Assembly (NCBI GenBank): GCA_000004985.1
Contig: GG738893.1
DNA: 64,000 nucleotides
Strand: one strand, 5' to 3'
Source of the DNA: Naegleria gruberi
Lineage: Eukaryota
The notes under the pieces are model-generated. The model searched no databases, had not been told where the DNA came from, and worked only from the letters and a program-made list of their open reading frames with translations. How positions within the stretch are numbered: position 1 is the stretch's first letter; the number at the start of each line of letters is the position of its first letter. Positions 1-64,000 of this stretch are shown piece after piece. The translations under genes were made by a program, and so were the position numbers.

Positions 1-1190
1 ACAACCAAGATAATGTTCATATTTCCTGCATCGATAGCTGTATACTTATTCACCTTAATTACCTGCTCAAGAATTGAAATGCTATTGGTAGCAGCGGAGA
101 AGAGTGAGATGGCTCCCAACAACATGAAATAGGATGGCATTCTTATTAAGGTCTTTAGACCAAACATGAGAGTTTGTGGAGGATACACATCCTTACTTTC
201 TTCTACTTTCTTTTCAGCGGTCGATTCTTCTTCTGACAACATTGGCTCAGTAAGTGAAGATGGCGAATCCTCCTTTTCAGTTGGTGCATAAAGAGGTGGA
301 GTTGGTGGTTTTTCCTTGAAGAATAACAGTCCCAATAACCCAACTATTGTTACAAAAATTGCTTGGGATATGAAAAAGATTGAAGTTCCCAATACGGAGA
401 ACCTTAAATCTTCTGAACTTTCACTGCCAATGGTCATTACTCGAGTGCTGATGGTTATTCCGACAATGCTTCCAATGGCACCAGCTGCAATAATAACGGA
501 CATGATGAATGTTCTTTCATTATTACCAAACCAGAGCATGCCCAATAGGTCAGTAGTATGATTAAGGAAAGGTAAACCAATTAACATGACAACATGTCCA
601 ATGAATGAAATCCAATATGATGATTCAGTTCCCTATTTGATTCGTATTAAATTAAGAGAATTGATGCGGAAACTTACCTGAATTCCCATTAATTTAATCC
701 AAGAACCCACTGAGGTGAGAATTGAAAAAACCACAATCGAAGTTCTCAATCCAAAATTCTTAATAACAAAGGAAACAACCAGAGATAATGGAATGGCAAA
801 CGGTCTTGTCAGCAAACTACTCACATTAATCTTCCAATTCTGATTGCTGCCAAGATGATAATATTTCATCATGAGTGTTCTGCATTAAGGCAATTAAGAG
901 AATATATATATTAAGGATCATGCAAATATTGAGGAAACTTACCCTGCTGATGAGAATGTTGCGGTACAAGTAGGTCCAACAATCATCAAGAGAGCAAACA
1001 ATAATAATTGGAACCATCTTCTGATATACAATTTTGGTGTCTGCTGCTCTTTTGTTAGTTCCTCTTCTTCTTGTGGTACAATATTTGACCCATCAGAAAT
1101 ACTGTCCACCGTACATGCTGATAATGATTGAATGTTATTGATCGAGTTGGAGTTGGAGTTGGGCATCTCCTGAATATCTTCTTGTTGCAT
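1..1190 (-). CDS. Major facilitator superfamily transporter (FLVCR/MFSD7-like), partial; the 3' end runs off the window start
   Basis: Minus-strand exons at 1190..943, 879..678 and 632..<1, joined by GTAAGT...CAG and GTAAGT...TAG introns. The translation 'RRWFQLLLFALLMIVGP...' is hydrophobic multi-TM with a typical MFS N-terminal layout. The frame stays open to position 1. Confidence 0.6.
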
Positions 1191-1426
1191 TTTTATAGGG
1201 ATATTGAAATTTCACACACAGCGTTGATTTTCTCTCAAATGAAGAAACATTGCGCATATTATGTAGTAAGCGGGCTCAAAATAAATTCCTGAGAATTATG
1301 CACACCGTAGTGGAACCGGAGATTACTAGAAAAAGAGAGGGATATTTCATCCTCATTCCTTCTATTAAGGAGTCGTAGGAAATGGCAAGAATCAACAGAT
1401 TTTGGTAAGGGAATTGATAATGGACT

Positions 1427-3937
1427 TTATAATTTGGAAACTCTTGATCCAGTCTTCCAATTGACTGGTAAGAATGCAGAGACACATTCTGGATTTTTGA
1501 GAGAGCTGATTTCTGATGGTTGGACTGGATCTTGATTGGTCAATTTCTTGACAAACTTTTCCATCTTTTTGCCATTCACATTTACTGGAACACCATTCAC
1601 TTGGGCAATGACAGATGGACGATGTCTAGATGATAAATGAGTCTTGATAGTGTCATGAATCTTATCAACAAGTTGTTCGTTCAATTCCAAGTTTGGAGCT
1701 AATTGAACAAAGAGAACGACTTGCTCGTTACCATCCTTTTGTCTTTGACCTACGACAATTGAATCAACCACTTCCTTAACATGTTGCAAGACATCATAGT
1801 AATCACCAGTTCCAATTCTGACTCCTCCTGGATTAAGGGTACTATCACTTCTTCCCTTCACATAGAATCCAAAACGAGGAGTTTGTTCACTCAAATCTCC
1901 TTGAGCCCAAATTCCATCAAATGTTGTAAAGTAACTTTCAAAGTAACGTTTCTGATTCTTTTCTCCCCAGAAAAAGAGTGGATAGGATGGGAATGGATTC
2001 AGACAAACCAATTCACCATTATCTCCAAAGATACGTTCTCCAGCATCATTCCAAACTTGAACATCGAGACCTAGACCTGCACATTGCAATTCACCTGGAT
2101 AGACTGGTAAGAATGGAGAACCCAATGCAAAACAACCATTCAAATCGGTACCACCACTGATAGAGCTCAAGTGAACATGTGGAATCATGTACTTGTAGAG
2201 GTAGACTGCAGTGGATGGAGCCAATGGTGAACCAGTGGTTGTAATTAAACGAAGATGAGAAATATCCAATTTTGTCTTGTGAACCAAATCAATCTTGTTA
2301 GTAACCATGAAAGATAAATATCTTGAACTAGTTCCAAAGAAGGTAATCTTTTCAGTTTCAATTAATTTCCACATGGCCAAAGCATTAGGGAAGAGAGGAC
2401 TTCCATCATATAGCACATTCTTACAACCAGTATATAACATTGAGACACACCAATTCCACATCATCCATCCACAATTAGTATATACAAATGAAGTATCAGA
2501 ATCCTTAACATCGCAATGCAAATGAGTTTCCTTAATATGATTAATCAATACACCAAATCCTTGACAAATACATTTTGGAGCTCCTGTACTTCCACTTGTG
2601 TACATGATCCAAACTGGATGATCCACATCCACAGGTTCAAATTGAATATCCTTTTCATTACAGAGAGTTGGTGATAAATTTCTCAAAAATCCACCATTCA
2701 CAACATCACTATGATAATCGACATATTTGATACGAGAATGTTGAGTGAGCTTATTCACACAATCTTCATTGGACATGATTTCCTTAAGACAGGTATTTCT
2801 AGAGAATTGAGGGAAGAACTTTTCATCGTATTCGAGAGTTTTGACCTTGATAACAGCACGAAGAGTTGGAACATGGTGCATGAGGTATTTACAAGTTTCA
2901 TTGGTGGAGAATAACTTGCCATTGAATGTGTAATATTCAGTTGTAAAGAGGACAACTGGTTCAATATGTTGAAATCTTGCAAAAACAATCTTCTTTCCCA
3001 AATCTGGACTTACACTACTCCAGACAGCTCCAATACTAGTCACAGCCAATAAGGCAACAATGGATTCAGAGCAATTTGACATGATTGATACAACACGATC
3101 CATCTTTTTAACCCCCAGCTCATTTCTCAAGTAGTGAGCCATCTTGGCCACCCGATTCCACAATTCTCCATAGGTCATTTCCACTCTCGGAACCGTAACA
3201 CCCTTAATACCATTCTCACCAATGGCCAAGAGTGCAACTCTATTCACATATTGAGGATCCAAGCATTTGTGAAGTAAATTTTGAGCATAATTGACCTTAG
3301 CTCCCACAAAGAAACGACTTCCCATATGAGGATGAGTTGTAGTCAAACTTGCAAGCATTTCCTCTTCAGTTTGCTTTTTTCTTTCCTCATCAGAAATCTT
3401 CTTTGGTCTTGAAATTACTTGAGAATAGTTTTTAAAGGATTTAATCTTTAAGAATTGCCACAATAAACCCCAGAAACGATCATCCTTAACAGTCCACTCA
3501 AAGAACTTTTGATGATATTTAACTGGATCATCTTGCATCTCCATTTTAGTAAATTCATATGAACAATTGCCTTGCTTATTCAATTCCTCTCTGGCAAACA
3601 ATGAAAAGGCAAACATGACACTCTTCTCCATTGAATCAGCAGAAGGTTTCCAAAGCATTTTGTTCAAATCGACATTGTGAATCTCAGAGTCATTATCAGA
3701 GGGATGAGGTTGAAAGTGTTGAGAAGAAGAACAAGCAACAGCAACAGATGAAGAAGAGGAGGATGGTTGCTGATGAAAATGTCGGTGCTGGAGATGAATT
3801 TGTTGTTGGTGTTGATGGTGATGATGAGCGTGGTGAAGATGAGACATGTTGAATGTTTTTCTGTTGAAAATTTCGCGAATTTTTGGAACATTCAAGCAAT
3901 AACAATTGAACGTTCTGTTACCGCCTTTTCCACACAT
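1427..3937 (-). CDS. Acetoacetyl-CoA synthetase-like acyl-CoA synthetase (AMP-binding family) with a His/Gln-rich N-terminal extension
   Basis: Single 836-aa ORF. It has the AMP-binding motif 'YTSGSTGAPKCI' and the AACS-like blocks 'MLWKPS...', 'IGAVWSSVSPDLG' and 'GGVRIGTGDYYDV'. The true start Met may lie internal to the His-rich leader. Confidence 0.85.
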   Translation of the reverse strand: MCGKGGNRTFNCYCLNVPKIREIFNRKTFNMSHLHHAHHHHQHQQQIHLQHRHFHQQPSSSSSSVAVACSSSQHFQPHPSDNDSEIHNVDLNKMLWKPSADSMEKSVMFAFSLFAREELNKQGNCSYEFTKMEMQDDPVKYHQKFFEWTVKDDRFWGLLWQFLKIKSFKNYSQVISRPKKISDEERKKQTEEEMLASLTTTHPHMGSRFFVGAKVNYAQNLLHKCLDPQYVNRVALLAIGENGIKGVTVPRVEMTYGELWNRVAKMAHYLRNELGVKKMDRVVSIMSNCSESIVALLAVTSIGAVWSSVSPDLGKKIVFARFQHIEPVVLFTTEYYTFNGKLFSTNETCKYLMHHVPTLRAVIKVKTLEYDEKFFPQFSRNTCLKEIMSNEDCVNKLTQHSRIKYVDYHSDVVNGGFLRNLSPTLCNEKDIQFEPVDVDHPVWIMYTSGSTGAPKCICQGFGVLINHIKETHLHCDVKDSDTSFVYTNCGWMMWNWCVSMLYTGCKNVLYDGSPLFPNALAMWKLIETEKITFFGTSSRYLSFMVTNKIDLVHKTKLDISHLRLITTTGSPLAPSTAVYLYKYMIPHVHLSSISGGTDLNGCFALGSPFLPVYPGELQCAGLGLDVQVWNDAGERIFGDNGELVCLNPFPSYPLFFWGEKNQKRYFESYFTTFDGIWAQGDLSEQTPRFGFYVKGRSDSTLNPGGVRIGTGDYYDVLQHVKEVVDSIVVGQRQKDGNEQVVLFVQLAPNLELNEQLVDKIHDTIKTHLSSRHRPSVIAQVNGVPVNVNGKKMEKFVKKLTNQDPVQPSEISSLKNPECVSAFLPVNWKTGSRVSKL

Positions 3938-3999
3938 TTCCTTTTTAGAATGTGCATAAAGGGAACTAGATAATTTGTTAAATTAATTGGAAAAGTAGT

Positions 4000-5336
4000 T
4001 TATTCTTGTTGGTGGAATGGATAGTCAGTGTAACCAGTAGCAAGATCACCACCAGCATAGTAGAATGTTTCTCTATTGTACTTGTTCAATGGTAAATCCT
4101 TTTCCAATCTGTAAGGCAAATCAGGTGTGGAAATAAAGTGACGTCCAAAAGCAACCAAATCAGCATCACCACGTTCCACCATTTCAATAGCAGTTTGTCT
4201 ATTGAAACCACCAGCAGCAATAATTGGGTTCTTGAAGAATTGTCTCAAATGCTTGCAGGCAACTGTTTCAGTTTGTTCAACTTCTTCAGTGCTCTTGGAA
4301 TACATTAATGAAGTACGTGGTTCAACAACGTGCAAGAAGGCCAAATCATACTTGTCAAGAGTCTTGGCAACTTCAGAGAAAGTTTCAGTTGGTGTAGAAT
4401 CGCTCATTTGGTGAAGAGCACCAGATGGACTAATTCTGATACCAACACGATTAGATTCACCATTGACAGCCTTCAAAACTGATTCAACAACTTCACGCAT
4501 AAATCTCAATCTATTTTCAATAGAACCACCATATTCATCAGTTCTCTTATTGACTCCATCTTGAATGAATTGGTCAATCAAGTATCCATTAGCTCCGTGA
4601 ATTTCAACACCATCAAATCCAGCTTCAATAGCATTCTTAGCAGCAGCACCATATTGTTCAACAATGGTCTTGATTTCTTCAACTGATAAACTCTTTGGTG
4701 GTTCAGCAGTAACTTGTTCAAAGGTCTTCAAGTTGAAACATGGAAGATCAGTCATGGCAATATCAGATGATGAAACAGAATCAGCATATCTGACTCTACC
4801 TACGTGCCATAATTGCAAAAAGATGATACCTCCCTTTTGATGGACAGCATCAGTAATCTTCTTCCAGGCCTTAACTTGAGCTTCGGAATAACAACCTGGT
4901 GTGAATGGATAACCTTGTCCTTGTGGTGTAATTTGTGAAGCTTCAGCAATGATTAAACCACCCTTTGAAGCACGTTGATTGTAATAGATAGCACCAACAT
5001 CAGTATGTTCACATTCTCCCTGTTATTGAATTAATTGAATGATCATGAAATGAATTTGATTCCATATATTATGAATATTCACACAAAACAAAGTAGTTGT
5101 ATGTAGTAGTAAATAGTTAATGATGATATTATCGTTCGTCATCATTGTCATCATTGAAATATTCATCAAATGATAATCGACACAATAATTAACAAAAAAG
5201 GCTATAATTTCAAACTTACAGCAACAGCTCTTGTTCTAGTAAGTGGGGCCATAACAATACGATGGTCCAAAGACAAGCCGTCCTTTCCTCCCAACTTGAG
5301 TGAAGTAAATAACTTTGCAGGTGATGAAGCAGACAT
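4000..5336 (-). CDS. Old Yellow Enzyme family NADPH:flavin oxidoreductase, paralog A; join(5336..5220,5019..4000)
   Basis: Exon 1 reads 'MSASSPAKLFTSLKLGGKDGLSLDHRIVMAPLTRTRAVA', a typical OYE N-terminus. A GTAAGT donor and CAG acceptor define a 200-nt intron. Exon 2 carries 'GGLIIAEASQITPQGQGYP...HQKGG...LWHVGR...HGANGYLIDQF...RTDEYGGSIENR...'. The frame is consistent with the provided ORF. Confidence 0.85.
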
Positions 5337-5739
5337 TTTCAGTGATGAGTTTTTATCGTAGTTTTTTTTGAATTTGATTGTTGTTCGCAGTAAGTTTGTT
5401 GCGCGCCAAGAATTTATAACTTTGATATCTTAGGACGCTTTAATTTCGCACTTAATAGGAAAAAAATAGAGAATTTCAAGTGGTTTTGTTCTGAGCCAGC
5501 CACTGTGGAACGTGGATGCATATTATTTGAGGAAGGAATATTTCAGTGCTCAGTTAATTGTTCCGATTGAGCATGTACTATTAATAACAAGTTGGAAATT
5601 GAATTATTATTTGATGGAGTTAATTAATAGTAAAAAAGCTAGCTTACTTAATCATTTGATGATATTGAATTTAATATTACACAATATTAATTAAAAAAGA
5701 AATCAAAAGAGGAAATTAAATAATCAGTGTGATGATAAT

Positions 5740-7023
5740 TTATTGAAAAGTTGGATAATCGGTATAACCAGTAACAACATCTTTGGAACCATAGAAAGTA
5801 CTTCTGTCATAATGAGTGAGTGGATGACCATTTCTAATTCTTTCAACCAAATCAGGATTAGAAATAAAGTGTCTTCCAAAAGCAATCATATCTGTGACAC
5901 CCTCCTCTGTGGTAATCTTTGCTGTGGCTGGAGTAAAACCACCAGCTGAAATAATTGGAGATCTTGTCAATGGTTTCAATTCCTTGGTTACAACCACAGG
6001 TTTGGATTCAGCTTCGCCATTATCTGAAATTGCTCCACCTGATACTCTTGGTTCTACAAGGTGAATATATGCCAAATCATATTCATCCAATGCCTTGACA
6101 GCTGCTTCAAAGAGTGGTTTTGGATCTGAATCACTAATTTCCAAGAAACATCCACTTGGACTCATACGAATTCCAACACGATCTGATTCATTATCAAATC
6201 CTTCAATACATGCTGAAATAGCTTCACGCATAAATCTCAATCTATTTTCAATAGAACCGCCATATTCATCAGTTCTCTTATTGACTCCATTTTGTAAAAA
6301 TTGGTCAACTAGATAACCATTAGCAGCATGCAATTCCACACCATCGAATCCAGCCAATTTGGCATTTCTAGCAGCTTGCTTATATTGTTCCATAACGACC
6401 TTAATTTCCTCAACAGACAATGCCTTTGGAGTAGTTGGCAATTGTTGTTCTCTGGTTTGCAAATTTGTAGATTTCACATTTTGAATTGGAACTGCAGAAG
6501 AGGAGACATTGTCAGCATAACGTTGTCTACCAACATGCCACAATTGCAAAAAGATGACACCTCCTTTTTGATGGACAGCATCTGTCACCTTTTTCCAAGC
6601 TTTAACTTGAGCTTCGGAATAACAACCTGGAGAACATGGATAACCTTGTCCTTGTGGTGTAATTTGTGAAGCTTCAGCAATGATTAAACCACCTGGTGTG
6701 GCACGTTGAGAGTAGTAAGTAATTGCATGTTCTGTTTGTTCACAATCTCCCTAATAGTTGTGTGAAATAATATTTAACAGTTAAAGGTGATGAATTATTG
6801 TAGTAATCAATCAAAAGTGATGTCAAGATGATGAATATTTAGTTTTCGGAATTTAATATCGGAATTTGTTGATAATAGTACTTACATCCAATGCTCTGCA
6901 ACGAGTGAGTGGAGCCATCACAATACGATGGGAGAGAGTAATTCTCTGACTGGCAGGAATTTTGTCAGTTCCCAATGTGAGTGGTGTGAAGAGTTTGCTT
7001 GTTGATTCGGAAGTGGCAGACAT
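5740..7023 (-). CDS. Old Yellow Enzyme family NADPH:flavin oxidoreductase, paralog B (tandem to A); join(7023..6886,6750..5740)
   Basis: Exon 1 reads 'MSATSESTSKLFTPLTLGTDKIPASQRITLSHRIVMAPLTRCRALD', followed by a GTAAGT donor and TAG acceptor. Exon 2 carries the same OYE blocks as paralog A. It is on the same strand, immediately upstream of paralog A. Confidence 0.85.
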
Positions 7024-7402
7024 TTTGATTTTTTAAAGTGTGAAAATTATTGGAACAATTAAAATTGAAGGCGAATTTAAATACAATTTGGAGGTAGGAG
7101 TAAATTGGATGAGGTTTGGATGTTGAACAGTGATTTTCTTGGATGTCTTTGTAGAAAGTACGTACGAAAGGTCAAGAGAACGGTCTAATGTTAATGCATC
7201 TGAATAGTATTGACAAATTCTCAGTTAAAGTTACAATTCTTGGATGTTCATAAGGCACATCTTCCAATTTTATTTCTAATAAATAACAACGAAAACCCCT
7301 AAGGCAAAGTTGTTTATGTTTCATGTTCTTTAGTTGCTTTTGTAGAATGTAATTTGGTGAATGATTTCTTGTTAACTTTATTCTATTGCTTCAGATACAA
7401 GG

Positions 7403-8674
7403 TTAACAACAAGAACTACCACTACATGAGCTTGGTGAACAACTATTGGCAGTTGAAGGTTGTTGAGAAGTTGATGGACCCTTAGAACAATCAAAAGCTC
7501 CATAATGTGTACTCATATCACCAATAATTTGGAAATAAGGACCTAACCAAGATGGTTTGGATAACATACTGGCAGTATTTCCACAAACGAGAACTGGTCT
7601 ATTTCTCTCAAAGACATGTCCAGCATCTAAGGTGTAAGCATGCTTGTAGACATGATCAACTTCTGAGCCTCCTCTATAAATTGCAATTTGTCCATAATCT
7701 TCACATTGTGGTTCCAAATCATTCAATTTGAATAAACGATAAGTGATGGAATAGAATTTGGCATTTCCAAGAATTTCCTTCAATTTCAAATCATGAATAA
7801 CAATTTCACTTCTTGTCAATTCTCTTGGATCATCGAATCCAACCTTCTTACAGAGTGCTAAAAAGTCATTTGTGTACAATGCTCCAGCAATACATTCTCC
7901 AAAGAGTAATTCATGAGAACGAACGTCAGATGGCAAACGACGATCACAATAAACATCAGAAAATACAAACTCTCCTCCAAATCTCAAGCTATTGTAAACA
8001 CCTTTCAAAACGGAAGCCTTATCTGGTGACAAATTCACAACACAATTAGAAATGACAATATCAACAGAATTTTCCTCAATTCCAGCACCTTTCAAATCTT
8101 CAATAAATCCCTTTTTGAATTCCAGAGTTGCCAAATTGTCAGCTCCAAAATTTTCTTGCAACTTTACAACATTGTCCCTTGCAACTTGCAATTGCTCATC
8201 AGTCATATCAACTCCAATAGCTTTTCCTCCCTTTCCACAAAGCATACTTGCCAAATAGACATCTCTTCCACTTCCACAACCCAAATCCAAGACAGTTAAT
8301 CCAGAAATGCCAGCCAATGGCAATGGTGACCCACATCCATAATATTTACTCAATACTTCATCTGGAATTTTAGCAAGTAAAGCTTTCATAATCGGATGAG
8401 GTGCTCCACTTGAAGTGCATGCAGAAGTTTTCAAATCTTTAGTAGTAGACAAGACTTTTCCGTAATATTCCTTCACAGATTCATAAACTGCATTGGAATT
8501 TGTATAGGATACTCCTGTTGTATTTTCACTAATTAAATTATGATTATCCGATGATGATGATGAAGATTGATTGTTGGTTGAACAACATGAAGCAGTTGTT
8601 TGTTTAGGTGTATTTTCCATTGGTGATGATGAAGAAGGAGGACAACAGGATTTTTGGCTTCCACAACAAGACAT
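7403..8674 (-). CDS. Arsenite S-adenosylmethionine methyltransferase (AS3MT/ArsM family)
   Basis: Single 423-aa ORF. It has the SAM-binding motif 'VLDLGCGSGRDVYLAS' and Cys-containing segments at the family's As(III)-binding positions: 'TSAC', 'ISNCVVNL', 'SDVYCDRR'. It is methyltransferase type 11-like. Unusual Cys-rich N- and C-terminal tails are present (MSCCGSQKSCC..., ...SCSPSSCSGSSCC). Confidence 0.85.
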   Translation of the reverse strand: MSCCGSQKSCCPPSSSSPMENTPKQTTASCCSTNNQSSSSSSDNHNLISENTTGVSYTNSNAVYESVKEYYGKVLSTTKDLKTSACTSSGAPHPIMKALLAKIPDEVLSKYYGCGSPLPLAGISGLTVLDLGCGSGRDVYLASMLCGKGGKAIGVDMTDEQLQVARDNVVKLQENFGADNLATLEFKKGFIEDLKGAGIEENSVDIVISNCVVNLSPDKASVLKGVYNSLRFGGEFVFSDVYCDRRLPSDVRSHELLFGECIAGALYTNDFLALCKKVGFDDPRELTRSEIVIHDLKLKEILGNAKFYSITYRLFKLNDLEPQCEDYGQIAIYRGGSEVDHVYKHAYTLDAGHVFERNRPVLVCGNTASMLSKPSWLGPYFQIIGDMSTHYGAFDCSKGPSTSQQPSTANSCSPSSCSGSSCC

Positions 8675-8827
8675 TTTTTTGTGTTGATTGCTTTTATCCT
8701 CAGCACTTCTATCGCTTTAGTTTTCCAATCTATCCACAACAGTAACGGCGAAACTAAAGATGTGTGGATGTTATTGCGTCCATGTCTTGTGATTGGATGT
8801 TTGATTTCTGCATTGTAAAATGATGTT

Positions 8828-10204
8828 TTACAAAATCCACCACCATACCTGACATAAAACATAAGTCAACAAGCAAACAGTTAAAATACTCAAATAGCTC
8901 AACACGGATTTGAACTTGAAGATTGAATAAATGGTAGCAATAATGAATAATATGGCATAGAATATGAAAATATTCCAAATCTTTGGCAAGTAATAGATGG
9001 ACAAGTCATGTACAGAGTTTCGTTCCATATCCAAGGTCAAAATTCCATAACCATATTTGAAAGTACCTTGTAACATGCTAAATGTTGGAATGGTATGCTC
9101 TGTAACAGTGTGCTCATAGACATTGTGTTGGAATTTGCAATATTCGTGATCATCTCCACTCAGAACAAGAATTGGTTTGGTGAGTGAGACTAATTTCTTT
9201 GAATCTGAAGGATTGAGCATGTTTCTGTAACCTGCTCCATAACCCTCTTCCAAAGGTCTACTCCTAGATTTGGTTCCCATTCTGGTATCGAAGTCATCGT
9301 TCTGGCAAAGCCCATCTCTATACAATGGAATGTGTGTCAGTAAAATATTCTTTGAATTTTCTGCATCTACGTTTTTCAATAGAAAATCATAAATTGGTGT
9401 TCCCAAATACATTGAATTCACTCCAATAATATTCATCTTACTATTGATGGCATAATTAAAATTGAGTGGCATGAAATGCTTTTCAAATCTGTCCAAAATC
9501 TTCTTTTCCCAATTTTCTAATCCAATATCATGATTTCCACTCAGATAAATCGTCTTGATTCCATCTCTATTCTCAAAAGTTTTCCTAAATCTCTTCAATT
9601 CCCTCCCATATTCTTCATCAGTGATCCTCCTTCCATTATCAAATAAATCTCCCATAAATATAATTGTGTGAATATTGTTCCTATTCATTCGGAGAATGGA
9701 TTGAAAATTCTTCCTCATGAAAGTATCACACAACATGAATATAAACCTTGAAAGAATTGCAAATTCATCATTCACAAACGAATAGGAATATCTATCGGTC
9801 AATTGTGGATCTCCAATCAATAATATATTATGATACTTGTCATTTACCTTCGGAGCATATGTAAATTGGAATCTAAATATCAAAACTTCCATAAAAACAA
9901 TCAAGAACACCAATAGCATGATAAATCGAGTCAGATGAGAAAATTCCGAAATGAAATGTTGAATCCTCTCCACATAGGAAAATACAATAATTAATAGGCT
10001 TTGATTTTTCTCTTCTGTATGTGATGAAAATTCCTCATGATGATGATTATTTCCTTCCGATGATGATTGTCTGATGGATAAATCGACTCCTCCTTCCTCT
10101 TCTTCAAGATTATGAGTGGATGATGTGGTTTTCCTGTTTCTTGATTGCAACATTTTTTTTAATTTAAAATTAAATTTAAAATTAGTTTGGTCAATTAAGT
10201 CCAA
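8828..10204 (-). CDS. Calcineurin-like metallophosphoesterase, Cdc1/MPPE1/Ted1 family membrane protein
   Basis: 458-aa ORF with metallophosphoesterase motifs 'GDPQLTD', 'FMGDLFDNG', 'LSGNHDIG', 'THIPLYR' and 'LSGDDHEYC'. Hydrophobic N- and C-terminal segments are typical of this ER/Golgi family. Confidence 0.75.
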   Translation of the reverse strand: MDLIDQTNFKFNFKLKKMLQSRNRKTTSSTHNLEEEEGGVDLSIRQSSSEGNNHHHEEFSSHTEEKNQSLLIIVFSYVERIQHFISEFSHLTRFIMLLVFLIVFMEVLIFRFQFTYAPKVNDKYHNILLIGDPQLTDRYSYSFVNDEFAILSRFIFMLCDTFMRKNFQSILRMNRNNIHTIIFMGDLFDNGRRITDEEYGRELKRFRKTFENRDGIKTIYLSGNHDIGLENWEKKILDRFEKHFMPLNFNYAINSKMNIIGVNSMYLGTPIYDFLLKNVDAENSKNILLTHIPLYRDGLCQNDDFDTRMGTKSRSRPLEEGYGAGYRNMLNPSDSKKLVSLTKPILVLSGDDHEYCKFQHNVYEHTVTEHTIPTFSMLQGTFKYGYGILTLDMERNSVHDLSIYYLPKIWNIFIFYAILFIIATIYSIFKFKSVLSYLSILTVCLLTYVLCQVWWWIL

Positions 10205-10397
10205 AGAAAATCATTTTATTTAACAAGCTGATAAGATTTAGAATTTCACAATTTGATAGAATAAATATCAAGGATCCATTAGATCTTGGATAGGAATCGC
10301 TACATCTGATCACCATCTATGAAAATAAGAATGAAGAAACAATTTTGAAATAAATTAAACATGTATGAGAGGTTGAAAATTAATTTTGCTTGGTTTT

Positions 10398-11450
10398 TCA
10401 TAGAACTACGTAATTCTTCTTGGCAACCATCACTCCTCTGCAAACCATAGCCAATCCAAAACAAACCAAAAGTAGAACAATGAATGCAAAGAAGGAACCA
10501 ATCACAGCCACTGCAGTATCATGTTCATTGGAGGCAAATGCAGTTTTGGCAAAAGTAATGGCGCTATTGGCTTTGCATTGATCTCCAACTTGTGTTGGAC
10601 AATCAATAAAACTCAATTCCTTATTCAGACAAAATCTGACCTCTACCAATATGGAACTATTGTAACAAACGAGAGCAGGTGTTCCAAATCCACTGGCTTT
10701 GAATCCTTCCTTCATGAATTTAATGTCATAGGTTGTGGTATTGGATGGAACAATGTTTTGTTTCTTGAGGGATGGTAAAATTGACATACTCTTTCTCAAT
10801 TTGATTGATTGAAGAAAATAATCACGAACTGCATTACTTGAGAATTGAGGTAATTGTGCAGCACACGTTCCATGTTTATCATATTCGTGTTGCCACAATC
10901 CAGGAGCAGCATTCTTATAATCTGAAATAATTTCCAAATATTCAATCATTAAATATTCAATCTATTAATAATTGTGAAATATTTACCTGTCCAATAAATA
11001 TCCAAATCACTTCTCAAATCCTCGATAATACTGTAATTAAAAGCAGGAGCATTACAATTGAAAGGTCCCATTTTTCCTACCAATTTACTTTCATTATTCG
11101 AAATTAATTGAATTTAATCATCAACCTACTTTGGCCACAATCCATGAATTGTAAAATCCTTCACTTCAGGTTTCAAAAAACAAGGCTTCAATGTATAACA
11201 TGCTGATCCAGGCCACGACAATGCAAAAACCTAATTTTTCATTAAAATTCAAGCATCAAGATTATTATTATTTAATTATAATTTTCTTCCAAACTTTATC
11301 CGAAAAACCTACAAATATATCAAAATCATCATCTGCAGCACCTGATCTCTTCATCATGTTGAGTTTTCCCTCTGTGATCCCTCCATTCATCAACCCAATA
11401 GCAACGATGCAAGATAACACCAAGATAATACGCGACACTATCTGCGACAT
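10398..11450 (-). CDS. Ribonuclease T2 family, secreted with a C-terminal TM anchor; join(11450..11313,11230..11130,11087..10987,10921..10398)
   Basis: Exon 1 encodes a signal peptide 'MSQIVSRIILVLSCIVAIGL'. Exon 2 carries CAS I 'FTIHGLWP'. Exon 4 carries CAS II 'LWQHEYDKHGTC'. The C-terminus 'VAVIGSFFAFIVLLLVCFGLAMV' is hydrophobic. Introns are 82, 42 and 65 nt with GT...AG ends. Phases check against the provided ORFs. Confidence 0.8.
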
Positions 11451-11549
11451 TTTTTTTTCAAAATCTAAAAAAAGCGCAAGATTTTTACAAATTTTTCAAA
11501 GACTTTTTTAAAATGTTACAATTTTATATTGGAATGAAGATAAAGACTA

Positions 11550-12509
11550 TTAATAATTGAGAGTTATATTAATATTCACATTAAAGAGAGTAGTACCATC
11601 AAATAAGGCAAATACGAAAGGTCCATCTCTTGATTGTTTGACTGTGAATTGCACAAGTTGATTTCTCTTGGCTTGGATTTGATAATTTGCATTGTTTGGA
11701 TTCAATTGATATAGAGAAGGATTGGTAGAATATAATAATTGATAAGGATATGAATAATTAATGCCTGTTAGTTGGAATTTGACATTGACAGGTGTATTTT
11801 TTGGAATGAAATCTTTCTTGAATTGGATGAGATTGATTGTTTGATCGAAATTCAAGTTACTAAGGGAGAGTGAATTATCTTTCAAGGAATATTCAGTAGT
11901 AAAGTGGGTAAACAATTTTGGAAGAATGGTTAATGAAGCTTTAGAGTTTGAAAATAAACTAAAGTAAACGATTGTGAAATTGTGGATATCTCTAGAGAAT
12001 GAAACAGTTGCATTCAATCCAGAAGATTGGGAAACTGAATTGGCAGGTGTTGGATAACCACTTCTCAAAGAAGCATATACAGTAACTCCATCAAACTGAT
12101 TCTTTCCAATAAACGAAACTTGTGCAATATCATTTTCAGAAACTTGTGGATCCAAACTCATGTAAACATTATTAATCTTTGCTGCATGTACTTCAAACAC
12201 ATGACCATCCACTATCTCACTTGCATCCTCTGGAGTATCCTCCAACAAACATGCAGTTCTATGTCCATTACTTCTCTTGGATGGACACACATAACATGAA
12301 CTAGCACCAAATATTCCAGAAACACTTCCATGTGCACAATCATGTGATTTATCATCACCTGGACAGAATTTTCCTGGTTCACACTGATGACATGGAATAA
12401 AACTAAATTGTTTGTAATATCCAGGACCACATTCACTTGTCAGGATTGAACATGTGAAACATGCAAGGATAACGAACAGTGTTAAAGAAAAACTGAGAGA
12501 TGGTTTCAT
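11550..12509 (-). CDS. Secreted Cys-rich protein of unknown function (N-terminal ephrin-receptor-like / TNFR-like Cys-rich module)
   Basis: 319-aa single ORF. It has a signal peptide 'MKPSLSFSLTLFVILACFTCSILTS' and a Cys-rich block 'CGPGYYKQFSFIPCHQCEPGKFCPGDDKSHDCAHG...CYVCP'. The rest is N/S-rich with N-glycosylation sequons. Confidence 0.5.
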   Translation of the reverse strand: MKPSLSFSLTLFVILACFTCSILTSECGPGYYKQFSFIPCHQCEPGKFCPGDDKSHDCAHGSVSGIFGASSCYVCPSKRSNGHRTACLLEDTPEDASEIVDGHVFEVHAAKINNVYMSLDPQVSENDIAQVSFIGKNQFDGVTVYASLRSGYPTPANSVSQSSGLNATVSFSRDIHNFTIVYFSLFSNSKASLTILPKLFTHFTTEYSLKDNSLSLSNLNFDQTINLIQFKKDFIPKNTPVNVKFQLTGINYSYPYQLLYSTNPSLYQLNPNNANYQIQAKRNQLVQFTVKQSRDGPFVFALFDGTTLFNVNINITLNY

Positions 12510-13888
12510 TGATGTTTTTTTACACTTCTTTTCAGTGTGGTCAGTTCAGGTTGACCAAGGAGAGAAATAAAAGAACGAGTCCATCCTATGATTGCAATCT
12601 TTTTGAAAATGCAAAGATTTAGAATAGAAATTTTGTCAAACTTGAACGGAGTTTCAGATAATCATTTGTTGGTATCCACTACATATCTGATTCCTTAACC
12701 GTCAACGAATTGTTTTCTTCTCCCTAATTCGAATAATGATTTCAATTACAAAACGAAACGGGAAGCCTGCCAGGAATATGGCGACTATCCCGCTGCAGTC
12801 TTTGACTGCATGAACAGTGAAAATAAAAAACAGAAGAGTCCTCAACTTTGAGGACCCTCAGTTCTTTTTGTGTTTGGGATAACACAGAGAGGATGAAGTT
12901 ATAGAATTGGACACATGGCTGTGGATTTATTGGTTTTGGTAGGTGTGGCCAAAGTGAACTTGGGTTGTGGTTTGGAAATTTAGAAATTAAAAAAGTTCAT
13001 TTCTTGTGGTTTGGATGGAAACAAATGTTGAATCTTCTCACCTGTTAATTAACCTTCACCAATGTACGCGTAAGTTCATTTTTTGTAACTCTCCAAGTTT
13101 GTTCCGCGATCATGGTATTTTGGAACTTTAAAGAATGGAAATGTTCAATGTTTGGATTTCAGTCATTATATGCAAGGAAGGATATTACGGATCTGACAAG
13201 GTTTTGTTCATGTTTCACTGCTTAAACTTGTAAATGTACTTGAAGAATACATTCGGATCAAATTGTAAATTTGTTGCAACATCTTCAGAATCAAATAATG
13301 TTAATGAAAATATCCAAGTCTCTAACATCACAAAAGCTAGTACCCGTATAAATTTTTGGAGTGGTTACAAGGACATCAACAAAAGCTAGTAAGGCAAAAT
13401 TTTTAAAAATTAAAAAATTGAAATCAATCTTCACCCACAAGCCTTTTTTCGGATCATGTTGAAGAACATGTTATCTTTAAAAGAAGTTTTGCAAGCGGAA
13501 TGTGATTGGCCTTAACTATTCAATTTATTCTCTAATGATCATAAAATAATTATTGTTTATTAAGAAAATACAACAGGTTGAAATTTTCCCCATCACCATA
13601 ATGGATTAATTTCACTTCGTTATAATCATCATTCCACATTATTTGATTCCAAATCATCATACAAAATTCCTAACAGCAATATTCAAAATAATTATTACGC
13701 TCCAAGTACTTGCTCAACCTTCCATAATCAACCTCCAGCACAAATTATAATCACAGCGCCTATTCTTATCCCATTTGATTATCATAATTTGTTTGTATTC
13801 TCAACTGGCCTGTCAACAATAGTAACTGCACACAATTAACATGTTCAGCTATCACATTTATTCTAATCATCAGTAAAAAAAAACGAAA

Positions 13889-15445
13889 ATGAAGTTGACA
13901 TCTGCCATTGTCATGGCCATTTTGATGGCTGTGCTTTACGCTACATATGTTACCGCTTCCACAGATTCATTCGATGCATTGACAGATGCCATGGTCGAAG
14001 CAATCTATGCCAGAAGATTACCTAGATCTGGTGGAGGTGCCAGAGGTGGCTCAAGAGGAGGTGCCAGAGGAGGTGCTCGTGGAGGATCAAGAGGTGCTAG
14101 AGGAGGAGCCAGAGGTGGATCTCGTGGTGGTGCCAGAGGTGGTGCTAGAGGAGGTTCTCGTGGTGCCAGAGGTGGATCTAGAGGTGGTGCCAGAGGTGGT
14201 GCTAGAGGAGGAGCCAGAGGAGGATCAAGAGGTGGAAAAGCTGGTAAAGCTGGTAAAGGAGGTAGAGGTGGATCTAGAGGTGGTAAGGCCGGAAAGGGAG
14301 GAAAAGCTGGTAAAGGAGGAAAAGGAAAAGCTGGTAAGGGAGGAAAAGCTGGTAAAGGTGGAAAAGGAAAAGGTGGAAAAGCTGGTAAGGGAGGAAAAGG
14401 TAAAGGAAAAGGAGGTAAGGGTAAAGGTGGTAAAGGAAAAGGTGGAAAGGGAAAGAAGGATAAGAAGGGAAAGAAAGACAAGAAGGGAAAGAAGGATAAG
14501 AAAGATAAGAAGGGAAAGAAGGACAAGAAGGATAAGAATCAACAACAACAAGGTGGAGAACAAGGAGGTCAAGATGGTGGTCAACCAGGAGGTGAACAAC
14601 CACAACAACCAGAACAAGGAGGTGAACAACCACAACAACCTGAACAACCACAAGAACAACCACCAGTTGAACAACCACAACCTGAACAACCACAACAACC
14701 TGAACAAGCTCCAGTTGAACAACCACAACAACCTGAACAACAAGCTCAACCAGAACAAGCTCAACAACCTGAAGTTGCTCAACCACAAGCTCAAGAACAA
14801 CAACCACAAGCTCCAGTTGAACAAACTCAACAACCAGCTCAACAAGCTCCTGTTGAACAACAACCAATTGCTCAACAACCAGCTCAAGAACAAGCTCCAG
14901 TTGCTGCCCAACCTGTTCAAGAACAACCACAAGTTGCTCAACCTCAAGTTCAACAACCTGAAGTAGCTCAACAAGTTGCTCAAGAAGGTCCACAACCAAT
15001 TGCTCAACCTGATCAACCACAACCAGATCAACAAGTTGCTCAACAAAACCCAGACTTCCAACGTGCTCCACAATATGGTGACAAGCAAAGAATTGAATAC
15101 TTGAGAGGAATGATCAAGAAGAATATTTCCCCACAAGTTGCTCAACCAGAACAACAAGTTGCTCAACCTGAAGTAGCTCAACAAGAAGTTCCACAACCAA
15201 TTGCTCAACCTGATCAAGTTGCTCAACCAACTGAACAAACTCAACCAGCTAGAAGAACTAGAAAGTACAACAGAGGTGGTAACAGAAGAGGTACCAGAAG
15301 AAATCAATTCTCTCAAATTCCTGAATTTGGTAGATATTTCTTGGGTAATCAAGCTAAGGCTCAAAATGGTGATAACGATAGAATCAACTTTTTGAGAGGT
15401 TTGATTGATTTGCTCATTGCTCAAACTAAAGCTCAACAAAATTAA
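13889..15445 (+). CDS. Secreted low-complexity, charge-segregated repeat protein (RGG block, KGG block, KKD block, Q/P/E-rich block)
   Basis: 518-aa ORF starting with a hydrophobic signal peptide 'MKLTSAIVMAILMAVLYATYVTAS'. It then has about 15 'GG[AS]RGG' repeats, '(K[AG]GKGG)n', '(KKDKKG)n', a long 'QPEQPQQPEQ / VAQP(E/Q)' region, and two copies of a 'GD(K/N)xRI(E/N)(Y/F)LRG(M/L)I' motif. The ORFs overlapping it on both strands are repeat-shadow artefacts. Confidence 0.6.
   Translation: MKLTSAIVMAILMAVLYATYVTASTDSFDALTDAMVEAIYARRLPRSGGGARGGSRGGARGGARGGSRGARGGARGGSRGGARGGARGGSRGARGGSRGGARGGARGGARGGSRGGKAGKAGKGGRGGSRGGKAGKGGKAGKGGKGKAGKGGKAGKGGKGKGGKAGKGGKGKGKGGKGKGGKGKGGKGKKDKKGKKDKKGKKDKKDKKGKKDKKDKNQQQQGGEQGGQDGGQPGGEQPQQPEQGGEQPQQPEQPQEQPPVEQPQPEQPQQPEQAPVEQPQQPEQQAQPEQAQQPEVAQPQAQEQQPQAPVEQTQQPAQQAPVEQQPIAQQPAQEQAPVAAQPVQEQPQVAQPQVQQPEVAQQVAQEGPQPIAQPDQPQPDQQVAQQNPDFQRAPQYGDKQRIEYLRGMIKKNISPQVAQPEQQVAQPEVAQQEVPQPIAQPDQVAQPTEQTQPARRTRKYNRGGNRRGTRRNQFSQIPEFGRYFLGNQAKAQNGDNDRINFLRGLIDLLIAQTKAQQN
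14030..15250. repeat. Coding tandem repeats (about 24-27-nt RGG/KGG units, then 15-21-nt CAA/CCA-rich units) within gene 13889-15445
   Basis: Visible periodicity such as 'ggtgccagaggtggatctcgtggt...' and 'aagggaaagaaggataagaag'. Open reading frames appear in 5 of 6 frames across the region. Confidence 0.8.
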
Positions 15446-15813
15446 ATCTGAGTAAAATAAAGAGTAATGTTTAGATAAGATTTAAATTGAGCTAATTCAA
15501 TGCTTATATTTTTCATTCTCAATCACTTCAAAACCTGCTCTGTATTGAGAAAAATTAGTAAGGAAGAAATCTTCAATATAGAGTGCACAATTGATCATTC
15601 AGTTTGAGCACTATGAATACCTGTTGTTAAAAGTTCAGAGCATTCCTTTTTACAAAGAAAGTAGTCTTTCATATGTATGATTCTTCCAACAAAAGCACAA
15701 CTTATTATAAAATTGTTATATAATAACCGTAGTAGTGGATTGAATAGTCTCTTTCCTCCTGATTAAGGGAGTAGTTATAACCTTCAAATCAATTCAAAAA
15801 TTAACAAAAGATA

Positions 15814-15886
15814 CTCCCCCTGGTGGGCTCGAACCACCGACCTGCAGATTAACAGTCTGACGCTCTACCGACTGAGCTAAGGGGGA
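15814..15886 (-). tRNA. tRNA-Asn (anticodon GUU)
   Basis: The reverse complement gives 'TCCCCCTTAGCTCAGTCGGTAGAGCGTCAGACTGTTAATCTGCAGGTCGGTGGTTCGAGCCCACCAGGGGGAG'. It has a 7-bp acceptor stem, D-arm 'GCTC AGTCGGTA GAGC', anticodon loop 'CTGTTAA' (GTT), T-arm 'GGTGG TTCGAGC CCACC' and discriminator G. Confidence 0.9.
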
Positions 15887-16343
15887 TTATAGTTAGTGAA
15901 TTGCAGTTTGGATTAACACCACGAAGGTGCAGAACACATTGTGATTGTTTAAACACATTTTACAACAGTAGAGGGTTGGAATTATTGACATCAAAAAGTT
16001 CAACAATGGATGCTTTGAAAATCAGTCAATGAGGGCACAATTATTGAGATATGAACAAATTCTGGGCGAAATTTACAACATTTCCAAAACTACAGATTCA
16101 AGTTGGACAATATTTATCAAACTTGTAAGAAAGTTTTCAATTGCAAATAATATTCGAATAAAAATCAACTATTCATTCAATAATTATTCAATTTAGCATG
16201 TTTTTCGTTTTATTCCAAAACTTCAAGGGTGCCTTATTGACACAATAAAATTACAATTATTACTGGTACAATTAGTTCTCTAACGAAGATCCATCCAATA
16301 TTTACGCTGTGGATCCACAAAATCAAAATTCCAATTTGTTTAA

Positions 16344-16565
16344 CTAGCCATCCTGTGGTCCGTATCCCTTATTGGCACATTCCTGCTTTGAAGGAGCAAG
16401 CACCAACTCTACAATTGAAAATCTAATGTCATCATGTTTAATCAATTCACTCATGGCCGATCTATTATTGGCTCTTTTAATGTGATGTCCGAGGGATTTC
16501 CAAACTCCCTTTCCTTGTTTTCTGACAATTCCCTTTCTGCTATTGTTTGATCTGGTCATTTTCAA
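16344..16565 (-). CDS. Hypothetical small basic ORF (73 aa), unsupported by homology
   Basis: ORF only: 'MTRSNNSRKGIVRKQGKGVWKSLGHHIKRANNRS...'. It sits in an intergenic region near tRNA-Asn and could be spurious. Confidence 0.2.
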   Translation of the reverse strand: MKMTRSNNSRKGIVRKQGKGVWKSLGHHIKRANNRSAMSELIKHDDIRFSIVELVLAPSKQECANKGYGPQDG

Positions 16566-17296
16566 TTATGTGTTTAGTTGTTGGGTGTTGAAGGTGGTTG
16601 TTTTTTTTGATTTTGTTTCTAAAAATAAATTTTTGAAGTGCGAAATTTATTGAAATTTGCAAGAAATATTTTTAGCAAATGGAAAATGATCGGAATTTAT
16701 TACAATGCAGTGAAAGGTTGTATCTCAATAAAAACATGATGATTGCTCAATATTACTTTAAAGAAGAAATGGATGGATTAAAGCAGGAATTGAAGAATGT
16801 TGTTACTGAGGGTGAACAAGAATGTTGACACACTGTACCAACTCCTATTAGAGTAATTATTAAGAGAAAAATATAATATTGTCCCTTAAAGATATGTCAG
16901 TTTTCATTCAGAAAGAGACAATTACAAGAACAGGAGATGTACCTGATTGTGTTTGCAAACTTTAACTACTCAGTGAAGATGTGGCTAATTGTCAACACCA
17001 TCCAATAAAAACATATTGCTGATATGTTATTCTTTACTCCATCTCAACGACAATCTGTAGTGAGAGTTGAAAAGAAGAAAACAATCTGATAACTTCCCAA
17101 ACATTCAAACTGAAAAACTCAAACTCTAAAAAGCACTTTCAAATTTGAGTTACAAAATTCATGGGTGATGAACTTTGAACAAATTTCAAAATCAAAAAAA
17201 AATTCCAAACTCAAAAGTGCACAAAAACCTTTCAGAGTTTCGGAACGATCACAAAAAACAATCATTAAATAATCGGATCAACGCATTGATAGTGTA

Positions 17297-18949
17297 ATGA
17301 CTTCTATTTTTAATTTTTTCAAGAGTGGAGGAGCCTATTCAAAGAGTAGTACTGGAGCAGTGACGAATAGTAGTAGTGAATCTTCATCTTCTTCTGATAC
17401 TAGTAATAATAATAGTAATAGTAATAATGGAACTCCTTTGAGTAATCCTCCGAGTGTTGATAATAACAATGTAAATAATGTATCACCGAATGTAAACACC
17501 ACCACCAATGAGCAAAAATCCATGACAAGTCAGATTGTTGAGGGAAAGAGCATGATTTTGTCAATTCAACCTGGAGAGAGACCACTTTTTGATTCTGTCG
17601 ATTTGGCAGAATTGATCAAGTTGAAGGAACATTTACAATACAAACCAAGTGTTTTGAATTTGATTGCTGTTTATCAGGCAGAGATTCAAAAACACGTCGA
17701 GTATGGTGTTAAAAAATCAAACAAGAAGGTGCAAAACTATCAGATTGAGCCAGCTCCAACAAACACAAAATATGTCTATCTCACATCATCTGGTTTGCCG
17801 GGAGTATTCTGTACAAATAATGATATGATTGATTATAGTCACTATCAAGCTATTTCGAAAGGAAGATGTGTTTCTCATTCTTTCGATTCACAAGAGTTAT
17901 CGAAAATTGAGGAAGTATTGAAAAAGCAAACCTCAATTTCAGAAAATTCAACAATTGTAAATAAGCGAAATGAATTGGAAAATTTAGAAAAGCAATACAC
18001 TCGATTGATGAAAGAAAAGGATAAATTATTGATCGATAGAGCAGCTGTTCTTTCACTTGAGGAATTGGCCATAATTGAAGCAGAGGAAGGTAGCATCAGA
18101 AGAACCAATGGAGAAGATAATGATGAATGGGAAATTGAAAGAAAGAAGAGAATTATAGAAAATGAAAGAAAATTGATTGAAAAAAGATTGGTCGAAGCTA
18201 AAAAGCACAAAAATGTTCGCTTCTACTGCAAGGGAGAATTAGACTATCTCACCAAATGGAATGACCACTTTGTCAAGACGAACAGTGAGACCACACCAAA
18301 AGGCGTAGACCAATTGCTGAGATACAATTTCAGTCCAACCAATGTCTTTGATTTAGGTGCAGAAGAGATTCACTTTAGATTTTGTGAATCCCAACTTCAT
18401 AGACTTGCCTCCTCTCCAATGTATGGCTCTTCTTATCCAACTGCCAGGGTCGTAAAGGTTGACTACATTGTCAATCCGGTTATTATGAAGAGATTTAATG
18501 CATGTAAGCAGGAATTGGCTGAAAAGCATGGCTTTATGCTTGAAAGTATGAAGCCATTGCTCTTATTCCATGGTACATCAGATGCCAATATGGAGAATAT
18601 CTTAAAGACCAATTTTTTATTGAACAAAATTGGAAGTACAACAGATATGGGATATTATGGAAAGTAAGTTTCTTATTCTTATTTTGGATTTATTGACCTT
18701 TTTCTTAATAATAGAGGATTTTACTTTAGTGAATATCCTGGATTATCAATGGCCTATGCCAGAAATCAATATTTATTAATTTGTATGGTTTTGATTGGTA
18801 AGGCTTTCCACATGAATCAAGTAGAAACTGGTAGAGCTATCGAACCTGGCTATGATTCACACGTGGCTCCAGATGGTTGTAGTGAAGTTATTATTTTCAA
18901 TCCAGACCAAATCATTCCTCTTTACAAGATTGAATGGGCACAAAATTAG
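17297..18949 (+). CDS. PARP-catalytic-domain (ADP-ribosyltransferase) protein with low-complexity N-terminus and coiled coil; join(17297..18663,18715..18949)
   Basis: The C-terminal region reads 'LLFHGTSDANMENI...GYYGK|GFYFSEYPGLSMAY...YLLICMVLIGKAF...CSEVIIFNPDQIIPLYKIEW', an H-Y-E PARP-signature-like domain. A 51-nt intron (GTAAGT...AATAG) splits the catalytic domain. The frame is consistent with the provided ORFs 17297..18667 and 18749..18949. Confidence 0.75.
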
Positions 18950-19022
18950 TGAATTACAATTAAAAAAAAGTTTCTCAGATTTGGAAACAACCTTTGCAAT
19001 ATTTTTATTGATAAAGTTAAAT

Positions 19023-20884
19023 TTATGCAAAGAAATATTCCAATTTCACACTATTCTTTCCATTTACACAATTCAATTGAGAATGATCAATGAATGGTCT
19101 AGTCAACACTTGACCATTCAATACTACTTTAAGAATTTTTGGAGAATCTGGCTTAAAGTTATAAGATTCAATAGACAAGAAACAACCATTCTCTCTCTCC
19201 ACCTGAATACTCTCAAACAATGGAGATCCAACAAAATATTCACTAGAACCAGCTCTTGGATACAAACCAAGTGCTGACCACACAAACCATGCACTCATCG
19301 TTCCATAATCGTTATTTCCAGGCAAACCATCTGGATTCACACTGTATAATCTATCCATCATTTGTCTCACATAGTATTGAGTCAAATCTGCTCTGTCCAC
19401 ATAGTTAAACAAGTACATGCTCATTAGATCATGTTCATTTCCTCCCCAATAGAATGGATTTGGCAATACGGTGAATGGAAAGTCGAAGGAATCTTTTGCG
19501 AATTGTTCCAGTGCAGCAGTGAACTTTTCCTTTGATCCAAACAGGGAAATTAATCGTGGAATATCGTGTGGAACAAAGAATCTATAATGCCAGGCATCAC
19601 CTTCGACATTATAGATTATCGACTGTCCCATCCATCGGCAAATGTTAATTCTGGACAATTCCACTTTCCAGAAATTGATTTTGGACAGAAGAATTGTTCC
19701 TTCTCGTGCCACACATTCTTATAGAATTGAGAACGAGCAGTAAAGTTCAAATAGTCTGCAGTTTCGTTAAGGACCTTAGCAACGGAGGCAATGCATGAAT
19801 CTTCGTAGGAATAATCTAGAGTGAGAACTGCTCCAACTTGGGCAGATTCTTCTGGGACAAAACCAAGAGAATTATATTGAGCTGGATTGACTCTTCCAAC
19901 ATAATTGACTGGTTCATTAGATGTCTTTTTCATTGCTTGATACGTCTTTTGCATATTAATCTTTGAACTTCTCAATTGACCTTTTAGGAATGCTTCTGTA
20001 ATGATAACAATTGCATGATTTCCAACCATTGAACCAGTTTCTCCATTACAGAAAGGCCACTTTGGAAGGAAACCAACTTGATCATTGACTCTTATCAATG
20101 GTATGTGAAATATCCAAAATGATAAAAGATTCTTTCGATTGATCGTTGAAAGTATATCTGTGAATTCCAGAATAATAGCCACTGGTCAATTCTTCATCAA
20201 TGTCATATCTTTCCAAAGTAGTTCTGAAATAACCTGGTTGAACAAATTGAGTTTCCTTATTATAGGCCCTTACTTTTTTGTCTTTCAACAAGAAATCATA
20301 ACTCAATTCTCCCTTATATAGACAAACTGGCATTATTCCAATATTTCCCATATCTGGAATTCCTGCACCTACCAAACGCATATGTGAATGTAATCATCTG
20401 GATAGTAGAAACCACCTGGATGCTCAAAAGAAATCTCCAAATCGAAAGTATTAGTAGTATCAGGTCCAACTCTAATCATTCCATAAGGAGTTTGAGCCAT
20501 TGGACTCATGGTTCCAGAACCAAAGCCCTTGCCAGTTCCAATGAATGGATTCACGTATTTCATATTCTTGTTGCTGTCCTTCTTGAATTTTCTTCCACTC
20601 TTTCCGTTATGTTGTTGTTGAGTTTGTCCAAGATTGTCTGGATGGCCATGGACACGATTTTCCATATCTTGATGATCATCATGATGCATAATATTAATTG
20701 ATGGTTGCTTCATCATTTGTTGATGTGAATAAAACCTCATATTTTGTCTTGGTTGTTGCTGTTGATGATTCATCATTTGTATCATTCTTGATTCTACCAA
20801 CGTGATGATAACAATCAAAATGATCAATAGCATCTGCAGAAGAACATTCGTACGAATCGAACCATCTCTCATCTTCCTATTCAT
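19023..20884 (-). CDS. Glycoside hydrolase family 92 (alpha-1,2-mannosidase-like), type II membrane topology. Exon 1 is 20884..20416, then a 47-nt intron 20415..20369. Downstream frame breaks are unresolved.
   Basis: Blocks present: 'VNPFIGTGKG', 'FEHPG|AGIPDMGNIGIMPV' (restored across a GT...AG intron), 'GIHRYTFNDQSKESFIILDISH', 'NDQVGFLPKWPFCNGETGSMVGNHA', 'LGFVPEE...TLDYSYEDSCIA', 'RSQFYKN', 'NVEGDAWHYRFFVPHD', 'GNEHDLMSMYLF' and 'GLPGNNDYGTMSAWFVWSALGLYP'. Four overlapping ORFs in different frames. Two junctions (near 20085-20100 and 19625-19645) have no room for an intron. Confidence 0.7.
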
Positions 20885-21320
20885 CTCAATTTTTTCGCTT
20901 AATATCTTCTTTCAATATTAGTGATGTTAGTGTTATCAAACGGGAAGATAAATTGTGAAGGTTCATCATTGGAACAGTTAGCTACTTGGATTTTAGGAGC
21001 AATTACTGCATTTTGGTGTTACTTGAAAGTGGACTGTTGGGAGATTTGGAATTTTATTGGTGTGGTTATTATTTGTTGATATTATTTGTAAAGAATTTCA
21101 GGTCAGAGTAAACTTTGTTGATTAGCTCTATACCCAAAGAATTTCAAGTAATACATGTTTATTTTTCAAAACTAGAGGAAAATTGCAAACGATTCATGTA
21201 TAAAAATGTACAGTAGCTCCAAAGTTGATTAAGATTAAAACAAAAGCTGCAGAAGGTGGGATTTGAAGTTTGAATTTTAAAATATAAAAATATATGAAAA
21301 CAATACAATATTGATGAATA

Positions 21321-21492
21321 ACCTCACGGTGTTTGATGAACAGTCATTTAAAGTTTAAATTTTAGAATTAAAATAATGAAAATAACATCAAATTATCAAT
21401 AGCCAAGGAGTAACCCCATGGTGTTTGATGAACAGTGACTAAAAATTTGAATTTTAGAATAATTTTATCAACAACCATAGAGTAATCCCACG
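21321..21492. repeat. Tandem repeat, about 2.1 copies of an 80-90-bp unit beginning 'AACC(T/C)CA(C/T)GGTGTTTGATGAACAGT'
   Basis: Copy A spans roughly 21321-21411, copy B roughly 21412-21483, and a partial third copy starts 'aatcccacg'. About 80% identity by eye. Confidence 0.7.
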
Positions 21493-21539
21493 ATCTATTA
21501 CCATATATAGATAAAACCTTAATAAAAAAACAATAAAAT

Positions 21540-21609
21540 GGATTTGAACCCACGAAGCTTGCGCAGTAGAACTTGAGTCTACCCCCTTTGACCACTCGGG
21601 AACCCCTGC
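21540..21609 (-). pseudogene. tRNA-Leu(CAA)-like element. The 5' two-thirds of a class II tRNA are intact; the 3' T-stem and acceptor strand are missing.
   Basis: The reverse complement gives 'GCAGGGG TT CCC GAGTGGTCAAA GGG G GTAGA CTCAAGT TCTAC TGCGCAAGCTTCGT GGG TTCAAAT CC...' followed by 'ATTTTATT' instead of the complementary T-stem and acceptor. The anticodon is CAA. Confidence 0.55.
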
Positions 21610-21718
21610 TTCACATAAACAAAACCTTAATACGAGCAATTCTTTTAGATTTAGTGTAACCTAATTTATCGACAGATTGGTAAAAGATAGATATTTGTAA
21701 AGTTGTTTGGTTTTTTAT

Positions 21719-23725
21719 TTAAAATACAAAGGATTCAGTTCTAATGTTATTTTCTGGATATTTGAGTTCTTTAAGCCAATTTCGAATAGAATTCATAAAT
21801 TGAGGAGGTCCACAAAGATAAATTATTGGAATTTCTGAATTGCTGATATTGGAAGCACCTTGTAGAGCTTGTGCAACATCATTAGAATTAATTCTTCTAT
21901 TGAAAATTGAATAATTATTCTCTGCATGTGTAGCATGTCTGGTGGAATCAAAAACTTGTAAACTTGAAACTCTTTCATCATTTCTGAAAGATTTGGTAAA
22001 TTCGGCTTCACTTCCTCTTCCAGAATAGAGAACAGATAACTTGACATTAGATTTACATTCCTGTAAGGCAGACCACATGGAAAGGAATGGAGTTATTCCA
22101 ACTCCGGCAGCTATCCAAATCATATTTGGAGTTTCCACTCGATTGGTTTCCTTTTCAAAACATGTGAAATTTCCACCAACTCCAATCAATTTCAAACTCA
22201 ATTCAGAAACATTGGAATGTAGCAATGGAGTGACAGCTCCATTTTCCACTAATTTGATAGTGCATGAAATAAAATTGGAAGATTCAAATTTGGTGGTTTC
22301 AGTTGTTTCGTCAATTAAGGGAGATGAAGAAATGGTCCAAGTTCTAATGAGATCATCATTGAGTGATTTTGGATTTAAATTATTCATATGTTGATACTTT
22401 TTTTGAATAATTTCACTAAAATCAAATAATGCATAAGATCCTGGCTGATACTTGATTGGAAATTCCAATTTAAATGTAAACTTGGAAATGAGGGGAGTTA
22501 ATTTTTCAACAGACCAAAGTTTAGCTTGATTGGAAGGAATGTGTTGCTCATTTTCAACATGAGTCGATTGATATACTTCTCCTTTCACATGACGAATTGG
22601 TGGATTGTAAGGAGAATATTGATCTGAACCTTCTTGTTTCAAATTCAATCCTTGTTTTACAAATACATGACCTGTCACTCTAATTCTTGTAATCAAAGTG
22701 ACTCGTGGCATGATTTCTTCAGCTTGTTCATCGAATAGATTCTCTGCATCACCAGTAATGTACAACATGTCACCAGTCTGGAAGTTTGGAATTACTAGAC
22801 CAGCAACTCTATCAGATTGTACATTTCCTAAAGATTGATAGAATCTATTACCTGAATAATCTGGTATTACAACATAGGATTGGCCATTTTCATTGTAAAC
22901 TCGGCAAAATCCTGGATTTCCTCCTCTGTGGTTGACTCCAATATCTGAATCTGAATCTTGAGAGATGTGTCGTGTGGAAATGAAGATTGTACTTGCTTGG
23001 TGGATGTGGAATGTTTCTTCTGGTTCTAAAGTAGTGGAATTTGGAGAATCAATTGCAAGTTGAGGAGTTCTTTCCACATACGAAAGCTTTCGAATAGTGA
23101 TATATTTTGGACAGTTTCCCAAGCTTTCATTTGTTTGAATGTCCAAGTTGATGAACTGATTCTTGTACTGGCTAGAATTAATCAATCCACTAACCTTATT
23201 TCTTCTCCTATTACTAAAATCAATACCAAGACCAGCAAAGTATCTAATAGAATTATCCAATTCTCCAAAACAATTGCCAAATGGATCTCCAACTGACAAT
23301 TTTGCCCTAATCGACATTCTACTTCCCTTCTTAATCTTTACAATATCCTCTTCTTCTGCATTTCCAACAATAATACTTGTCCATGGCCTTTGAAATTCAT
23401 CCAATGTGGCCACAACAAAATAACTCAATTGGGAAAAGAATACTTGATGTTGCAAAGGCATTTCGTCTTCAATAAAATCTGGTAATTGACTAGAAACTTG
23501 AAGAGGAACTTGTCTTTTCATTTGGACGAATAATTCGCCCTTGTGTTGTGTGTGATTTTTCAATATCATGTTAAATTGCTGTTGTGTTGTTGTTTTGTTT
23601 TTTTTTGTTTGTTTTGTGAAATTAATAGATTGGAATTTCAATCTTTTGATTGGTTGGAATTTCAAAAATAGAAAAAACGAGGGAAAATAGTGCGTCCTGT
23701 GTGAGAGGTCTTTTTTGTTGGTCAA
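21719..23725 (-). CDS. FAD/NAD(P)-binding oxidoreductase (ferredoxin-NADP reductase-type C-terminal domain) with an N-terminal FMN-binding split-barrel-like domain
   Basis: 668-aa ORF. The C-terminal half has 'RTWTISSSP' (RxYS-type FAD motif), 'IAAGVGITPF' (GGxGxxP-like) and 'LYSGRGSEAEF...IIYLCGPP'. The N-terminal part 'FVVATLDEFQRPWTSIIVG' resembles a PNPOx-like split barrel. Confidence 0.7.
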   Translation of the reverse strand: MTNKKDLSHRTHYFPSFFLFLKFQPIKRLKFQSINFTKQTKKNKTTTQQQFNMILKNHTQHKGELFVQMKRQVPLQVSSQLPDFIEDEMPLQHQVFFSQLSYFVVATLDEFQRPWTSIIVGNAEEEDIVKIKKGSRMSIRAKLSVGDPFGNCFGELDNSIRYFAGLGIDFSNRRRNKVSGLINSSQYKNQFINLDIQTNESLGNCPKYITIRKLSYVERTPQLAIDSPNSTTLEPEETFHIHQASTIFISTRHISQDSDSDIGVNHRGGNPGFCRVYNENGQSYVVIPDYSGNRFYQSLGNVQSDRVAGLVIPNFQTGDMLYITGDAENLFDEQAEEIMPRVTLITRIRVTGHVFVKQGLNLKQEGSDQYSPYNPPIRHVKGEVYQSTHVENEQHIPSNQAKLWSVEKLTPLISKFTFKLEFPIKYQPGSYALFDFSEIIQKKYQHMNNLNPKSLNDDLIRTWTISSSPLIDETTETTKFESSNFISCTIKLVENGAVTPLLHSNVSELSLKLIGVGGNFTCFEKETNRVETPNMIWIAAGVGITPFLSMWSALQECKSNVKLSVLYSGRGSEAEFTKSFRNDERVSSLQVFDSTRHATHAENNYSIFNRRINSNDVAQALQGASNISNSEIPIIYLCGPPQFMNSIRNWLKELKYPENNIRTESFVF

Positions 23726-23910
23726 CTTCCGTGAAGGTAAATGAAAAATTTGGAATAAAACAATAGTTTTTCAATTTTTGATCCACCACCTTATTCATTT
23801 CAAGAATTTTCTCATTTGAATGAGGTTTATTGGATTCATCCACACACGGTCGAGTAACCACTCACACGTAGGCATTAGATGATATTCCAATATCCATAAT
23901 TACTTCCATT

Positions 23911-24546
23911 CTAATTCTTGTAATCATTACAAGTCTTACTATCAATACAGAACATTTCAATGTCCTTTCCTAATGCTTCATTACTTGTAGTATTGCAAGT
24001 TTTCATAGCAACTTGACACTTATCTTCACATGGGTACAAATTACGGATATAATTTGTCTTTTGAACACATAATGGAAAAACAGCATGACAAACAATGGAA
24101 TGAACCAATTCTTGACATTGCTTTGATGGTGTTTGACCATTGGCATTATCCCAATTCATTAAATTATAGTATAAAGCAGCAACCTTATCAGCATTTCTAG
24201 CACCAACTGCTTCAGTTTCTGTTGTCTTATTCCATTCAGGAATGGTAGTCAAATAATTCACTCTATCATGACAAAAATTCAAAGATTGTTGATTAATTTC
24301 GGAATCAATCAATTCACAAGTTTTAGCAGAAGAAGCGCTTCCGATAGCAAAAGAGCGAGAAAGAGAATTTCTAATTCTATCAGACAAACTGTGGGACGAT
24401 CCAATCATGAAGAACAAGCATAATATCATCATCATGATGACAAAAATTCGTGATGAGGCAATTTGGCGCATTTTTTTTCGGGTGGAATATCCAAGAACTT
24501 GTAAAAGTGAACCAAAAAATCTATTACGGAGAATTTTATTAAGCAA
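23911..24546 (-). CDS. Cys-rich secreted or membrane protein of unknown function (10-Cys domain)
   Basis: 211-aa ORF with an N-terminal hydrophobic segment 'IFVIMMMILCLFFMIGSSHS'. Ten cysteines are arranged 'C..C...C...C..PLC...PC..C...C...C..C', loosely reminiscent of Frizzled-type CRDs. There is no sequence-level identity claim. Confidence 0.45.
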   Translation of the reverse strand: MLNKILRNRFFGSLLQVLGYSTRKKMRQIASSRIFVIMMMILCLFFMIGSSHSLSDRIRNSLSRSFAIGSASSAKTCELIDSEINQQSLNFCHDRVNYLTTIPEWNKTTETEAVGARNADKVAALYYNLMNWDNANGQTPSKQCQELVHSIVCHAVFPLCVQKTNYIRNLYPCEDKCQVAMKTCNTTSNEALGKDIEMFCIDSKTCNDYKN

Positions 24547-24607
24547 AATCTTAATCTTTTTGTAATTAAATAATTAAATATATATTGAATTAATAATTTT
24601 AAAAAAA

Positions 24608-26380
24608 ATGCCGTGTATGTATGATTGGGTTCCTGAAGATTATTTTGAATCCATACAAAACGGAAGACAATTAGAAAAATTTATTCATTCACTATTCTTT
24701 ATTACAAGAAATGATGTTGATCAAGATGATGATCGATATGGTGATGATCAATATACTGTATTGGGAAGGCAATTGTTATCATTAAATTTTCGGAAGGAGA
24801 ATGGTTGTAAGAATAACATTGGGAAAATTAGAATGAGCTTGGGTTGTCGGAAGGAAATTAATCGTCTGATTGATATTGATGAGTTTGGATACTTGATGGT
24901 ATTGAATGAATATTTGGGAATTATTGAGGTTGATTCACAAATTGGATCGGAGAGTTCAGCTACATTGAGAGTAGAGGATGGTGAGGTGTTGGAGAAATTA
25001 GCAAATTCTATTGTGTTCGGAAGTGAGAAAGTGAGAGAATGTAGTAATGTTGAAAACAAAGTTCCATTGGGGCACTATGAGAAATTCATTAGAAACCATG
25101 CCATATGTTCTGTATTTGAATTTATTGGAACGAAGGAATTGATTGAATCATGCTCGAATGTTTGTAAAAGTTGGAATGAGATTATATTGGATGATAGAAA
25201 TAATATAGAGCAGATTTTTGGAAATAGATTTAAGAACAATTCTCAAAAATTAGGACTTGATTTAGATTTTGAAGCAATTAGAGAAGGTTATATTAATATG
25301 AATTGGATGGAGATATACATGATGAGTGGGATGTTTCATTTAGAAATTAATCCAGAATATTCAAGTTGGCTCAGAACAGAAGATCAATTCCTTACTCTTT
25401 TGTTTTTGAATCCATTAATTTTCTTAGATTTACCTCCTAATCATTGTTTAATTGAACGATTCTGTAATTATAAGCGTGTTTTGATTTTATCAGAATCAAG
25501 ACCTACCTTGGAATTAATTCAAAGATACAAGTCAAGGCGCTTCATTAACTCTTTACTTCATCATTCTAATTCCAAAACTGCTATTCAGAATATTTTACAA
25601 ACTCCTGTTATTTTCCCTTTTCATGGTAAGGTATTCTCAATTGATTTTGAATCAGAAATACCTATCTATCTGGATTTTTTGAAAGACATTACTTCAACAT
25701 TATCATCAATTATTGAAAAAACCCATTCAGTGAAAATTGCAACATTTCTAGATAAGATGGTGGAAAAGGCACACGAATATTTGCAACATTTTTCAACTAT
25801 CAGCAATTATAGAGTGGGAAAGGATATTGTAATTGGTCTACATTTGATTTTCTTGGATAGATATTATATGGGAGACAATCTTCTATCATCTCCAAATCTC
25901 AATTTTGGAAAATTATTGAAGAACTTGAACAATAATCAAGTCCAATTGTTTGAATCTGATTCATTTTCTACTGATTTATTGTCTGATTTAGTTACATCTC
26001 TGCAAGACCAAACTAACCAACCCAATCAAACATGGCTTCCCTCTCCAAACTCACCATTCAAACATCAATTTAATGCTTTTGAATTCCTCCAAGAGCACAC
26101 CTTTGAGCTGAGCTCAGTGTCTGAATCAATTTCTAAATTAAGCGAACAACATTTACAACTCCTACAAAAAGACGACATCTCCTTCCCTAACAAAAACTCA
26201 GACCTCATCCTCCACTATCATCTTCTCCATCCACAACACTACATTCATGATTGTTCCAGATTGCTGCCCAACAACTCGATCAAATTTCATGATTTTAACT
26301 TTCTTTACCATCACAACCCTCACTTTTTCTACAACCATCACAGTTGGACAGACAATACAAAGAAACACCATGAAAAATAA
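24608..26380 (+). CDS. Hypothetical protein (possible F-box-like motif)
   Basis: 590-aa uninterrupted ORF with codon usage like its neighbours. A weak F-box-like segment is 'HAICSVFEFIGTKELIESCSNVCKSWNEII'. The C-terminus is His-rich. Confidence 0.5.
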   Translation: MPCMYDWVPEDYFESIQNGRQLEKFIHSLFFITRNDVDQDDDRYGDDQYTVLGRQLLSLNFRKENGCKNNIGKIRMSLGCRKEINRLIDIDEFGYLMVLNEYLGIIEVDSQIGSESSATLRVEDGEVLEKLANSIVFGSEKVRECSNVENKVPLGHYEKFIRNHAICSVFEFIGTKELIESCSNVCKSWNEIILDDRNNIEQIFGNRFKNNSQKLGLDLDFEAIREGYINMNWMEIYMMSGMFHLEINPEYSSWLRTEDQFLTLLFLNPLIFLDLPPNHCLIERFCNYKRVLILSESRPTLELIQRYKSRRFINSLLHHSNSKTAIQNILQTPVIFPFHGKVFSIDFESEIPIYLDFLKDITSTLSSIIEKTHSVKIATFLDKMVEKAHEYLQHFSTISNYRVGKDIVIGLHLIFLDRYYMGDNLLSSPNLNFGKLLKNLNNNQVQLFESDSFSTDLLSDLVTSLQDQTNQPNQTWLPSPNSPFKHQFNAFEFLQEHTFELSSVSESISKLSEQHLQLLQKDDISFPNKNSDLILHYHLLHPQHYIHDCSRLLPNNSIKFHDFNFLYHHNPHFFYNHHSWTDNTKKHHEK

Positions 26381-26488
26381 ATTTATTCCACTCTCAATCT
26401 AATTTCTCAATCAACAACTTTCACATCCCAACGAATACTTTTTCTTTCAAATGCAATTTTCTTTAAAAAATCATAAAAAATTGCTAAA

Positions 26489-28939
26489 ATGTTATCTTCG
26501 ACGTCGGTTGAGAGTTCTACTGCTGATCGATCATCAGGAAATGGTAGTGCTACCCTCTCGTATGATGAACAAGATCCGTGGAAGGGATGGACTGTGCAAG
26601 ATGTTCAACAAATGCGAGAACAACAATTGAGAGAATTTTGTAGAGAAGTGATGATAATGGCTTCATCAGAAATTCCTTCACAAGATTTGAGACGTGCTGT
26701 TTGGAAGGTAGGTTTTTAAAACAATGTCTTGGATTTTATAGTGGTGATCAATATTAATTTGTATTCCTTTGTTGATGCGGAATTACTTTTGATCATGAAT
26801 TATATATTATTTAATAATATTATAATTCATTGTTATTATTATTGTTGTTGGATGTGGACGTTGTGAAAATAACAGAAATTACTTTATAGTAAAGTGGCTC
26901 CTTCAAGCTTGAAAGAGCAAGACTTTGAAAATGTTTCCTGGAGTGATGTTAGCAGAGAAGATTTAAAACAACATCTTTCATCAATAACCACAACACTCTC
27001 TGATGAAGTAGTAGAAAAGACGTACAAGATACTTTCTTTCCATCATCAATTTATGAAAGAAAAGTTTGATAAAGCAAATACTCCATCAAGTACTATTGCA
27101 CCAAACATTATTGAACACATTCTCTCCTACAGACCAGATATGGGTCGATTTGTCTATCACTTTATTAATTGTGTTGATGATGGATCGGAAAAGATGAATC
27201 TATCAGAATTATTTCCAATGGTTTATATCATGTTAAATCAATACTTTAAACCACTTGATTCAAGGAAGAATATTGCTTCATTGACAACAGCAACCGATTC
27301 AAAGATTGGATATTTATTGGATTGTTTCGATCAAATGTTTAGACTTTTGGTTCAATATCATGATCCTGATTTACAACTTCATTTCGATAGACACAGATTG
27401 GAAGTTATTATAGATGAAATTATTCCTTGGTCCAAATCTTTATTATTTGATTTTATTGCTTCATCTATTACTGATGCTTCTGAATTGAAACAAACACTAA
27501 CTTATTTGCTTGATATTTTGATTATTGAACGTGATCCTGTCATGTACACATTCTTGATTATTTCTATTCTAGTGAGAGATCGTAGTAATATTATGGCTCT
27601 TGACATTCCAGAAGAACTCAGATCATATTGTCAAGCTGGACTCTCATCAAAGGAAAAACAACAAATTATCAAGAGCAAAATGGATATTTTCTCACTCTAC
27701 TTGGAAGCCAAGAATTTGGAAAAGGAAACACCAACCAGTGCTAGAAATCAATTACAATCTATTTATCAAGCTTCTTTTGAAGCTAAGTTTGACACAATGA
27801 AGCAACTCTTGCAAGAAAGTGTTATTCTTCCACTTCCAGCTACTGAAATTGCCGACTGCTTTACTAAGGACAAAACCAGACAACAACAAAGATCACAAAA
27901 CTCCAAGGTCAAATATCTTGTCATTGATTGTAGAAGTGTAAAGAGCTTCCAATATGCAAGACTACCAACAGCCATTCATGTTGGAACACGTGTTGGTTAT
28001 GATAATGACAAGATGAAGGCCATTCTCTCCAAGTTTGAAGATGCCAAAGGATCTCACTTTGTTATTTTTGGTACAGGAAGAAAGTTGCCAGAAGAGGAAA
28101 ATTTATTACGAGTTATTGCTATGAAGTTTGTTACAGGTGGATTCCCTCATATTTCTATTGCTGTTGATGGATTCAAAGGGTGTATCAAATATATGACCTC
28201 TAATTTGATTGAATATGTCAAGGATGAAACTTTAGAAAACACTAAAACATCCTCAGCTGAGGAATGGACAAGTAAGGTTTCTGAAACTATTTTCTCATGG
28301 GGTAAGAAGGCAATTGGTGACATTGAAGAATATGTAAAGGAGAAGAAACTTGTGGAACAAGCTTTGACAAAACTCAATAGTAACAAGGAAAGTGCCCTTT
28401 CTACACTCAATTCTTTGAAGAATATGGAAAAAAAACTGGAAAAGACTTTGGAAAAGAGGATTAAACCAGTCTTTTCACTTGGTGACAATGATTCTGATGA
28501 TGATATTTCCACCTCTCCAACAAGTGTTGAAAGTACAGAGGCCACCACTGTCAAATTGGATGATTTGTCCAAACTTGGAGACAATATCAAATTATTTACT
28601 CTCCAATTGAAGAAGAATAAGGAAACAAGATATCTCGCCATTGGAGACAATTTAATAATGTGTCTGAAACCTCATCCACAACTTTTCCAAAGTGGAATCA
28701 TTCAATGGAAGAGAACATTGAGGCAAGTATGCAAGCTAACCTTTAAAAAGACAGATGCAACATCTCTTACTTTCACACTCAAAGGATTCCCAAATACTCT
28801 TTCCTATACTCCTCAACCTCAATCTACAACAGATAACTCACCACCTCCAAGCTTTACTGAACAATTCACCACTGACAAGGCAACGGAAATTATTAATTTG
28901 GTGCAAGGAAATATCAAGAAACTGAAAGAAAATAAATAA
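26489..28939 (+). CDS. TBC/RabGAP-like domain protein with C-terminal rhodanese-like and PH-like regions (TBCK-type architecture without kinase). Exon 1 is 26489..26707; exon 2 starts around 26918 and ends at 28939 (junction uncertain).
   Basis: Exon 1 ends 'SSEIPSQDLRRAVWK' (TBC RxxxW motif) with a strong donor AAG|GTAGGT. Exon 2 has 'LIIERDPVMYTF' (IxxDxxR-like, but no Arg), 'SYCQAGLS' (the YxQ glutamine-finger motif), and a rhodanese-like 'VIDCRSVKSFQYARLPTAIHVG...HFVIFGTGRK' lacking the catalytic Cys. Confidence 0.55.
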
Positions 28940-29024
28940 TTTATTGTTGTGTGATTTTAGAATGTTGACAATAACTTAACACAACCACTTCCAGTCTCTG
29001 CTCGAAATTAGCCAAACAAAAAAA

Positions 29025-30044
29025 ATGTCACAACTTACCAATGAAGAGATTTTTGATCCTCCAACTAAAAAGATTAAACTGTCTCGTTCGGAAGACAATA
29101 TCATGCCAAATGTCATTATATTACTGGATCGATCACTTGGTGATTCATTGTTATGGGAAGTTTATCAGGAAACAATTGAAAGAGATTTGAATGAATTTGT
29201 TATATTGCAATTGATGAAAGATTATGGCAGTTTCTTCAACATTAAGATAATGAAAACCCTTCCTCATTTAGTGGCATTTGAAAAGATGTGCAGGGAGAGG
29301 AGTGTCATTTACGAACTGATAAGGGAAGGATTACTCTATGAATCAATTAATGGTAACTTCTTTAGGGCTTCTAGCTTTTTCCAGAAATATTACAATATTA
29401 AGCAATTGTTATTTTCTAAACATGCATTCGAAACTGAGGATCAGTACAAGAAGTTTATAATGAATGTCATTGATTATGATAGAGAGGGAATAATTTATGA
29501 TATTGTTTCTGATTCAATAAGGGATGATTTAGAATTTGTGTTGAGAGCTACCTTAATATGTCCCAAAATACTGTACAAATATCCAGAAAGATTTCTCAAT
29601 TTACAATTTGCATTGGAATATTCAATGAGAGAGCATCCAAGAACTGTCATGAAGACCTTCTTGAAAGATAATGAATCTCCAATCCTAGAATTGGAGGAAT
29701 ATCAAGCAGTTAACAAGTTCAAGGAAGAATCCAGTACATTTATGAGTGCAAGAAGATTCGTAGAGAATGGTTCTAATCTAAGATATTCATTTTACAATGA
29801 TGATCCCCTTCCTAAACTTCCACATGACTTGAATCCATCTCGTTATATGACCAGGATAATTGATTTCGAAGTAATTGAGGAGCTATGTTATTATTTTAAC
29901 ATAGAAGTACCTGCAAAGCTGGGTCCAACAGATTATAGATATACCATACAAGGTATATTCAAAGCTGGATTAGATATAAAATGTCTGGCCTATCCGCAAG
30001 TGGTTAGAAATTTGGGTTTAATATTGGGATATTTGTACAAGTAA
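29025..30044 (+). CDS. Hypothetical protein
   Basis: 339-aa uninterrupted ORF with coding-like composition and no recognisable motif. Confidence 0.5.
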   Translation: MSQLTNEEIFDPPTKKIKLSRSEDNIMPNVIILLDRSLGDSLLWEVYQETIERDLNEFVILQLMKDYGSFFNIKIMKTLPHLVAFEKMCRERSVIYELIREGLLYESINGNFFRASSFFQKYYNIKQLLFSKHAFETEDQYKKFIMNVIDYDREGIIYDIVSDSIRDDLEFVLRATLICPKILYKYPERFLNLQFALEYSMREHPRTVMKTFLKDNESPILELEEYQAVNKFKEESSTFMSARRFVENGSNLRYSFYNDDPLPKLPHDLNPSRYMTRIIDFEVIEELCYYFNIEVPAKLGPTDYRYTIQGIFKAGLDIKCLAYPQVVRNLGLILGYLYK

Positions 30045-30048
30045 TAAA

Positions 30049-31983
30049 TTATGAAATTAACTTTTTGAGAACTGCTGCTTTTGTAAAGCCACCTGTCAAA
30101 ATGCCAGTTGTGGTGCAGGCACTAGCTGCTTTGACGTATTCAGTTCCCTCCTTGACATATTCATTGGCCTGTTGAATGTTCTTTTCGATAATGTTGAGTC
30201 CTTGACCTTGTTCTCTAATGAGGAAATTCATTTGTTCGTACATTTCATGAAGTTCAGCGTAATCCTTTTCCACAGCTTCCAACTCTGCCTTTGTTTCAAG
30301 GGCAATCTTCTTTTCCATTTCAATAGTTTCTGCATCGGCAGTACTGAGAATGAATTGAATCTTTTGTTGTTGATCTTGCTCCTTCTTGTGTTGGAGTTCC
30401 ATTTGCTTCTCTTCGTACTTTCTCACCAAGTGATCTGGATTGGTTGCACCCGAATCTCTAGCTCCAGCCATGATGGCTTGCATGAATTGCTTCTTTTTCA
30501 TAACTTGTTCCTCCTTCTTTCTGGCATTTCTATCCACCTTACCTTCTTTTGCTGTGGCAACGGTAGGTGAAGGAATTTCAAGAGATTTCTCTTTAGATTT
30601 CTTGGAAGTTTGTTGAGTGGTAGAAGCTCCTGTTTGATATAATACATGGTCCATTAACTCGTCAAATTCCAACATTCTTTCACTTCTCTTCTTTTTGTGA
30701 TGTCTTTCAATCTTTTGGCGTTTCTTTAAAAAGTTTTGGTATTGCTTGTCAATGTTCTCGAATTGTATTTTAAGTTTTGTTAGTTTCATAATGGTTAATT
30801 TACAGTTAGTGACCTGAGGTAATTTCTTGCTCAGTTTTGGAATAAACTTGTCCAGTAATTCCCTCTTCTTCTCAGCTTTTGAAATACATGATTGAATGGA
30901 ATTTCTAATCTTTTCAGTGTCGTTTTCAAAGTGTTCCCACTTGCTCAAGAGAGCTTCCAGTTTGTTAACCTTCTCTCCAAACATTTGAATATCCATAGCC
31001 ATAACATAGAGCAATTTGAATTGTTGTTTGGTTTTGGTAAATTCCTTCTCGCCTTCTATTTGAATAAGATTGGGTCCACTATTCGAAAACAAGTGATCCT
31101 CTCCCATGCTTGTCGTATTGGCTGATTGAAAATTCACATCATCAAAATTGAAACTCGATTCCAGAGTTGGTGTGCCGAGTGGATCAGCACCAAACCATCT
31201 GGATTTTCTCTTTTGAGCTGCATCATTGTCGAGAGGACATGCATGCTCTTCCTCTTCCTGTGGTGGTAAATCGAAATGTGGTTTGTGATCTGATTTCTTC
31301 TTTGGATGATGATCACCATTGCTTGCTGTCGTCAATGCAACAGCACCAGGTACAGGTGAAGAAGTATTACTCTTATCAGGTGATTCATTTCTCTCAGCAC
31401 CACCTTTCTTCTTCTTCTTTCCAATACCCAATTTAGAAGCCTCCTTCTCTGTAGCTCCAAAATTCAAAGGTTTCACATCCACCTGAATACTTCCACAAAT
31501 TCCATCAGTAAAAATCGAACTCCTTGTCAAGTCAGCAATTGAAGGAGCTTCCAAATCCAACTCCAACGAAGTAATATTTCCAAAATTAAATTGATTCAAA
31601 TGATCAATCGTACAAAATCCAATCGTCTCTCCATTCCTCTCCTTATCATGAACATAAATTTGTATGATATCCCGATTCGGATTCTCCAAGCCTAACAAGA
31701 AGGTCTGATTAAAGGAGGGATTTAAATTATTTCTCTTAGCCTTGGTCCTCTGTTTATAAACTCCATTCACCTTGATCATCAGATAGGGAGAAACCTCCAC
31801 TTGATTGGTCTGCTGGAGCGACGAGGCATCAATCGAGACTTTTTCTATGGTTAATTCGAGCTGGAAAAATTCGGCGGGAGAATTTCCGTTAGCATTGTTG
31901 GCGCCATTTTTTATTTGCGTTAGAAAATTCTGTTCACCCTCGCTGATGAGTCCGTGAAGGTGGTTGGTTCGACTCTTGAACAT
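30049..31983 (-). CDS. C2-domain-like N-terminus plus long coiled-coil protein with a C-terminal SNARE-like heptad segment
   Basis: 644-aa ORF. The N-terminal part 'YLMIKVNGVYKQRTKAKRNNLNPSFNQTFLLGL...IQIYVHDKERNGETIGFCTIDH' resembles a C2 domain. The central K/E-rich region is coiled coil. The C-terminus 'IEKNIQQANEYVKEGTEYVKAA' resembles a syntaxin-type SNARE motif but has no TM segment. Confidence 0.6.
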   Translation of the reverse strand: MFKSRTNHLHGLISEGEQNFLTQIKNGANNANGNSPAEFFQLELTIEKVSIDASSLQQTNQVEVSPYLMIKVNGVYKQRTKAKRNNLNPSFNQTFLLGLENPNRDIIQIYVHDKERNGETIGFCTIDHLNQFNFGNITSLELDLEAPSIADLTRSSIFTDGICGSIQVDVKPLNFGATEKEASKLGIGKKKKKGGAERNESPDKSNTSSPVPGAVALTTASNGDHHPKKKSDHKPHFDLPPQEEEEHACPLDNDAAQKRKSRWFGADPLGTPTLESSFNFDDVNFQSANTTSMGEDHLFSNSGPNLIQIEGEKEFTKTKQQFKLLYVMAMDIQMFGEKVNKLEALLSKWEHFENDTEKIRNSIQSCISKAEKKRELLDKFIPKLSKKLPQVTNCKLTIMKLTKLKIQFENIDKQYQNFLKKRQKIERHHKKKRSERMLEFDELMDHVLYQTGASTTQQTSKKSKEKSLEIPSPTVATAKEGKVDRNARKKEEQVMKKKQFMQAIMAGARDSGATNPDHLVRKYEEKQMELQHKKEQDQQQKIQFILSTADAETIEMEKKIALETKAELEAVEKDYAELHEMYEQMNFLIREQGQGLNIIEKNIQQANEYVKEGTEYVKAASACTTTGILTGGFTKAAVLKKLIS

Positions 31984-32751
31984 GGGATGATGTGATTTTT
32001 TAAAGATATTTGAAGTTTGGATAGATGATGATGGGTTGTGTGATAAATTGGTGTAGAGGTATTTTTTTTAAATTTTTTGTCATTTCTAAAAATAAAGTTT
32101 GACATTTAGATTTTTTTATATTAGAAACTGACACGGTAAAGATAATCGATTACCGTGTTTCAGTAATTATGAGTGTTGAAAATTATGAAGTCAATAAGAA
32201 TGCACGAAGTTGTTGCACTTAGAAAACTATTCGAATAGTTCCAGTTTCCAATCATTTAATGTTTCGAATAAAAATATTGGTAAAAAACTTCATGTTGCAA
32301 GAATGGTTACGAAACAGCCACCGTGACATGACCAACCAAGAAACCTCGTATCACTTTAGGTTGGATTCCAAAAGAAACTTAATCGAAACCAAAAAGTCAG
32401 GTGGCTGAAATAAATGGACGATGTTCGTCAACATTCAAGCCAAAACTCCTTCCTACATTAACACTTTTCATTTAAAAAAAAATTAAAGCACAAACAATCG
32501 CCCACACTATACGAAACGCCTCTATTCGAAACAAGTGACACTCTACTAAATTCTTCAAGTAGAAGAATATATCTGCATCACTCCCTAGCGCTAGATCACC
32601 ACTCTCTCGATCGCCTTCCCGCAATCCATTCTCCAACACTTGCTTTCGAATAACTTTAATGTACATAATATAACACAATAATCAAAAACAACAACAAATA
32701 TATACAAAAAAACAACAATATATAATAACAATACATATAAAAATATAGAAA

Positions 32752-34465
32752 ATGGCAACTAAAAAACAATCATCCTCCTCATCACCATTAAAAAATGTTT
32801 CGGCGCCAAAAGCATCCGTTAAAGATATTCTTCAATATTTTGATATGAAATTCGATTCCTTTATGGAATATCCACCAGCTAGACAGTGTTTCTTTACCTT
32901 TTTGGAATCGACACAAAATAGTGGTATGTTTTTTTTTTAAATTTTAATAATTATTAATATTTAACATTTAAAAATTTATTTAATTTACAAAAAATGTTAA
33001 AAAAATAATAGAAATAAGTTTATTTCTAGAACAAGTTGAATTCTTCAAATCCATCAATGAACTACCAAATAGTAGTCGACGTAATAGATCGTTTGATGTT
33101 GATGAATTTTCGGATCAATTTCTTGGAGCTGCTGGAGCTACATTATGCGAATCTGCTTTATTGAAAGCTTGTGAAATTGCTGATAATTTCATTCATGATC
33201 AAGCTCCAAATGAATTGAATTTGAAATCTGATACGAAAAAGAAAATTCTGGACAAGATTGAAAAGAATAGAACGTACTATGGATTGGAATCCAAAAATGA
33301 GTATAATTGGAGTGGGAACTCTGGGAAAGGGAAACATATTTCTATAGTCCCATTCTTGGATTCGACAATATTTGATGATTTGGAGAGTCATATTTTATTG
33401 TCGTTGAAATCGAATCAGTTTGCTCCATTTTTAGAGAGTGAGATTTTCAAAGAATTTATTGAAAATCAGAAAATTGAAACCTTGTTCATGTTGGCAACAC
33501 CAAGAAAGGCAGCTTCACCTTCCTCTGCTATTCAGGCAACATCAGATAACATTGATTTTTTATTCATGTTAAATAATGCAAGTTCCACATCACGATCAAA
33601 CTCTTCAACTTCTACAGATAGTAGAGATGGAAGTTTAGCAAAGAGTTTTGTAAACTCTGAAACATTATCTGTGGGAGAGGTGAAATATCTCAAATCTGCA
33701 CTATTGGAATATGATCAGAATTTGAAGTGGACTCTTCTGACCTATTCGAAAGAGCAGGAAATTTATGTAATGATTGGTGATCACTCGTGTGAACAAAATT
33801 TTGGAAGAAAAGATTTAATGTTCTATAAGAGTGTAACACATTATCAATATTCAAGTGAGAAAGTGTTTAATGCCCTCATCAATTTTGAATTCAGAAAGAA
33901 TTATACTAATGAGCCATTAGTAGAAGGGGATTTTGTAAAATATCATCCAAAACCAAGTAATCAATTGGGTATTTTGGATTCCGAGTTATTGGAAACTGCT
34001 GTTATTTCAGAATCCTATGAAATGAAATGGCCAATCAGGAATAGAGAATTTATTTTGAGTTGTGCAGCTACAAAAAGCTTCACACCAGAAAATCCAAAAT
34101 TGGAAACTTTTTATCTATTCAAAAAATCAACTCAAAATGATGTGAATGAAACCATTCGATCAAAATTGAAAAATGTACGCGGTTGCTGCATATCAGCTCT
34201 CAAAGTTGAGCCAACTTCCCCAACCAGCTGTAAAGCCACCCAAGTTTTATTTCTGGACATGAAAGGACTCTTGACACAAAATTGGGGTCAGAAAATACTG
34301 ACCTTTAAGGGTGGATCTAAAAAGAAGGGAAGTAAAACCACACTCCAATCCACTCCTCAACAACAATTAGCTCAGTGGATTGAGAAGGATTCTCGTCTCT
34401 CACTGAATTCACCACTATCTGATGCAATTTTGAGAACACTTGCTGAAAATCAAAATATTATTTAA
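32752..34465 (+). CDS. RGS-domain protein fused to a C-terminal START/Bet v1-like lipid-binding domain; join(32752..32923,33030..34465)
   Basis: Exon 1 ends '...FFTFLESTQNS' at donor G|GTATGT. A 106-nt intron follows. Exon 2 continues 'EQVEFFKSINELPN...ALLKACEIADNFIHDQAPNE', an RGS-like pattern (F..FL.SE.S.EN..F). The C-terminal region 'KWPIRNREFILSCAA...LFLDMKGLLTQNWGQKIL' is START-like. The frame matches ORF 33161..34465. Confidence 0.7.
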
Positions 34466-34987
34466 ATTGCTATGCACATTTTAAAGAAGAATCAATAAAC
34501 CAGAAAGTTTATTTTCAAATATTAAAATTCATCTTGAAAGTTGTGGTGTGTTTGGGTTTTAAAAAGTTCAAATTGTTTGCGAATTAAAAAAGATATTAGA
34601 CAGGAATCGCTTTTGGTCTTTGTTAGTAAGATTTTGGTTTGGATTGCGGTGTAATTCCTTGAATATATGTTGTGTATCTGCGTTCCTTTAGTCTGGAAGT
34701 TCTCTAAAATTATATTTTATTGTGGTTTATTTTTATAATAGTCCAACAAGTTCATCTGGTAAATAAAAAACAAATCTAATTCAGGAATAGGGTGATATAA
34801 TACCAGAATTGCTTGCTTACTTTCCATTAAGATTTCAATTTATTCTTCATTATAGTGACGAAAAACTGTTAAACACGAAAACGTTCAAATCAATAAAAGA
34901 TTGTCTCTCATTGTGGTAAAAACATTGAGCAATCCAAAATTAAGTGAATGGCTGTTGAATGGATGTGGAAGGAATATCTGAAATAGT

Positions 34988-37939
34988 TTACTCTTCTTCA
35001 CTGCTAGCTTCAGAATCACAATCATGGTCAGTATTGTCGGTTCCTTCGTTTTCGATCATTGACTGGTCGACACAAGCTCTGCAGTGACCACAACCACCAC
35101 AAATTGGAAGATATGGATTCCTCCTTCCTCTTCCACCATAACTTTCATAGGTATCAACATAGGAACCACTGGCAGCAAGGTCTGAAAGCTCTGAAGTTTG
35201 GTTGGCTTGATCTTCAAGCAATCGTTGTTCCAGTTGGAAAAGCTTCTCCAAGAATTGATTAAAATTGTCTGGGAATGAATGGGAAACTGATTCCATAAAC
35301 TTGTGAATTGCTCTCACACAGGTAAAGAATTTTCTCTCAAACAAATTAAAAGGGTCATCGTTCGCGCTGGTCATTGTCGATATTTCATTAGAGGAGAGCA
35401 GATACATATTCTTTTCTCCAGTCTTGATACATTTAAAAAAGTTTTCCACATCACAATATGGAACTAGCTCATTTCCCTGTTGAAAGAGAATGAGTAGTTT
35501 ACCTGGAAAGCAAGATAATTTGTTGTAGACATCAAAGTGGTGAGTGATGCAATTCTTAACTTCCTTTAAATTGTAATACCTTTCATCTCCAACCTTACAA
35601 ACTATTGTTGTTTTAGGGCGAGCATTCTGTTGTTTGGTACTCATAATCTTCTTATTCTTTGGATATGGCATTCGATAATATTTTTCCACTCCAAAGTTGT
35701 ATTTGGTAAACTCGAATCTAATGGTTTCATCCTCAGGTCTTACAATACCTTGTTCAGCTCCCTGAGAAGAAATATACGATAGGACATTCTCAGGTAAATT
35801 TCCTAAAACTACCTTGAGAACATCAAAACAAGGTGATTCCAAGCAAAGTCCACTCACTGTTGGAAAATTTGAAACAAAATGGATAGCACAAGTACTTCCC
35901 AGAAATCCCTTTCCATACACTACCACTTGAGACATTGGTATTTTGAGTCGTGTCGTGAATAAATGATGAACCAACTTGTAGTCAGTCTCTAGAAATCTAT
36001 GCAAGGAAGTTCTTTCATCCTCACCTTTGGCGCACGTGCTATATCCAAAACCTCTATATTCGAAAATAAATATCTGCAAACCCATCGAAATAATAAAATC
36101 TTTGAACTTCCTTAGTGAAGGTTGGAAGAAATACTCAAAAGCTTCCTCACATCCGTCATGGAATAATAGTAAGGTCTTTTTGGAGGTTGTAGAACTGGAA
36201 TCATCTTGTTTTGTGGAGGTACTTGGCTGCTCGTTTTGGCCAACCATCTCAAAATAACATGAAAGAGTAGCTCCATCCTCACAAACAATATCCACTGTTG
36301 GCACATTTGGAACTGAATTTGATTGAGTCTCGGTTTTTCGTCTACGCCATTTGAATTCCTTTACAAACTTTTCATCGAAAAGAAATGGGTTTTGCTCCTC
36401 CTTCTTTGGAGAGGAAGTTCCAACTGTGGAAACAGCAGGGCTTTCTTCTATCAGTTGAGGTAGGACATATGGATTTGTCAAAAATTCCCTTGGCCCAAGA
36501 ACTTCATAATTAAAAGCCTTACAGAAAATTGGTTGTTCCAATATTTTACAATATCGTTTGAAAACTTGATTCTTAAAAACTTGTAAATCATTGAATAAAA
36601 GATCATTTTCAAAAGGAGCTTGTTCTTTTTGTTGTCCTTTTTTCGTAGAGTTACTAGAGGTAGGATGTTGATCGCCAGAAGTTGATAGACTTGTCATGAA
36701 CGTCATCTTTTTCAAGTAAGTTTTGTTTCTTGTTTTTACAGTAGTTTCCACATTTTTAATTCCAGTTTCTTGTCGTTTCTTCTTTGGTTTCTTCTTTTCA
36801 TCCTCAACATTAGCAAACAAATCCATTGAAACTTTTCCTGACAAGAGAGCAGATGGTGTTAATGTCTGCATTGGAGTATTTTTAAAGACAGTATTTTGAG
36901 TGAGAACCTTTTCCTTTTCATTATTATTATCAGTGAATGCGTTAATATCTACAGGTTTCACTGAATTTTTCTTTTTTTGAGCTAATTTCCTCGAAATGAT
37001 ATTATCCATAGAAGGTTCCTCTTCCTGTCTCGACTTTGGGAATATATCCATTATTGCTCTTGTATTATTTCCATTATTATTATTATGAATTTGTTGCTGC
37101 TGCTGATGATTATGATTAATATTTGAGGCTCCAACAGCAAGATTATTCAAATTTCCTCCACTCGTATTATTCGAAGAAAGATCCACTGATGGAGTAGATT
37201 CCACACTCTTCACCGATAACCCATCAAGATCCAACTCTTGATGATTTATACAATTTGTTCCAGCTGGAACATTACCACCATTCATATTGCCACTACCTCC
37301 ATTACTTCTCGAACCTGATACACCATGTTGATTATTTTTTTCAGAAAGTTGTAAATGATTTTGGCGGGAAAGATTTGGCGTCAAGTTTGATAAAAGTCTC
37401 TTAAAAAAAGAAGCAGCACCACCCTGTGTAGGAGAATGAATCGTAGTATTTGCTGTTGTATTGATGTTGTTCATGGTGTTGGTGAAGGTTGGTGAAGGAA
37501 GTGGTGAGGATGATACTAATAATGGTTGGTGTTGTTGGTTTTGATCGTGCGATGATGAAACATGTTGTTCATCATCACCGCTAGCAATGAAATGATTGTT
37601 GGTTGATGAAAATTCGATATTTTGTGATTGTGATGGTGGAACATGTTGGTGATGATTGTTGTGACTTGGTGATAAATCATTGTTTAGAAAGGGTTTAGGA
37701 TTGTGTTTAATTGGAGAGGTAGATGCATCATTTGGTTGTTGCATATTTTCTAATGTATTCGAATAATTGTTTAAATTATTGGAATGTGCAATAGTATCGG
37801 TTGGACTATTATTTGGATTGTTATTATGCTGTTCCGAAGAAATCATGTTGTATGTTTGGGTGGACAGCAATTGTTGGCAGAGTCGCTTATCATGGATTTT
37901 TTTTGATTTATGACAGAAAAAGCATTTAACGTTGGGCAT
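34988..37939 (-). CDS. Large low-complexity protein with a C-terminal alpha/beta-hydrolase-like domain (ABHD/FAM108-like, nucleophile motif altered) and a terminal Cys cluster
   Basis: 983-aa ORF. The N-terminal half is N/Q/S-rich. The domain reads 'LLLFHDGCEEAFEYF...FIFEYRGFGYS...VVVYGKGFLGSTCAIHF'. The C-terminal cluster is 'CGGCGHCRACVD'. Confidence 0.55.
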   Translation of the reverse strand: MPNVKCFFCHKSKKIHDKRLCQQLLSTQTYNMISSEQHNNNPNNSPTDTIAHSNNLNNYSNTLENMQQPNDASTSPIKHNPKPFLNNDLSPSHNNHHQHVPPSQSQNIEFSSTNNHFIASGDDEQHVSSSHDQNQQHQPLLVSSSPLPSPTFTNTMNNINTTANTTIHSPTQGGAASFFKRLLSNLTPNLSRQNHLQLSEKNNQHGVSGSRSNGGSGNMNGGNVPAGTNCINHQELDLDGLSVKSVESTPSVDLSSNNTSGGNLNNLAVGASNINHNHQQQQQIHNNNNGNNTRAIMDIFPKSRQEEEPSMDNIISRKLAQKKKNSVKPVDINAFTDNNNEKEKVLTQNTVFKNTPMQTLTPSALLSGKVSMDLFANVEDEKKKPKKKRQETGIKNVETTVKTRNKTYLKKMTFMTSLSTSGDQHPTSSNSTKKGQQKEQAPFENDLLFNDLQVFKNQVFKRYCKILEQPIFCKAFNYEVLGPREFLTNPYVLPQLIEESPAVSTVGTSSPKKEEQNPFLFDEKFVKEFKWRRRKTETQSNSVPNVPTVDIVCEDGATLSCYFEMVGQNEQPSTSTKQDDSSSTTSKKTLLLFHDGCEEAFEYFFQPSLRKFKDFIISMGLQIFIFEYRGFGYSTCAKGEDERTSLHRFLETDYKLVHHLFTTRLKIPMSQVVVYGKGFLGSTCAIHFVSNFPTVSGLCLESPCFDVLKVVLGNLPENVLSYISSQGAEQGIVRPEDETIRFEFTKYNFGVEKYYRMPYPKNKKIMSTKQQNARPKTTIVCKVGDERYYNLKEVKNCITHHFDVYNKLSCFPGKLLILFQQGNELVPYCDVENFFKCIKTGEKNMYLLSSNEISTMTSANDDPFNLFERKFFTCVRAIHKFMESVSHSFPDNFNQFLEKLFQLEQRLLEDQANQTSELSDLAASGSYVDTYESYGGRGRRNPYLPICGGCGHCRACVDQSMIENEGTDNTDHDCDSEASSEEE

Positions 37940-38096
37940 CTAAATGTCAAAAAACAAGTTAATAACACAAGATTAATAACAAAGTTTCTAAATATTGAAC
38001 TTGGCTTTAGAACTTGATTCCTTCTCTTATTGAGGATGGAATTGGAAAATTGTAAAAGAAGCACTGTGAAAACAGTAAAACCCATTTTGATGAACT

Positions 38097-39762
38097 ATGC
38101 AAAAAAAAATGCTCAAACACTTTGGTTTTCAGTCACTGATTATGATTTGGCTGTTTTTGAGTGCAATTCAATCAGCCAACACGCTGAGAATCCAAAAAGG
38201 TGAAAAAAGAGAGATGAATTATTCTACAAACGCTACAACCATCGGAACAAATTTCAAGGGTTGTACCAATTTTTCTGCATTTTTTACTGATCCCCAAGTA
38301 TTTCTAGAACAAGTGGTTAGAAACGCTCCAATGGGACCAATGAAATGCAAAAATATTGAAATGTGGAAGAGATTCAAAGTACCCGATCCATATCAAGGAG
38401 CCATGTTTTTTGCTTATGAACAATATACATTTGGCGTGACAGAATCGTTTGATCTTTGTGAAAGCATTCAAATTTGGGAAGAAAAATTACAAACTACTTG
38501 TATTGAACTTTTATTCAATTCTTTAGAAAATGATTTATCCTCGAAAATTCAATTTATTACTCAAAACCAAACAACTGTTTATGATTGGATTAATTATTGT
38601 AATTATTGTAGAAAGGACATTCAATTTTCAAAACAAAATTATTGGAATATTCGAGATGACAATGTGAGAGAAATAATTGAATACTTCCCTAACCAAATAA
38701 GTTTTTGCGGATTTGGAGAAGCTGGTATTCCATTTGTTGTAGGAATGAATCAAATCAAATTACAAGAAACTGGTTATTCATTTATTTGTTTTTGCCCCTA
38801 CCAAAACTATTATGGTTTTAAATGTTTTGGTAATTCCAGAAATTTGACATATGCTATAATTCTTGAGTCTCTATTTACAAGTATATTTGCAATATCGTTT
38901 CTTATAACCTGTTTAACAATACTCTTACCAAGAGCGAAGACATCATTCATTCAAAAACAATATTACAATATTTTAGTACCAATGCTACTGTGCCTCTCGC
39001 AGATTTGTGGAGTTTTGACTCAGATTGCCTCACTTTTTGGGACAGATCTTGCTGTGTCAATTTGTAGTAATTTAACTGTAATATTCTTGGGTATCGCCTT
39101 AGTGTCTTGGGAAATGCACTGGATTAGATTGATTTATTTTGTAATGCAGAAAAAGAGACTTTTTTCATTCATTTCCTATCTGGTTCCTCTAATTTTATTT
39201 ATTTCAACAATTTTGGCAATGTTGACCTGTATTTTCTCTGTTGGGTCGGTTGGAGTAGAGTATTCTTTGCGTATGGCAGATAATCTATCCTATCTATTAT
39301 TGACTTTGGGATGTTTGATTACCGTAGTATTTACTGTTTGCTCGATAGTTATTTATGTTCTTCTGAAAAAAGTGTCAGAAGTGAGCTTGATTAATTCACC
39401 TGTAAGTTTTCACTTGTTATAACGATATTTAACGATCATAGTTCCTTAAATTCTCTATAATTGCATCCATTGCATTATTCTTGGACTCGATTGGAATCAT
39501 AAGTATCTCTGTGACTCAATCCTATATCACATCAGTAGGTGTGACATTTACTGTTGTTCATGCTGCATTTCTGGGTACTATTTCATTGGGATTGACATTT
39601 GTTGAGTTCGACAAAAAGGAATTCTTCGAGTTGTATTCATGTTTGAAACCTGTCAGCAACAATACAGACCCAAAAACTGAACCCTTACTTTCTTCGAGTG
39701 ATTATTCTTCGATAGAGGATTCAAATACAAGCGTGCAAAACAGTATTAATAGTAATAAATAA
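38097..39762 (+). CDS. 7TM receptor-like membrane protein with a Cys-containing extracellular N-domain; join(38097..39401,39442..39762)
   Basis: It has a signal peptide 'LIMIWLFLSAIQSANT' and a roughly 240-aa N-domain. About 7 hydrophobic helices follow (e.g. 'YAIILESLFTSIFAISFLITCLTILL', 'ILVPMLLCLSQICGVLTQIA'). A 40-nt intron (GTAAGT...CATAG) is in phase with ORF 39481..39762. Confidence 0.65.
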
Positions 39763-39830
39763 AGTAAGTTGTTGCGAATATTATGAACTCGTTTTTATAT
39801 GTTTCTAAATTGTGAAACAAGCAGATAAGC

Positions 39831-41762
39831 TTATTCTCCTTCATTGAAGGCATTTAGTTTTGCTGAAAAGACCTTGTGATCCAAATTTTCGATACCATCT
39901 TCTTGGTTTTCCTCTTGTTGACCAATATTACAAATTTCTTTAAGGAGAGCATCGTCCTTATTCAAACTGTAGAACAATCCACGGTCGAACTTTTGGTTTT
40001 CAGTGATGAGTCTGGTGGCCAATTTATCAATGGCAACAGTAGCCAAAACAGTTTGAATGAAGGCATCAATAAGGTTATCAACACCAAGTCCGAGTTTTGA
40101 AAAGTCCTTTCTGTCACAAATTATTAATCTCTTTTGATCAGTTGACCACTGTCCATTCACCTTATAAGACAAATTGGTACCCAAAATATCCCATGAATTC
40201 TTACCCTCAATATCATCGGTAAGTGGTGACTTTGCCCTACGAGCATAGAGAGCTATTGGAGAAAATCCTCCTCTTGTGAAGTCATAATGGATCATCATTC
40301 TCAAATCAGCAACATAAATTTGACGTTTGCTGTCTGGAACAGTACCAACGTGGTAAAGAGCTCCGTGTTGTGTTAGAGAAGACCATTTGCTATTACCAAT
40401 CAGAGATTGAACAATATATTGATCATAGTGACTTTGTTGTTCCATAAATTCGTCCAATTCCTTTTGACTTGTAATTGTAAAGACTCCTTGTCCCTGTTAT
40501 ATATTGAAATAATGTGAAATTTAGAATATCATTCCATTGAGTTTCAACTTACAGCATTAGAGTAAGGATTCTTAACAACTGCAAATCCACCAAAACTTTC
40601 AACCCAGATAGGGACAATCTTCTTCTCCACATCTCTGATTGTTCTTGGTGTGTTGAGCTTGATTCCGTGTCCGTTGTATTGACTGTTAAGGAAATCATAA
40701 GCCTTGGCAGCTATTCATTGTTAATATTTGAACTCAAATGTGAAAAAAACTTACCAAGTAGTTTGTTTCTACCACCTGCCAAACAGCAAACAACTGGATT
40801 CAAAATTAAGGTACGAACCTTAGAGATTGGCATTCTATCCCAAGGTGATTGTGTAACATATCTGAAACATCCTCTAATATTAATCCAATTATTTTCTTCG
40901 TCACGAATTTGCATTACTTGACCATTTTCAACAAATCTGACTGGTGGATCTGGATCTTTGGCATGATATTCAACAAGGTATACATTTTCTCCAAATATGT
41001 CACTCAAGACACCAGCATATCCCGAAGTTTCCATCTTGTTTTTATCATAGACTACTGCAAGTTTACCATTTGGTACTCTATTTTCTCCCAATGATTTTTC
41101 GTGTTCTTCAAGCATTGGTTTGAAAGTCTTTTCAATAAGGGTTCTATAACCACCATGATGATCATGGAAAGGCATTGATTTTTGACCGGAAGGGCAAGAG
41201 TTTGTTTCGATCAAAACCATTTTTCTAACACCTTGTGAGTTGGTCACATTGAAAAGATCAGCTCCGGACCAAGTAAAGAATTGTGGCTTGTAATTTAACA
41301 ATTCGATAAGTTGCTTCTCATCAACTTGAGGATTCAAGTGAACATATCTCTTCAAAATACGAGAATTTCCTATTTTCAATTAATTAAATATTTTACAATC
41401 GTGTTGTGATGATCATCACAAATAGGAACACAATGATCAATAAATGTGGAATTTGAATAATAATACAAACCTAAAGACATAAAATCACTAACAATTTCAC
41501 TAAGTTGAGCATTGATTGTCTTTGGATAAAAGTGACTATCATGTTCGAAGGAATCTTTGGTGACTACAACAACTGTATTCTCACTGGAAAAGGCCTTTGA
41601 TGGTGCTTCTCCTTCTCCTGCAACTGTGGTTGTTACAATATTAGCAGATGGCATTCTTTTTTGTTGTTGAAATAAAGTACAGCTTTTGGTGGTGGGTTGA
41701 GTTTGATTTGATAGGGAACGAATGTGACGACTTTTTGAAATATAGACTATCTTATCAAGCAA
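39831..41762 (-). CDS. ATP-grasp-like protein (TTL-like 'GQGVF...YIVQSLI' block plus 'LIETNSCPSG' ExNxxP(S/G) motif in atypical order); join(41762..41397,41349..40755,40710..40553,40493..39831)
   Basis: Three GT...AG introns of 47, 44 and 59 nt join the provided ORFs in frame. Phases were checked arithmetically against ORFs 41376..41762, 40711..41379 and 39831..40457. Family assignment is unresolved. Confidence 0.55.
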
Positions 41763-42516
41763 GGCTTATCTATTTGATCAGGTAACAAAATATTCGAAAA
41801 TACAAAATTGATTACTACTCCTACAGTGTTTGTAAATTGAACTGAATCGAAGGCTTTTCTTCTCTGAATCAAGAGTATGGGCGGGGTAGTGAAAGAGGTT
41901 TCAAGGCTTTTTTTGCTGAATTGATGATAATGTTATTTGGCCTCAAAATAGACAAGAACAATTTTACCAAAGAGGTCACCACCAAAGTTTTTCAACAATT
42001 GATGTCTTCTTTGAGAGTAGTGCTATTGTAACAATGTATGATGATGATTTGATTTGCTTTGTTTTTGGTTCACTCAATGTAGAACACTCTTATGAGAGAT
42101 ATCAAGTAGGTACCTTAAATAAATTCATTTCTCTAGAGCTCTTATTGAAATGGTGTAGTTTCAAAAATTGCGTAATAAGTGAATGTGTGGATAATTGGAA
42201 GAAGTATTTCTAAACTTGTACTGTTGTGTGGGAAGTTATCTGGGTAATGATATTTCAAGTGAATTATTGAATCGAATAAGAAGTATTTCGCAGCTTTGAT
42301 TGTAAATTGGATAACAGAATTGAGATTCGTAATGAGAAACTTTACAAAAATATTAATTCCAATTCCTGTTGATCAAAAATCATTTTTTAATAGAACGTTC
42401 TAATAGTTACAGATTTGCGAGAACGAACGCAAATTGAAAATAATTAAGAAGGGAATGAAATACAATACAGATCGAAAAGGTCACACTTAAAGTATTACTA
42501 AAATAAGTTAACTAAA

Positions 42517-43538
<1,022 letters not shown>

Positions 43539-44245
43539 TTTTTTAATGGTCTTGATTCTAATTTGTTGCCTTCTGAGAAGAAGCTAATACAATTGGAAAA
43601 TATTCTCTTCCTATTGGTTTTGATGACGAGTTAGTTGATTTGATTGGACGGATCCGGTTCTGCCTGAGAATAAGAAACACAATATAACTTTGAACAATAG
43701 ATTTAATAATATATCAAGAGGATTGTTTTCTTCTTCTTCGTATTGGTGTCAATTTGAGACGTTGAGTAAAACAACAACGGACAAAGATCTCAGCTAACAA
43801 GGAAAAAAATCTAATCTCCTTTTGTGTGGTTCGGATTTTGTGCCTCTTGAGAGTACTGGAGAAGAAGTTTTTATACAGAGAATAAAACATTGATGTGATA
43901 AGGAGGATTCGAATAAGTAAGGTAGTGAGTATTGAGATGGTGAAGCATGATGGAGGAAGTAAAGTTGACTTCCTTAGTAAGGACTAGAATTGGGTTGAAT
44001 TGGTTCTGGTTTGATTTCTTGATTAGAAACTTACCTATAGAAAGGTTTCAACAAATATAATGATTTTACTTTGTCAATTAAAAGTACATCAATTTCATGA
44101 CCTAATTGGTGGAATCATTTACAACATTTCGATGAATGAGTTGGCTTAACCTCCATTGTGTTGAACTGATTCCCCATTAATACATTCCATCAAAATATCC
44201 TACAAACGCATATGTAGTGAAGTTTCAGAGTTCAATTATTTGAAG

Positions 44246-46607
44246 TTATTTCTTTTTCTTTTTACCTCCTTGATCTTTAAGCTTTCTCTTCTTATTGTTT
44301 TTACAGTTTGCGGAAGTACAATTAGTACAAGCATTATTATATTTGAAACATGGACATCTACTGTTGGCACATTTGACGGTCTTGTTGCATGAGCAACAAG
44401 GTGAAAGAGGTGAGCTTTCCTCTTGTTCAGAAAGATTAACATCTGATTGAATTATTGGTTGATGGTCAAGATTTAGTTCTTTCTTGTCAATGGTTACTAA
44501 GGAATTGTTGTTGTCTTTTGGAAAAAACAAATCTGAAAAGTTGTTTGGAATAAAGGAATCAATATTTGCGCCAAGCATGTGCAAACACTCAAGTGCTGTT
44601 GGTCTTTCTTTTCTATTTGAATTAACCATTTTTTGAAGCATTTCGAATAGATCAGGATGAATTTCATTACAACGGTCTTTAATATTATTAAGATTCATAA
44701 TGGAATCCATTGAACATCTTCCAACAATTATCTCAATAAAAACTTGTCCAAGCGAATAGATATCCGTTTTTGGATGGATACATCCGTCTCCACCATCTAA
44801 TTTTTCAGGTGGATTGTATTGTTGTGTCCCTGCTTTGGATTTAATAATTGCACTTCGAGAAGTATCAAAGGAGAGGAATGTACAATCTCCATTCTCTTTC
44901 ACAAAAAAACGAGCCATTTCAAAATCAATAAAGTTGTAAGTTTTCCTTCCTTGATAATCAAATAAAACAATATTGCTTGGTTTGATATCATTATGAATAA
45001 TATGTTGTGAATGAACTCTATGCAATTCGAACAATAATTGTTTGAAAGTGTCCAGTTTGTTTTCCATCACTTGATTGATATTCAAAACATTTCCATATAA
45101 TGAAACTTCCATTATACAATCCTTAATGGTATCAGTACTTCTCTTCTTTAAAATTGGGTCCAAATATACGGTAGGTAAAAAAATAGATGTTTGGAAGCGA
45201 GGGGAATAGAAAAAGTTCTGTAATTTTGATGTGGGTTGTCTGAATACTTTAACAATCACTGGATATTGATTGTGTTCTAATTTCCCCATAAATATTTGTT
45301 TTTTCATATCTGAAAAACTCTTTTGCTCCTTGTCAATGAAAACAGAAGCTTGTAAGTTTGGTAGTTCATTTGATTCCAGAGTAAATATTAGTGTTTCTCC
45401 CTCCTTAACTTCATAGCTAGATGACTTTGTCTCGCTGGTAAGCCCACGTTCAGTTATGTCAGATGCAGATTTCAAATTTGTAATTATTTCACTTTCGTTG
45501 AAAGAAGAGGCTTGTAGAATAAATGAGATTAACAAATCATGCTTTTCATGTTCTTGAGCAGTGTTTGGAAAAAGAGGATAGACACCATTGCTGACCAGTT
45601 CATAGTGTATATTTTGGTCTACTATTTTGGCATGCATTCCAATAATTTGTACATGGTTTTCATCAAGAAGCAATCCATATGAATACAATTTTTCCAATTC
45701 TGGATCCTTTTTTTTTGAGGATATAAATTGCATTAAGGAGCTATGGGCATATCTGAGAATTGCTACCACTTTTATAAAATTGTCATGAATGGCATTTGAT
45801 ACTATCTTGTCTTCGTGTACAAACTTCATCCTAACGAAATCTTGTCCCAAATATGGATTGTCTGTTTGCAACACTGAAACATTGTCTAGTATTTCACTTT
45901 TTTGCAACAGCTGAAATATCTTTTCGTGAAATGGTGACTCATCAACGTTAATGCAATTGGAAATTGCCAAGTTTCTTATTTATGTAAAGTATTAACAAAA
46001 TGTAGATAACTTACGCATTCTTCTTAAATTTGAAGAGTGTTGGCAACAACAGCAACTTGCTAAACCTTATTTGTGACAAATGAAACTCTGATACCTCTCC
46101 AGTAGGATAAATGTTTGGTGTAACGAAATGACTGAAGAGTACAGAGAATGAATTCGAATCTGTTTCTAAAATTTTAAACTTCTCCTTCAAACTATTAAAC
46201 GCCTTGATTGTATTGGTGAAGGCATTTTCTGTTAATTCATTAATAGACAAACATTCATTTCTAAAGTTTGTAATAGTCTGCCTATTATTCATGGCTAGTT
46301 GTAAAGTTTCGTCTTTTGTACCAGAAAATGATACATTCAAGTGGTTAATTGCATTGAGCTTCTTTTTGCTCAAATGATTTTTCATCAGTTCGGTTGGGAT
46401 TTTTTCCATGTTGGGTTGATTGTTTTTCGACCCTTCCTCTTGTTGAATCATTTCCGATATTTCCAAAAATTCTTCATCAAATGATTTTGTCATTGCCAAG
46501 AAAGAGTAAGACCAAACTGCCCATATATTTTTTTTAAGTGTTTTAAGCGTACAAGAAGGTTGCCAATGTGATGATGAGGTTGAATATTGTTTAATGTTCC
46601 AGCACAA
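44246..46607 (-). CDS. Protein kinase (atypical HND/DFE motifs) with N-terminal unknown domain and C-terminal CXC-type Cys-rich tail; join(46607..46015,45974..44246)
   Basis: Kinase blocks: 'VIVKVF' (the beta3 Lys), 'IIHNDIKPSNIVLF', 'IDFEMARF' and 'GTQQYNPPE'. The C-terminus 'CCSCNKTVKCANSRCPCFKYNNACTNCTSANC' is tesmin/CXC-like. A 40-nt intron (GTAAGT...ATAAG) joins ORF 46011..46607 to ORF 44246..45970 in frame. The 5' end may extend further. Confidence 0.7.
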
Positions 46608-47166
46608 TTAAGGGTGCTTAAAGTTGGTTGGTTTCAAGGCGATTTTATTATTGTTTGGTCATGTTGAAAAATCACCTTGAAACCATTTCTATCATTTTGT
46701 AATTTGTTTCGCCATTATAATGGTGTCATTATCAAATCTGAATTTCTTAAGTAGTTAGAAACTGTAAAGCAGTGTAAAGTAATAAGGGCCGTTGGTATTC
46801 TCCCTGTTCGTTTTGAAATTTCAAGATCTAACTCATCTCACCTATCAAAATCATGAGCAATTTTACAAGTTGTTCATTTGAAGAAGGAGTAACTGAGAAA
46901 AAATTATTCCTTTTACTCTTCAACTTCCTCTCTTGGATTTGAGTCCGAGTCTGTGCAATAGTAAATAGTCAAAATTGTCTTTGAAACCATCCAATATTAA
47001 ACCTCAATTAATTCATAGAGAGAAGGTGGATCTCTTCCTGATGCCTCCTATTTGCAATACTTATATTGAGAAAAAAACAAAAAATCTACCATCAACAACT
47101 TCCTTAATTTATAATACTCTGACAATATAGGAGTGAAACAAGAAGAAAACCAATTTCATCATCAAC

Positions 47167-49112
47167 ATGCCTTACGATCCAAAAAAGCCACCTCCTCCGC
47201 CTCCAAGAGTAAGACCACCACAGGTAACCAGTCCTCCAGTGATTATTGAAGAAGTTGTAGCTGCAAAGAATGCTGTGAGTGAGGAAGAACATTCTAAAAG
47301 TCAAACAACAACCACTTCACCACTTAATGTAAAACCACTGCCACCTGTTCCTCCTCAAAAACCATTCCGTCCTCCTCCTAATGTCGAAGAGCCAGTCATT
47401 CAAATCGATCCAGAATTTTATGAGGAAGGTAATGATGTTCCTTATTATGATGGAGAGGGGCAGCCACAGGATCAATACTATGAGGGAGAGGATCAACAAT
47501 ATTATGATGAAAATCAACAAGCTTACTATGACGAACAACAATATTATGACGAACAACAACAAGCATACAATTATGATGACCAGCAACAAGATGGTGCTTA
47601 TGGGTATGAACAACAATATCAAACAGAAGAGCAAACTCAAGAATCTCAACAGGAAGCTTACTATGAAGGAGACGATCAACAAGCATACTATGAAGATCAA
47701 ACTGTAAATAGTTGTGAAGAAGCAATCATTGAGGAGCCAATTGTTGAGACATCACCTGTATCTCAAATAGAGGAACCAAATAGACCTCCTCCACCAATAC
47801 CTGTACATTTGGATATCATTGAAGATTCTCAACCAATAGTTGAAGAAACAGTTGTGGAAGAATCAATAATGGAAGAAGTTGATTCGAAACCTATTGAATC
47901 CGACAATATCAACACTGAACAACCACCAATTGAAGATCAAACCACGCCATGTTCAGAATCATCACCACCTGTATCAGAATCAATATTTTCTGTTTTTGAC
48001 TCCACAACTTTGAATCCACTGCCATCTCTTCCAAAGAAATCCCTGTCTAAGCGTCCACAAAGAAAGGAAAGATCGAGAGAATGTGTTGACCTGGTAAGTC
48101 TCAATTTATTTATATGAAATTCTAAAAGTCTTTTGTAGCTCTTTAAAAAGGCAGACACTTTCTTTGAGCAACATGTGGAAATTGATGTGAAAGAATTCAG
48201 TAAGGAAGAAGAGATCCCAGAAACCAAAACCACACCAATGAAGCCACAACCAATGTTCATGATGAATCAATCCATGTTGGAAGGAATTAAATTGAAGAAA
48301 TCTTCCACTCCTATTGTATTAAAGAAAGCTGTTACTGATGAAGATGAATCCTCGGTGAAGAAGGAAGAAACTCCAAAGAAACCTAGTTGGGCCCTTAGAG
48401 AAAAGACTCCACTTGCTGAAGAAAAAACAACCCCTCAAGCACCTCCTTGGGCTAGTGCTTTAAAGAAGAAGTCAACCAATGAAACAACTTCTGATGTATC
48501 AGCTACTCCAACTAAAACAGAACCTTCAGTTGAAGGAAAGAAGAGTTTATTTGAGAGAAAGTTTAATAGTGATGTAGTTCTCCATCAAGTGGAAAACTTA
48601 AACCAACCATTTTTGGATCACCTCATCATCATAGTGCTACCTTACCTGCTGGATTCTCGATATCTAAATTCAAAAAGTCAGAAGAACGAAAGAAACAAGA
48701 GGAAGAAACTGAAACCAAGAAGGTTGTTGACGAAACCAATACAGAGGCAAAGAATGAAGAATCCCCAAAATGTGAAGAAACTAAATCAGAAAAGACTGAG
48801 GAAAACAAATCCGAAGAAGGTCCATCTGTTGTAGAAAGGGAGAAGGAAGAACCAAAAGATGATCTTTCTCCAGTCATTACTCCAAAGAAGGCAGAAAGTT
48901 TCAGATTTGCAACTCTTGGCTCACCAATTTTGAGACAAACAGAGTCACCATTTGTTACAGCAGTTAAAGATGAAGGTGCCAATGATACTTCCACATCAAA
49001 AGGTTCCCTTAAGGATAAACTAGCCATGCTTGAAAAGAAACAAGTTGCTCAAGCACCTCCTGCTCAAGTTGATTTTAGATCAGTGTTAAAAAAGAGACCA
49101 GCCAATCAATAA
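47167..49112 (+). CDS. Intrinsically disordered Pro/Tyr/Gln/Glu-rich protein; join(47167..48093,48139..48560,48635..49112); the last junction is tentative
   Basis: N-terminal 'KKPPPPPPRVRPPQ', then 'QQYYDE'-type acidic Tyr repeats, then a K/E/T-rich C-terminus. Intron 1 (GTAAGT...TGTAG, 45 nt) is clear. A frame change between ORF 48175..48834 and ORF 48930..49112 is explained by a 74-nt intron (AAA|GTTTAA...CATCATAG) or by an indel. Confidence 0.5.
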
Positions 49113-49365
49113 ATATTACAGTTGTGATGTTTAGGGAATGGTTTACAATGTAATTTCCAAAAAATCTCTAATTGACTCTTGATTATAAAGGAGAATTTGA
49201 AGAGACGATATTCCTAAATGATTACAATTCTTATCATGTTGCAGGGCATAGCAGTTCTTAGAACTAGAACTTTCACTTTCCAGTTCACTTGCTGATTCGA
49301 AATTGAGTGAACCTTTTTTTCCGTGTGTGAAACTGTCGATCATCAAGGAGAAACTATCAAAAAAA

Positions 49366-51308
49366 ATGTGGCTCCACAAACTGACATTCCTTCTTGCCAT
49401 TTCCCTTCTCGCAATCACATGCTTAACTTTAATTAACGGACAAGAGCTCACAGTCCAAACTTTACAAGGAAAAGTTAAAGGTTACATGGCAAATTCCAAC
49501 ACAAAAGCTTTCTTAGGTATTCGTTATGCCGAAACTACGGGTGGTAACAATAGATTTAGACCTCCTGTTGAGTTGGCCGATACTTCATCTAGCACAGTTA
49601 CAAATGCAACCACTTATGGAAATATTTGCATTCAACAAAGTGGTGAAAATGTGTATAGTCAACCAGCAAGTGAAGATTGTTTATTCTTGAATATTTGGAC
49701 TCCAGCTGATGCATCTGCAACTAATCAATATCCAGTCATGTTTTGGATTCATGGTGGTAATTTTATTTACGGTTCTGGAAATATCTATGCTGGAGATTAT
49801 TGGGTCAAGTTGAGTCAGGATAATAATGTTCCAGTTGTTGTGGTTACCATTAATTATAGATTGGGTGTGTTTGGATTTATGACTGATTCATTGTTTGGTT
49901 CTGAAAATGGCAGAACTAATACTAATTTCGGTTTGTTGGATCAATTGACTGCATTGAAATGGGTCAGAAAGAATATTGCAAATTTTGGTGGTAATCCAAA
50001 TAAGATTACCATATCAGGAGAATCAGCTGGTGCTGTTTCAAGTGTTATTATGCTTACTAGTCCTCTCCTTTACAACACATCAAGTTCTTATTATACTGAT
50101 ATTAAGGTAAGTTTGTGAAATTGTCAACAAATTGAATTCGAATTGTTTACAAAATATTTTTTTAGGGAGCTATCGTTCAAAGTGGTACTTCTCTCAGGTG
50201 GAATATGCAAATTCAACAAAGTACTGCCCAAGGATTTGGCTCCAATTTGAAAACATTCTTTGGATGCACCACAGCAGCATGTTTGAGAGGATTGAGTGCC
50301 GATTCTTTGAATATCTATCAACAATACAATACCTCTGACAAATTTTCACCAACAGTTGACAATTATGTTGTCTTGAGGGATATTTTCGATTCGTACGATA
50401 GTGGACTCTATAAGAAGGTCAATCTCTTGATTGGTGTCACAAGAAATGAAATGAACGGTTTCACATGTGGAATTCTATCAAATTCCATTTCAGACACTCA
50501 AATGAAAGGTGTTTTTACTGGCTATTTTGGACTTTCCAAGATGCAACAATTCTATCCTCAACTTGCAAATTATTACACACAGGCCAATTATGCCAATAAT
50601 TTGGCTTACTTGAATGATATCTTGAGTAATTCAAATGTTCAATGTAATACTAGATATTTGGCAGCAACTGTTTCACAACAAGTTTACAATACCTATATGT
50701 ATACTTATGATCATTTCTTTTCATACACTCCTGCTTGTCAGAAGAGTGCCCATGCTATTGAGCTACCATTGCAATTCCCATATCTTTTTGGAATTAGAGG
50801 AGCTGTCAAGGTTTACACAATGAATAGTGATGAAGCTGAGCTCTCCAGACAATTGATTGTTTATTGGTCAAACTTTGTTTCTTCAGGAAGTCCAAATAAG
50901 AATGCAAAGAATTTAGTCAACTTGAATAATCAAACCTACTGGGAACGTTACACAACCTGCAATGATACTCAAATTATTCTTCAAACAGGAGGAAATGTCT
51001 TGAATAATACCATGTATTCGAAAGTTTGCCCATTCTGGAATCCATTCGATGAGGTTCCAACTATTACTTGTAATACCACAAATCCAGGACCTTCTCCACC
51101 AACTCCAGAATCCTCTACACAACCAACTCCTCAAACATCATCAAGCAGTCCATCTAAAAACACAACCAATCCAACAACTTCTGGAAAAACAGTTAATGGA
51201 ACTGTTTCTAATAAGGTCAATGAGGGAATTTCATCACATTCATTCTCTGCTAGTTTATTATTGGCTTGTGTAATGTTCTTCCTATTGTCCTTCATTCAAA
51301 TAAACTAA
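49366..51308 (+). CDS. Carboxylesterase type B / cholinesterase-like serine hydrolase, secreted, probably GPI-anchored; join(49366..50106,50166..51308)
   Basis: It has a signal peptide 'MWLHKLTFLLAISLLAITCLTLING', 'EDCLFLNIWTP', the catalytic 'GESAG' in 'ITISGESAGAVSS', and '|GAIVQSGT' after a 59-nt GTAAGT...TTTAG intron. The C-terminal tail is S/T/P-rich with a hydrophobic end 'LLLACVMFFLLSFIQIN'. Confidence 0.85.
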
Positions 51309-51460
51309 GTTGAGCTTTTAATTGTGCTTGTAGTTTTTCCTCTCCATATTTGGGTAGGAAACATTTTCCTCTCTTAATTTGGAGAGGAAACAGAAAATAT
51401 TTAAAATACAAGATTGAAAGCAAAGTCCAACAATTCAAACAGAAAAAAATCAAATCAAAC

Positions 51461-53106
51461 ATGTTTTCTCTCGAAACTCTTTTCGAAATATCACTTTATG
51501 GTTTTATTTTCCTTGCAGTCATTGCAGGACTCATGATTTACAACAATGTCTCCAAAGTTAAACATTTGAAAGGTGTCTGGCAGGTTGCCACTCTTCCAAT
51601 CAAGATTCCATTACTCTCCACCTATGTTTACATGTCAGGTGAGAGAGAGCTATTGAAACATATTGAAGAGAAGGGTGATAAAGAAGCTGGCTATCTTAGA
51701 GTTTCAAGTATGTTCCTCAATGAGCTCTATATCACAAATAGAAACATGTTGAAGGAGTTGTACGTTACAAAGGCTCATAATTTTGAGAAACCAGACTATG
51801 CCTACTCATTGTTCAATATTTTCGGTGAGAATATCTTGTCAGCTCCAAATACAGATAGATGGAAGAAACATCACAATATATGTTATGCTGCATTTTCATC
51901 AAAGAATTTAGATTACATGTCCAAAGTTGCTACCAAAAGTGTGGATATGTTGACTGAACAAAAATGGGATCCTGAAATTACCAAAAATGGAAGTTTTGAT
52001 TTCAATGCTTTTGCTGATTTCACAGATATCACTGTTGATACTTTAGGAAAGGCAGGATTTGGTGTTTCATTCTCCATTTTCAATGAGGAAGGAACAAGTG
52101 AACAAGACATTCAAAAAGGAAGAAAATTGAGAGCTGCCACAGACACTGTCATTTCCTTCGCAACTATTATTAAGAGATTTTTCGAATCCACACCTCAATT
52201 GGAGAAGTTATTATTGAAAGTTACTGGAACACAAGAAGCCGTTGATTATTGTAGTGAAGCTCTTGATACACTCATCAAGCAAAGAAGTGAAATGTGCTTG
52301 CAAAAAAGAGCTAGAATGTTAACAGACGAAACTGATGACGATTCTGAAAGTTTGGGGGATTTACTTAAGCATGTTAGTTGAGGCAAATATCGAAACCAAA
52401 GAATTGACCGATACAGAACTCAAGTCTAATATTATGATCTTTTTGCTTGCTGGAACAGAGACCAGTTCCAATACCTTACAATACGTTGCCTATGAAATGG
52501 CAAAACATAGGGAAATCCAATTCAAGATGAGAGATGAAATTGACAGAGTTTTGAATGGAAGATCACCAACATTTGCCGATTATGAGAAATTCGAATATGT
52601 AAATGCTGTAATAATGGAAACTTTGAGATTGCACAATATTGTGAGAATTGTTTTCAAGCAAGCATGCAAGAGTAATGTAACTATTGGAGGGTTGAAGATT
52701 CCAAAGGGAACTTCTGTCATTCCAATGTTGATTGGTTCCCATTTGAGTGAAAAGAATTGGGAGAAACCAACCGAATTCAAACCAGAAAGATTCTTGTCAA
52801 AGGAAGATAAGGACAAACATCAAACCGATTTCACCTTCACTCCATTCAGCATGGGTAATAGAAAATGTGTAAGTTTTCAATTGATTTTTTCATTAATCTT
52901 ATCAATTATTCCATTAAATTTTCTATTCGAAACAGATTGGATACAAGTTTGCAAGTATTGAAATTTGCATGGTATTAGTCAGGCTCTTACAAAATTATGA
53001 ATTTGAATTGTTGAATAATGAAGCAATTGATCCAGTCTATGACAGCTATGGAATTACTCACAAACCTGAAAATCTCAAGCTTCGTGTCACTAAAAGACAT
53101 GACTAA
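51461..53106 (+). CDS. Cytochrome P450 monooxygenase, in three exon segments: 51461..~52357, ~52359..52868 and 52936..53106, with a +1 frame discontinuity at a G5 run (52354-52358)
   Basis: N-terminal membrane anchor 'MFSLETLFEISLYGFIFLAVIAGL'. The I-helix reads 'IMIFLLAGTETSS'. The heme-binding motif 'FSMGNRKC|IG' is split by a 67-nt GTAAGT...AACAG intron. ORFs 51350..52381 and 52335..52961 overlap in different frames. Dropping one G from 'ttgggggat' gives a continuous '...DDDSESLGIYLSMLVEANIE...'. Confidence 0.8.
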
Positions 53107-53255
53107 ACCCAATTCGAATTCACCAAAACTATTCATATTGTAAATAAAAGAAAATCTTCAATGAACATTAAAAAAACTTGTTTTTTCCATTTAATTCTGG
53201 ATTGCGCGTTTGGATTACAATCAAACTTTGAAAAAATAAACAAAAAAAAATTCAT

Positions 53256-56200
53256 ATGTTGGGCTCATCATCGATCTTCGGATCATCACCAAAGAGAAAG
53301 AGAGAAGAAAATGTGGTAGAGCAACAACAACAAGAACAAGATGCTGGCTCATCAGCATCACAACAAGTGGTTGATTCTATTTCTGCTGGCTTGGATGAAG
53401 AATCTTTGCAAATTGTTGAATATTTCGAGAAGAGAGATGCTGATCAACAAAAGTTAATTGATGAATTGACGAGGGAGATGGAAGAGTTGAATTTGGAAAA
53501 ATCGATGGAAACTTTTATGAGTAAATTGATGGGTAAATTGGTATTGGATGAATCCGATGATAAGAAAGCTTCTGCTGTTGCTGCTGTAGTGGATGACAAG
53601 AGATTAAAGCAAATCAAGCGTATGCAAGCTGATGAAAATATTGTGTTAAAAGTTGGTGGTAGATTATTCTATTCTACAATCAAGACACTTTCCGGAGAGG
53701 GACTTATTCTCGAGAATTCATCAGAAAAGCAACAAAATGATCAACCAGCTGATCTTGACAAGAAGAGTGACAATTTATTCAAAGTCATGTTTTCTTCTAC
53801 TTTTTCAATTCAATATGTAACTACTGAAAATGGTATCAAAGCAATTAATTTTGAAGATAGAAATCCAGATAACTTTGAATATATACTTGAACATTTGAGA
53901 GCGAATGGACGAGTTAAATGTTTAGGCTTGGAAGAATTGAGTTTTGAAAAGTTAACAGGTATCCAAGAGGAATCTCAATTTTTCCTCACTGACAAATTAA
54001 CAAACTATATTGACAAGCTTTTGTTAAAGAAACAAGAAAACCTTATTGCGGAAAGTATGATATCTGTACCACAATCCTCTACTGCTATTTCCCAATCTGC
54101 TAAATCCACTATTGATGCACCAATTCCAATTAAAACCAGTTTACCAGTTGAGTGGTTGGAACAATTCAAAAAGTTTGACCTATCCAACAAGGAAAGAATG
54201 TTCGAATTAATTGATACTACCAAAGCTCAAATTAATTTAACAAAGCAACAAATCATTGACTTTTCCAACTCCCTCAGAGATAAATTGGTGCAGTTTATGG
54301 ATGGTGGTGAAAACAATGAAAGTGATTTGAACATCAAGTTGGATGTTTCAGGTACTTGTTTTAACATTCCATTCAAAATTTTCAAGGTACACAAAGAATT
54401 TATTGTGTACGACTTTATCCTTTCTGAAAACTTTGCATTAACTTCAAAGGGAACAATTTTTATTGATAGAAATCCAGAACTATTCCAAATTATCTATAGT
54501 TATCTCATCAGTGGAAATTTCAACAATTTCCCTTTATTGACACCATCCAATAAGAAGCGTTTGAAACACGAGGCTCAATTCTATAGACTTAACAAGTTTA
54601 TCAATGAATATTTTGACGAATGTAGATACCCTGTTGAAACTATTGGTACTGAAAATATCAAGATTAAAGAGCAAGAAGACTATCTAAGAGAGTTATTCGT
54701 TAAGGATAGAAGTAATCCAATATTGGAAGATAAGTATTTGTTGTTGGCACCTATTTTTGCCCTGAGACATCAAATTGATGGATTAGCCAAAGACAAGTAC
54801 AAAATTCCTAACTGTCCAAAATTACTTAACTTTTGTGAAGCACCAAGCTATTCAAGATATGTCTCAGAGCCTGTTATGGTTAAATCCCTTGAATATTTCA
54901 AATCTTCATGGAAGTTTGCTACATCTGGTTTATTAGAAGGTCTTGATTGGAATAATGTATTTGCTGCAGGTGGTATGGTTCTTGGTTGTTTATTAGAGGG
55001 AAATAATGCTAAATCTTACAAAAAATTTATTTCTACAAGGTATGGTAACCAAAATGATAAATCGAAGCCAACTCTCAGAGAAAAGCAAGACAGTGACGAT
55101 GAGGAAGAAGGTTTTGAAGAACCAACTGTTGCTCAAGTCACTCAAACAATTAAAGACACCATTGAGACACCCTCCTCAAGTGAATATATGAAATTACCGT
55201 ACAATTATCAATATTCAGACTACCAGTTTAATCAACTCAGAAATAGGAGCACAATGCCAACAACCTATCAACATCAACAACATACAAGTTTGTATGGAAC
55301 TCAAAGTATTTTTGGTGCAGTTCAACAAACACCAGCAGCCTTTAGTATTTCAAGTCTTTTGTCAAGTAGCACCACATTGCCTCCAATGACAATGGGAATG
55401 CCACTTGCAATGACTATGCCTACTGCTACATATCCAATGCCTACTTTGGGAATGACTATGCCTACTGCCACACCTCCAATGACAATAGGAATGCCACTTA
55501 CAATGACTATGCCTACTGCAACACCCTCCTCCTCCCTCTTTGGTTCTACAGTTGACTCTCCATCAGCTCCTTTATCTACTCCTCCAACTGAATTCCAAGA
55601 TTCAGATATCGATCTTTTCCTGTATGCATTGACTCCTGAACAAGCTGAAGACAAACTCCGTCATATCTATCAAGTTATTAAGAATAATTCTGGAAAGGAT
55701 ATTCTTGTTGTAAGAACTCAATTTACTGTAACATTCTACGCCCAAAAAATTATTCAAGTTGTTTTAAGGTTGTACAAATCTCCAGCTGAAATATTATTAG
55801 GTTTTGATATTTGTGCTGCTTGGTAAGTATTATATTTTAGTTGTACTAGTTTTTAACTTTTCTAGTGTGGGTTATGATGGTTCTCAAGTATGGTCGAATG
55901 CTAGAGCAAGAAGAGCTTTAGCACAACAAACCAATCTCATAGATCCAGACAGAATGTCCACTTCTTATGAAGCCAGACTTTACAAGGTATGTAACGAATA
56001 TCAAACCAAAATTAATTTTCAAATAGTATGCTCGTCGTGGATTCTCAGTCTCTGTTCCTGGTTATGATCCTGGAAAAATCAAAAATCACTTCCTAATGTT
56101 CCCTAGAACATACAGATCACAACATATTGACGTTCATGGTCTGGCAAAAATATTACTGATGGATTACGCTAACAAATCACCAAAAACATCTTACATCCTC

Positions 56201-56953
56201 TCTGAATTTGAGCGTAATAAGGCATTGGAAAAACAAATTGCAAGAGAAAGGTTATTGAAATATTTCGACAAGGATTTCAAATCAGACTATGATGACATTC
56301 CAGTGTATCGTTTATCTAACATCTTTTTTGGAAACGAAAATCAAGGACAATATTTATTTCAAAGGTTCTCCAGAAGGGTTGAATTGTTCCAAAAAATTTC
56401 CAAAATTCCAAACTGGAAACCATACTATATATTTGCTTTAAATGATGTTGAAACAATTATTAATGATACATCCAACTCTTCTAATTTAAGTGAAAAGATT
56501 CAATGGATACAAATCAACCCAGGTTCCCAAAAAATTGGAAGTTTCAAACCTGTAATGTCAAACTTTTATAGTGACGCCTATAATTATGCTACTACTTTAC
56601 AGCCAAATAAGACAAGAAAAAAGAGAGTGGGTAAACAAACATACACAGCCATCTGGAGTTGGGAAAAGAATATTTCAGCACATACCTATGAAAACTATAG
56701 TATGCTTATTTCTAACAAGATTGAATTAGCCTATAGAAAGTATTGTGATTCCACAAGCTACCTAACATCCTCAACCGCTCCAACAACAGTACCAATTATG
56801 GATAATTATCATATTGACTTTACATGCATGCAACAAATTAATAGTTCTGATCCAACCAGAAGAAGAAAAGTCCAAAGACAAGCTCCAATTACTTATACCT
56901 CAACTTTTGAGGATGTGCCTGTCAGAGAACTTTCAAGCAAAACTTATTATTAA
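53256..56953 (+). CDS. Tandem BTB/POZ (KCTD-type) protein with C-terminal WWE domain; join(53256..55822,55866..55986,56027..56953), about 1204 aa
   Basis: BTB-like blocks 'IVLKVGGRLFYSTIKTLSGEG' and 'LDVSGTCFNIPFKIFKVHKEFIVYDF'. A Pro/Thr/Met repeat region follows. The C-terminal WWE-like block reads 'AIWSWEKNISAHTYENYSMLISNKIELAYRKY...YHIDFTCMQQINSSDPTRRRKVQR'. The two introns (43 and 40 nt) have GTAAGT/GTATGT donors and TAG acceptors. Phases agree with ORFs 55804..56067 and 56096..56953. Confidence 0.75.
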
Positions 56954-57039
56954 GTTAGTTTTTCACACACAGCAATAAACCATCTCCAAATTGCATCATT
57001 GTTTACAAAACCAAAAAAAATAGCCAACAAAGGAGTGCC

Positions 57040-58353
57040 ATGCTTTCACCACACAACAACAATAAACCCTTCCAACAAAAAATTATTTCATTCATAGGAG
57101 ATGTACATTCGGGAAAAACAACACTTGTGGGTCGATTTGCTGATCCAGCTGAGAGACAAATTGCAAAGAATATGTTGGCATATCAGACCGATCGATTGGG
57201 AGCTTACAGAGTGTATGCATCTCATGTTTCCTCTCCTGAGCGAGAAGGGAGAATTAAAATTGCAATAACTCATAAACAATATAAAGAGGAAAATCAATTA
57301 ATGTCCCTATTGGATGTATCTACATCACGGAAGAAGAAAATGGACTGTTTGATGAAGGCTATTTGGCTGTCAAATATTTGTGTATTGGTTGTGGATGTAA
57401 CGGATGGAGTATTTGAAAGGGATTTTAATAATCCAATTGGAAATATAAGAACTCACTTACAAATGGCTGGAGCTGTTGGATTGACCAATTTGATTGTTTG
57501 TTTAACAAAATGTGATTTATTGCCAGAGTCTGAATTGAATTCAAGATTGGAGGAAATCAAATCAAAATTGAGTACTTTTTTATTGTGGAAAAATGTTCCT
57601 TTCATTCCAGTTTCATGTGTAAAGAATGAAAATATATTCACACCAATTGGTGATGAGTTTTCACAAGGAAAGTCACTCGAGTCTGTATTGAAAGAAATTA
57701 ATATTGAGCCACGGAAGGAATGGATTGAAAAACCTCTAATGATGGCTATATTGGACAAGTACAAAATTGCTGGCGTTGGAACAGTGGTGGCTGGAAAAAT
57801 AATTACTGGCAGAGTTCAAGTAGATCAACAAGTTTATTACAGAGATGATTATTCAAACCCATTGAGATCTATTGAAATTGCATTCGAGCCACGTAATGAA
57901 GCTATCTGTGGAGAATTTTGTGGAATCAATATCAAACATGTATCTGCGAGAGAGATTGAATCCCATTTCATAGTTCACGATCAGGCATACTTGGAGACTG
58001 AAAAACGAGCTGTGGAATCCTTCAGAGCCCTAATCAAGATTATGAATCAACCAAAGAATGGAATTAAGGTTGGATATACTTTCAAACTTTATCATTCTGT
58101 GACTAATCAATGTATTTGTAAAATAGAAGATATTATAGCCACTGTAAATCCAAAAACCAATAAGAAAATAGAAGCATATCCAAACAAACTCAAAAAAGGA
58201 GACTTTGTAGAAGTAAGATTACGACCAGTCATATCAAAAGAATCCAAAACTTGTTACCTGGAAACATTTGAACGAAATGAAACTCTTGGACGAATCATCT
58301 TAATGAATGGAAAGTTAATAATTGGAGTTGGAAAGGTATTAAAAATAAATTAA
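57040..58353 (+). CDS. eEF1A/EF-Tu-family GTPase-like protein with degenerate G3 motif
   Basis: 437-aa ORF. G1 is 'GDVHSGKTTLVGR'. Switch I is like 'EREGRIKIA'. G3 'DxxG' is replaced by 'LLDVSTSRK'. G4 is 'TKCD'. Domains II and III are well conserved: 'KPLMMAILDKYKIAGVGTVVAGKIITGRVQ' and 'LKKGDFVEVRLRP...LGRIILMNGKLIIGVGKV'. Confidence 0.7.
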   Translation: MLSPHNNNKPFQQKIISFIGDVHSGKTTLVGRFADPAERQIAKNMLAYQTDRLGAYRVYASHVSSPEREGRIKIAITHKQYKEENQLMSLLDVSTSRKKKMDCLMKAIWLSNICVLVVDVTDGVFERDFNNPIGNIRTHLQMAGAVGLTNLIVCLTKCDLLPESELNSRLEEIKSKLSTFLLWKNVPFIPVSCVKNENIFTPIGDEFSQGKSLESVLKEINIEPRKEWIEKPLMMAILDKYKIAGVGTVVAGKIITGRVQVDQQVYYRDDYSNPLRSIEIAFEPRNEAICGEFCGINIKHVSAREIESHFIVHDQAYLETEKRAVESFRALIKIMNQPKNGIKVGYTFKLYHSVTNQCICKIEDIIATVNPKTNKKIEAYPNKLKKGDFVEVRLRPVISKESKTCYLETFERNETLGRIILMNGKLIIGVGKVLKIN

Positions 58354-58385
58354 CCAGCTTCCAAAACGATTAATTTTATTCACTC

Positions 58386-59435
58386 TCAATTAGAATTAGG
58401 TGAATGTTCACCCTTTGCTAGTTCCATTAAAAATTGTTGAGATTTGAAATGTTTTGGATCTATTTCTAGAATCTTATTGAGGAAATGTATTGACCTTTCT
58501 CTCAACTCATTTGAACCTGTTTCAGTGTACCTGATATAGTATGCCTGAGCTACTGCATAAATAATATTCACATCGCTATCACATTCAATAAGAGAGTCCT
58601 CTAGATCTTTAAATCCCAATTCAAAATTTTCCAATGCACAATAACAAAGACCTCTATTCATGTAGGCCATAGATCTATTCTCATTATCATTCAAAATACT
58701 ATCTGGATTTGTACCATCTCGATATTCATTGATAAGTCTTGAAAAATCCTGAATGGCTAGCTCAGGTTCATCCAAAGATACATGACTCATTCCTTTGAAA
58801 AAGTAATTGTCGCTTGCATTTAAAATATCAGAATATTCAGTTGTACCTTCTAATTCTTGAATAGATTTCGTATAGTATTGAATGGCCTCTCTATACTTTC
58901 CTTTTTGATAATACAAGCCAGCTATTAAACTATTTCCAAGAATGTGGTTTGGAATGTTTTTAAATTGAGAAGCTTTCCTCCAATATTCCATTGCTTCTTC
59001 GCTATTTAAATAATTATTTCGTCCAGCCCCAATCAATGCCATAACATAACATTCCTGATATGAAGACATTGCTCTTCTCGTTTCATCAAGTGAATTTTCA
59101 TAGAATCGAATAATTATTTGATACTCATGAAAGGCACCCCGCCGATCATTCAAACGTTCATAACAATTGGCAACACGTAATATCACAACCAGTGAAATAC
59201 AAGCTTCTTTTGCTTGTAAAAAGAATTTCAGAGCTTCTTCATAATTCTTGTTGGCAAATGCTAATGCTCCTTTATCGGAAAGTTCAGTGGCTGCTTTCTT
59301 GTCGAAAGTGGAGAAAGATACTTTGGAGATTAATGAAATTCTATTGGAAAATGTCTTGTTCGATTTAATATTCGAACCGAGAAGAGAAAATTTGAAAAAT
59401 TTAACAGAATTTCTGTGAAATACAAGTAAAGACAT
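58386..59435 (-). CDS. TPR/Sel1-like repeat protein
   Basis: 349-aa ORF with repeated helical 34-36-aa units, for example 'YEEALKFFLQAKEAC', 'ANCYERLNDRRGAFHEYQIIIRFYE', 'GLYYQKGKYREAIQYYTKSIQ' and 'AYMNRGLCYCALENFELGFKDLEDSL'. Confidence 0.65.
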   Translation of the reverse strand: MSLLVFHRNSVKFFKFSLLGSNIKSNKTFSNRISLISKVSFSTFDKKAATELSDKGALAFANKNYEEALKFFLQAKEACISLVVILRVANCYERLNDRRGAFHEYQIIIRFYENSLDETRRAMSSYQECYVMALIGAGRNNYLNSEEAMEYWRKASQFKNIPNHILGNSLIAGLYYQKGKYREAIQYYTKSIQELEGTTEYSDILNASDNYFFKGMSHVSLDEPELAIQDFSRLINEYRDGTNPDSILNDNENRSMAYMNRGLCYCALENFELGFKDLEDSLIECDSDVNIIYAVAQAYYIRYTETGSNELRERSIHFLNKILEIDPKHFKSQQFLMELAKGEHSPNSN

Positions 59436-59563
59436 GTTTTTTTTGATCTGTTGTTATGTTGATTGATTTTCAAATTGATTATTTTGGAGCTTTGCATCAT
59501 TAGGTACCTAGTAAACTTTCTTTATGTTTCAGAAATTGTAGCTTGGCAATAGATATGAATCAG

Positions 59564-60934
59564 TTATTCTTCTAAAACAACAGTTTCATTAGCTGTTTCG
59601 TGATTTTTGCTGTGTTCTTCATTGAATACCATTTGCTTCTCAATAAGAGATTTGTAAATACCGTTTGGTAGTCTAATTAACTCTGAATGGTTACCTTTCT
59701 CTTCCAAAACACCTTTAACCAAAACACAAATGATATCTGAATTGATAATAGTTGTCAGTCTATGAGCAATACATATAGTAGTACGACCTTTCATCAGAAC
59801 ATCCAATGCTTGCTGAACCAATCTTTCAGATTCACTATCCAATGCAGAAGTTGCCTCATCTAATAAGAGAACTTTTGGGTTTTGCAAAAGAGCACGTGCA
59901 ATGGCAATACGTTGCTTTTGTCCACCAGATAAGGAAACACGCATAAACTTGGAATACTGATCCCATGGTGGCCTTTCCCTCAGCAACAGTTGTGCCACCA
60001 TACAGGAAACCCAATGTTACTGTTGCCCATGTAAGTCCAGCAGTAAAGGCAAGAAAAGGTCCATGAACAGACCCCTTAAAAACACCCTGCCTGTTAATCT
60101 TGTCCAAATCTTTTTGGAATCGATTCAATTCTGAATATTCTTGTGCCATGGAGCGAATAGTTTTCATTGAAGAAATGATTTCATTGGATACAGCAGAAGA
60201 ATTTTCAGTCAACTTGTTAATCCTCTTTGTAATAATTGTAGAGATTGTGGACATTACCATATGGGAAATAAAGGTCAAGGGTATCGTTGAGACTAGAATC
60301 AAAGACATCGTCCAATTAATGGTCAAAGAAATAACAAACCCAATCACAAACTGACTCAAGTCCTGGCAAAATATAGAGAGGTCTGTAGTGTAGACTTCTT
60401 GAATTTTTCCAATATCCTCAGAAAGAATGGATGTGATAGCTCCAATCTTTTTAATGTCAAAGAAACTCATCTCCTGTTTGGAGAGGGCATGCATGTATGC
60501 TTTTCTGAGAGATGTTCCTATTCTTGCATGTGATATTTGCAAGAAGAAATCCTGTAACAAGAATGCAACAGCACTACATGCTGATAGAATTCCCAACTTG
60601 ATGCAAACCTGTGAAACAACAAACTTGCCTTCCTCCACAGATTTGGCTCCAGCCAAGCTGTCAATTAATTCACCTAACATAACAATTAACATTCACATGT
60701 AAATGTAACCAACATACCTATGAAGACATTACACAGAATGGGGATTACACCATACCCAACAGCCCCAAGAATTCCAAACAACAGCAACAACAAGTTTCCA
60801 CCAAAAATTTGTAAAATTTTAAAGTGTGATAATGGAGAAACCTGTGGCTCTCGTTCATCCTTAAATTCAAATTCGTCTTCTTTTGGAGGCATTGTTTTTT
60901 TGATTCTGGTAAAATGATTTTCTTCCTCATTCAC
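59564..60934 (-). pseudogene. ABC-B half-transporter remnant: a complete 6-TM domain joined to the signature/Walker B/H-loop part of the NBD, with Walker A and Q-loop missing and a frame break
   Basis: Exon 1 is 60934..60718 ('MNEEENHFTRIKKTMPPKEDEFEFKDEREPQVSPLSHFKILQIFGG...'). A 44-nt intron (GTATGT...TGTTAG) follows. Exon 2 from 60673 encodes the TMD through '...[22 protein letters not shown]'. About 25 codons later, in another frame, comes '[37 protein letters not shown]...[10 protein letters not shown]'. No GxxGxGK(S/T) motif occurs in any frame between 59560 and 60100. Confidence 0.55.
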
Positions 60935-61123
60935 AATTAATTGGTTTACAACAATGAATCGATTCTGAAATTGAGGGTAGTAGTATTAAATACAATTCAA
61001 GAATGTCCGTTTGGTTCTTGTGCGAATAGTTAAACTTGAAATTGAAGAATTCAACCCTCACATTGAATCGAGAATCCTCTTCACCATTAAAAATGAAGTA
61101 TATTAGAGTTACTAATGATTATC

Positions 61124-62536
61124 CTATTCCTCATCAGGTCCCAATTCTTCTTCAGCATTAAGTTCTTGGTAGCCCTCAACAAGACTTTCGAAATTTTCTG
61201 TCAATTCTGTTATCTCATCAAGTTCCATACCCTCAGAATGAAAATGATGTAACAATGATTTCATTGTTAATATTTCATTGGCTCCATGTTTGATGCGTTC
61301 GAGGGATGATTTTAGTCTAGTTGAATTGGATAACATGAATGCTGTAATGTGCATATTGAGTAAATTTGAATTACAAGAGTAGAGAGGTCTATGAAACACA
61401 GCCCCAACTTTAAGACCACTCGGATTCCAACTACAAAATTTAAGTGCCCTTTCGTCTTTCAATTTTCTTACTACCGTATTAATTGTTCGCGGTTCTACAT
61501 AACCTCTGTACAGTAGTGAACTGCACATGGTATAACCTTCAGAAGATTCAATAAAGGGACTGGCCAAGCAATCATATGTGAACATTTCTGTTCCATAGCC
61601 ATGTGGAACAGTTTTCATTGAGGAATGAATTGGCCCAAATGACGGATACAGAATGTTCATAACTGGATACGGAAAATTGTGTGTAAGATTTTGTAAATCC
61701 GTAGAAAGGGGTCCTTCAAATCTATTACAGGCTGTAACATTTGAAATAACCAAGGAAATGAGCTCATTCACACTATCCATTGATGAATAATGAAATTCTT
61801 TCTTGCACAAGTTCTCAATAGCTTTGTTTTCCATAAATATTTTTGCATCCCAACCATTAGTTGAATTTCCCATGTAGAGAAATGAATTCAAAGCCTCAAT
61901 TGGACCATTATCTCCTGCGTTTTCGAAGTCTGGGGAAATAGAAATAGCACATTTGTATGTCTTTGAATAAGATGTATAGATACTATCCATTAACAAGCTC
62001 ACAAAACCAGATCCTAATCCACCCCCAATTGAGCTAACTATCATGAAGGAAAATGGAGATTCACACTTTTCCACTAGGGACCTAATCCTTTCCATTGCAA
62101 TCTCCAATAATTTCTTTGAACGAGAAGAGTGTCTTCCATTTGCATAAGTATAAGAGGAAGAATCCAATACAGAGGAAGTTTCACTCACAAACAATGAATT
62201 ACTTTCCGAGCATTCACTTTCATGGTCTTGAATTAATTTCAATAAATTCTCTCCAGTTGAATCCGATAGTTCTGATATTGTCAAAATAGGTCTTTCCAAA
62301 TCAATAAACAATGTTCTAGGAACAAATTTTCCATCCTCCTTCTCTCTAAATACATTTAAATATTTCTCATCCTTATCTTGATCATTTTGATAATCCGAAT
62401 TAAATCGACGCCTCTTCTCTTCCTCTGTAAACTTATCAGGAAAAATACAATGCTCATGCTCTCTTAATAATTGTTCCCAAGCACTTAATCCAATTCTATT
62501 TCCAGCACCTCCAACCTGAATACAAATTACACTCAT
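61124..62536 (-). CDS. Divergent tubulin-superfamily protein (not canonical alpha, beta or gamma)
   Basis: 470-aa single ORF. The N-terminus 'MSVICIQVGGAGNRIGLSAWEQLLREHE' parallels 'REIITLQLGQCGNQIG...W..L..EHG'. 'FVPRTLFIDLERPILTI' parallels 'IPRAVLLDLEP'. The tubulin signature variant is 'SIGGGLGSGFVSLLMDSI' (GGGTGSG in canonical tubulins). It ends in an acidic C-terminal tail. Confidence 0.75.
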   Translation of the reverse strand: MSVICIQVGGAGNRIGLSAWEQLLREHEHCIFPDKFTEEEKRRRFNSDYQNDQDKDEKYLNVFREKEDGKFVPRTLFIDLERPILTISELSDSTGENLLKLIQDHESECSESNSLFVSETSSVLDSSSYTYANGRHSSRSKKLLEIAMERIRSLVEKCESPFSFMIVSSIGGGLGSGFVSLLMDSIYTSYSKTYKCAISISPDFENAGDNGPIEALNSFLYMGNSTNGWDAKIFMENKAIENLCKKEFHYSSMDSVNELISLVISNVTACNRFEGPLSTDLQNLTHNFPYPVMNILYPSFGPIHSSMKTVPHGYGTEMFTYDCLASPFIESSEGYTMCSSLLYRGYVEPRTINTVVRKLKDERALKFCSWNPSGLKVGAVFHRPLYSCNSNLLNMHITAFMLSNSTRLKSSLERIKHGANEILTMKSLLHHFHSEGMELDEITELTENFESLVEGYQELNAEEELGPDEE

Positions 62537-62798
62537 TTTTTTTAATAAATAAAAAATAATATTAATTAATTCATCTACAGTAGAATTACAATTTCATATC
62601 GTCAGCAAAATCATCAGATCCACTATTGAGCAGAACTCTAGAATGTATTTTTACATTCTCCATTTGAGAATCATAGAGTTTCAATTTTAAATTTTCATCA
62701 CCCAAATGATGATCATCACAACGTCATGCGAATGAACTTAAAAAATTTTCATCACCCGAAAAAAAAATTAATTAAAACTTTCCTTCACAGTGAACGCT

Positions 62799-64000
62799 AT
62801 GATGTCGGATGAACAATTTATTCAAACTCAAGACTACAAGTCAGTTTTGAAAAAGATCAAAGATAGTCCATATTATAGAAATGCTGCTCAGGGAGATGAA
62901 GTATTGATGAGCAAATTGGCTCTCGTTCTCTCCGATAAACAAAAACTGAAGAATTTCTATTTGACTACTGATTGGGCACAAACGGTCATTAATGCTATTT
63001 CAACCTATTCGGAAACTTCTCAATCTACAGGGTTGGGAATTTCATCAACTTCTGGAGAGCCATCGTCAGGTAAAAAGGGAATTTTCGATGGAATTTCATC
63101 AAAGAGCGAACAAGGTGATATTGCAATTAAAGGTGTTACAACAGCACCAATTGATGTTACGGAAGATGATTCTGATGATGAAGAATTGGATGTGGATTAT
63201 TTAAATTCTCCAGAACATTTAGAAATTCAAAAATCTCTCATGAATCAAGATCGATTGAGAGTTAAAATTATTGTTTCAGAAATTTGTGAAAGCAAAGGAA
63301 AGAAGGCATTCAGACAAATTATGAGTCCTTTACTTGCAAAATCAAGCTTTTTACCAGAATTGGGAATGTTTCACTCGGCTATTTTGATTGGACCTTGGAA
63401 ATTTGAGTGGATTGATGCCAGTTTGTGTGTTCCTAAAAAGTTGGTAGCTTCTGCTGCCCTTGTTGCATGTGATTTAACAGATGAACTTTCAGTTACTAAT
63501 TGTGGCATTAATGCTATGGTTGATAATATTGCAGAAGTAATTATCAAGTGGAATACCACTATGGAATACAAGAATAGAGGAGGAGATGGAAAGAAGAGTG
63601 GAAATTGTCAAGATTTTGTGGACGATATTTTGGATGCTATTGGAGTGGATAAGAAGGTTATTTATCAAGGAGCTATGGGTGCTTATTTCTCAAGATTGAA
63701 GTTGAAAGGAAAGGGTGGTATGAAATTCTTCTTGGAAGATGGTTTCCGTAAAAAGTTTAACATTCCTTCAAATCAAAAGCATGTCAAATTTACAAATCAC
63801 ATTCAATTAGATCAATTTGTACAACAATTATATGATATTGATCCATTATTTGATGAGAATTACCCAAGTGAATTCAAGTTGCTCAAGTCATTTGATCGTG
63901 CCTTTTGGTTAAGACATTTGGCAAAGCCATCCATTTCCAAATGGGAACCTCTCAGAGAAGAAACACAAGGATTTGATGGAGTTGAATTCCATTTGAAATG
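62799..64000 (+). CDS. NlpC/P60-superfamily (LRAT/PPPDE-like permuted papain fold) protein, partial; it continues beyond the window end
   Basis: The frame is open from ATG 62799 to 64000 and is not in the ORF list, presumably because no stop falls inside the window. It contains 'FHSAILIGPWKFEWID' (a His block) followed by 'GNCQDFVDDILDAIGV' (NCxxF Cys block), in the H...C order typical of LRAT/PPPDE families. Confidence 0.5.
   Translation, partial: MMSDEQFIQTQDYKSVLKKIKDSPYYRNAAQGDEVLMSKLALVLSDKQKLKNFYLTTDWAQTVINAISTYSETSQSTGLGISSTSGEPSSGKKGIFDGISSKSEQGDIAIKGVTTAPIDVTEDDSDDEELDVDYLNSPEHLEIQKSLMNQDRLRVKIIVSEICESKGKKAFRQIMSPLLAKSSFLPELGMFHSAILIGPWKFEWIDASLCVPKKLVASAALVACDLTDELSVTNCGINAMVDNIAEVIIKWNTTMEYKNRGGDGKKSGNCQDFVDDILDAIGVDKKVIYQGAMGAYFSRLKLKGKGGMKFFLEDGFRKKFNIPSNQKHVKFTNHIQLDQFVQQLYDIDPLFDENYPSEFKLLKSFDRAFWLRHLAKPSISKWEPLREETQGFDGVEFHLK

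Follow-up and report, generated by a model that had tools for sequence, protein, structure and literature searches.

A tRNA-Leu(CAA) gene of Naegleria gruberi probably inactivated by a 272-bp insertion in its T-loop

The locus and its genomic neighbourhood

We analysed a 64-kb stretch of Naegleria gruberi DNA (contig GG738893.1 of assembly GCA_000004985.1; hereafter the window), which has a GC content of about 35%. The locus of interest, a tRNA-Leu gene on the minus strand, is flanked by two protein-coding genes of the same strand, namely a pyridoxamine-oxidase/ferredoxin-reductase-like (FNR-like) fusion gene (21719-23569) and a GH92 alpha-mannosidase gene (19023-20884). That the latter is broken up into several ORFs points to spliceosomal introns. 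Together with an ORF (61124-62536, minus strand) that is 100% identical over 470 aa to N. gruberi alpha-tubulin, and with long ORFs in the window that carry eukaryotic domains (F-box, BTB, C2, PARP, RGS and protein kinase), this places the locus in the nuclear DNA of a heterolobosean amoeba.

Homology searches of the protein collection returned no Naegleria orthologue of either flanking gene, and exact look-ups of the FNR-like protein, the GH92 protein and the product of a 983-aa ORF (34988-37939) found none of the three on record. The best named relatives, at about 39-49%, belong to bdelloid rotifers for both flanking genes and also to chytrids, oomycetes and bacteria for the FNR-like gene, while JGI/ENA sequences reach up to about 53% identity to GH92. 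Judging by their relatives, both genes could have been acquired horizontally.

Two further features of the window are repetitive. An ORF of 518 aa (13889-15445, plus strand) without a Pfam domain consists almost entirely of nested low-complexity repeats, the units of which, read by eye from the TRF consensus, are of the GGA/AGA, AAAGG and CAACAACC types (RGG-, KG- and PQ-rich). At 51335-51392, two copies of a 29-nt unit with the palindrome TTTTCCTCTCCAAATTTGGAGAGGAAACA sit between, or over the ends of, a carboxylesterase-like ORF (50205-51308) and the next ORF (51350-52381).

A tRNA-Leu(CAA) gene in two pieces

The larger piece of the gene (21609-21540, minus strand; GCAGGGGTTCCCGAGTGGTCAAAGGGGGTAGACTCAAGTTCTACTGCGCAAGCTTCGTGGGTTCAAATCC) corresponds to nucleotides 1-70 of an 81-nt tRNA-Leu(CAA), as identified from the sequence, from Rfam and, after joining, from ARAGORN. 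It comprises the acceptor 5' strand, a 3-bp D-stem, the anticodon arm with anticodon CAA at 21575-21573 in the loop CTCAAGT, a 12-nt variable region, the 5' strand of the T-stem and a full T-loop. The initial annotation had described a class II tRNA-Leu in which the acceptor 5' strand, the D-arm, the anticodon arm and most of the variable and T-loop region are intact, and our analysis bears this out. As in the tRNA-related head of a SINE, with its internal Pol III promoter boxes, both an A-box region (in the D-arm) and an intact T-loop/B-box (GGTTCAAATCC) are present. Taken by itself, the 5' piece scores 22.1 bits against the Rfam tRNA model, which is below the gathering score (29); the lack of pairing in the 3' strands accounts for this.

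The rest of the gene lies 272 nt downstream in the tRNA sense. This 3' piece (21267-21248, minus strand; TTCAAATCCCACCTTCTGCA) contains T-loop sequence, the 3' strand of the T-stem (CCCAC), the acceptor 3' strand (CTTCTGC) and the discriminator A, and is followed by gcTTTTgTTTT. The acceptor strand CTTCTGC pairs with GCAGGGG of the 5' piece through five Watson-Crick pairs and two G-U pairs. When both strands of the 64-kb window were searched (128 kb of strand), 21267-21248 was the only site that completes the cloverleaf. The 3' T-stem and acceptor strand had been thought to be replaced by AT-rich sequence and the tRNA to be truncated; both strands in fact survive inside the element as it was then delimited, so that the 3' end is displaced rather than missing or replaced, and the gene is interrupted rather than truncated.

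At each junction stands one copy of the nonamer TTCAAATCC (exact repeat D6), at 21540-21548 on the 5' side and at 21259-21267 on the 3' side. These two are the only copies; they are identical, are spaced 281 nt apart and both carry T-loop sequence (canonical tRNA positions 54-62), together forming a putative target-site duplication. Removal in silico of the 272 nt and one repeat copy (281 nt in all) yields a product in which ARAGORN recognises an 81-nt tRNA-Leu(CAA) whose stems are all paired; 22 out of 22 cloverleaf pairs are kept. On the unedited locus ARAGORN calls no tRNA, even with its intron options, since these model introns of the anticodon loop only.

An error or an allele-specific state of the reference assembly could in principle produce such an arrangement. 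A contig from the metagenome of a closely related strain (ENA; L001) lacks the region: its positions 1-1668 align to window positions 23757-22415 and 20294-20090, at 97.6% and 93.7% identity, such that 22415 is joined directly to 20294 and 2.1 kb are absent, a stretch that takes in the entire tRNA-Leu locus together with the C-terminal portion of the FNR-like gene and the beginning of GH92. This gap is much larger than the insert, however, the last 108 nt of L001 do not align to the window, and the contig may be either chimeric or the product of a real strain deletion. We therefore set it aside as uninformative about the insert, the whole region having been skipped. The junctions in the reference, moreover, are clean and carry a precise 9-nt duplication, which is not something that assemblers create, and we regard an artefactual or allele-specific origin as very improbable.

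Intact relatives of the gene

One metagenome scan, with a pattern built from the D-arm and the anticodon loop, returned four contigs. Two of these, the AT-rich contigs L003 and L004, carry tRNA clusters with an intact tRNA-Leu(CAA) of 81 and 83 nt, respectively (ARAGORN; 1964-2044, minus strand, and 1058-1140, plus strand). In the D-arm and the anticodon arm both are identical to the joined N. gruberi product, and all three have the variable region TGC....GCTTC in common. One T-loop base differs from the joined product in both, and in L003 one T-stem base as well; the divergence falls mostly in the acceptor stem and in four variable-loop bases. Within the acceptor stem, six of the seven pairs vary from sequence to sequence with both strands changed, and sliding the 3' partners by one to three columns reduces pairing from 97.7% to 33-57%, figures that rest on four sequences and do not amount to statistical proof of selection.

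At the level of sequence, this comparison shows the tRNA-Leu design with a short variable arm to be real and the 5' piece to have its specific partner in the displaced 3' piece. Because the design is common to L003 and L004, none of the 22 pairs is lost and the acceptor stem shows covariation, the two pieces are, by this comparison, undecayed parts of one gene. The suggestion that the locus is a decayed tRNA gene is therefore probably right about the outcome, a non-functional gene, and wrong about the mechanism, as the pieces are pristine and appear to have been split by an insertion with a target-site duplication. Intact pieces would also be expected under selection on a functional, spliced gene, a reading to which we return below.

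The contigs returned by the scan have features of their own. L003 and L004 have GC contents of 27% and 35%, and ORFs near their tRNAs gave marginal Pox_A22/resolvase (22.3 bits, cut-off 22) and GIY-YIG matches and a strong papain protease match; they may derive from giant viruses or AT-rich protists. The other two, L002 and L005 (Ga0247836_1059474 and Ga0247831_1050043; 42-43% GC), both carry the same degenerate tRNA-Leu(CAA)-like sequence, in which the B-box is broken (CCCAAAT), the anticodon stem is mismatched and the variable loop, GCGCAAGC, is similar. It is not called by ARAGORN and is a possible tRNA pseudogene or tRNA-derived repeat of another eukaryote.

The 272-bp insert

The DNA between the pieces (21268-21539) is 272 bp long and has a GC content of 23.5%, against about 33% locally. 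Read in the tRNA sense, it opens with a unique head of about 45 nt that begins ATTTTATTGTTTTTTTATTAAGG (ATTTTATTGTTTTTTTATTAAGGTTTTATCTATATATGGTAATAG in full), after which come about 2.6 degenerate tandem units of 85-92 nt: unit 1 (21405-21494), starting atcGTGGGATTACTC, unit 2 (21313-21404) and a partial unit 3 (21268-21312) that ends ...AAAATTCAAAC at the junction with the 3' piece, all on the minus strand. The 2.1 copies of an 80-90-bp repeat reported before are thus roughly right. A 53-nt repeat core recurs 92 nt further on with 85% identity, three copies of a 19-nt motif are spaced 85 and 92 nt apart, and blastn aligns the repeats of the insert to one another at 75% over 118 nt (E = 8e-15). 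TRF did not report a tandem array in the insert, which marks the array as irregular. Each unit holds an inverted repeat, TGGTTGTTGAT/ATCAAACACCA, which dominates the predicted fold.

Terminal inverted repeats were absent in all 10 junction registers of the insert, the lone sub-terminal inverted match being the 7-nt AT motif ATATATG. Read on the plus strand, the insert closes at its 3' end with A-rich sequence (...CCTTAATAAAAAAACAATAAAAT), 75% A in the last 20 nt, that adjoins one copy of the nonamer; this end is interrupted (AATAAAAAAACAATAAAAT) and is not a clean poly(A). The ORFs of the insert are short and spurious, with no transposase and no coding capacity, and at E<=10 Rfam gave no match for the insert, the locus returning just the sub-threshold tRNA and chance matches of the snoRNA type.

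Further copies of the insert were sought at several levels. We found no second copy in the 64-kb window (blastn), and viral contigs gave 0 matches to a pattern of the insert core and likewise 0 to a pattern of the tRNA body. A comparison of its spurious 56-aa ORF with protein representatives (called ORFs of public assemblies) gave two borderline chance matches and no real copy; one (L006) is an unrelated satellite without DNA similarity, and the other (P0134) was judged unrelated from the protein sequence alone.

The initial annotation had put forward a tRNA-derived SINE as one possibility, that is, a tRNA-like head joined to a body that bears repeats. The 5' part of the locus does keep its A-box and B-box regions and is followed by repeats unrelated to the tRNA. 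A SINE body, however, would not be followed by exactly the 3' end that its tRNA part lacks, and here the last 11-20 nt of the tRNA and its own Pol III terminator lie beyond the repeats, so that there is no head-body-tail layout. The direct repeats that would be expected to flank a whole element are likewise not where a SINE would have them; the sole exact repeat, of 9 nt, lies inside the tRNA and brackets the insert alone. Nor is there a poly-A or simple-repeat tail in the sense of the head, as the body ends at the tRNA 3' end (TTCAAATCCCACCTTCTGCA) and the terminator. With no other copies in the window, in viral contigs or among the protein representatives, we find a SINE scarcely credible.

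The repeat units also bear a resemblance to the T-arm into which they are set. Every unit closes with AAAATT(C/T)AAA(C/T), after which comes a T-loop-like heptamer (TTTTAGT, TTTAAAT or TTCAAAT), the unit ends (AAAATTCAAAC-like) resembling the T-loop TTCAAAT at the 3' junction, and the units start with T-stem-like CGTGGG, CATGGG or CGTGAG. In addition, an 18-nt motif upstream of the tRNA (21615-21632) recurs in the insert (21507-21524) with 16/18 identity. Such resemblance, seen in sequence comparison, would also fit local duplication or slippage over transposition: the insert might have arisen in place, by slippage or unequal exchange anchored on the T-loop TTCAAA, or as filler DNA from the repair of a double-strand break, in which case the gene would still be disrupted and no mobile element involved. 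That no other copy was found in the window, in viral contigs or among protein representatives agrees with such an origin. Against it, the T-arm similarity is short and of low complexity, and homology stops at the heptamer; a match as good as that of the 18-nt motif is seen in 5% of shuffles, a chance level at which we also rejected the motif as a promoter duplication or a target-site duplication around the 5' piece; and for the greater part of the unit neither the tRNA nor its flanks offer a source. The units have diverged by 15-25%, whereas the nonamers and the tRNA pieces are perfect, which is hard to square with evolution in place after the break. We consider an origin in situ rather unlikely on balance.

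Tests for an intron and Pol III signals

The restored cloverleaf invites another reading, in which the gene is functional and a 281-nt non-canonical intron of the T-loop is removed from the RNA, or in which a split gene is joined in trans. Excision gives a flawless cloverleaf and neither piece is decayed, and introns of the T-arm exist in Cyanidioschyzon merolae and in archaea (PMC9602550, PMC3241643). Written in DNA letters, the mature molecule would join ...GGTTCAAATCC to CACCTTCTGCA; as RNA, it would join ...UUCAAAUCC to CACCUUCUGCA and have the acceptor stem GCAGGGG/CUUCUGC. A stretch of the insert, AGATCGTGGGATT, is complementary to AATCCCACCTTCT of the 3' piece at 11 of 13 positions (repeat I8).

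The 9-nt repeat allows ten intron positions, from 53/54 to 62/63, all of which we scored. The bulge-helix-bulge targeted by tRNA splicing endonucleases has a central helix of 4 bp, an outer helix and, on either strand, a bulge of 3 nt. It was absent in all 10 registers, none of which has a 4/4 central helix: the best reach 3/4, with 0-2/5 in the flanking helices, and where the T-stem serves as the outer helix the central helix has 2/4 and a flank 1/5. Nor did any of the 10 registers give GT-AG, AT-AC or group I boundaries (U before the 5' site and a terminal G), or fit a group II boundary (GUGYG...AY), and Rfam at E<=10 gave no intron ribozyme family. Folding was not convincingly better than that of shuffled sequences, with z-scores of -1.76 for the insert and -2.2 for the whole precursor. 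No further interrupted tRNA came to light when the whole window was scanned with Rfam at a permissive threshold, and full-text searches of the literature found no report of T-loop tRNA introns, or of tRNA-targeting elements, in Naegleria.

Transcription poses a second obstacle. In the nucleus of a heterolobosean amoeba, tRNA genes should be transcribed by Pol III from internal A and B boxes, and runs of T terminate Pol III in other eukaryotes. The native terminator of the gene, TTTTgTTTT (21237-21245, minus strand), lies 3 nt past the discriminator base, and a normal tRNA-Asn(GTT) gene in the window (15814-15886, minus strand; Rfam 67.9 bits), which serves as the local reference, has TTTT five nt and TTTTT fourteen nt downstream. 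From other eukaryotes and these two local gene ends we infer that runs of four to seven T would terminate Pol III in Naegleria too. In the tRNA sense the insert has nine runs of four or more T, and the first two, TTTT (21538-21535) and TTTTTTT (21530-21524; both minus strand), which are predicted premature terminators, start just 2 and 10 nt past the 5' piece and its B-box. One Pol III transcript through the whole insert is accordingly unlikely, since each such run should stop the polymerase.

A spliced or trans-joined tRNA thus appears improbable to us. If it were true, this would be the first functional tRNA gene of a heterolobosean that is interrupted in the T-loop, with a new kind of tRNA intron; in the absence of a bulge-helix-bulge it would imply both an undescribed route of tRNA splicing and transcription that ignores T-runs.

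A gene probably killed by an insertion

The reading that we prefer is that a nuclear tRNA-Leu(CAA) gene of N. gruberi was interrupted in its T-loop by a 272-bp AT-rich insertion with a 9-bp target-site duplication, and we hold it probable that this event was recent and left a dead gene. A perfect 9-bp repeat at either junction, and a target precisely restored once the insert and one repeat copy are removed, are generic marks of a transposable-element insertion. On this account a staggered break would have opened the T-loop, its repair would have duplicated the 9 bp of TTCAAATCC, and AT-rich DNA would have been inserted. As the units differ by 15-25% while the nonamers are identical and the tRNA pieces pristine, the insert would be recent and pre-loaded with old repeats; it would have carried its diverged 85-92-nt units on arrival, and so have come from elsewhere. 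Against insertion by a mobile element stands the lack of a second copy in the window, in viral contigs and among the called ORFs of public assemblies.

Because its plus-strand 3' end is A-rich and terminal inverted repeats are absent, the insert is most likely a non-autonomous or retroposed element in antisense orientation to the tRNA. Retroposition by target-primed reverse transcription would best account for a 9-bp duplication combined with an A-rich end and a lack of inverted termini, and a non-autonomous DNA element without terminal inverted repeats is also possible.

As for the consequences, TFIIIC could presumably still bind the A and B boxes of the 5' piece, and Pol III would start normally. 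Termination in the T-runs would then leave an RNA of about 72-86 nt that ends in U-runs after ...GGUUCAAAUCCAUUUU and is without the 3' halves of the T and acceptor stems. Such a truncated RNA could not be charged, from which we infer that this copy is dead, the gene probably being multi-copy.

The finding is ordinary in kind and easy to misread. With its last 20 nt sitting 272 nt away, the gene is missed by tRNA finders (ARAGORN, Rfam) and looks to a reader like a truncated tRNA. Its value lies in being a clean example of an insertion that struck the B-box/T-loop and duplicated 9 bp, in a protist for which few descriptions of mobile elements exist. Should the insert prove to be multi-copy and specific for the T-loop, it would represent a small tRNA-targeting element in Naegleria.

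Comparison with known systems

Several known systems place foreign DNA in or beside tRNA genes. Integrase attachment sites of prokaryotes reportedly lie in the T-loop of tRNA genes (Williams, 2002, Nucleic Acids Res), and the duplicated segment in N. gruberi falls, like their crossover segment, in the T-loop region. Prokaryotic elements that integrate into tRNA genes are kilobases long, contain an integrase gene and carry a tRNA 3' end, so that the gene stays intact, whereas the N. gruberi gene is broken, its insert measures 272 bp and the host is a eukaryote. The T-arm introns of archaea, C. merolae and nucleomorphs likewise interrupt the T-loop, and their removal likewise restores the cloverleaf. 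Those introns are tens of nucleotides long with a bulge-helix-bulge at the junctions; the interruption described here, at 281 nt, is several times longer, has no bulge-helix-bulge and contains many Pol III terminators. In tRNA-derived SINEs, as here, a promoter-bearing tRNA-like segment adjoins unrelated repeat-bearing DNA, but at this locus the whole gene is present in two parts, with its own 3' end and terminator, and the duplication flanks the insert alone.

Among DNA transposons the nearest parallel is Dada, whose members target small-RNA genes, insert inside tRNA-Leu with short target-site duplications and have no terminal inverted repeats (Kojima and Jurka, 2013; PMC3706591); Dada is also known from a protist, Perkinsus (PMC3706591). 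Insertion in a tRNA-Leu, a short duplication derived from the gene, the lack of terminal inverted repeats and a short non-coding derivative are all seen in N. gruberi. Dada, however, makes duplications of 6-7 bp in the anticodon arm or the A-box at a CTGCG-type target, has sub-terminal inverted repeats and encodes a DDE transposase in autonomous copies (PMC3706591), whereas the N. gruberi repeat is 9 bp long and lies in the T-loop, there is no transposase, and the sub-terminal inverted repeat is just a 7-nt AT motif. Since duplication length, target site and sub-terminal repeats all mismatch, we rejected an assignment of the insert to Dada. Literature searches gave no report of Dada in Naegleria, and the genus is absent from PMC3706591.

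The remaining comparison is with insertions retroposed by non-LTR (LINE-mediated) machinery, such as SINEs, 5'-truncated copies and processed fragments. Unlike these, the N. gruberi insert has an interrupted tail, neither a source element nor another copy of it was found and its target is not an obvious T-rich nick site. Like them, it has a target-site duplication of 9 bp, which is within their variable range, no terminal inverted repeats, an A-rich 3' end by one copy of the duplication (on the plus strand) and a small, non-coding size.

What the first reader, a model, noticed from the sequence alone, without database searches (positions are those of the whole stretch)
32752..34465. RGS domain fused to a START/Bet v1-like lipid-binding domain
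The N-terminal region matches the RGS helical pattern across an in-phase 106-nt intron (FFTFLESTQNS|EQVEFFKSINE). The C-terminal 200 aa read as a START-type lipid-binding domain. This would link G-alpha GAP activity to a lipid or sterol sensor, an uncommon pairing worth documenting.
Basis: partly seen in the sequence, partly recalled or inferred. Interest (0 to 1): 0.55.

Follow-up and report, generated by a model that had tools for sequence, protein, structure and literature searches.

The report
Naegleria RGS protein with hidden START domain

Summary
The window is Naegleria gruberi NEG-M. The neighbouring ORF is identical to XP_002673108.1.

**Gene model.** The gene at 32752-34465 (+) is real and has two exons. 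The acceptor is most likely AG 33010-11, not 33028-29.
- This gives an 88-nt intron, not 106 nt, and a 541-aa product, not 535 aa.
- The 541-aa product is exactly XP_002673024.1 / UniProt D2VS51, "RGS domain-containing protein".
- The 18 disputed bases encode ISLFLE. They are conserved as coding sequence in three relatives.

**RGS domain.** It is confirmed: Pfam PF00615 scores 48.8-53.5 bits, covers the full profile and spans the splice junction. The equivalents of RGS4 Glu87 and Asn128 are kept.

**Context.** RGS-START is a recurrent family in Heterolobosea (Naegleria, Willaertia, Acrasis). The pairing was already noted in a 2014 survey.

**Function (inferred).** The protein is most likely a Gα GTPase-activating protein (GAP) that is targeted or regulated by lipid binding.

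Interest is modest.

The parts
32752..32923 (+). Exon 1 (codons 1-57 plus the first base of codon 58). It encodes the N-terminus and RGS helices alpha1-alpha3.
   Evidence: ATG at 32752 with an in-frame TAG at 32746-48. tblastn identity to the N-termini of N. lovaniensis and N. fowleri is 59% and 55%. It is part of the exact match to XP_002673024.1.
32924..33011 (+). Intron, 88 nt, GTATGT...AATAG, phase 1.
   Evidence: Splicing it out reproduces XP_002673024.1 exactly. The orthologues have an intron at the same position and phase: 172 nt in N. lovaniensis and 146 nt in N. fowleri.
33012..33029 (+). They encode (E)ISLFL(E) of RGS helix alpha3/alpha4. The AG at 33028-29 is a cryptic or at most alternative in-frame acceptor.
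   Evidence: Conserved as EITLFL in N. lovaniensis and N. fowleri, which have CTCGAA/CTCGAG and so no usable AG. Four substitutions, all synonymous, and no AG in Logan strain SRR25266747. Required for an ungapped RGS alignment.
33012..34465 (+). Exon 2, including the stop codon TAA at 34463-65.
   Evidence: Continuous ORF. Aligned to the orthologues along its full length.
32848..33457 (+). RGS domain, residues 33-206 of the 541-aa product, interrupted by the intron. It has two lineage-specific loop insertions (about residues 76-106 and 144-174).
   Evidence: Pfam PF00615, 48.8 bits, profile positions 1-117 of 117. PDB sequence hits are RGS6, 7, 9, 17 and 18. E58 and N127 correspond to RGS4 E87 and N128.
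33458..33664 (+). Ser/Thr-rich linker, residues 207-275, with low-complexity stretches.
   Evidence: No family hit. Poorly conserved between orthologues. Very low pLDDT in the full-length model, which was poor throughout.
33665..34447 (+). Divergent START (helix-grip) domain, residues 276-536. It contains the conserved motif WPIRNREF at 34028-34051 (W397-F404).

Best explanation
This is the N. gruberi NEG-M gene for XP_002673024.1 (D2VS51). It encodes a soluble 541-aa signalling protein.

**Shown.** An N-terminal RGS domain is joined by a disordered Ser/Thr-rich linker to a C-terminal, highly divergent START lipid-binding domain.

**Inferred mechanism.**
- The RGS domain binds the switch regions of one or more of Naegleria's many Gα subunits in the transition state and speeds up GTP hydrolysis. 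This is canonical GAP action. It rests on the kept Glu87 and Asn128 equivalents and on the canonical GAP behaviour shown for other Naegleria RGS domains.
- The START domain binds a hydrophobic ligand, or docks on a membrane that contains one.
- In this way it either places the GAP at a specific membrane or makes GAP activity depend on lipid occupancy.
- This is the same logic as in the metazoan DLC RhoGAP-START proteins.

The protein is one orthologue group of a heterolobosean RGS-START family found in Naegleria, Willaertia and Acrasis.
For: - **Identity of the gene.** Exact match of the 541-aa product to XP_002673024.1. The neighbouring ORF is an exact match to N. gruberi XP_002673108.1.
- **RGS.** Pfam scores of 48.8/53.5 bits over the whole profile. 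PDB hits are RGS6, 7, 9, 17 and 18. The E87 and N128 equivalents are invariant in 9/9 family members, and D163 is replaced by N/S/T.
- **START, by sequence.** Only 12 hits among 1.84 billion representatives. The remote hits are RGS+START proteins, six of which are above the Pfam START cut-off. They come from Willaertia magna, N. gruberi and Acrasis kona. Orthologue profile against paralogue profile gives hhalign 99.6%. The paralogue profile finds 16 PDB hits, all START. The N. lovaniensis orthologue has a sub-threshold Pfam START hit of 17.5 bits.
- **START, by fold.** Helix-grip model with a START-only top list.
- **Conservation.** The architecture is conserved full-length in N. lovaniensis and N. 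fowleri at 48-50% identity.
- **Literature.** N. fowleri RGS domains act as canonical GAPs, and that genome encodes 79 non-7TM RGS proteins (PMC9283941).
Against: - This protein has no direct Pfam START hit, and the orthologue-only profile finds no PDB sequence. The START call therefore depends on transitive homology and on a predicted model.
- That model was built from an alignment that includes START-positive paralogues.
- The segment before the C-terminal helices (fragment residues 216-249) is divergent and modelled at low confidence. The usual C-terminal lid may therefore be altered.
- The equivalents of RGS4 N88 and R167 are not conserved.
- GAP activity, the Gα partner, the ligand and any coupling between the two domains are all untested.
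- The full-length model was useless (pLDDT 31), so nothing is known about contacts between the domains.
Confidence: 0.55

Rival explanations
1. Gα-recruited lipid-transfer protein. The START domain is the working part and extracts or transfers a lipid between membranes. The RGS domain serves mainly as a targeting module that docks on activated Gα at a particular membrane, much as the PH domain targets CERT. GAP activity would be secondary or absent.
For: By sequence and fold, the closest START structures are genuine lipid-transfer domains: STARD10, CERT, STARD4/5 and StAR. Several RGS contact positions (the N88 and R167 equivalents) are not conserved. From general knowledge, some RGS-homology domains (GRK2, RGS-RhoGEFs, SNX14) bind without acting as GAPs.
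Against: The two residues most tied to GAP function (E87 and N128 equivalents) are invariant across the family. All Naegleria RGS domains tested so far, including the RGS-RhoGEF one, behave as canonical GAPs (PMC9283941). No second membrane-targeting motif such as FFAT, PH or a transmembrane segment was found by Pfam.
Confidence: 0.2
2. The C-terminal domain keeps the START fold but no longer binds lipid. It acts instead as a protein-interaction or autoinhibitory module for the RGS domain.
For: This orthologue group is so divergent that Pfam START and PDB profile searches fail. The C-terminal lid region is rebuilt, with a basic, low-confidence insert KGGSKKKGSK. N. lovaniensis and N. fowleri carry long low-complexity insertions inside the domain.
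Against: The core strands and the WP-x3-R-[DE]-F motif are strictly conserved from Naegleria to Acrasis. The insertions fall in loops of the model, not in strands. The fold match covers about 190-200 residues at 2.5-2.8 Å.
Confidence: 0.15
3. The reader's 106-nt intron (acceptor AG 33028-29) is the main or a co-dominant splice form, giving a 535-aa protein that lacks ISLFLE.
For: That acceptor has the better pyrimidine tract (TTTATTTCTAG) and is in frame. The Pfam RGS score is slightly higher for the 535-aa form, 53.5 against 48.8 bits.
Against: - The 18 nt evolve as coding sequence: four synonymous changes and no non-synonymous ones in a close strain, and EITLFL in two other species.
- The downstream AG exists only in NEG-M.
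- The upstream AG is met first, and its context matches the orthologues' acceptors.
- The deposited gene model uses the upstream site.
- The 535-aa form deletes the conserved Phe-Leu core of helix alpha3 that all paralogues have.
Confidence: 0.07
4. There is no fusion. Exon 1 is not part of the transcript, and the protein starts inside the long ORF with a truncated RGS domain.
For: Prokaryote-style gene calling on Logan contigs produced exactly such truncated models, P0001 and P0003.
Against: - The ORF alone covers only RGS profile positions 49-117.
- Exon 1 is conserved at the protein level in three species, with the same intron position and phase.
- The annotated proteins of N. gruberi, N. 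lovaniensis and N. fowleri all include it.
Confidence: 0.02

Closest known systems
Naegleria gruberi NEG-M XP_002673024.1 / EFC40280.1 / UniProt D2VS51, 'RGS domain-containing protein'
   Same: Identical in sequence to the 541-aa product of this locus once the 88-nt intron is used.
   Different: Nothing differs in sequence. The source name mentions only RGS. Pfam finds no START in this protein when scanned here, and the precomputed Pfam entries listed for its orthologues P0001-P0003 show PF00615 only.
Heterolobosean RGS-START paralogues: Willaertia magna KAL9647909.1, KAL9652410.1, KAL9658060.1 and KAL9642295.1; N. gruberi NAEGRDRAFT_53933; Acrasis kona AKO1_009658
   Same: In the Willaertia and Acrasis members the order is N-terminal RGS, linker, START. 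The same conserved motifs occur (E and N in the RGS domain; WP-x3-R-[DE]-F in START). Homologous along the START domain at hhalign 99.6%.
   Different: Only 20-28% identical to the window's START domain. Their START domains are closer to the Pfam model. The C-terminal helix region (K-x-RAK-x-F-x-K-x-GLKYLK) is replaced in the window's orthologue group. NAEGRDRAFT_53933 has a roughly 600-aa N-terminal extension with only a sub-threshold partial RGS match just before the START domain. The Acrasis protein adds a C-terminal BLUF domain.
DLC1/2/3 (STARD12/13/8), metazoan RhoGAP-START proteins
   Different: Their GAP domain is a RhoGAP acting on small GTPases, not an RGS acting on Gα. No RhoGAP or SAM domain is found here. 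This is an independent domain fusion, an analogy and not family membership.
SNX13/SNX14/SNX25 (RGS-PX sorting nexins)
   Same: An RGS domain is combined with lipid-recognising modules in one polypeptide (general knowledge; mentioned in PMC3971589).
   Different: Those proteins use PX, PXA and PXC domains and transmembrane anchors. None of these is detected here.
Canonical R4/R7 RGS domains (RGS4, RGS2, RGS7, RGS9)
   Same: Full-length match to the nine-helix RGS profile, with the Glu87 and Asn128 equivalents kept. Asn at the Asp163 position also occurs in RGS2 (general knowledge, not tested here).
   Different: Two large loop insertions. Trp92 is replaced by Leu, Asn88 by Ile and Arg167 by Pro.
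STARD10 / CERT / STARD4-5 START domains
   Different: Only 11-16% identical. There is no direct profile hit from the orthologue group. The ligand-contact residues could not be mapped, so ligand class is unknown.

Membership tests
RGS domain (Pfam PF00615) | A match to the family profile above the curated cut-off, over the whole domain | tested here: met
   48.8 bits (541-aa model) and 53.5 bits (535-aa model) against a cut-off of 23.9; profile positions 1-117 of 117.
RGS domain (Pfam PF00615) | Conserved Gα switch-contact residues (RGS4 Glu87 and Asn128; Asp163 or a polar equivalent) | tested here: met
   E58 and N127 align to E87 and N128 and are invariant in 9/9 family members. D163 is replaced by N192. 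The N88 and R167 equivalents are not conserved. The RGS4 sequence was recalled from memory; it has the expected residues at positions 85, 87, 88, 128, 163 and 167.
RGS domain (Pfam PF00615) | GTPase-accelerating activity on a Gα subunit | not testable with these tools
   This needs recombinant protein and Gα assays such as those in PMC9283941.
START domain (Pfam PF01852) | A direct match to the family profile above the curated cut-off | tested here: not met
   No START hit for the window protein at E<=10. The N. lovaniensis orthologue scores 17.5 bits against a cut-off of 22. The orthologue-only profile finds no PDB sequence.
START domain (Pfam PF01852) | Demonstrable homology to proteins that do pass the START threshold | tested here: met
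   phmmer E-values from 5e-10 to 3e-4 to ten proteins, six of them above the START cut-off. hhalign gives 99.6%, E 6.6e-24, over 239 columns. The paralogue profile finds 16 PDB hits, all START.
START domain (Pfam PF01852) | Helix-grip fold of START size (about 210 residues): N-terminal helix, nine-stranded sheet, C-terminal helix | tested here: met
START domain (Pfam PF01852) | Binding of a lipid or sterol in the internal cavity | not testable with these tools
   No model coordinates were available for cavity analysis, and no biochemistry could be done.
DLC/STARD8-12-13 RhoGAP-START family | A RhoGAP domain upstream of the START domain | tested here: not met
   Pfam finds only RGS in the N-terminal part. 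This is an analogy of design only.
RGS-PX sorting nexins (SNX13/14/25) | PXA, PX and PXC domains flanking the RGS domain | tested here: not met
   No PX, PXA or PXC (nexin C) hit at E<=10.

The most novel reading that the evidence does not exclude
The divergent START domain acts as a lipid-gated switch on the RGS domain. Occupancy by a specific membrane lipid (sterol, ceramide or phospholipid) would then directly set the lifetime of Gα-GTP. On this reading, heterolobosean amoebae built a modular set of 'sensor-RGS' proteins, including a light-sensing RGS-START-BLUF variant in Acrasis, that feed metabolic and environmental cues straight into heterotrimeric G-protein signalling without a receptor.
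Probability: 0.2. Interest if true: 0.55.

Novelty: new member of a known kind. Interest (0 to 1): 0.3.

Why it matters
- **Annotation.** This orthologue group is labelled only "RGS domain-containing" or "hypothetical" in N. gruberi, N. lovaniensis and the pathogen N. fowleri. It gains a second domain that Pfam misses.
- **Biology.** It shows that RGS-START is a conserved, expanded architecture in Heterolobosea. Naegleria has an unusually large G-protein system: 79 non-7TM RGS proteins in N. fowleri (PMC9283941). Which inputs control those RGS proteins is largely unknown, and a lipid-binding partner domain gives a testable hypothesis for one subgroup.
- **Method.** A plausible-looking acceptor with a good pyrimidine tract was wrong by 18 in-frame bases. 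Comparison with orthologues was what revealed this; the Pfam score did not.
- **Limits.** The domain pairing has been noted before and no function has been shown, so the advance is incremental.

Tried and rejected
- **Full-length AlphaFold model.** Built from a four-sequence alignment, it reached pLDDT 31 and pTM 0.23. It was unusable and was not searched.
- **Orthologue-only START profile (A3) against PDB sequences.** No hit at E<=10. The START call therefore had to go through the paralogues.
- **"The gene is unannotated in N. gruberi."** I first thought so, because one search returned no N. gruberi protein and the 535-aa product was not in the collection. This was wrong. The deposited protein sits in a cluster whose representative is a 121-aa fragment (P0004), and it matches exactly once the correct acceptor is used.
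- **Viewing the NCBI annotation through the neighbouring gene.** The look-up of encoding contigs returned only a 3.5-kb metagenome contig.
- **afdb50 fold library.** Not available.
- **Literature.** Anantharaman et al. 2011 (PMC3396428) is not held. The supplements of PMC3971589 are not held. A search for the locus tags and accessions found no paper.
- **Other family members in the window.** None; tblastn hits fall only at this locus.
- **Using the Pfam score to choose between the two acceptors.** It slightly favours the model that is probably wrong (53.5 against 48.8 bits), so it was set aside as a criterion.
- **Ligand class from sequence.** Not attempted beyond noting the nearest structures. 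Identities of 11-16% are too low, and no model coordinates were accessible.

Full report
**Where the window comes from.**
The sequence is AT-rich (about 31-42% GC, mostly 32-37%) and eukaryotic. The ORF at 30049-31983 (-) is letter-for-letter XP_002673108.1, a C2 domain protein of Naegleria gruberi strain NEG-M. The window is therefore N. gruberi NEG-M.

**Checking the observation.**
- On the + strand an ATG at 32752 is preceded by an in-frame TAG two codons upstream.
- The reading frame runs to a donor G|GTATGT after base 32923. The long ORF that ends at TAA 34463-65 follows.
- The intron splits a codon (G|AA), so it is phase 1.

**The acceptor is most likely 18 nt further upstream.**
- tblastn alignments of the N. 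lovaniensis and N. fowleri orthologues start at 33011, not 33030.
- Using AG 33010-11 gives an 88-nt intron and a 541-aa product with EISLFLEQVEFF. The orthologues have EITLFLEQIEIF.
- The 541-aa sequence is exactly XP_002673024.1 / EFC40280.1 / UniProt D2VS51, "RGS domain-containing protein [N. gruberi NEG-M]". The 535-aa sequence is not in the collection.
- The annotated N. lovaniensis and N. fowleri proteins are each reproduced by a single phase-1 intron at the same codon. These introns are 172 nt and 146 nt long and end AAATATAG|AAAT, like AAATAATAG|AAAT here.
- In a strain 86% identical at the DNA level (Logan SRR25266747), the 18 nt differ at four positions. All four changes are synonymous, and again there is no downstream AG.
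- With the 541-aa model, the RGS alpha3-alpha4 region aligns without gaps to RGS4 and to every paralogue. The 535-aa model would delete six residues, including the conserved Phe-Leu.
- The Pfam score does not discriminate, and even slightly favours the shorter form (53.5 against 48.8 bits).
- Only RNA-seq can exclude minor use of the second, in-frame AG.

**RGS domain.**
- PF00615 matches residues 33-206 of the 541-aa product over the whole profile (positions 1-117 of 117). The score is well above the cut-off of 23.9 bits.
- The long ORF alone covers only profile positions 49-117. Exon 1 is therefore needed for a complete domain.
- PDB sequence hits are RGS6, 7, 9, 17 and 18.
- Aligned to rat RGS4, E58 corresponds to Glu87 and N127 to Asn128. 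Both are invariant in all nine family members examined. Asp163 is replaced by Asn, and Asn88, Trp92 and Arg167 are not kept. The RGS4 sequence was recalled from memory; its residues at the numbered positions are as expected.
- Two loop insertions are lineage-specific.
- In N. fowleri, all RGS domains tested so far act as canonical GAPs that are sensitive to the switch-1 Gly-to-Ser mutation. That genome encodes 79 RGS proteins besides the 7TM class (PMC9283941).

**C-terminal domain.**
- Pfam gives no START hit for this protein, even at E<=10. A profile of the four close orthologues finds nothing among PDB sequences.
- A phmmer scan of the last 281 residues against 1.84 billion representatives found only 12 proteins.
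- The ten remote hits (E from 5e-10 to 3e-4) all show Pfam START matches, six of them above the curated cut-off. Seven also have an RGS match above its cut-off, N-terminal to the START domain, and two more have a sub-threshold RGS match.
- These proteins come from Willaertia magna, N. gruberi (NAEGRDRAFT_53933), Acrasis kona and environmental assemblies.
- Profile-profile comparison of the orthologue group with these paralogues gives probability 99.6%, E 6.6e-24, over 239 columns.
- The paralogue profile alone hits 16 PDB sequences, every one a START domain: STARD10 at 1.4e-10, STARD6, StAR, CERT, STARD13, STARD4, STARD3 and STARD5.
- The N. lovaniensis orthologue has a sub-threshold Pfam START hit of 17.5 bits.
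- An AlphaFold model of the domain, built on the 13-sequence alignment, reached pLDDT 71.8 and pTM 0.77. Its order of elements is helix, three strands, two helices, six strands, C-terminal helices.
- Foldseek against the PDB puts START domains in the first 47 places, down to E 3.4e-11.
- The domain is therefore a START domain proper, though a very divergent one.
- Caveats: the model is a prediction informed by START-positive paralogues, and the stretch before the C-terminal helices is modelled at low confidence.

**What it most likely does.**
- Shown: the architecture is RGS, then a Ser/Thr-rich linker, then START. It is conserved at 48-50% identity in N. lovaniensis and N. fowleri. It is shared with a paralogous heterolobosean family.
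- Inferred: the RGS domain is a GAP for one or more Naegleria Gα subunits. The START domain binds a lipid or a lipid-containing membrane and so localises or gates the GAP.
- The closest analogy in design is the metazoan DLC RhoGAP-START group. It is not a member of that group, because no RhoGAP domain is present.
- Rivals:
  - a Gα-recruited lipid-transfer protein;
  - a START fold that no longer binds lipid and is reused for protein contacts;

**Novelty.**
- The gene is already in GenBank and UniProt, named for its RGS domain only.
- A survey of GPCR signalling evolution already lists START among the domains found with RGS in divergent taxa (PMC3971589).
- No paper mentions this gene or its orthologues by accession.
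- New here are the cryptic START domain in this orthologue group, the corrected reading of the splice site relative to the first-stage proposal, and the view of a heterolobosean RGS-START family.
- I rate it a new member of a known kind, with modest interest (0.3).

Noticed in passing
P0014 (Acrasis kona AKO1_009658, 585 aa; not in the window): A relative of the window's START domain has the architecture RGS - START - BLUF (Pfam BLUF 69.1 bits, START 30.5, RGS 24.5). This would be a possibly blue-light-responsive RGS protein in another heterolobosean.
   Followed up: partly
window 13889-15445 (+): A 518-aa ORF with a signal-peptide-like N-terminus, followed by long tracts of (GGAR/GGSR)n, (KGG/KAG)n, (KKD)n and (PEQPQQ)n. 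It explains the local GC peak (0.42) and the strong AT skew (0.30) at 14-16 kb.
   Followed up: no
window 34988-37939 (-): A 983-aa ORF immediately downstream on the opposite strand. Its N-terminal part is rich in Asn, Gln and Ser. It has no Pfam hit at E<=0.1, and the exact ORF translation is not in the protein collection, so the deposited gene model may differ.
   Followed up: partly
window 30049-31983 (-): The upstream neighbour is identical to N. gruberi XP_002673108.1. It has a C2 domain (45.9 bits) followed by a long charged, probably coiled-coil region.
   Followed up: partly
L002 1787-5568 (Logan SRR25266747 contig) compared with window 34466 onward: In the strain that is 86% identical, the gene is followed on the same strand by a PAS+RGS protein and RCC1-repeat genes. 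None of these has a match anywhere in the 64-kb window. This is either a synteny break just after the stop codon or a chimeric assembly.
   Followed up: partly
Protein collection, cluster of P0004/P0020: The deposited N. gruberi protein (541 aa) is clustered under a 121-aa fragment as representative. The first homology search therefore did not show it, and the gene looked unannotated. This is a trap when judging novelty from representative-only searches.
   Followed up: yes
L001 6001-7996 and L004 2459-4482 (N. lovaniensis and N. fowleri orthologues): Both orthologues carry long Ser/Asn/Thr-rich low-complexity insertions in an RGS loop and in two loops of the START domain. N. gruberi lacks these insertions.
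   Followed up: no

What the first reader, a model, noticed from the sequence alone, without database searches (positions are those of the whole stretch)
61124..62536. Highly divergent tubulin paralog with altered GTP-binding signature (GGGLGSG)
The length (470 aa), N-terminal GTP-binding loop, 'VPR...DLE' block, signature loop, internal 'W.P' block and acidic tail all align positionally to tubulins. The motifs are far from the alpha/beta/gamma consensus: QVGGAGNRIG for GQCGNQIG, GGGLGSG for GGGTGSG. This could be a delta/epsilon/zeta-class or lineage-specific cryptic tubulin. Its presence would be informative about centriole or flagellum biology, or about a novel cytoskeletal role if the organism is aflagellate.
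Basis: partly seen in the sequence, partly recalled or inferred. Interest (0 to 1): 0.55.

Follow-up and report, generated by a model that had tools for sequence, protein, structure and literature searches.

The report
Very divergent Naegleria alpha-tubulin paralog
This is a real, intact gene of the amoeba Naegleria gruberi, already in databases as "alpha-tubulin"; it encodes an extremely derived alpha-tubulin relative that has lost the residue needed to trigger GTP hydrolysis, so it is probably a specialised non-dynamic tubulin, not a new tubulin class.

Summary
The window is Naegleria gruberi, and the protein is identical to XP_002673115.1 / D2VS63, annotated "alpha-tubulin".

It is not delta, epsilon, gamma or misato. 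It scores 173-192 bits against alpha-tubulins, 115 against beta, 91-103 against epsilon, 88 against gamma and 49-57 against delta. It groups with alpha in 89% of NJ bootstraps and has the alpha-type long S9-S10 loop.

It is nonetheless extreme: about 29% identical to alpha, with only 14% of alpha-diagnostic residues kept. Pocket residues are changed (Q11G, N101Y, T145L, Y224M). The catalytic Glu254 is Asn, the same change as the engineered hydrolysis-dead E254N tubulin (PDB 7SJA).

Two environmental fragments (64-68% identical) share the altered T1 and T3 loops and a conserved insertion. dN/dS against one of them is 0.20, so the gene is under selection. That fragment also carries a frameshifting deletion.

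Published work already mentions seven highly divergent "bonus" alpha-tubulins in this genome, and this gene is probably one of them. I found no functional or expression data. Interest is low to moderate.

The parts
61124..62536 (-). Complete single-exon CDS, 470 aa, identical to XP_002673115.1 / EFC40371.1 / UniProt D2VS63 'alpha-tubulin [Naegleria gruberi]'
62489..62518 (-). T1 nucleotide loop QVGGAGNRIG (canonical alpha GQAGVQIG). Q11->G and Q15->R; the alpha-type Ala12 is kept. The same loop is found in both environmental relatives.
62354..62452 (-). Expanded, charged H1-S2 loop (residues 29-61, about 11 residues longer than alpha). Its length varies among relatives. AF2 pLDDT is below 50 for residues 38-54.
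62162..62284 (-). Insertions after H2 (residues 85-125; +13 and +5 relative to alpha). The core TGENLLKLIQDHE is conserved in all three family members. AF2 confidence is low.
62135..62161 (-). T3 loop SSSYTYANG. The universal Asn-Asn of (A/G)NN(Y/W)A is replaced by Y-T, and by (Y/C/H)-T across the relatives.
62006..62026 (-). T4 tubulin signature GGGLGSG. Thr145->Leu174. Among 82 divergent-tubulin hits, Leu is not among the six most common residues at this site (T 66, S 5, C 3, A 2, gap 1, M 1).
61916..62134 (-). Residues 135-207 (H3 to the start of T5, including T4). This segment is absent, with a frameshift, from the environmental relative L001.
61664..61714 (-). T7 loop / H8, GPLSTDLQNLTHNFPYP. 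Asn249->Ser278, Asp251 kept, catalytic Glu254->Asn283.
61319..61411 (-). S9-S10 region with the long alpha-type loop; beta and epsilon references are 12 alignment columns shorter here
61127..61159 (-). Short acidic C-terminal tail NAEEELGPDEE with no terminal Tyr

Best explanation
The ORF is a functional, lineage-restricted and extremely derived offshoot of the alpha-tubulin family in Naegleria gruberi. It is most likely one of the 'bonus' highly divergent alpha-tubulins already catalogued for this genome. It keeps the tubulin fold and the alpha-type architecture. Its nucleotide pocket is remodelled at positions that are otherwise near-universal (Q11G, Q15R, N101Y/N102T, T145L, Y224M). The T7/H8 catalytic Glu254, which in alpha-tubulin triggers hydrolysis of the GTP on the neighbouring beta subunit, is Asn. 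Two loops (H1-S2 and H2-S3), which by established tubulin structure make lateral and lumenal contacts, carry about 30 extra residues. Shown here: identity, alpha affinity, the substitutions, conservation of the altered loops in two relatives, and purifying selection. Inferred mechanism: it acts as a hydrolysis-dead, non-dynamic alpha-like subunit. It could be a stable partner of a beta-like tubulin, a cap, or a component of a specialised non-canonical polymer. It is not a building block of ordinary dynamic microtubules.
For: Identity and class:
- 100% match to the N. gruberi protein annotated 'alpha-tubulin'.
- The best 60 PDB sequence hits are all alpha, E about 1e-56.
- All named top hits among 1.84 billion representatives are alpha.
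- phmmer bits: alpha 173-192, beta 115, epsilon 91-103, gamma 88, delta 49-57.
- NJ bootstrap 89% for the alpha side of the split.
- The top 50 Foldseek PDB hits are A/C chains of alpha-beta tubulin entries, TM about 0.80.
- Alpha-length S9-S10 loop and Ala12.

Functional gene:
- Open 470-codon frame, chance about 5e-16.
- dN/dS 0.20, bootstrap 95% interval 0.12-0.33, over 174 codons against the relative L001.
- The altered T1 and T3 loops and the H2-S3 insertion are shared by P0023/L001 and P0322.

Mechanism:
- E254->N283.
- Engineered human alpha-E254N (PDB 7SJA, the top PDB hit) does not hydrolyse GTP and grows without catastrophes (PMC8764682).
- The T1, T3 and T4 loops and both insertions have AF2 pLDDT below 50, while the rest of the fold is modelled with confidence.

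Literature: the divergent N. gruberi tubulins have been judged unlikely to assemble typical microtubules (PMC9081340).
Against: - Only 9 of 65 alpha-diagnostic residues are kept (14%, against 4-9% for the other classes and 33-35% for other divergent alpha paralogs). At 29% identity it is further from alpha than alpha is from beta. Alpha ancestry therefore rests on overall similarity, one indel and an NJ tree with few beta and gamma references and no zeta reference.
- No expression, localisation or biochemical data were found.
- The one relative with DNA available has a frameshifting deletion of about 221 nt that removes the T4 loop. This suggests the gene is dispensable in at least one lineage, unless it is an assembly error.
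- No ortholog was seen in any annotated proteome of another Naegleria species.
- Whether it still binds GTP, pairs with a beta-tubulin or polymerises is untested.
- The low AF2 confidence in the nucleotide loops may simply reflect the shallow 28-sequence alignment.
Confidence: 0.6

Rival explanations
1. It belongs to, or founds, a tubulin class outside alpha, either delta/epsilon/zeta or a new 'cryptic' class. Its apparent alpha affinity would then be an artefact of extreme divergence.
For: It is only about 29% identical to alpha. Only 14% of alpha-diagnostic sites are kept. Its position within the alpha group is unresolved and it has the longest branch there. No zeta reference was available.
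Against: It has a 60-75 bit advantage for alpha over every other class. NJ bootstrap support for the alpha side is 89%, and there was no attraction to the long delta branch. It has the alpha-type S9-S10 loop and Ala12. N. gruberi is reported to have its own conserved single gamma, delta and epsilon genes (PMC9081340). A broad published survey placed all such divergent protist tubulins within alpha or beta (PMC4202323).
Confidence: 0.07
2. It is a decaying, functionless duplicate: a young pseudogene whose reading frame happens still to be open.
For: Several universally conserved nucleotide-pocket residues and the catalytic Glu are lost. The related copy in L001 carries a frameshifting deletion of the core GTPase region. 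The adjacent ABC-transporter gene in the window also looks broken. No expression evidence was found.
Against: dN/dS is 0.20, well below 1. The open frame has a chance probability of about 5e-16 in AT-rich DNA. The 'degenerate' T1 and T3 loops and the insertion are conserved across three diverged sequences, which points to selection rather than drift. The start codon position is conserved in L001.
Confidence: 0.1
3. It is an ordinary polymerising alpha isotype used in normal dynamic microtubules, for example one of the mitotic or flagellar alpha-tubulins of Naegleria.
For: It is annotated 'alpha-tubulin'. It has the full-length tubulin fold. Naegleria is known to use divergent tubulins for mitosis (PMC9036621).
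Against: The mitotic alpha-tubulins are 57-58% identical to human alpha and the flagellar ones 79-85% (PMC9036621); this protein is about 29%. It lacks catalytic Glu254, and the E254N change abolishes hydrolysis and catastrophes in human tubulin. About 30 extra residues sit in the lateral-contact loops.
Confidence: 0.08
4. It is a non-polymerising tubulin-fold protein with a regulatory or sequestering role, for example binding beta-tubulin, tubulin cofactors or microtubule ends without joining a lattice.
For: It shows purifying selection combined with a remodelled nucleotide pocket, a dead catalytic site and enlarged lateral loops. The C-terminal two-thirds of the fold is better preserved.
Against: There is no direct evidence for this. 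It overlaps with the best explanation and differs only in whether any polymer is formed.
Confidence: 0.15

Closest known systems
Canonical alpha-tubulin (e.g. human TUBA1B)
   Same: Both Pfam tubulin domains and the same fold (TM about 0.8). Best similarity of any class. Alpha-length S9-S10 loop and Ala12 in T1. D69/E71, E183, N206, N228 and D251 are retained, and the C-terminal tail is acidic.
   Different: About 29% identity. Substitutions Q11G, Q15R, N101Y/N102T, T145L, Y224M, N249S and E254N. About 11 extra residues in H1-S2 and 18 after H2, and a 6-residue deletion before S9. No C-terminal Tyr.
Engineered hydrolysis-dead human alpha-E254N tubulin (PDB 7SJA)
   Same: Carries Asn at the catalytic Glu254 position. 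It was the single best PDB sequence hit.
   Different: The engineered protein is otherwise wild type and polymerises into stable microtubules. Here the substitution is natural and comes with many other changes, and polymerisation is untested.
Other highly divergent ('bonus') N. gruberi alpha-tubulins, e.g. XP_002670562.1 (P0048)
   Same: Same genome and same annotation. They are divergent alpha-like proteins of unknown role, and Y224M is shared (PMC9081340).
   Different: P0048 is much less derived: about 400 bits to alpha, 35% of alpha-diagnostic sites, and an intact NN, Thr145 and Glu254. It is only 28% identical to this protein by BLASTP (32% in the phmmer listing), so the two are not recent duplicates.
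Naegleria mitotic alpha-tubulins (alpha6 type; Velle et al. 2022)
   Same: Divergent alpha-tubulins specific to Heterolobosea.
   Different: Those are 57-58% identical to human alpha, have orthologs in N. fowleri and Acrasis, and are expressed in mitosis (PMC9036621). This protein is about 29% identical, and no ortholog was found outside two close environmental relatives.
Divergent ciliate tubulins (Paramecium 'theta/iota/kappa', reclassified as alpha or beta)
   Same: Lineage-specific, long-branch alpha- or beta-derived paralogs. Some have lost GTP-loop motifs and have been proposed to be structural rather than polymerisation-competent (PMC4202323). Signature-loop Thr substitutions recur in such proteins.
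   Different: Independent origin in a different supergroup. The specific T1, T3 and T4 changes and the insertions are not shared.
Delta and epsilon tubulins
   Same: Comparable overall degree of divergence from alpha, beta and gamma: the query keeps 45 of 67 positions invariant across the four classes, and human delta keeps 44.
   Different: Much lower similarity (49-103 bits against 173-192 for alpha). They separate in the tree. The references used keep Q11, N101/N102 and T145.

Membership tests
Tubulin/FtsZ superfamily, eukaryotic tubulin | Tubulin GTPase domain plus tubulin C-terminal domain, both above the curated thresholds | tested here: met
   PF00091 100.6 bits (cut-off 33); PF03953 41.8 bits (cut-off 26.6)
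Tubulin/FtsZ superfamily, eukaryotic tubulin | Tubulin fold | tested here: met
   AF2 pTM 0.75. The top 50 Foldseek hits are tubulin chains, TM about 0.80, E about 1e-33.
Alpha-tubulin | More similar to alpha than to any other class | tested here: met
   alpha 173-192 bits; beta 115; epsilon 91-103; gamma 88; delta 49-57. PDB best 60 all alpha. Named top hits in the exhaustive search are alpha.
Alpha-tubulin | Groups with alpha in a phylogeny | tested here: met
   NJ with Kimura distance, 36 sequences, 422 columns, 300 bootstraps: 89% for {alpha + alpha-like + query} against the rest. Caveats: distance method only, one beta and one gamma reference, no zeta.
Alpha-tubulin | Alpha-type long S9-S10 loop and Ala (not Cys) at position 12 of T1 | tested here: met
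   Alignment
Alpha-tubulin | Retention of alpha-diagnostic residues | tested here: inconclusive
   9 of 65 (14%), against 4-9% for the other classes; other divergent alphas keep 33-35%
Alpha-tubulin | Catalytic Glu254 in H8 that activates GTP hydrolysis on beta | tested here: not met
   Asn283; E254N is hydrolysis-dead in human tubulin
Alpha-tubulin | Canonical N-site GTP contacts (Q11, N101, T145 of GGGTGSG, Y224) | tested here: not met
   G10, Y129, L174, M253. D69, E71, E183, N206 and N228 are kept.
Alpha-tubulin | Forms a heterodimer with beta-tubulin and assembles into microtubules | not testable with these tools
   Needs biochemistry or localisation
Delta / epsilon tubulin | Best similarity to, and clustering with, named delta or epsilon references | tested here: not met
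   references (vertebrate only)
Zeta tubulin | Clustering with zeta references | not tested
   No zeta reference sequence could be obtained
Gamma tubulin | Best similarity to, and clustering with, gamma | tested here: not met
   88 bits against human TUBG1 (validated against PDB 7qj0); separate in the tree
Misato | Misato segment II tubulin-like domain above threshold | tested here: not met
   PF10644 12.7 bits against a cut-off of 26.5, E 0.16
Naegleria mitotic alpha-tubulins | About 57-58% identity to human alpha; orthologs in N. fowleri and Acrasis | tested here: not met
   28.8% identity to human TUBA1B. No such orthologs. Definition from PMC9036621.
N. gruberi 'bonus' highly divergent alpha-tubulins (Fritz-Laylin 2010 Fig. 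S4B, as described by Fulton 2022) | Curated N. gruberi alpha-like gene with strong sequence divergence plus gaps and additions | tested here: inconclusive
   It fits the description and carries the curated name 'alpha-tubulin'. I could not map it to a JGI ID or find it by accession or motif in the held supplements.

The most novel reading that the evidence does not exclude
The gene, together with its two environmental relatives, defines a small Naegleria-restricted subfamily of alpha-derived 'pseudo-catalytic' tubulins. In this subfamily a remodelled nucleotide pocket (GGAGNR / YTYA / GGGLGSG), a natural E254N-type dead catalytic site and a conserved lumen-side insertion are all maintained by selection. 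Such a protein could act as a built-in stabiliser or cap, or as a subunit of a non-dynamic tubulin polymer, in a cell that otherwise has no interphase microtubules.
Probability: 0.25. Interest if true: 0.55.

Novelty: already known. Interest (0 to 1): 0.3.

Why it matters
Naegleria is the organism behind the multi-tubulin hypothesis, and the role of its very divergent "bonus" tubulins is explicitly listed as an open question (PMC9081340). This gene is a concrete candidate. It is under purifying selection yet naturally carries the E254N change that experimentalists use to make hydrolysis-dead microtubules. If it is expressed and incorporated into a structure, it would be a natural example of a cell using a catalytically dead alpha-like tubulin. 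As it stands, it is an already annotated gene from a known category, and it adds nothing to what is known about the organism's centriole or flagellum repertoire.

Tried and rejected
- **Delta/epsilon/gamma/misato membership:** tested and rejected.
- **More orthologs in JGI metagenome contigs:** a peptide-pattern scan and a degenerate DNA pattern for ICIQVGGAGNRIG both found nothing.
- **Word-index search limitation:** the first word-index protein search missed the 68%-identical fragment P0023, which the exhaustive search found. The absence of N. fowleri or N. lovaniensis orthologs in word-index searches is therefore weak evidence on its own. The exhaustive search also showed none.
- **Expression or ID mapping:** no paper holds the accessions. 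The 2024 bioRxiv paper has no supplements held. The Velle 2022 supplements contain 26 N. gruberi tubulin names, but our accession and motifs are not in the held (truncated) files.
- **The look-up of encoding contigs:** no record for P0001 or P0322.
- **Synteny between L001 and the window:** the 5' neighbours differ, and tblastx found no hit.
- **AFDB fold search:** the library was unavailable.
- **L001 gap as an intron in our gene:** rejected, because the segment encodes the conserved H3-T4-H4 tubulin core.

Full report
**Observation.** The window has an uninterrupted 470-codon ORF at 61124-62536 on the minus strand, ATG to TAG. An in-frame stop lies 60 nt upstream of the ATG. With the window's base composition (about 35% GC), the chance of 470 open codons is about 5e-16. 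Pfam finds the tubulin GTPase domain (100.6 bits) and the tubulin C-terminal domain (41.8 bits), both above their curated cut-offs. The misato segment II domain scores 12.7 bits against a cut-off of 26.5.

**Source and prior annotation.** The protein is 100% identical to XP_002673115.1 / EFC40371.1 / UniProt D2VS63, named "alpha-tubulin [Naegleria gruberi]", on a 337-kb scaffold. The window is therefore N. gruberi. [quoted passage not shown] Fulton's review, citing the genome paper's Fig. [quoted passage not shown] It also reports single conserved gamma, delta and epsilon genes (PMC9081340). This gene fits that description. I could not map it to a JGI identifier, and no held paper or supplement contains its accessions or motifs.

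**Which class.**
- HMMER against all PDB sequences returns alpha-tubulins for all of the best 60 hits, at E about 1e-56.
- An exhaustive HMMER search of 1.84 billion representatives gives 2666 hits. Every named top hit is an alpha-tubulin, at 28-32% identity.
- I assembled named references. Human beta and gamma were validated as identical to PDB 6i2i_B and 7qj0_U.
- Against these references, phmmer gives alpha 173-192 bits, another divergent N. gruberi alpha (P0048) 141, beta 115, epsilon 91-103, gamma 88 and delta 49-57.
- A neighbour-joining tree (36 sequences, 422 columns, 300 bootstraps) puts the query on the alpha side of the alpha versus beta/gamma/delta/epsilon split with 89% support. 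The query has the longest branch in that group, and its position within the group is unresolved.
- The alignment shows the alpha-type long S9-S10 loop and Ala at T1 position 12, where the beta, gamma, delta and epsilon references have Cys.
- The AlphaFold2 model (pTM 0.75) matches A/C chains of alpha-beta tubulin entries in all top 50 Foldseek hits, with TM about 0.80.
- Against this, only 9 of 65 alpha-diagnostic residues are retained (14%), compared with 4-9% for the other classes and 33-35% for other divergent alpha paralogs. At about 29% identity, the protein is further from alpha than alpha is from beta (my background figure is roughly 40%).
- My conclusion is that it is an alpha-derived paralog at about 0.8-0.85 confidence. 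Delta, epsilon, gamma and misato are rejected, and zeta is untested.

**Anatomy** (human TUBA1B numbering, then query residue).
- Nucleotide-pocket positions kept: G10, A12, G13, D69, E71, S140, G143, G144, G146, S147, G148, E183, N186, N206 and N228.
- Pocket positions changed: Q11->G10, Q15->R14, N101/N102->Y129/T130, T145->L174, Y224->M253, and a T5 loop that is two residues longer and rewritten.
- Among 82 divergent tubulins from the search, the T145 position reads T 66, S 5, C 3, A 2, M 1. Leu is not among the common residues there.
- On the opposite longitudinal face, N249->S278, D251 is kept, and the catalytic E254->N283.
- The best PDB hit, 7sja_A, is the engineered human alpha-E254N. 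Those microtubules do not hydrolyse GTP and grow without catastrophes (PMC8764682).
- Relative to alpha, about 11 residues are added in the H1-S2 loop and 13 + 5 after H2, and 6 are deleted before S9.
- By established tubulin structure (my background knowledge), the H1-S2 and H2-S3 loops face the lumen and make lateral contacts with the neighbouring M-loop.
- AF2 confidence is below 50 in exactly T1 (10-12), the two insertions (38-54, 82-128) and T4 (170-174). It is 70-88 across the intermediate and C-terminal domains. The 28-sequence alignment was shallow, so this is only suggestive.
- Overall the query keeps 45 of 67 positions that are invariant across the alpha, beta, gamma and epsilon references. 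That is similar to human delta (44) and within the range of other divergent paralogs (35-66).

**Relatives and selection.**
- The exhaustive search found one closer relative, P0023. It lies on a 1-kb ENA metagenome contig (L001) and is 77-78% identical in DNA and 65-70% in protein.
- Nei-Gojobori dN/dS over 174 aligned codons is 0.20 (bootstrap 95% interval 0.12-0.33), with dS 0.86. This indicates purifying selection over most of the divergence.
- L001 lacks a net 221 nt or so, corresponding to residues 135-207 (H3 to T5, including the signature loop), and it changes frame. Either that copy is a pseudogene or the contig is misassembled.
- Its 5' neighbour differs from the window's 5' neighbour, so there is no synteny on that side.
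- A profile search then found P0322, a 153-aa N-terminal fragment that is 64% identical and reads through the L001 breakpoint.
- All three sequences share GGAG(N/S)RIG in T1, (Y/C/H)TYA in place of NNYA in T3, and the insertion core TGENL(L/V)K.IQD(H/Y)E.
- The unusual loops are therefore conserved, derived characters of a small subfamily and not random decay.
- No ortholog from an annotated Naegleria proteome appeared in any search. Two scans of JGI metagenome contigs were also empty.

**Interpretation.**
- Shown: this is a real, selected, alpha-affiliated tubulin-fold gene with a remodelled nucleotide pocket, a dead catalytic residue and enlarged lateral and lumenal loops.
- Inferred: it cannot activate GTP hydrolysis on a partner beta subunit and probably cannot make canonical lateral contacts. 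It is therefore more likely to be a stable, non-dynamic alpha-like subunit, cap or partner than a building block of dynamic microtubules.
- Whether it binds GTP, dimerises or polymerises is unknown, and I put the specific mechanism at about 0.35.
- The rivals are a new or non-alpha class, a decaying relic, an ordinary isotype, and a non-polymerising regulator. They are listed with their evidence in the rivals section.

**Novelty and score.** The sequence is already public and named alpha-tubulin, and the category of highly divergent Naegleria tubulins is published. I therefore rate it "already known". What this analysis adds is the natural E254N-type substitution, the conserved altered T1 and T3 loops and insertion in two environmental relatives, omega of about 0.2, and the broken copy in one relative. 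Interest is 0.3. A specialist would not be surprised that the gene exists, but it is a tractable candidate for the open question of what Naegleria's "bonus" tubulins do.

Noticed in passing
window 59564-60934 (-): The ABC half-transporter next to the tubulin gene looks broken. The ABC_membrane domain (PF00664, 1e-44) ends near 59924. A different frame matches only the last 31 positions of the ABC_tran profile (LSGGQ and Walker B) from about 59935. That leaves no room for Walker A or the Q-loop. It is a candidate internal deletion plus frameshift (pseudogene), or an unusual gene structure.
   Followed up: partly
window ~62810-64000 (+): A long open frame (MMSDEQFIQTQDYKS...) is transcribed divergently from the tubulin gene and runs off the window end, so the ORF listing did not report it. 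It shares a 5' intergenic region of about 270 bp with the tubulin gene. Its identity was not determined.
   Followed up: no
L001 1-1028 (ENA ERZ929261, contig k127_94317): The environmental relative of the tubulin gene has a frameshifting deletion of about 221 nt that removes H3 to T5. Its divergent 5' neighbour (MSFIDLPQELFQIICEF..., possibly F-box-like on my reading) is unrelated to the window's 5' neighbour.
   Followed up: partly
window 57040-58353 (+): A 437-aa translational-GTPase-like ORF matches GTP_EFTU, EFTU domain 2 and the eEF1A C-terminal domain only weakly (about 65 bits each for the first and third). This suggests a divergent eEF1A/HBS1/eRF3-family paralog.
   Followed up: no
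window 13889-15445 (both strands): Four overlapping ORFs of 265-518 aa lie on both strands, in a 2-kb bin with raised GC (0.42) and strong AT skew (0.30). This is probably a low-complexity or repeat-rich coding region.
   Followed up: no
method note (vs 18): The word-index homology search missed a 68%-identical 148-aa fragment that the exhaustive HMMER search found. Negative results from the word-index tool should not be taken as proof that close relatives are absent.
   Followed up: yes
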